A DNA stretch of 57,337 nucleotides, from assembly GCA_048213135.1 (NCBI GenBank), contig PS015062.1, forward strand, positions 100,943 to 158,279. Direction: 5' to 3'. Positions 1 to 57,337 of the stretch are shown here, piece by piece. This DNA comes from Reclinomonas americana ATCC 50394. Lineage: Eukaryota. Position 1 is the first letter of the stretch. Each line of letters begins with the position of its first letter. A program made the position numbers and the translations under genes. The notes beneath the pieces are model-generated. The model saw only the letters and a program-made list of their open reading frames with translations. It did not search any database and had not been told where the DNA came from.

Positions 1-2184
1 ACAGTGGCCAGCTGCAAGCCGGCAGACGTAGAGTACTGTATGGTGGCGGATTGTGCCACGTGTCGGAGGGTGAGCTTGGGGACGAATCCTACATGCATAG
101 AGAGTGAGCAAAACGGTAAGTTCGGCTTGCACGTCGCCAATAAAAGCACAGACCTGCCGCTGTTGAAATAATGGCCACTTCCGGGTTCACAGAGGCACTC
201 GTCACCGTAGCGCGATCCTTGAAATCGCTGCTCACGTCAAACTGGAACGGGCCGGAGGCGGGAAACTTGACAATGTCTTGTCCGTCGGGATTCACAATGC
301 TCAGGTACTGAAAATCGGAGCGCAGCGTGAAGTAGCTGCCCATGTCCGCGCGGTTGCCGAGTCGGAGTTCGGAAACAGCGTTGTCGGTGCCCAGACCAGG
401 TGGGCGCACCTCAAAGGCAGAGCCCCAGGCCTGCACTGAGCCGGATTTGAGCGACGGTTGCTGTACCGAACCGGCCACCATGTACACGTTGCCGCCGGGG
501 TTACCCGAGCCGCCCGTGATGACCACATTGCCGCCGACACTGCCGGCGCCACCAGTGAGACGGACATTGCCGCCCACACTGCCCGTGCCACCAATGACAG
601 AGAAGTCGCCGCCGGGGCCAGCGAGCTGCAGCGAGGCGGAGAACGGTGGCGGGTGAGTAAGGCATATTTAACTGCGGAGCCAAAACTTTGCGCGCAACTC
701 CTCGCTGCCCGATCATGTAGGTCGTACCGCCTACAGTGTCGGCCGGAGCGCGATACACGGTGAAATCCAGCGTCTTGTTGCTACCGAATTGCAGCGACGA
801 TGTCATGAGGGAGGCGGTCAGGGTGCTGGCCGACGTTGACTGGAACAATCTGCGAGCGGCGGACGTCAGCGACTGGCGGCCGGAGTGAGGAGACGGTCAC
901 GTGATGATGAATGAATGCAACTTTCGAATGGCGGGCTCACGATCGCCAAAGGCAGCAGCACGGATCGATTGCAACGAGGCCGGCTGGAACACGAGCAGTT
1001 GGTCGTTGTTGCGTGCAAGAGTGAGCGTGGAGTCGTCGGGCGACGACATGGTGAAGCTGCCGGTGGAGGAGCCGCCGGAGAATGAAAGGCGCACACTCGA
1101 TGCACCACGCAGCGATATATCGGAGCCGGCCACAAATGCCGGTGCGCTTACTTGAGAGGATGCAGAGAGATTTTGTACAGTGGCCGAGCCTGTGCACCGA
1201 GAAGACAAAAAATGAGGGATAAAAGGCAAGAAACTAGGAATGGTGCTTTTTTTCGCTCACCTTGAACATTAACAGAAGGCAGGCCAAGAGTGCCGCTGCT
1301 GGGGAAAACCAGCGGCCGGCCGTAGATGATGAGCAGGGCAATAATGCCGTACAACAACAGCACGTGGAGAATGATAATGGACCACAATATGGCACGCTTG
1401 CATCGAGAGCGCGCTTCGGCCGACTTGACCGACGTCTCGCGGTCCAACTGCTCCAGCACCGACACGTTGGCGTTGCGGAAGAGGCGATCGCTGCTGCCTG
1501 ACACTGCAACTCCAGCACCGCCACCGCTTCCATCCCTGCCACCCACCACTACTTGCGATGGTGACATTACACCCGACGGGGCCGACGACAGCGGCGATCC
1601 TTGCCGGTCCATGATTGCCGGCAGCGGATGAATGGGCACCCGCGACAGGGGCGGCAACGCCAGTGGCCGCGTGGGCCCTCCCGCCGCACCGCGAATCGAA
1701 GGCAACACAGCCATGCGTTTGTCGCCGAATCCACCGTCGGCGGAGCGCGACGAGGCAGTGTCCTCGGTGAGTGGGCGGTCCGTGTCGCCCGCAGCCGGTT
1801 GTGGCTGATCGCCGACAGAGCCGCCAGTATTCGGAACGATACCCTCTGGCGTCTTGCGCGGCGGCGGTGACGGCAACAGAGACCCCGGCCGCCGCCGCTC
1901 GGTTGGTGTCGCCACGGCACCCGGCAGAATCGACGTCAGCACCATGGACTTGCCCGGATCGCTAAACGGATACACCAGCTCCGACGCCTCGGCCGCCGTC
2001 GTGGCCTGCGGTACAGCCGGTGTCGGCGGTGCAAACGGACGCCGCCGTCCAGGCGCCAACGGCTGATGATGTGCGTATTGATGTGGTGGTGGCGGTGGAG
2101 GCGGCGGTGGTGGTGGCGGCGAAGGAGCCGTCGGCAGCGCCGCAATCGCGGCCGGCGGCGGCATTGGCGCCGCCACCAACTGCA
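1..2184 (-). CDS. Multi-exon type II membrane protein (partial): Pro-rich region, one TM helix, then Gly-rich GGxV repeats; function unknown
   Basis: Exons 1261-2184, 922-1189, 699-849, 154-625 and <=88 join in frame via GT-AG introns. TM segment AILWSIIILHVLLLYGIIALLIIYG; repeats GGDFSVIGGTGSVGGNVRLTGGAGSVGGNVVITGGSGNPGGNVYMVAGS. The 5' part runs into a gap and the 3' part runs off the window. Confidence 0.7.
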
Positions 2185-2647
2185 NNNNNNNNNNNNNNNN
2201 NNNNNNNNNNNNNNNNNNNNNNNNNNNNNNNNNNNNNNNNNNNNNNNNNNNNNNNNNNNNNNNNNNNNNNNNNNNNNNNNNNNNNNNNNNNNNNNNNNNN
2301 NNNNNNNNNNNNNNNNNNNNNNNNNNNNNNNNNNNNNNNNNNNNNNNNNNNNNNNNNNNNNNNNNNNNNNNNNNNNNNNNNNNNNNNNNNNNNNNNNNNN
2401 NNNNNNNNNNNNNNNNNNNNNNNNNNNNNNNACACACACACACACACTCACACTCTCACACACACGCACCCTTACGCTCACTCTGCTCTCACTGGGGCAC
2501 ACTCACTCACGCACACAGCTACAGAGCGGACACGCCTTCTTCTCTCACACACACTCTCTCTCTTCCCATCTCTCACCCTCCACTCACTCATCTCTCCCCC
2601 TCCCTCTCTCTCTCTCCCTCTACTCCCCGCTTGTTGCGCGCGATCAG

Positions 2648-3223
2648 GGCGCGGTCAATCACCCTCGCCTCCTCCCGCCAACTCTCCCGGTCCAGGCGCC
2701 TCTTCGCGCCCTCCTCTCCCTCCTCTCCCTCCTCCTCCCACTACTGGCGCTGGAGGCCCTGCGCCACCACGTGCTGGCGGAGGAAGCGTTCGTCGTGCGC
2801 CTCCTGCGGCGGGTGGGCATGTCGCCGATGCCGTGCCCGTGCCTCTGCCGCCCGTCGCACACGTGCAGCGCCAGGCGCCCTGGTCACTCACCCCCGTTGT
2901 GCAAGTCGCTCAACATCAACAGCAGCAGCACAACAGGCAATCGTCGCCTTCGTCATCGCAGCAGCGGCGGCGACGCCCTGGATCGTCGTCGACGACAAAT
3001 CTGACCGATGTGGCCTTCCCCGACGACGACGAGTCGTACGATTTCGACGACTCGGACGGCGACGACGATGATGAGGATGACGACGATGACGACGACGATG
3101 ATGTGTCGACGGGCGATTCGACATCGACAGCAACGTCGTCGATGACGCGCCTGCGGAGGGCGCGTCTGCAGCGGCAGCGTATCATGGAGGCGCAGCAGCA
3201 GCAACAGCAGAGGTCGACGCCGG
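2648..3223 (+). CDS. Low-complexity Pro/Gln/Asp-rich exon on a gap-bounded contig; possibly a mis-oriented piece of the minus-strand gene at 1-2184
   Basis: Pyrimidine tract plus CAG acceptor at 2645-2647, then an open frame (PPLPPLPPPP...DDDDEDDDD...QQQQQQ) running into the gap at 3224. Confidence 0.45.
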
Positions 3224-4426
3224 NNNNNNNNNNNNNNNNNNNNNNNNNNNNNNNNNNNNNNNNNNNNNNNNNNNNNNNNNNNNNNNNNNNNNNNNNNNNN
3301 NNNNNNNNNNNNNNNNNNNNNNNNNNNNNNNNNNNNNNNNNNNNNNNNNNNNNNNNNNNNNNNNNNNNNNNNNNNNNNNNNNNNNNNNNNNNNNNNNNNN
3401 NNNNNNNNNNNNNNNNNNNNNNNNNNNNNNNNNNNNNNNNNNNNNNNNNNNNNNNNNNNNNNNNNNNNNNNNNNNNNNNNNNNNNNNNNNNNNNNNNNNN
3501 NNNNNNNNNNNNNNNNNNNNNNNNNNNNNNNNNNNNNNNNNNNNNNNNNNNNNNNNNNNNNNNNNNNNNNNNNNNNNNNNNNNNNNNNNNNNNNNNNNNN
3601 NNNNNNNNNNNNNNNNNNNNNNNNNNNNNNNNNNNNNNNNNNNNNNNNNNNNNNNNNNNNNNNNNNNNNNNNNNNNNNNNNNNNNNNNNNNNNNNNNNNN
3701 NNNNNNNNNNNNNNNNNNNNNNNNNNNNNNNNNNNNNNNNNNNNNNNNNNNNNNNNNNNNNNNNNNNNNNNNNNNNNNNNNNNNNNNNNNNNNNNNNNNN
3801 NNNNNNNNNNNNNNNNNNNNNNNNNNNNNNNNNNNNNNNNNNNNNNNNNNNNNNNNNNNNNNNNNNNNNNNNNNNNNNNNNNNNNNNNNNNNNNNNNNNN
3901 NNNNNNNNNNNNNNNNNNNNNNNNNNNNNNNNNNNNNNNNNNNNNNNNNNNNNNNNNNNNNNNNNNNNNNNNNNNNNNNNNNNNNNNNNNNNNNNNNNNN
4001 NNNNNNNNNNNNNNNNNNNNNNNNNNNNNNNNNNNNNNNNNNNNNNNNNNNNNNNNNNNNNNNNNNNGTGATATCTTCAACAAGCGACCAACCGTCTCGT
4101 GTGCACCTCTTGTGTGTGTGAGAGACAGCAAGCATGGAGGGTGAGTATGTGTAAGAAAGAAAGAGAGGGTGGGAGAGCGAGAGAGCGAGAGAGACACAGA
4201 GGCATGATGAAGGGAAACCACATGAAATATAGTGTCTGGAACATGCAACCGACACGCTCATCAATCGCTCTCTCTCTCTCTCTCNNNNNNNNNNNNNNNN
4301 NNNNNNNNNNNNNNNNNNNNNNNNNNNNNNNNNNNNNNNNNNNNNNNNNNNNNNNNNNNNNNNNNNNNNNNNNNNNNNNNNNNNNNNNNNNNNNNNNNNN
4401 NNNNNNNNNNNNNNNNNNNNNNNNNN

Positions 4427-4656
4427 ACATCACGCGCCATTCTATGCAGCAACTGCAAGAACGAGCGATCGTGCAAGAACTCGCGAACATCGTGTGCGTC
4501 GGGAGTCGCGTCCACACGACGAGTGAGCCTGCAAACAGCAATTCAGTGAGAAGGGAAAGAGAGAGAGAGAGAGAGAGATGGCGGGGTGAGTGCGTCACGT
4601 AACTCGCTGAAGTATGGTCCGCGGAACCATTCCTCCAACGCGCTCAGCGATTGCAT
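4427..4656 (-). CDS. Probable first two exons of a minus-strand gene (MQSLSALEEWFRGPYFSE|LTRRVDATPDAHDVREFLHDRSFLQLLHRMARD), perhaps the 5' end of the gene at 1-2184
   Basis: ATG at 4656; intron with a GTTACG donor at 4603 and a CAG acceptor near 4529 joins the exons in frame. Confidence 0.4.
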
Positions 4657-5271
4657 GTTTGTTGAAGTGAGAGTGAGAGGACAGGCAGAGGACAAGGTGA
4701 TTGCCGATCGCTCTCTCTTTGTTGAGCAGCACTNNNNNNNNNNNNNNNNNNNNNNNNNNNNNNNNNNNNNNNNNNNNNNNNNNNNNNNNNNNNNNNNNNN
4801 NNNNNNNNNNNNNNNNNNNNNNNNNNNNNNNNNNNNNNNNNNNNNNNNNNNNNNNNNNNNNNNNNNNNNNNNNNNNNNNNNNNNNNNNNNNNNNNNNNNN
4901 NNNNNNNNNNNNNNNNNNNNNNNNNNNNNNNNNNNNNNNNNNNNNNNNNNNNNNNNNNNNNNNNNNNNNNNNNNNNNNNNNNNNNNNNNNNNNNNNNNNN
5001 NNNNNNNNNNNNNNNNNNNNNNNNNNNNNNNNNNNNNNNNNNNNNNNNNNNNNNNNNNNNNNNNNNNNNNNNNNNNNNNNNNNNNNNNNNNNNNNNNNNN
5101 NNNNNNNNGCGACAGGCGTTGCCGAGGTGAGAGACAGGGAGAAGAAAAGGAGGGAGGGATAAGTGTGTGGAAAAGTCTGTGTAAGTGTGTATGTATGTGT
5201 GTATGTGTGTCTTCTAGGCGACGGATAAGGCGACGCTTTAGTCGCCTTTTGTGACGCCTAACTCTCTCTTA

Positions 5272-5326
<55 letters not shown>

Positions 5327-5664
5327 CATTCTCTTTGATTCTTCCGTGCCGGATTGGGACATGTCGCTCTTCCTGTCTCCTCTCCTCTCTCCTCTCTCTC
5401 CCTTGCCCTCTTTTGTGTCACCCATTGGCGATTCGCGCACACAGTGTCATGGCTGCGGAGGATCATCGCTTCATTCGCGTCATGCAAGTCATGCAAGTCG
5501 GTGAGAGGAGTGCATTGCGCGCACTTGCCTTTGTTGACTGCGCTCATTCTCTTGTTGTTATCAGATATCTCCGCCGTGCTCAAGTTCCGCCGTGTCGTCC
5601 TCCACATACACGCACTCACCACTCACATTTCGTTTCCATGCGTGCTATTATTAGTGACATTGAG

Positions 5665-17115
<11,451 letters not shown>

Positions 17116-17268
17116 GCCAGGCGCGGTCAAAGTAAAATGTCGATCATGATGCTGTCTATATACATTCGGGTGGCGGTGGCGGTGGCGGGGAAGGTGGGAA
17201 AAACATTGCACGGGTGGCGGCTATCCTGCACACCCGCGCTCGATATCAGCGGGGCAGCAGTGCTCCGC

Positions 17269-22866
<5,598 letters not shown>

Positions 22867-23701
22867 GAGAGGCGCAGACGCGGAGAGTAACTATCTGTGT
22901 GCGTGGAAGTAAGTGTGTGTGCGCGCGCTGGACTTTTCTCGCGAGTGACGACGAAAATTTGTAACGGTCAAAGGGTCAACTAAAAAAGTGTGATGGTGTT
23001 GCGGCCTCCATGGTGCAACCCGCACTGTTGCGTCTGCTTGGCTTGTCTTTCACGCACGAGGTCGACTCATGGTCCTCTCTGTGTCTGCACAGGAGCAGTG
23101 AGTCGATGGTTGGCGCCTGTGCGACGGTGCATTGTGCTGCAGCAGGCGTATCCAAGAAGNNNNNNNNNNNNNNNNNNNNNNNNNNNNNNNNNNNNNNNNN
23201 NNNNNNNNNNNNNNNNNNNNNNNNNNNNNNNNNNNNNNNNNNNNNNNNNNNNNNNNNNNNNNNNNNNNNNNNNNNNNNNNNNNNNNNNNNNNNNNNNNNN
23301 NNNNNNNNNNNNNNNNNNNNNNNNNNNNNNNNNNNNNNNNNNNNNNNNNNNNNNNNNNNNNNNNNNNNNNNNNNNNNNNNNNNNNNNNNNNNNNNNNNNN
23401 NNNNNNNNNNNNNNNNNNNNNNNNNNNNNNNNNNNNNNNNNNNNNNNNNNNNNNNNNNNNNNNNNNNNNNNNNNNNNNNNNNNNNNNNNNNNNNNNNNNN
23501 NNNNNNNNNNNNNNNNNNNNNNNNNNNNNNNNNNNNNNNNNNNNNNNNNNNNNNNNNNNNNNNNNNNNNNNNNNNNNNNNNNNNNNNNNNNNNNNNNNNN
23601 NNNNNNNNNNNNNNNNNNNNNNNNNNNNNNNNNNNNNNNNNNNNNNNNNNNNNNNNNNNNNNNNNNNNNNNNNNNNNNNNNNNNNNNNNNNNNNNNNNNN
23701 N

Positions 23702-23858
23702 TCTCTTTCTCTTCTCCTCCTCCTCCTCCTCCTCCTCCTCCTCCTCCTCCTCCTCCTCCTCCTCCTCCTCCTCCTCCTCCTCCTCCTCCTCCTCCTCCTC
23801 CTCCTCTCTCCTCTCTCCTCTCTCCTCTCTCCTCTCTCCTCTCTCCTCTCTCCTCTCC
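23702..23858. repeat. (CCT)n and (CTCTCCT)n microsatellites
   Basis: Seen directly. Confidence 0.95.
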
Positions 23859-23923
23859 TTGCTTCTCTCCATTCTTGTTCTTCTTCCTCTACTTCCTTTC
23901 TCACTCTCTTGTCTTGTCGTCAG

Positions 23924-24595
23924 GCTTTCTCATTCGCTTCGTGCGGGCCTCCGATGAGCAAGGCCGTCAGTGGGCGGTGCCTGACATTGGCGCGCGGGCG
24001 CTTGCGTCGCACGCGGATGTGAGTGTGCGTGAGTGGGGATTCGAGGGCGGCACCCTCGGCGGTGTGTACGTGACTGCACGACGATCAGTGGTGCAGATGG
24101 CGGCCGACAAGGGTGAGTGGAGGGCGTGAGGCGAGACGACACACGCTGCGTCAGCAGCTCACATGCCACATCACAACAGAGATCTTTAGCCGCGTGTGGA
24201 CCCGCAAGGTGCACGTGCATCCGCGTGTTTGCGACGAGATCACGCAGCGTCTGCATGAGGTGTGCGTTGCGCTCTTCAAGGAGGCGTACAGGCGGCACCT
24301 GCTGCTGCTGACTCCGGAGGCGCTGTCGCGCGCTGTGGAGGTGTCGCAGGATGCACAGCAGTGGGCGCAGACGAGGCGGGCGCACGATCGAGTGGCGTTT
24401 GTGGTGGGCGATGATGGCGACAAGGCGTGGCCTCCATGGTTGGTGGCACTGCCGGCCACGGCATTGATGCGCGAGGCTCTACCGACTGTCATCACCGCCA
24501 CTACACCCGCGCACGTGGGGGTGGTGGCCTCGCACCTCTCCGCTGTGCTGGCCGAGAATCTGCTGCGCTACGACGAGTGGAATCGAGTCAAGTGA
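23924..24595 (+). CDS. Hypothetical protein, 3' exons; the 5' part is probably near 23010-23160 and in the gap
   Basis: Acceptor at 23923, probable intron 24019-24097, then a GC3-rich open frame ending ...AENLLRYDEWNRVK TGA. No recognised domain. Confidence 0.5.
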
Positions 24596-24672
24596 AGTGG
24601 TGGTGATAAAAAGCACAACTTCACTGTGCTCAACAACAACGAGACACCGCACGAACAGCCACCCCGACACAC

Positions 24673-26513
24673 TCAAATCTGAATGGAGCCAGCTCGTGGA
24701 TCCTCCTGCAGCTGACCGTACGGGTTCTTGACCGAGGCCGTCTGCGTTTTCTCCCACTCGCGGAACTTGGTCACGTCGGCCTGCAGGCGGCGGTTGCGGC
24801 GCACGAGGAAGATGATGATGATGACGGCAGCCACCAAAACAATGGCGCCGCCAATGGTGCCGATCACGACAGCGGTCACATTGATGCCGCCTGTGTGGTG
24901 TTGCGTACGAGGGTGGGGGACATGAGAGAGAGAGAGAGAGAGAACACGGATTGCACGCACCTGGTGGGGGCGGTTCCACAGGGCACGCCACGGGAGTGTC
25001 CATGCGGAAGTGGTAAACGCCGTGCGTGCGGTCCTCGCCATTGTAATGCATCTGCACCTGCTCCGGCGCAATCGTCTTGTTGCAGTAGAAATCAATGTAC
25101 GACGTGCGGTAGGCGCGGAGGCGGCTGTAGCTGGCGCCGTCGCGGTAAATCAGGCGCACGCCGACGGACTCGTTCATCGGATCAATGTACTCGAGCGTCG
25201 TGTTGGCGTTGAAGGCGCCGCAGTTCTTGCAGAGCGGAGTGGTGGCGGAGGCCGGTCGTCGCTGCAGCACGGCGGCGGGGCGATCGACGGGGTTGCCTGC
25301 GGAAGGGAGAGAGTGATCAGCGAGGGAGGGTGCGGGGCAGAGAAGAGTGAGTGTGCGAGTACCGGAGCATTGGCCCTGTGTGTGAGAGGCGATGAGCAGG
25401 AGGTGGGAAAAAAGGGAAGAGATACAATAATGCTCACCTTGGATGAGATGGCGGAGCAGATCATGACTTGCTGTGTGTGGGGTGGGGGGGGGGGGGGGGG
25501 GAGGGAGGAGGAGAGAGAGAGAGAGAGANNNNNNNNNNNNNNNNNNNNTACGGTACGAGCGAGGGGGGGGGGGGGCGAAGGGAGGAAGTGAGCGATCGAA
25601 ACGGAGAGAAGCGCATGGCAACGGAGGCGATCGGTAGTGCGGGAGGGGAGAGCGAAAAGAGCGCTTCACAGAGTGAAAGGAGAGAGCAGGGAAACGATCG
25701 CTGGCGAGCAACGAATGCAGGCAGTGGGGGGTCCATGCAAGAGCAGGGAAGAAACTGACAAGGAACAGAACGCAGCATGCAGTGGAACAGCGATGAGTAA
25801 GAGCATGCGAAGCAGTGGAAGCGATCGATGGAGAGCAATAGAACGCAGACTGTGATGAGGAGAGTGAAACATGGAGGCGAGTATCAATAGAGTAGATGGA
25901 GAGCAGGGAAGCGACAGACAAGGAACAGAACGCAGAATGCGGTGGACAAAAGCTGAGCAAGAAACATGTGAAACCGGTGGAAGCGATCGATGGAGAGCAA
26001 CAGAACGCAAACTGTGATGAGGAGAGTGAACCATGGAGGGGAGTAACGACTGAGTGAACGGAGAGCAGGGAAGCGACTGACAAGGAACAAAATGCAGAAT
26101 GCAGTGGAACAGCGATGAGTAAGGAACATGCGAAGCGGTGGAAGCGATCGCTGGCGAGCAACAGAACGCAGATTGTGATGAAGGAGAGTGAATCATGGAG
26201 GGGGTGACGAAGGAGAGTGAATCATGGAGGGGAGTAACGACTGAGTGGGGAAACGATCGCAGGCGAGCAACAGAACGCAGACTGTGGCGGAACTATCGAC
26301 AGGAGCAATACAGAGCGGAATGGAGAGTAGGATCGCGACGAATAAAAGCGATGAAGAGCTCCTCAAGATAAAGGAGACAGCGCGAGTAAAGAGCGGGGAA
26401 GCGATCGATAGCAAGCAACAGAACGATCGAGATGAAGCGAAATGAAAAGCGATCACTAATGCGCAGCACACCAGAGAAGCTCTCTCTCTCTCTCACTCAC
26501 TCACTCACTCACG

Positions 26514-26558
<45 letters not shown>

Positions 26559-27145
26559 GAGAGAGAGAGATCACATAAAACCAAGACCCGATCACACCAC
26601 TGCTGCACTTACGCAACGTACTCATAACCCGGCGGATCCAGATCCTCATCGCCAAACACCGCGCGATTATACCCACTGACACACATCATCACAAGCATCA
26701 GCATCCGCATCGCAGACACACGTGGTCGGCCTCACACAAGAACGAAAGTGGACATTGCACACGTGCAAAACAAACAAACACACACACACTTGCACACTCA
26801 CTCACTCACTCACTCACTCACTCACTCACACACACACACACACACATACACTCACTCACTCTCACACACTTTCTCTCACTTTCTCTCTCTTGCGCAACGC
26901 AACGTCAGCGAGCTGAGATCGGTCTTTCCGATCGCGCATGAGAAGGGAGTGACTGCAGTGGAGTGCACTGCGACTGCCTGCGCCTGCTCATTGCTGGTGT
27001 CGTCATCGGCGTCGAGGTAATCATAAGCAACTTCGGAGCCGTCGGCTTGGTAGCGTCGCGATGGTGGTGTGCTGGAGGCGGCAAGGCACAGCGCGAGGCA
27101 TAGTGCGAGAACGCACACAAGGAGCGGAAGCGATCGAGCTCGCAT
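24673..27145 (-). CDS. Type I membrane protein with a mannose-6-phosphate receptor homology (MRH/ATG27-like) domain
   Basis: Signal peptide MRARSLPLLVCVLALCLALCLAAS; CAIGKTDLSSL; YEYQVMIC; GVRLIYRDG; RTSYIDFYC; YHFRMDTPVACP; TM helix; cytosolic NPYGQL (YxxL sorting motif). Confidence 0.8.
25680..26290. repeat. Degenerate ~161-162-bp tandem repeat in an MRH-gene intron
   Basis: GAAGCGATCG anchors at 25818, 25980 and 26141; partial copies at ~25691 and ~26250. Confidence 0.85.
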
Positions 27146-27328
27146 GCTCCACCCGAGACAGATAAGAGATCCGTTTTGTCCTGCACTTGTGCAAGTCACA
27201 GACCCGGTGTCGAAGAGCGCAGGTATCTGTGGTGCGCAGGGGCAGCGAAGGCTGCAGAACCTGGCCTCGCAGAGTGATCGATTTTGGCCGAAAAAGCGCG
27301 ACGTCGCGATGGACAGCCGATGAAAATT

Positions 27329-27428
27329 AGTTTCTCCTTCTCCTCCTTCTCCTCCCTTGCAGCTGCCACTGTCCTCCTCAGCGCATGATCTCTACCGCAC
27401 TCATCGTCCATCGTCCTGTGCGACAACT
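27329..27428 (+). repeat. Direct repeat copy 1, upstream of the RNA ligase gene
   Basis: CTCCCTTGCAGCTGCCACTG-CCTCCTCAGCGCATGATCTC...CATCGTCCTGTGCGACAACT matches 28858-28972. Confidence 0.9.
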
Positions 27429-27542
27429 ACTGTTATGTAAACGCGCGTCCACACAAGCAAAACACTTCATTCACCTCACATGCGACAAACGCCCACACTT
27501 TTTCATGCGTCTTGCCAGACTGCTCGCTTCTTTTTGAGGACC

Positions 27543-28853
27543 ATGTCTGTGCACGTGCGCGCGCCACCCTTCCTGCCCTACCCCAGCTTCGACAACTACT
27601 CCGAGAAGTTGTTCCACCGCGGGTTGCGCAATGGCGACGAGGATGGCTGCGTATACAACACGCGTGGCCGTTTGCACCCAGGCGCCCCGTGTGTGGTGAC
27701 GGAGAAACTGCACGGCGCCAACTGCTCCGTTATCGTGCCGTTGACTGCAGATGCAGTGGTGGACGACGACCTGCCGTTGCACGTGGCCTCGCGCAGTGTG
27801 GCCTTGGGTCCTCTTGTCATCCAACCGGCGGGAGAGGGCCGCAGCGAACCGCATTTGTTTGGAGCCTGGTCTCACCTGCACTCACTGGCGCCGGCCTTTC
27901 GTCGGTTTGTGCGCGAACTGGAGCGTCCGTTGCCACTGCCCGATGCCGTGTCGGTGCAGTTTTACGGGGAGGTGTATGGCGCTGGCATCCAGAAGGGTGT
28001 CGGTGCGCACTACCGCCATGACAAGGCCTTTGCCATTTTCGACGTGGCGGTGGTGGCCCCGCAGCCGGCAGGTTCAGCGGCGGAGGACGTCGATCGCGAC
28101 GAGCTGAAGGACGATGGAGAAGAACTACGCCGACTGCAGGCGCATTTCCTGCCGCTGGATCAAGTGCAGGCTTTGTGCGAGTTGGTGGGCCTGCACTACG
28201 TGACCACGATCTTTGCCGGCCCTCTGGCCGAGTGCGTGCAGTGGTCGCTGGATCACTTGCGGGAGCCGACGGGAATTCCGGCGCTGGTGCTGAAGGACGA
28301 CCCCGCGGCGCTGGCGGCGATTCCGCCGTACGTGCGCGAGGGTCACGTCATCCGCCAGACGGAGCCCTTGGTGCATGTGAGTGAGTACAAGAGCGGCCGG
28401 CGCTGTGTGTGGGTCAACTACTACGCTCGCTGCAAGCACAAGGGCGAGCTGGTCTTTGGCAAGAACGAGCTTCATGCGGCGGCCGGTGCTGCGAAGAAGC
28501 CTGCGCCGCGCAAGCTCAAGATGACGCCGCGCATAATGGCCCTTCGCCTGGTCACCGCTGACCGTCTCCGCTGCCTGCTGGACAAGTACAACCGTCAGTG
28601 GTCGGCACTCGAGTCGGAGGAAGCGTGGGTAGACCTGTTGTGCCGCGACGCTTTGGAGGAGTGCCGTGAGGTGCTGGTGCCGGCGGCACAGGCGGCTGCT
28701 GGAGGAGGCAGCTCTTCGACGGATCCGGCGGATCCGGAGGAGGAGGAGCTGCCGGCGGACCCCACCGCTGAGATGCTCCGCAGGGGTCGCCAGGTGCTGG
28801 AGAAGCTGAGGCGCCGTGGCGATGGTGGTGCTGGCGTTGGTGAAGATGAGTGA
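27543..28853 (+). CDS. Intronless ATP-dependent RNA ligase of the Rnl2 family (T4 Rnl2-like, with C-terminal domain)
   Basis: N-terminal FLPYPSFDNY; motif I EKLHGANCS; motif III FYGEVYGAGIQKGV; IIIa FAIFDV; IV EGHVIR; V RCKHK; C-domain VTADRLRCLLDK...DALEE. Compared with Rnl2 motifs recalled from memory. Confidence 0.9.
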   Translation: MSVHVRAPPFLPYPSFDNYSEKLFHRGLRNGDEDGCVYNTRGRLHPGAPCVVTEKLHGANCSVIVPLTADAVVDDDLPLHVASRSVALGPLVIQPAGEGRSEPHLFGAWSHLHSLAPAFRRFVRELERPLPLPDAVSVQFYGEVYGAGIQKGVGAHYRHDKAFAIFDVAVVAPQPAGSAAEDVDRDELKDDGEELRRLQAHFLPLDQVQALCELVGLHYVTTIFAGPLAECVQWSLDHLREPTGIPALVLKDDPAALAAIPPYVREGHVIRQTEPLVHVSEYKSGRRCVWVNYYARCKHKGELVFGKNELHAAAGAAKKPAPRKLKMTPRIMALRLVTADRLRCLLDKYNRQWSALESEEAWVDLLCRDALEECREVLVPAAQAAAGGGSSSTDPADPEEEELPADPTAEMLRRGRQVLEKLRRRGDGGAGVGEDE

Positions 28854-28857
28854 ATAG

Positions 28858-28972
28858 AGTTTTTCCTTCTCCTCTTTCTCCTCCCTTGCAGCTGCCACTG
28901 CCCTCCTCAGCGCATGATCTCCAATGCTGAGCCATCATACACACCCCCCTATCATCGTCCTGTGCGACAACT
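28858..28972 (+). repeat. Direct repeat copy 2, between the RNA ligase stop and the COMT start
   Basis: Matches 27329-27428 with an internal indel. Confidence 0.9.
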
Positions 28973-28993
28973 TGATGATTGTTCGTCGTGCTC

Positions 28994-29680
28994 ATGACTG
29001 CGAGTGGAGAACGCGAAGACGCAGCTGTGGCCTTTGTCCAGGAGCACGCCCGCCGCGGCGATGCGCAGAGTGTGCTTGATGCCATCGATCGCTTCGGCTG
29101 GGAGCAACAGTTCCTGATGAACGTGGGCAATGTCAAGGGCCGCATCCTCGACGAGGCCCTGGAACGCGCTGCCCCGCGCACTGTGCTGGAGCTGGGCGCC
29201 TACCTCGGCTACTCCGCCATCCGCATCGCCACGCGTCTGCGGCACGTGCACCCGGAGGAGCGGGTGCGGCTGATCAGTGTGGAGATGAATCCGCGCTATT
29301 ACGAGCTCGCCACGGCCATGGTGGCCTTTGCTGGAGTCGACGACATTGTGCACATTATCAATGGCGCGACGCAGGATGTGCTGCCCGAGCTCGCCGAGCG
29401 CACGGGCATTGCGTCGTTTGACTTTGTGTTTATCGATCATTGGAAGGACGTCTACTTGCGCGACATCAAGCTGCTCGAGCAGTACAAGCTGCTGCGCGAT
29501 GGCACGACGGTGGTGGCCGACAATGTCATCTATCCCGGGGCGCCGGATTACCTCGAGTACGTGCGGGGAGCGCCGCAGTTCACCTCGACGTTCCACGAGA
29601 GTCGGCTGGAGTACAGCCACGATCGCGTCGACGGAGTGGAGGTCAGTGTGTACCACGTGAGGAAGGAGGGAGGAGAGTGA
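28994..29680 (+). CDS. COMT: Intronless catechol O-methyltransferase
   Basis: GDAQSVLDAID, MNVGNVKG, VLELGAYLGYSA, FVFIDHWKDVYL, VADNVIYPGAPDYL and LEY...DGVE are all characteristic COMT motifs. Confidence 0.92.
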   Translation: MTASGEREDAAVAFVQEHARRGDAQSVLDAIDRFGWEQQFLMNVGNVKGRILDEALERAAPRTVLELGAYLGYSAIRIATRLRHVHPEERVRLISVEMNPRYYELATAMVAFAGVDDIVHIINGATQDVLPELAERTGIASFDFVFIDHWKDVYLRDIKLLEQYKLLRDGTTVVADNVIYPGAPDYLEYVRGAPQFTSTFHESRLEYSHDRVDGVEVSVYHVRKEGGE

Positions 29681-29893
29681 AGCAACAATGAACTGAGATC
29701 GTGCACATGAGGCGGAATTCGAACAGAGCTCGAGAGGTCCACGCGATTGAAAAACAAGTCTACACGAGCACGTTCATGGCTGTAAGGCACTCCCGCCACA
29801 GACTCATAGTGAAGCTTGTCGCTCATACCGCAGCGCGACGAAGTTGATTGCGGGCGGGACCAATCACAATTTCGCGCGCTTTTTCCCACAAAC

Positions 29894-30984
29894 ATGCTCC
29901 GAACGCGAAGACGGCCTCCATGTCGCGGCCCACTCACACACGCTCTTCCTCTTCTCCTTCCTCCTCTGGTCCTCCTTCTCTGTCTCCTCGCTGTGTGTCT
30001 TGGTGAGCCACTGGGTGACGATCCACGACTTGCAATCCCGCGACGTGTGTTGGATCCTGCTCTCGCCGCACAGCAAGTGGTGGTACCTGTGGTCGACTTT
30101 GGCGGGGAAGTGGCGGTGACTGTCAGGCATGAGCATGACACCATCGGCGATGCTGGTGAGTGTGTGTGTGTGTGTGTGCCAAGTTGATTGCATTGGTTCG
30201 CTTTTTCTCCCTTTCTGCTGCTGCTGCTGATACTGCTTTTTGCAAACGCAGTGAGAGAGGCGTTGGCAATGCACGCGCTCTCCTCTTTAGTGACTGAGGA
30301 GCTTGTTGAACAAGTCGCCCACAGTGTGCTGACAGAGTTGCAAGTTAGTATCATCATCCATCTGTGGCCCCCCCTCCTCTCTCTCTCACTCACTCTTCTC
30401 GACTCAGACGATCCAGCTGAGGCGTGTCGGATGTTATGCCCACGCGCCGGCGACTGAGGATGAGAATGCAGACCCCATGTTCAGCATGGATATGCCGCGC
30501 TTTGTCATGTACCCTGCACGCAAGTGGACGGTGTCTGTGGCACAGAGCGGCGTGCAGCAAATGAAGGATGTGCATGTGGACACGTACTCGGCGCCAACAC
30601 TGTGGGGCGCAGGTGAGTAATCGTGAGTGCAACGAGGAAACGCCATCACTCGCGCACTGAGTTGTCTCGGTATCGATGCAGTGCTGGCTGCAGTTGGCGA
30701 GGACAATGATGTGGCGCGTGAGGCGTTGCAGCAGAGTTNNNNNNNNNNNNNNNNNNNNNNNNNNNNNNNNNNNNNNNNNNNNNNNNNNNNNNNNNNNNNN
30801 NNNNNNNNNNNNNNNNNNNNNNNNNNNNNNNNNNNNNNNNNNNNNNNNNNNNNNNNNNNNNNNNNNNNNNNNNNNNNNNNNNNNNNNNNNNNNNNNNNNN
30901 NNNNNNNNNNNNNNNNNNNNNNNNNNNNNNNNNNNNNNNNNNNNNNNNNNNNNNNNNNNNCGGAGAGGGTAGCGGGTTGGTCGA

Positions 30985-31022
<38 letters not shown>

Positions 31023-33029
31023 TCGTCCTCACTCGCAGTTTCTATTCATCCTGCTCCATCTCTCACCACCCATTGCCCTTCACGAGCTGACTCTCTCGAC
31101 GTACATGCTGTGAGCAGAAAGACAGGAGGATAAGGCGTCGGCACAAGCGATTCTGCGACTTTATTGCCGACTGGAATGTTGCGTAATTCATGGCGCGACA
31201 CACACCCGCGTCAGCTCACCATCATTGTCCACTGCAGTGGCAAAAACCATTGACGCTGACACCAGCTGTGGAGAAACTCGTCGCTGCGCGGAACCGTCAG
31301 TTCTTCGCCGAGTGGAGATACGCCACGCCGCATGTGCTGTTGTCAGCTTCCTCGTCGGCACAGGAATTGATGCGAGCCAATCTCCTCTGTCTCTCCCTGA
31401 TCGGTTTGTTTGTGTGGTGTCACGTGTGGTGGTACATTCTCGTCGCGGGGCCTCGTGAGGTCTTACATGCGTTGGCAGGGGGTGCGGACCTGGTGATGGA
31501 CGAGCAAGAATGTGAGCACATTGGTCCGCAGTTTGCGCAGCGCAGCCTCACCATGGCGCCTCCACCATTTCCGGACCGCTCGGAGCCTCCCGTGCACTCC
31601 TTGTCGGCCGCGCTGCGCACCAACAAGCGGACGGCCGAGTATCCACGCATCGAGTTCTATCCAGCCGACCTCTGTCGCGAGCTGGAGACGGAAATGTGGC
31701 GCGTGCTCACAGACGAGACGGCACTCGCGGAGGCTGCAGCGGCCGTGAATGACTTCCGCGCCCCCACCCCGCAAGCGCTCTTCCCCCAGGAAGGGCCACC
31801 GATGCAGGAGAGTCGGCTTATGTTGGACCGGCTGGCGGCGGTGTTGGCGAATCCGCGCATGACTATGCAAGCGGGCCCCAACTCGCCGTATCGGCTGGTG
31901 GTGTTCACAGAAGTACAGTTGGCGCCGAAGAACTCTGCGCGTTACCTGGAGCTGATCAGAATATGGGTGGCCCGGTTCTTTGCCGCGCACGGCGATCGGC
32001 TATTGCCGCTGATTGTGTGCGCCGACGAGACCACGGCGACGGCCGTCAAGGCAGTGCTGGGACATGGTCGGGATGCGGGTGTGCTGCTTGATGAATCGGG
32101 CTGGTGAGGAGAGGGAGAGGGGCTGTTTGTGTAGGAAGAGGGCAGCAATGCCAACAAGCGCTGTGTGCACGCACAGGACTGTCGACCGACCACGCGACCC
32201 TGCCGGATTCCCGCCTGTGATCAACCTGCGTACGCTGTACGGCTACCTGCTGCTGCGATGTGGCGTGCAACCGTTCCACATCGACATGGATGCCGTGTTT
32301 GTGCGGCCGGTGTGGGACCTGCCGCAACTCTGGTCGGCGTCGGAGGTGTACGAAATCCCACCCGACATCATTTTCCACGCCGACCTCTACGGTATTGCCG
32401 ACCACGATGCAACGCTAATGCTGACGGGGCCGCCAAGGGAGCGTACCCGCAATCCGTGGTCGTACACGATTCCCAGCAGTCTGTCGGACTTTGGTCCGGT
32501 AAGCAGGCTGAGGTCTCTCTCGACATCTCTCTCACTCACTCACTCACTGCGTGCGCCGCTGTTCTATTCTTCGTCGTGTAGGGCAAGGTGCCGGCACGTG
32601 TTTGCGCTGCCCACCAGCGTGCGTTGAGCATCAACACTGGGGTGTGGACAGCACGACCGACCGTGTACGCGCTGCGACTGTTTGCGGCCGCGGTGGGCCA
32701 ATTGAATCAGCGCTGGTCGGAGCTGCAGGATCAGCAGTTCATGAATGCGCTTGTGGACGTGCATGTGCGCCTCGGTCGGCTGCGCATCGACTGGTTCGAC
32801 CTCCACCGGGTCAACGCAGTGAGTGGCATTGAATTGCTGGTGGCACGAAGGCAGATGAGCGACATACCGGAGGCGACGGACTTGGTGGTGGTGAGGGGGG
32901 AACTATTTCGTTCCCATACGGGTACTGCAGATCAATGTGCTCATTCGTGCCACCGTACAGGTGCACGCTTGTGGGGCTGGGGACAAGGTTGAGATGCTCA
33001 ACAGAGCGCTGTGGTGGAAACCTCTGTAA
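29894..33029 (+). CDS. Nucleotide-diphospho-sugar transferase (GT77/PF03407-like) glycosyltransferase, tandem copy A
   Basis: N-terminal hydrophobic signal/anchor; GVQPFHIDMDAVF (DxD); INTGVW; QDQQFMN; HAC...K; ends WWKPL TAA. Confidence 0.75.
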
Positions 33030-33188
33030 GTCGTTCATTTTTTTCAGTTCAGTTGTTGTTGCTTGAGCATCTGTGGCTGGTGCGTGCTGCGCATGATAAC
33101 TTTTCGGTGAAAACGTAAGTAATGTCCGTTGTCCGCAGTCCACATGCAATTTTCGCGCGCTTTTCTTCTCCGTCATTTGGTGCGAGGA

Positions 33189-36100
33189 ATGCGAATAAGG
33201 CCTCCGTGTTGTGTCCCATGCACAAGCTCTCTTCTCCTCCTTTCTCTAGTCCTCCTTCTCTGTCTCCTCATTGTGTGTCGTGGTGAGCCAGTGGGTGACG
33301 ACCCGCGGCTGGCAATCCCTCGACGTGTGTTGGATCCTGCACAGTCTGCACAGGTTGTGACGGTGCCTCTCATCGACATTGGGGGTGAAGTGGTGGTGGT
33401 GACTGTCAGTCATGAGCATGACACCATCGGCGAAGCTGGTGTGTGTTCAGTACATATTTCACCGGCATGCTCGGCTTTTTGTTTCACCCTTTCCTCTCTA
33501 ATGCTGATAATGCATGCCGCTACCTGCAGTGAGAGAAGCCCTGACAGCGCACGCACTCTCTTCTCCACTGACTGAGGAGCTCGTTGAACGGGTCGCCTCC
33601 AACGTGCTGACAGCTCTGCAGGTTTGCTGTCATTGCTCCTTCCTTGTCTGTCTCGCACATGCGCGTACACGCACGCTTACCCTTATCGCCCCTCAGACAA
33701 TGCAGCTGAGGCGCGTTGGATGTGGCGCCGTCACACCAATGACTGAGGATGAGATGGCAAACATGGTGTACCGCATGGATGTGCCGCGCTTTGTCATGTA
33801 CCCTGCGCGAAAGTGGACTGTGTCTGTGACGCCCAAGGGTTCATCACAAGCGAAGGATGTGCATGTGGACACGTACTCGGCGCCAACACTGTGGGGCGCA
33901 GGTGAGTAATCATGAGTCGCCATCGCTCTCACCCTGAGTTGTCTCACCGTCGATGCAGTGTTAGCTGCGGTTGGCGAGGACAATGATGTGGCGCGCGAGG
34001 TGTTGCGGCAGAGTTGGAGCTTGTTGACAAAGGTGCGGAGAGCGTGCTGCAAGTCCGTGCTTACCATGGCCAGTTTCCCTTGCGGACAATAGGTGGACCG
34101 AGTCTCATCAAACGAAAGCTGACTTATGGGCATGCATGCCACTTGCAGAACGACGACAACAAGCTCGCAGACAACCGCAAGCGATTTTGCGATTTTGTTG
34201 CCGACTGGAGTGTTGCGTAAACTATATATGCCGCGCTAAGTGCGTCATGTTGCGCTCATTGTCAATGTTTGCACCTTGACTCTTGCAGTGGCAAAAACCA
34301 TTGACGCTGACACCAGCTGCGCGGAACCGTCAGTTCTTCGCTGAGTGGAGATACGCCTCGCCGATGCTGCGATTGTCGGTTTCTTCGTCGGCACAGGCAT
34401 TGATGCCTGCCGATCTCCGCTGCCTCTCGTTGCAAGGTTTGTGTGGTGCCACGTGTGATGTACTCTCATCATGCGGACTCGCTGTCTTATCAGCGTTGTT
34501 GGCAGGAGGTGCGGACCTGGTGGTAAACGAACTGGAGTGCGAGTATCTCGGTCCCCAGTTTGCTCAGCGCAGCCTCACCATGGCGCCCCCGCCGCTGCCC
34601 GACCGCTCGGAGCCTCCCGTGCACACCTTGTCGGCCGCACTGCGCACCAACAAGCGGACGGCCGAGTATCCACGCATCGAGTTCTATCCAGCCGACCTCT
34701 GTCGCGAGCTTGAGACGGAGATGTGGCGCGTGCTCACAGACGAGACGGCACTCGCGGAGGCGGCAGCTGCCGTAGGAAATCACCTCGCCCCCACCCCACA
34801 GTCGCTGTTCCCCTTGCAGGAACCACCGATGCAGGAGAGTCGGCTAATGCTGGACCGGCTGGCGGCGGTGTTGGCGAATCCGCGCATGACTATGCAAGCG
34901 GGCCCCACCTCGCCGTATCGATTGGTGGTGTTCACAGCGGTACAGCTGGCGCCAAAGAATTCAGAGCGTTATCTGCAACTAATAAGAGTGTGGATGGCCC
35001 GGTTCTTTGCCGCGCACGGCGATCGGTTATTGCCGCTGATTGTGTGCGCCGACGAGACGACGGTGACGGCCGTCAGGGAAGTACTGGGACCTGATCGGGA
35101 TGCGGGTGTGATCCTCGACGAGTCGGGCTGGTGAGCAGAGTGCTAGGGAGAGGGGCGATGAGTCGAAGACCAACGCACTCTGTGCGCGCACAGGATGGTC
35201 GACCGACCGCACGATGCGAATGGCTTCCCACCCGCTATTAACTTGCGTTTCATGTATGGCTACCTGCTGCTGCGATGCGGTGTGCAGCCATTCTACGCCG
35301 ACATGGATGCCGTATTTGTGCGGCCAGTGTGGGACCTGCCGCAACTGTGGTCGGCGTCGGAGACGTACGACATTCCGCCCGACATCATCTTCCACGCCGA
35401 TCTCTACGGCGGTACTGACCACGATGCGACGCTGATGCTGGTGGGCGCACCAAGGGAGCGTACCCGCAATCCCTGGTCGTACACGATTCCCAACAGTTTG
35501 TCGGACTTTGGCTCGGTGAGCAACTGGCTAGTTTTGGAGAATGCTTGTAGTAGTTCACCTTGTCTCTCAAACTTGCCCTTCAATCCATGCTTGCAGAAGG
35601 GCATTCCGTCCCATGTTTGCGCCGCCCACCAGCGTGCGTTGAGCATCAACACGGGTGCATGGACAGTGCGACCGACTGTGTACGCGCTGCGACTGTTTGC
35701 GGCCGCTCTGGGCCAGTTGAATCGGTACTGGTCGGAGCTGCAGGATCAGCAGTTCATGAACGTGCTGGTGGACGTGCATGTGCGCCTCGGTCGGCTGCGC
35801 ATCGACTGGTTCGACCTCCACAAGGTCAACACACTCAGCGGAATCGAGTTGCTTNNNNNNNNNNNNNNNNNNNNNNNNNNNNNNNNNNNNNNNNNNNNNN
35901 NNNNNNNNNNNNNNNNNNNNNNNNNNNNNNNNNNNNNNNNNNNNNNNNNNNNNNNNNNNNNNNNNNNNNNNNNNNNNNNNNNNNNNNNNNNNNNNNNNNN
36001 NNNNNNNNNNNNNNNNNNNNNNNNNNNNNNNNNNNNNNNNNNNNNNNNNNNNNNNNNNNNNNNNNNNNNNNNNNNNNNNNNNNNNNNNNNNNNNNNNNNN

Positions 36101-36257
36101 NNNNNNNNNNNNNNNNNNNNCAGGGGCAGCTGCTGATGTGTTATGCATGTTCGTGCCCTCACGACTTCACGCCTGTTGCACGCAGCTGCACCACGCCTGT
36201 GGTGACGGAGACAAGGCCGACATGCTCGAAACCGCTCTGTGGTGGAAGCCGCTGTGA
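33189..36257 (+). CDS. GT77-like glycosyltransferase, tandem copy B
   Basis: Same exon structure and motifs as copy A (YADMDAVF, INTGAW, QDQQFMN); ends WWKPL TGA. Confidence 0.75.
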
Positions 36258-36797
36258 AAGGCCTAGGAGGAGTACGTTTCAGGGACTGATCGATTCATTG
36301 CAGAGATACTGGAAGGCAAAGCATCGAGGATAGTGTCGAAGCAGTCCACGATCTCCTGCAGAGGGGCAGCAGACTTGTGAGGCGCTCCGAGAGAACAAAC
36401 ATTTCATTCACCACATTCTGACAACGTGACGAATGACCTTCACAAAGCACCTCATGCTCCATAGGGACCCTCCATAGTCCTGTAATGCAACAAATGTCCA
36501 CGTATGCTTTACCGACACTGACCTTGGCTATATCATACAACACACAATCGTCCCTGAATTCATGATATCGCGAAGTTCTTCTTATAATTATGCAACGTCA
36601 CTCCCTTCGCGCTCTTTCAATCTGCATGACCTCGCGCTGTTATCTGCTACAGAAGCTGACATGCAGTTCACTGTTGCTGTCGCGCTTGAAGTTGTCGGCA
36701 ACTGATGCAGTCCGCGAGCTGTCCCATCGACAATCAGCGTCTCTGCTCAGCGCGCACCTCGTCTCCTCTCCATACAGTGCGTGAGACGAGCACGCAG

Positions 36798-39700
36798 ATG
36801 CTGTCGACTCTGTCGCGCTCTCTTCGCGCCACCACCACCTCGCCTCTCCATGCTGCACTCAAGGGCTCTCTGGTCGCGCGACTGGCCTCCACTGAGGCCA
36901 AGTCGTCGTCTACGTCTTCTCTGTGGCAGCGATTGGCCGGACCCGACACTGGTGTTGCATCGCCATCGTTCACGAATCGCTGGTTGATGATGGTGCCTGC
37001 GCTCGGCTGTCATGTGTGTTGCGTAAGGAGAAGCGGGAGGGAAAGGGGAGGGAAAGGGGAGGAGAGGTGGCACTGATTGACTTGTCTGTTTCGCGCTCTC
37101 TTCTGCAGCAGAAGACAATGGAAGAATGATTGTGTGTGTATGTGAGAGTGGAGGGGAGCAAGGCACACACGCACTCTCTTTTAAGGGCATGTGAGTGCAG
37201 AGAAGGAACAAGATGATCATGAGAAAGAGGAAGGGAAAGGGAGCAAGACACACACGCGCTCTCCAGACATGAAGAAGACTGATCGTGAGAGAGAGAGAGA
37301 GGAGAGAAAGTGAGACAAACACGCACACTCTTTCTCGCTCGCCTCCTTGTCTGCACTTGAGAAAGAGTGTGAGGCAGGTGAGAAACAGAGTGTGTGTTGC
37401 TCTCTTGTTCCCTTCCTCTCTTGATCGTCATTCCCCCTGTCTGCACTCACATGCACTTGAGAGAAAGAGTGTGCGTGGTTTGTCTCACTGCTTCTCCCCT
37501 CCTCTCCATTCTTCTTCATGTCTGGAGAGCGCGTGTGTGTCTTGCTCCCATCTTCCCTTCCTGTATCTCACGATCATCTCTGCACTCATATGCTCTCTCA
37601 CTGTCTCTCTCACACGCGCGCTTACATTCTCTTATTCATCCATTGTCACTCAGCGGATATCGACTGCGAGAGTCACACACTCTTTCTTTCATTCAGTTGT
37701 CTTTCTGTTTTCTGACTGCACATCTGCATATGCGACGCCACTTGTCTGTCTGTCGTGTTGCGTCGTGATCATTTCAGTTTGGTGAGCTTTTACATGCCTC
37801 TTGTGATTCCTGTTTTGTGCGTGGCATGTCCTCCATTCCATTTCGTTAGTTTCCTGCGTTTTGTTGTTTTTGTTTGTTTGTTTTGCTTGGCATACAGATT
37901 CCCCTCTAGATCTTGTCCGTTTATGGTGCTGCGGCGCCGGTCTGTTTTCCTTTCCTCCCGTTTTCTCACTGTACGCCGCGGTCGCAGGCATTGGCTCGGT
38001 GTATGCCTGGTCGGCCATGTCGGGTGCCTTGTCACGTGAGTACGGTTTTGTGGCGCCAGCGGCCTCGGATTGGTCGCTGGCCGAGGCCACGTATCCAATG
38101 GCCACGGTGCTGGCCATGCAGGGCATTTCTGCTGCGCTCGGCGGCAAGTGGCAAACGCGTGTGGGCATGCGAGCGGCCATGGTTACGGCGGCGCTGTGCT
38201 TTGGTGGCGGTGTGATGTTGTCGGCTCTTGGAGTGGCCACGCACCAGCTGTGGCTGGTGTATCTTGGCTACGGAGTGCTCGGTTGCGTTCATGTTATTGT
38301 TGCCCTTCCATCCATTCCTCACGCTGACTGCGCGCGCACCACTACAGGCGGTACTGGTGTGGGATTGGGATACACGCCGCCGGTGCAGGCGCTCATCCAG
38401 TGGTTCCCCGATCGTCGTGCGCTGGCGGGAGGCATTACCATTGCCGGATTCGGCTCTGGTGCACTCTTCTTTGCGCCCGCGGTCTCGTACTTGATGAAGA
38501 AATTCTCCCGCCTGCCGACGTATCTCGGACCGGCCGACGCGGTCGAGGTGATCTCCAAGGATGGCAAGCTGTTTGCCAATGTTGGTGATGCGCTGAAAGA
38601 GGTGAGCGGAAAAGGGAAAGGGCGGAGAAGGGGGAGATAGGGGAGGGGAGGGGAAGGGGAGGGAAAGGATGGTTCCGTAAGTTATTGGTGCTTGGTCGAG
38701 CGTTAGGACGGGGCATTGGCACCGTTATGTCGGTTTCATTCTCCTGCCTTGCATGTCGCGGTTGTACACCTGCTGCTCCTGTCATTCTCGCGACAATCAC
38801 GATTTCTGCTTTATCTGTTCTCCATCGCTTGTGTGCTTCCTCGAGCGTGAATATGGGGCAGCGGCATCTTGTTTTCTGTGTCCTCGGCGAGACTGTCGTG
38901 CTCTTTGTTTCTGTCTTGCATGTCTCTTCTGCGCTTGGTCACACGTAAAGATTTGGGTATTTGCACCTTGCAATTCTCTATCAACGTTTTCACGTCTCTT
39001 CCCTCGCCGCTTCGAGCGTGAGGATTGCGTTCTAATGCTTGTTGCTCTCTGTACGTGACACGACGAGCAGGCACTCTGTTTCTGTCATTGCTTTGTTTTC
39101 ATAGTGAATAGTGCACTGCTCTTTCTATCGTGAGATTGAGTGGACCATGTCGGTCGTAGCATCTTGTGTGGCCTTGCCGTCTCATGCCTCTCTTCTTCCC
39201 TCACCCTCCCGCGTGCAGGTCGTCGTGGCTAATTCGATGGATCTGGCCACCCTGTCACAAGGCTCGCTGCTTCAGGAGGTAACGACTCGCCGCGCTCTCC
39301 CCACCCTCTCTCTCGCCACTCACACACGCGCTCTCTGTTCTCGCCCCACGCAGGGTGTGTACGTGGTCGGCAGCGGCAACACCGGCGCCACCGCAGCGCT
39401 GAGCATCATTGGCGCAACGTACATGTGCATCATGCTGCTCGCGGCCTTTTCCCTGCGCCGTCCGGCGCCGGGCTACGCACCGGCCGGCTACGTTGCTCCG
39501 AAGACGGGTCTCGGTTCCACCGCCGGCAATGTGCACTTTTCGCAAGTGATGAAGACGCCGCAGTTTTGGCTGCTGGCCACCACATTCACGTGCATGGCCA
39601 CGGGCGGTGTGGCGCTGATGAGCGTGTCGAAGCCGAGTTGCGTACCATAGAAGGAGACGTGACTCCAGAATGAGAGATGAGCGATGGAGTGAGGGGGGAA

Positions 39701-40828
39701 GGGAGTGGGAAAGACTGGAGAGGGGCGAGAAATTGAGGGGGAGTGCTTCTTCATATCTGTGTTTGTCAGTGAGTGCCGCGAGGTGTCGAATCATCTTTGT
39801 GTGTAATTTAGGTCATTTTTCTTGTTGTTTTCCTCATGAGTGCTTGTCGCGGCAGTGATGAGTGAGATTTTCACTCGCTCTCTGCCGGAGCTGGTGACGG
39901 CGGGTTTCGCCTCTGCATTCTTGCTGGTGCTGGCCTCCGGCAACCTCGGCGGTCGTCTGGGGTGGGCGCAATTCGCCGACAAGTTTGGCGTGCGCAAGGC
40001 CTTTACGCTGTTCACCCTCGGCAGTATTCCTCTGTTGCGCCTCGAGCATGCGATCTCTGTGTGCTATGGCATGGCGTCTGTCTCATTATTTCCTGGCCTT
40101 GTTTTCTCCTTTCTCCAGGTACCTCGTAACACCGACCATTGTGAGTTCGGTGATCGAGAGCAAGTCGCCGGTGATGTTGTATGCGTTTGTGGGAGTGACG
40201 TGGCTCGCCGTCTCGTTCATGGGCGGCACCTACGCCATTCTGCCGGCCTACGAGGCCGAGTTGTTTGGCGCCAAGTATGTGGGCGCCAATCACGGACGCA
40301 TGCTGCTCGGCTCGACCACGGGCTCTCTCGCCGGTCCCATTGTGGTGCTGACGCAGCGCAGTGGGGCGGAGAAGGCGGCAATTGATGATTTGCTGACCAA
40401 GGTGAGAAGGAGGGGAAGGAGCGGGGAAGGGGGGAAGGGAGGGAGGGAGAGAGAGAGAGTGGCTGGCGAAGGGAGAGAGAGAGTGGTGAGGAGAGTGAGG
40501 GAGAGCAGGGAAGGAGAGGGACGAAGATCAAGGATGCAGGTAAAGGTTGGGTGGCGAGAGAGAGAGAGAGAGAGAGACTGAAGAGCGCAAGTGTGAGAGT
40601 GAGGTGGTGAGAAGAGGCGGAAAGAAAGTGTGATCGAGAAAGAGAGTGCAGGGGAGAGTGAGACGCATAGAGAGCGAGCAAATGGAGAGGAATGAAGATC
40701 AAGGATGCAGGTAAAGGTAGGGTGGCGAGAGAGACAGGCAGAGACTGAAGAGCGTAATTGTGAGAGTCGGAGACGGAGGTAACGCGAAAAGTTGGAAAGA
40801 AAGTGTGATTGGGAGAGAGGGAGAGGGA

Positions 40829-40863
<35 letters not shown>

Positions 40864-57337: not shown

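Follow-up and report, generated by a model that had tools for sequence, protein, structure and literature searches.

Whether an uninterrupted reading frame for an RNA ligase, found in the intron-rich DNA of a protist, is a genuine gene of that protist, what type of ligase it encodes and how it came to be there are the questions raised by a locus in Reclinomonas americana ATCC 50394. The DNA analysed, referred to here as the window, is a stretch of 57,337 nt from contig PS015062.1 of assembly GCA_048213135.1. The evidence set out below indicates that the locus is probably a genuine, intact, single-exon nuclear gene of the host, that its product is an RNA ligase with the two domains of the T4 Rnl2 (RnlB) type, predicted to be ATP-dependent and belonging to a small and deep clade, and that the gene is likely an old resident of the genome.

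The ligase reading frame and its motifs

The features of the ligase gene, all on the + strand, are as follows.

27480..27542, +, optional 21-aa N-terminal extension, read in frame from the ATG at 27480 (ORF reading)
27543..28853, +, CDS of the Rnl2-type RNA ligase (ORF, Pfam, family profile and hhalign)
27702..27722, +, motif I, EKLHGAN; K55 (codon 27705-27707) is the predicted adenylation site and corresponds to T4 Rnl2 K35 (alignments)
27963..27980, +, motif III, YGEVYG; E143 corresponds to T4 E99, and GIQK follows, in the short T4-type form (alignments)
28029..28046, +, motif IIIa, FAIFDV; F166/D167 correspond to T4 F119/D120 (alignments)
28335..28355, +, motif IV, REGHVIR; E266 corresponds to T4 E204 (alignments)
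28431..28445, +, motif V, CKHKG; K298/K300 correspond to the K..K that is invariant in the family profile, in which T4 Rnl2 is included (alignments)
28527..28823, +, C-terminal helical domain, residues ~329-427, with R341 (28563-28565) and D369 (28647-28649) (model and alignments)

The intronless ORF of 1.3 kb originally predicted was borne out, as the frame runs from the ATG at 27543 to the TGA at 28851-28853 with no internal stop and specifies 436 aa in a single exon. Use of the upstream ATG at 27480 would give a product of 457 aa with an N-terminal extension that is basic and hydroxyl-rich (3 Arg, 1 His and no acidic residues). However, the aligned homologues start at the position of the Met encoded at 27543 and, hence, 27543..28853 is the best CDS. 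Only two GTRAG sites, at 28377 and 28666, occur in the ORF, and on reading the sequence both were rejected as the start of a hidden in-frame intron; excision from 28377 would cost the protein the strand that precedes motif V and put the remainder out of frame, and there is no pyrimidine-tract acceptor for the site at 28666. The DNA of the window is 60 % GC and longer spurious ORFs exist in it, so the length of the ligase ORF alone is no proof of a gene. The case for the predicted ligase gene rests on homology.

All of the nucleotidyltransferase motifs (I, Ia, III, IIIa, IV and V), which had been described as intact, could be read, including the motif I Lys. In alignments with T4 Rnl2, the residues K55, R84, E143, F166/D167, E266 and K298/K300 are invariant or nearly so, R84 aligning with T4 R55. 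Further residues shared by the window protein and T4 RnlB are Y13 (T4 Y5), E54 (E34), H57 (H37), N60 (N40), Q150 (Q106) and E373 (E296). Most of the aligned T4 residues other than the pair R266/D292 are essential according to published mutagenesis.

In HMM searches, the protein matched the Pfam model RNA_ligase (PF09414) over residues 49-276 (E 1.3e-14, 55 bits against a cut-off of 27) and RNA-ligase family 548 of PHROGs (E 1.9e-19). The NCBIfam equivalog model for Rnl2, TIGR02307, was matched over residues 51-374 (E 8.4e-12) with a score of 45.2 bits, which is below its cut-off of 197.15; the putative ligase is a divergent member and not an equivalog of the phage and bacterial TIGR02307 set. 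A phmmer search of the PDB with the single sequence gave no match at E<=0.01, and BLASTP against T4 RnlB (from NC_000866) found 27 % identity over the first 178 residues (E 4e-8). When a family profile was built from the protein and 13 relatives, it matched full-length T4 Rnl2 (2hvq, chain residues 2-325) with an E value of 1.5e-53, the T4 adenylyltransferase domain with 4.4e-41 and T. brucei REL1 (1xdn) with 3.7e-30.

The C-terminal domain and predicted fold

Pfam T4_Rnl2_C (PF18043) was not matched by the window protein alone at E<=1, but is carried by nine of the 14 aligned family members. Similarly, when an alignment of the five-member clade that includes the window protein was compared with T4 Rnl2 alone using hhalign, only the N-terminal 160 columns were aligned, whereas comparison with T4 Rnl2 and its relatives (T4 RnlB aligned with two further phage ligases and eight relatives) gave a match of 312 columns extending to the C-terminal end (probability 100, E 1.6e-48). 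R341 and D369 align with the T4 pair R266/D292, which is described in PMC4599027, a source that also gives the limits of the domains, as a salt bridge of the T4 Rnl2 C domain.

An AlphaFold (AF2) model, made from a shallow alignment of 14 rows, has a mean pLDDT of 72, with low confidence at a linker (303-325) and a loop (387-398), and predicts helices at 329-386 and 409-427. Foldseek ranked T4 Rnl2 chains first (E 6.6e-14, 428-433 alignment columns). VIA-align returned four tied matches, namely 1xdn (Z 19.1), 2hvr_A (Z 18.5, 292 residues aligned, model 8-426), 2hvq (Z 18.0) and 1s68 (Z 17.8), and the next group was made up of archaeal ligases and the Naegleria ligase NgrRnl (Z about 14). As the C domain is reached by both profile and structure matches, the description of the protein as full-length Rnl2 type is correct, and the earlier view that the Rnl2 C-terminal domain is intact holds for the hhalign match to the C-terminal end, the TIGR02307 match over 51-374 and the superposition of the model over full-length T4 Rnl2. 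The Rnl2-type identity is upheld at the level of sequence, profile and fold. The gene would thus encode a full-length ligase of the T4 Rnl2 type, likely with nick-sealing activity.

Comparison with known ligases

T4 RNA ligase 2 (RnlB, gp24.1; 2HVQ/2HVR/1S68) and the window protein have the same two-domain plan, a nucleotidyltransferase followed by a helical C domain, and both have a short GxGIQK after motif III. However, they are only about 23-27 % identical and the window protein is ~100 aa longer, with a longer segment before motif I, an acidic insert after motif IIIa (about 170-200), the low-confidence linker of 23 aa, a loop of low complexity (378-405) and an acidic tail. The window ligase, unlike T4 RnlB, is in a eukaryotic nuclear context.

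REL1 of T. brucei (1XDN) is also eukaryotic and shares the Rnl2-type adenylyltransferase domain (228 aligned residues, rmsd 3.0), but the C domain of the window protein aligns with the T4 type. REL1 and REL2 are mitochondrial, and their C domain binds an OB-fold partner. The window protein also lacks the substrate-binding loops that REL1/REL2 have between motifs III and IIIa; its clade shares the short YG(A/P)G(I/V)QK form with T4, and the longer GG...loop form is confined to other family members. The nick-sealing RNA ligase of Naegleria gruberi (NgrRnl, Rnl5 type; 5COT) is eukaryal and has a related nucleotidyltransferase fold, but is aligned only from chain residue ~136, after its N-terminal domain, to the chain end, whereas the motif I Lys of the window protein is at position 55. 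The Rnl5 ligases (NgrRnl/DraRnl) have an N-terminal accessory domain and no C-terminal domain, whereas the window protein has a C-terminal helical domain and lacks the Rnl5-type N-terminal one. Like the window protein, DpRNL from Diplonema papillatum (a deviant RNA ligase 2) is a PF09414 member from a protist that is not a kinetoplastid, but as described in part of PMC4599027 it has only 203 aa and two short C-terminal helices, compared to 436 aa and a full C domain here.

An editing activity like that of REL1/REL2 had been suggested for the ligase and found no specific support, as the protein has no REL-type loops between motifs III and IIIa. A related possibility is that the gene specifies an organellar RNA-processing ligase, analogous to REL1/REL2, whose translation starts at the upstream ATG and takes in a targeting peptide. 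The composition of the 21 residues added from ATG 27480 is the sole hint of targeting, and T. brucei REL1 does tie for the best structural match. However, the short T4-type GxGIQK stands in place of the REL-type loops after motif III, the family profile fits T4 Rnl2 far better than it fits REL1, and the N-termini of the clade relatives are unrelated in the alignment. Hence, we consider an organellar ligase of this kind decidedly improbable.

Introns in the neighbouring genes

The genes near the ligase gene include a unit of two genes that is duplicated in tandem (about 29.86-33.1 kb and 33.17-36.3 kb). Alignment of the two copies showed exons that are about 90 % identical and, between them, GT(G/A/T)AG...(C/T)AG segments that had diverged and contained indels. 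This comparison defined introns in copy 1, listed here with a further candidate and the gene that follows the ligase gene.

28994..29680, +, COMT-type O-methyltransferase ORF, 228 aa, 687 nt, intronless (rat/human COMT, E 4.9e-60, residues 7-221)
30156-30251, intron in copy 1, 96 nt (paralogue comparison)
30344-30407, intron in copy 1, 64 nt (paralogue comparison)
30613-30681, intron in copy 1, 69 nt (paralogue comparison)
32104-32176, intron in copy 1, 73 nt (paralogue comparison)
32499-32581, intron in copy 1, 83 nt (paralogue comparison)
near 32891-32960, candidate sixth intron (read by eye)

The introns of the neighbouring genes are short GT-AG introns of 62-96 nt overall. The potential donor sequence GGTRAGT is found 24 times in the window (19 on the + strand) against an expectation of 11.8 +/- 3.6, and none of 100 shuffles reached 24. 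Together with the introns defined by the paralogues, this excess indicates that the host is intron-rich and that its introns are short. The neighbours had been credited with an intron every ~100-250 bp; they are indeed intron-rich, but that spacing fits only one neighbour, with exons of 92 and 205 nt, and it is contradicted by the 914-nt first exon of a PF03407 glycosyltransferase-like gene and by the intronless COMT ORF. With a density of roughly one intron per 400 nt, a figure derived from a very small sample (five introns in about 2.2 kb of neighbouring CDS), the Poisson probability of zero introns in 1311 nt is about 0.03-0.05. The lack of introns in the ligase gene is, thus, suggestive but not decisive.

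The ligase and COMT ORFs are 140 nt apart. Pnkp and Hen1 form an RNA-repair pair with which a ligase and a methyltransferase in adjacent genes can be compared. However, the neighbour closely matches the animal small-molecule COMT, and a ligase-methyltransferase RNA-repair pair was rejected. The window also contains CA/CT microsatellites and pyrimidine tracts, which could suggest an intron-poor kinetoplastid as the host, but such a host is ruled out by the GT-AG introns. Rfam and tRNA scans of the whole window gave no matches.

A direct repeat on either side of the ligase gene

The ligase gene is bracketed by a direct repeat of ~100 nt, a new feature first found in the present analysis.

27329..27428, +, upstream copy: a pyrimidine-rich tract ending in TTGCAG, then conserved blocks
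28858..28972, +, downstream copy, which starts 5 nt past the ligase stop codon and stops short of the COMT ATG by 21 nt

The copies share 64 nt at 95 % identity and 20 nt at 100 % identity, with an indel between them. These two copies are the only ones in the window, and none would be expected by chance. As the downstream copy is the leader of the COMT gene, one pyrimidine-rich TTGCAG leader precedes both intronless ORFs. The simplest reading is that a duplicative insertion of 1529 bp gave the ligase gene the leader of its neighbour, or the reverse. The repeated element may be a promoter or 5'-UTR, or it may serve as a splice acceptor.

Acquisition by horizontal transfer or retroposition had been proposed, and the repeat fits that proposal to the extent that it is consistent with a duplicative insertion, but no donor-like sequence was found in the collections searched and no poly(A) tract follows the stop codon. 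One form of the proposal is that the gene is a processed retrogene or other duplicative insertion, in which an intron-bearing parent was copied and reinserted upstream of the COMT-type gene. The intron-free CDS, set against the intron density of the neighbours, and the repeat that brackets the ORF are what would be expected. However, no A-rich or poly(A) tract was seen 3' of the ligase stop codon, which argues against classical retroposition, and the repeat is far longer than typical target-site duplications. In addition, tblastn found no second or relic copy of the ligase gene within the 57-kb window, and a relic upstream of the repeat was sought and not found using both tblastn and blastn. 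The 914-nt exon and the intronless COMT ORF also indicate that long intron-free stretches are normal at this locus. A retrogene is, therefore, an unlikely explanation.

Probable host origin of the DNA

A ligase gene from another organism could have been joined to protist DNA as a contaminant or through a chimeric join, since the assembly is a draft (the window includes 18 N gaps and 4835 N in total) and sampled words were found in one small DNA run only (20 % of them). However, a single N-free block (25549-30738) holds the ligase gene, the COMT gene and, within the next-but-one gene, three verified introns. The GC content of the ligase gene is host-like, as is its GC3 (0.77 compared to 0.70 for host exons), and its RSCU values correlate with those of host exons at 0.79, compared to 0.64, -0.09 and 0.35 for controls. 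The N-free block with its introns and the host-like codon usage make contamination or a scaffold misjoin unlikely and, as the repeat flanking the ligase gene also forms the leader of the neighbouring host gene, we consider an origin in foreign DNA extremely unlikely.

Relatives of the ligase and its origin

An exhaustive search with HMMER, covering 1.84 billion cluster representatives, found 13 proteins at E<=1e-3 and three at E<=1e-10, the best at 1.3e-22, and there were none at E<=1e-30 and nothing above 41 % identity. A word-indexed search of 5.8 billion proteins gave no match with the ligase as query; with alignments A1 and A3 as queries it recovered six and two proteins, respectively. A maximum-likelihood (ML) tree of 36 rows comprised the window protein, 17 search-derived proteins, 14 full-length ORFs of metagenome and viral loci and four phage ligases, T4 among them; EKIDGTN-type ORFs of roughly 200 aa and P0016 were left out. 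The window protein grouped with P0001, P0002, P0003 and P0005 with support of 100/100 and a stem of 0.9, and this five-member clade lies inside an unresolved polytomy with T4 Rnl2 and other full-length forms. The four clade relatives are about 29-40 % identical to the window protein and appear, judging from features of the proteins, to be eukaryote-like; there is an RRM at the C-terminus of P0003, and poly-N/poly-Q tracts occur in P0005 and poly-S in P0002.

Outside the clade, the matches are distant. Using tblastn, 15 phage records were found, all below 28 % identity, the best being 24.7 % identical (E 3e-6). The matches listed for IMG/VR (at least 42 loci), JGI metagenomes (at least 32) and prokaryote genomes (at least 10) are 22-33 % identical over their longer matched segments. 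These figures bear on whether the missing introns might be explained by a gene that a phage, giant virus or bacterium recently donated through horizontal transfer. Such a source would fit with the intronless ORF, the direct repeat on both sides of it, the finding that look-alike clusters in the ESM-Atlas are mostly from Uroviricota, and the statement in part of PMC4599027 that the family is mostly viral and bacterial, with Rnl2 scarce and scattered among eukaryotes. However, the distance of the closest phage, viral-locus, metagenome and prokaryote matches, the ceiling of 41 % identity among the 1.84e9 representatives and the host-like codon usage all argue against it and, given that the non-clade matches are so distant, it appears very unlikely that any sampled phage, giant virus or bacterium was the source of a recent transfer. 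As the nearest relatives are just 29-40 % identical, any transfer would be old. Judged from divergence and codon usage alone, the ligase gene would be an old resident of the genome and not a recent import. The data would be compatible either with an ancient transfer at the root of the clade or with vertical inheritance accompanied by many losses.

The distribution of Rnl2 is treated in PMC3400036, and Rnl2 is among the lateral-transfer candidates of anaerobic ciliates listed in part of PMC13198582. A full-text search of the literature gave no account of a comparable eukaryotic Rnl2 clade, though this is weak evidence of absence.

Function and significance

By homology with T4 Rnl2, Lys55 would attack ATP to form ligase-AMP, the AMP would be transferred to the 5'-phosphate of a nick within an RNA duplex, and attack by the 3'-OH would then seal the nick. 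The AMP-transfer step of T4 Rnl2 requires the C-terminal domain. By analogy, the role of the window ligase is likely to be in sealing broken RNA (repair) or in RNA end-joining, rather than in U-insertion/deletion editing. The role of Rnl2-type ligases outside the kinetoplastids is described as unknown in a passage of PMC4599027.

Some of the observations can be combined in a joint reading, in which the clade would be an undescribed, eukaryote-restricted lineage of full-length Rnl2, distinct from the kinetoplastid editing ligases, the ligase would have been a promoterless ORF domesticated via the COMT leader, and the two starts would both be used, the longer product carrying an organellar targeting peptide. 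If this were true, there would be an RNA-joining role like that of the RELs outside the Euglenozoa, but we regard the combination as quite unlikely. The preferred reading is still that of an intact, long-resident host gene for a T4 Rnl2-type ligase.

The enzyme family is already known, and knowledge of the Rnl2 family itself is unchanged by the finding; the window ligase is a rare and divergent addition to it. The gene adds an example of a full-length and apparently functional Rnl2 in an intron-rich protist, and defines a very sparse clade, with only the three relatives at E<=1e-10 among the 1.84 billion representatives. The duplication of the leader is a concrete trace of how the ligase gene may have been installed. 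Should the clade prove to be eukaryotic and vertically inherited, it would offer a tractable entry to the function of nick-sealing RNA ligases in eukaryotic cells.

Sequences surrounding the ligase gene

The following features flank the single-exon Rnl2-type RNA ligase ORF (window positions).

26876-27145, minus strand: divergently oriented ORF with a hydrophobic, signal-peptide-like start
27329-27428 and 28858-28972, plus strand: direct repeat of ~100 nt, two copies
27480-27542, plus strand: in-frame upstream ATG extension of the ligase, 21 residues
28994-29680, plus strand: intronless catechol-O-methyltransferase (COMT)-type gene, 228 aa (phmmer, PF01596)

The copies of the direct repeat, which are the only two in the window, match over 64 nt at 95 % and 20 nt at 100 %, and are pyrimidine-rich and include TTGCAG. 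One copy lies 5′ of each of the intronless ORFs, namely the ligase and the COMT-type gene 140 nt downstream of it, and the repeat could represent a promoter, leader or splice acceptor that was duplicated. The COMT-type product matches PF01596 (E 5e-20), and its similarity to the soluble COMT of vertebrates is striking (E 4.9e-60 by phmmer, residues 7-221).

The optional 21-residue extension of the ligase includes three Arg and one His, lacks Asp and Glu, and has some resemblance to a targeting peptide. The minus-strand ORF is separated by 398 nt from the start codon of the ligase; it could be exon 1 of a minus-strand gene, with a shared upstream region that acts in both directions.

Wider gene and repeat content

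25740-26210: tandem repeat, 162-nt period, 2.9 copies, 83 % match
26470-26890: CT/CA/CTCA microsatellites, following the 162-nt repeat
15351, 16518, 20622 and 46393: further long GT, AG and CA dinucleotide arrays
~29860-33100 and ~33170-36300, plus strand: tandem duplication of a two-gene unit
37807-38637: MFS-like fragments

In the duplicated unit, one gene has short exons and a signal-peptide-like start, and the other is nucleotide-diphospho-sugar-transferase-like (PF03407). The exons of the two copies are ~90 % identical, whereas the introns have diverged. Pfam matches were scarce among the window ORFs searched (4/27 and 4/28). The draft assembly contains 18 N runs, 4835 bases in all.

Short ligase-domain proteins

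Among the matches listed, most viral and metagenome pattern matches code for short (~190-240 aa) EKIDGTN-type RNA-ligase-domain proteins (L003, L006, L009-L011 and many IMG/VR loci within L033-L074). These proteins lack a C domain and are a subfamily other than full-length Rnl2.
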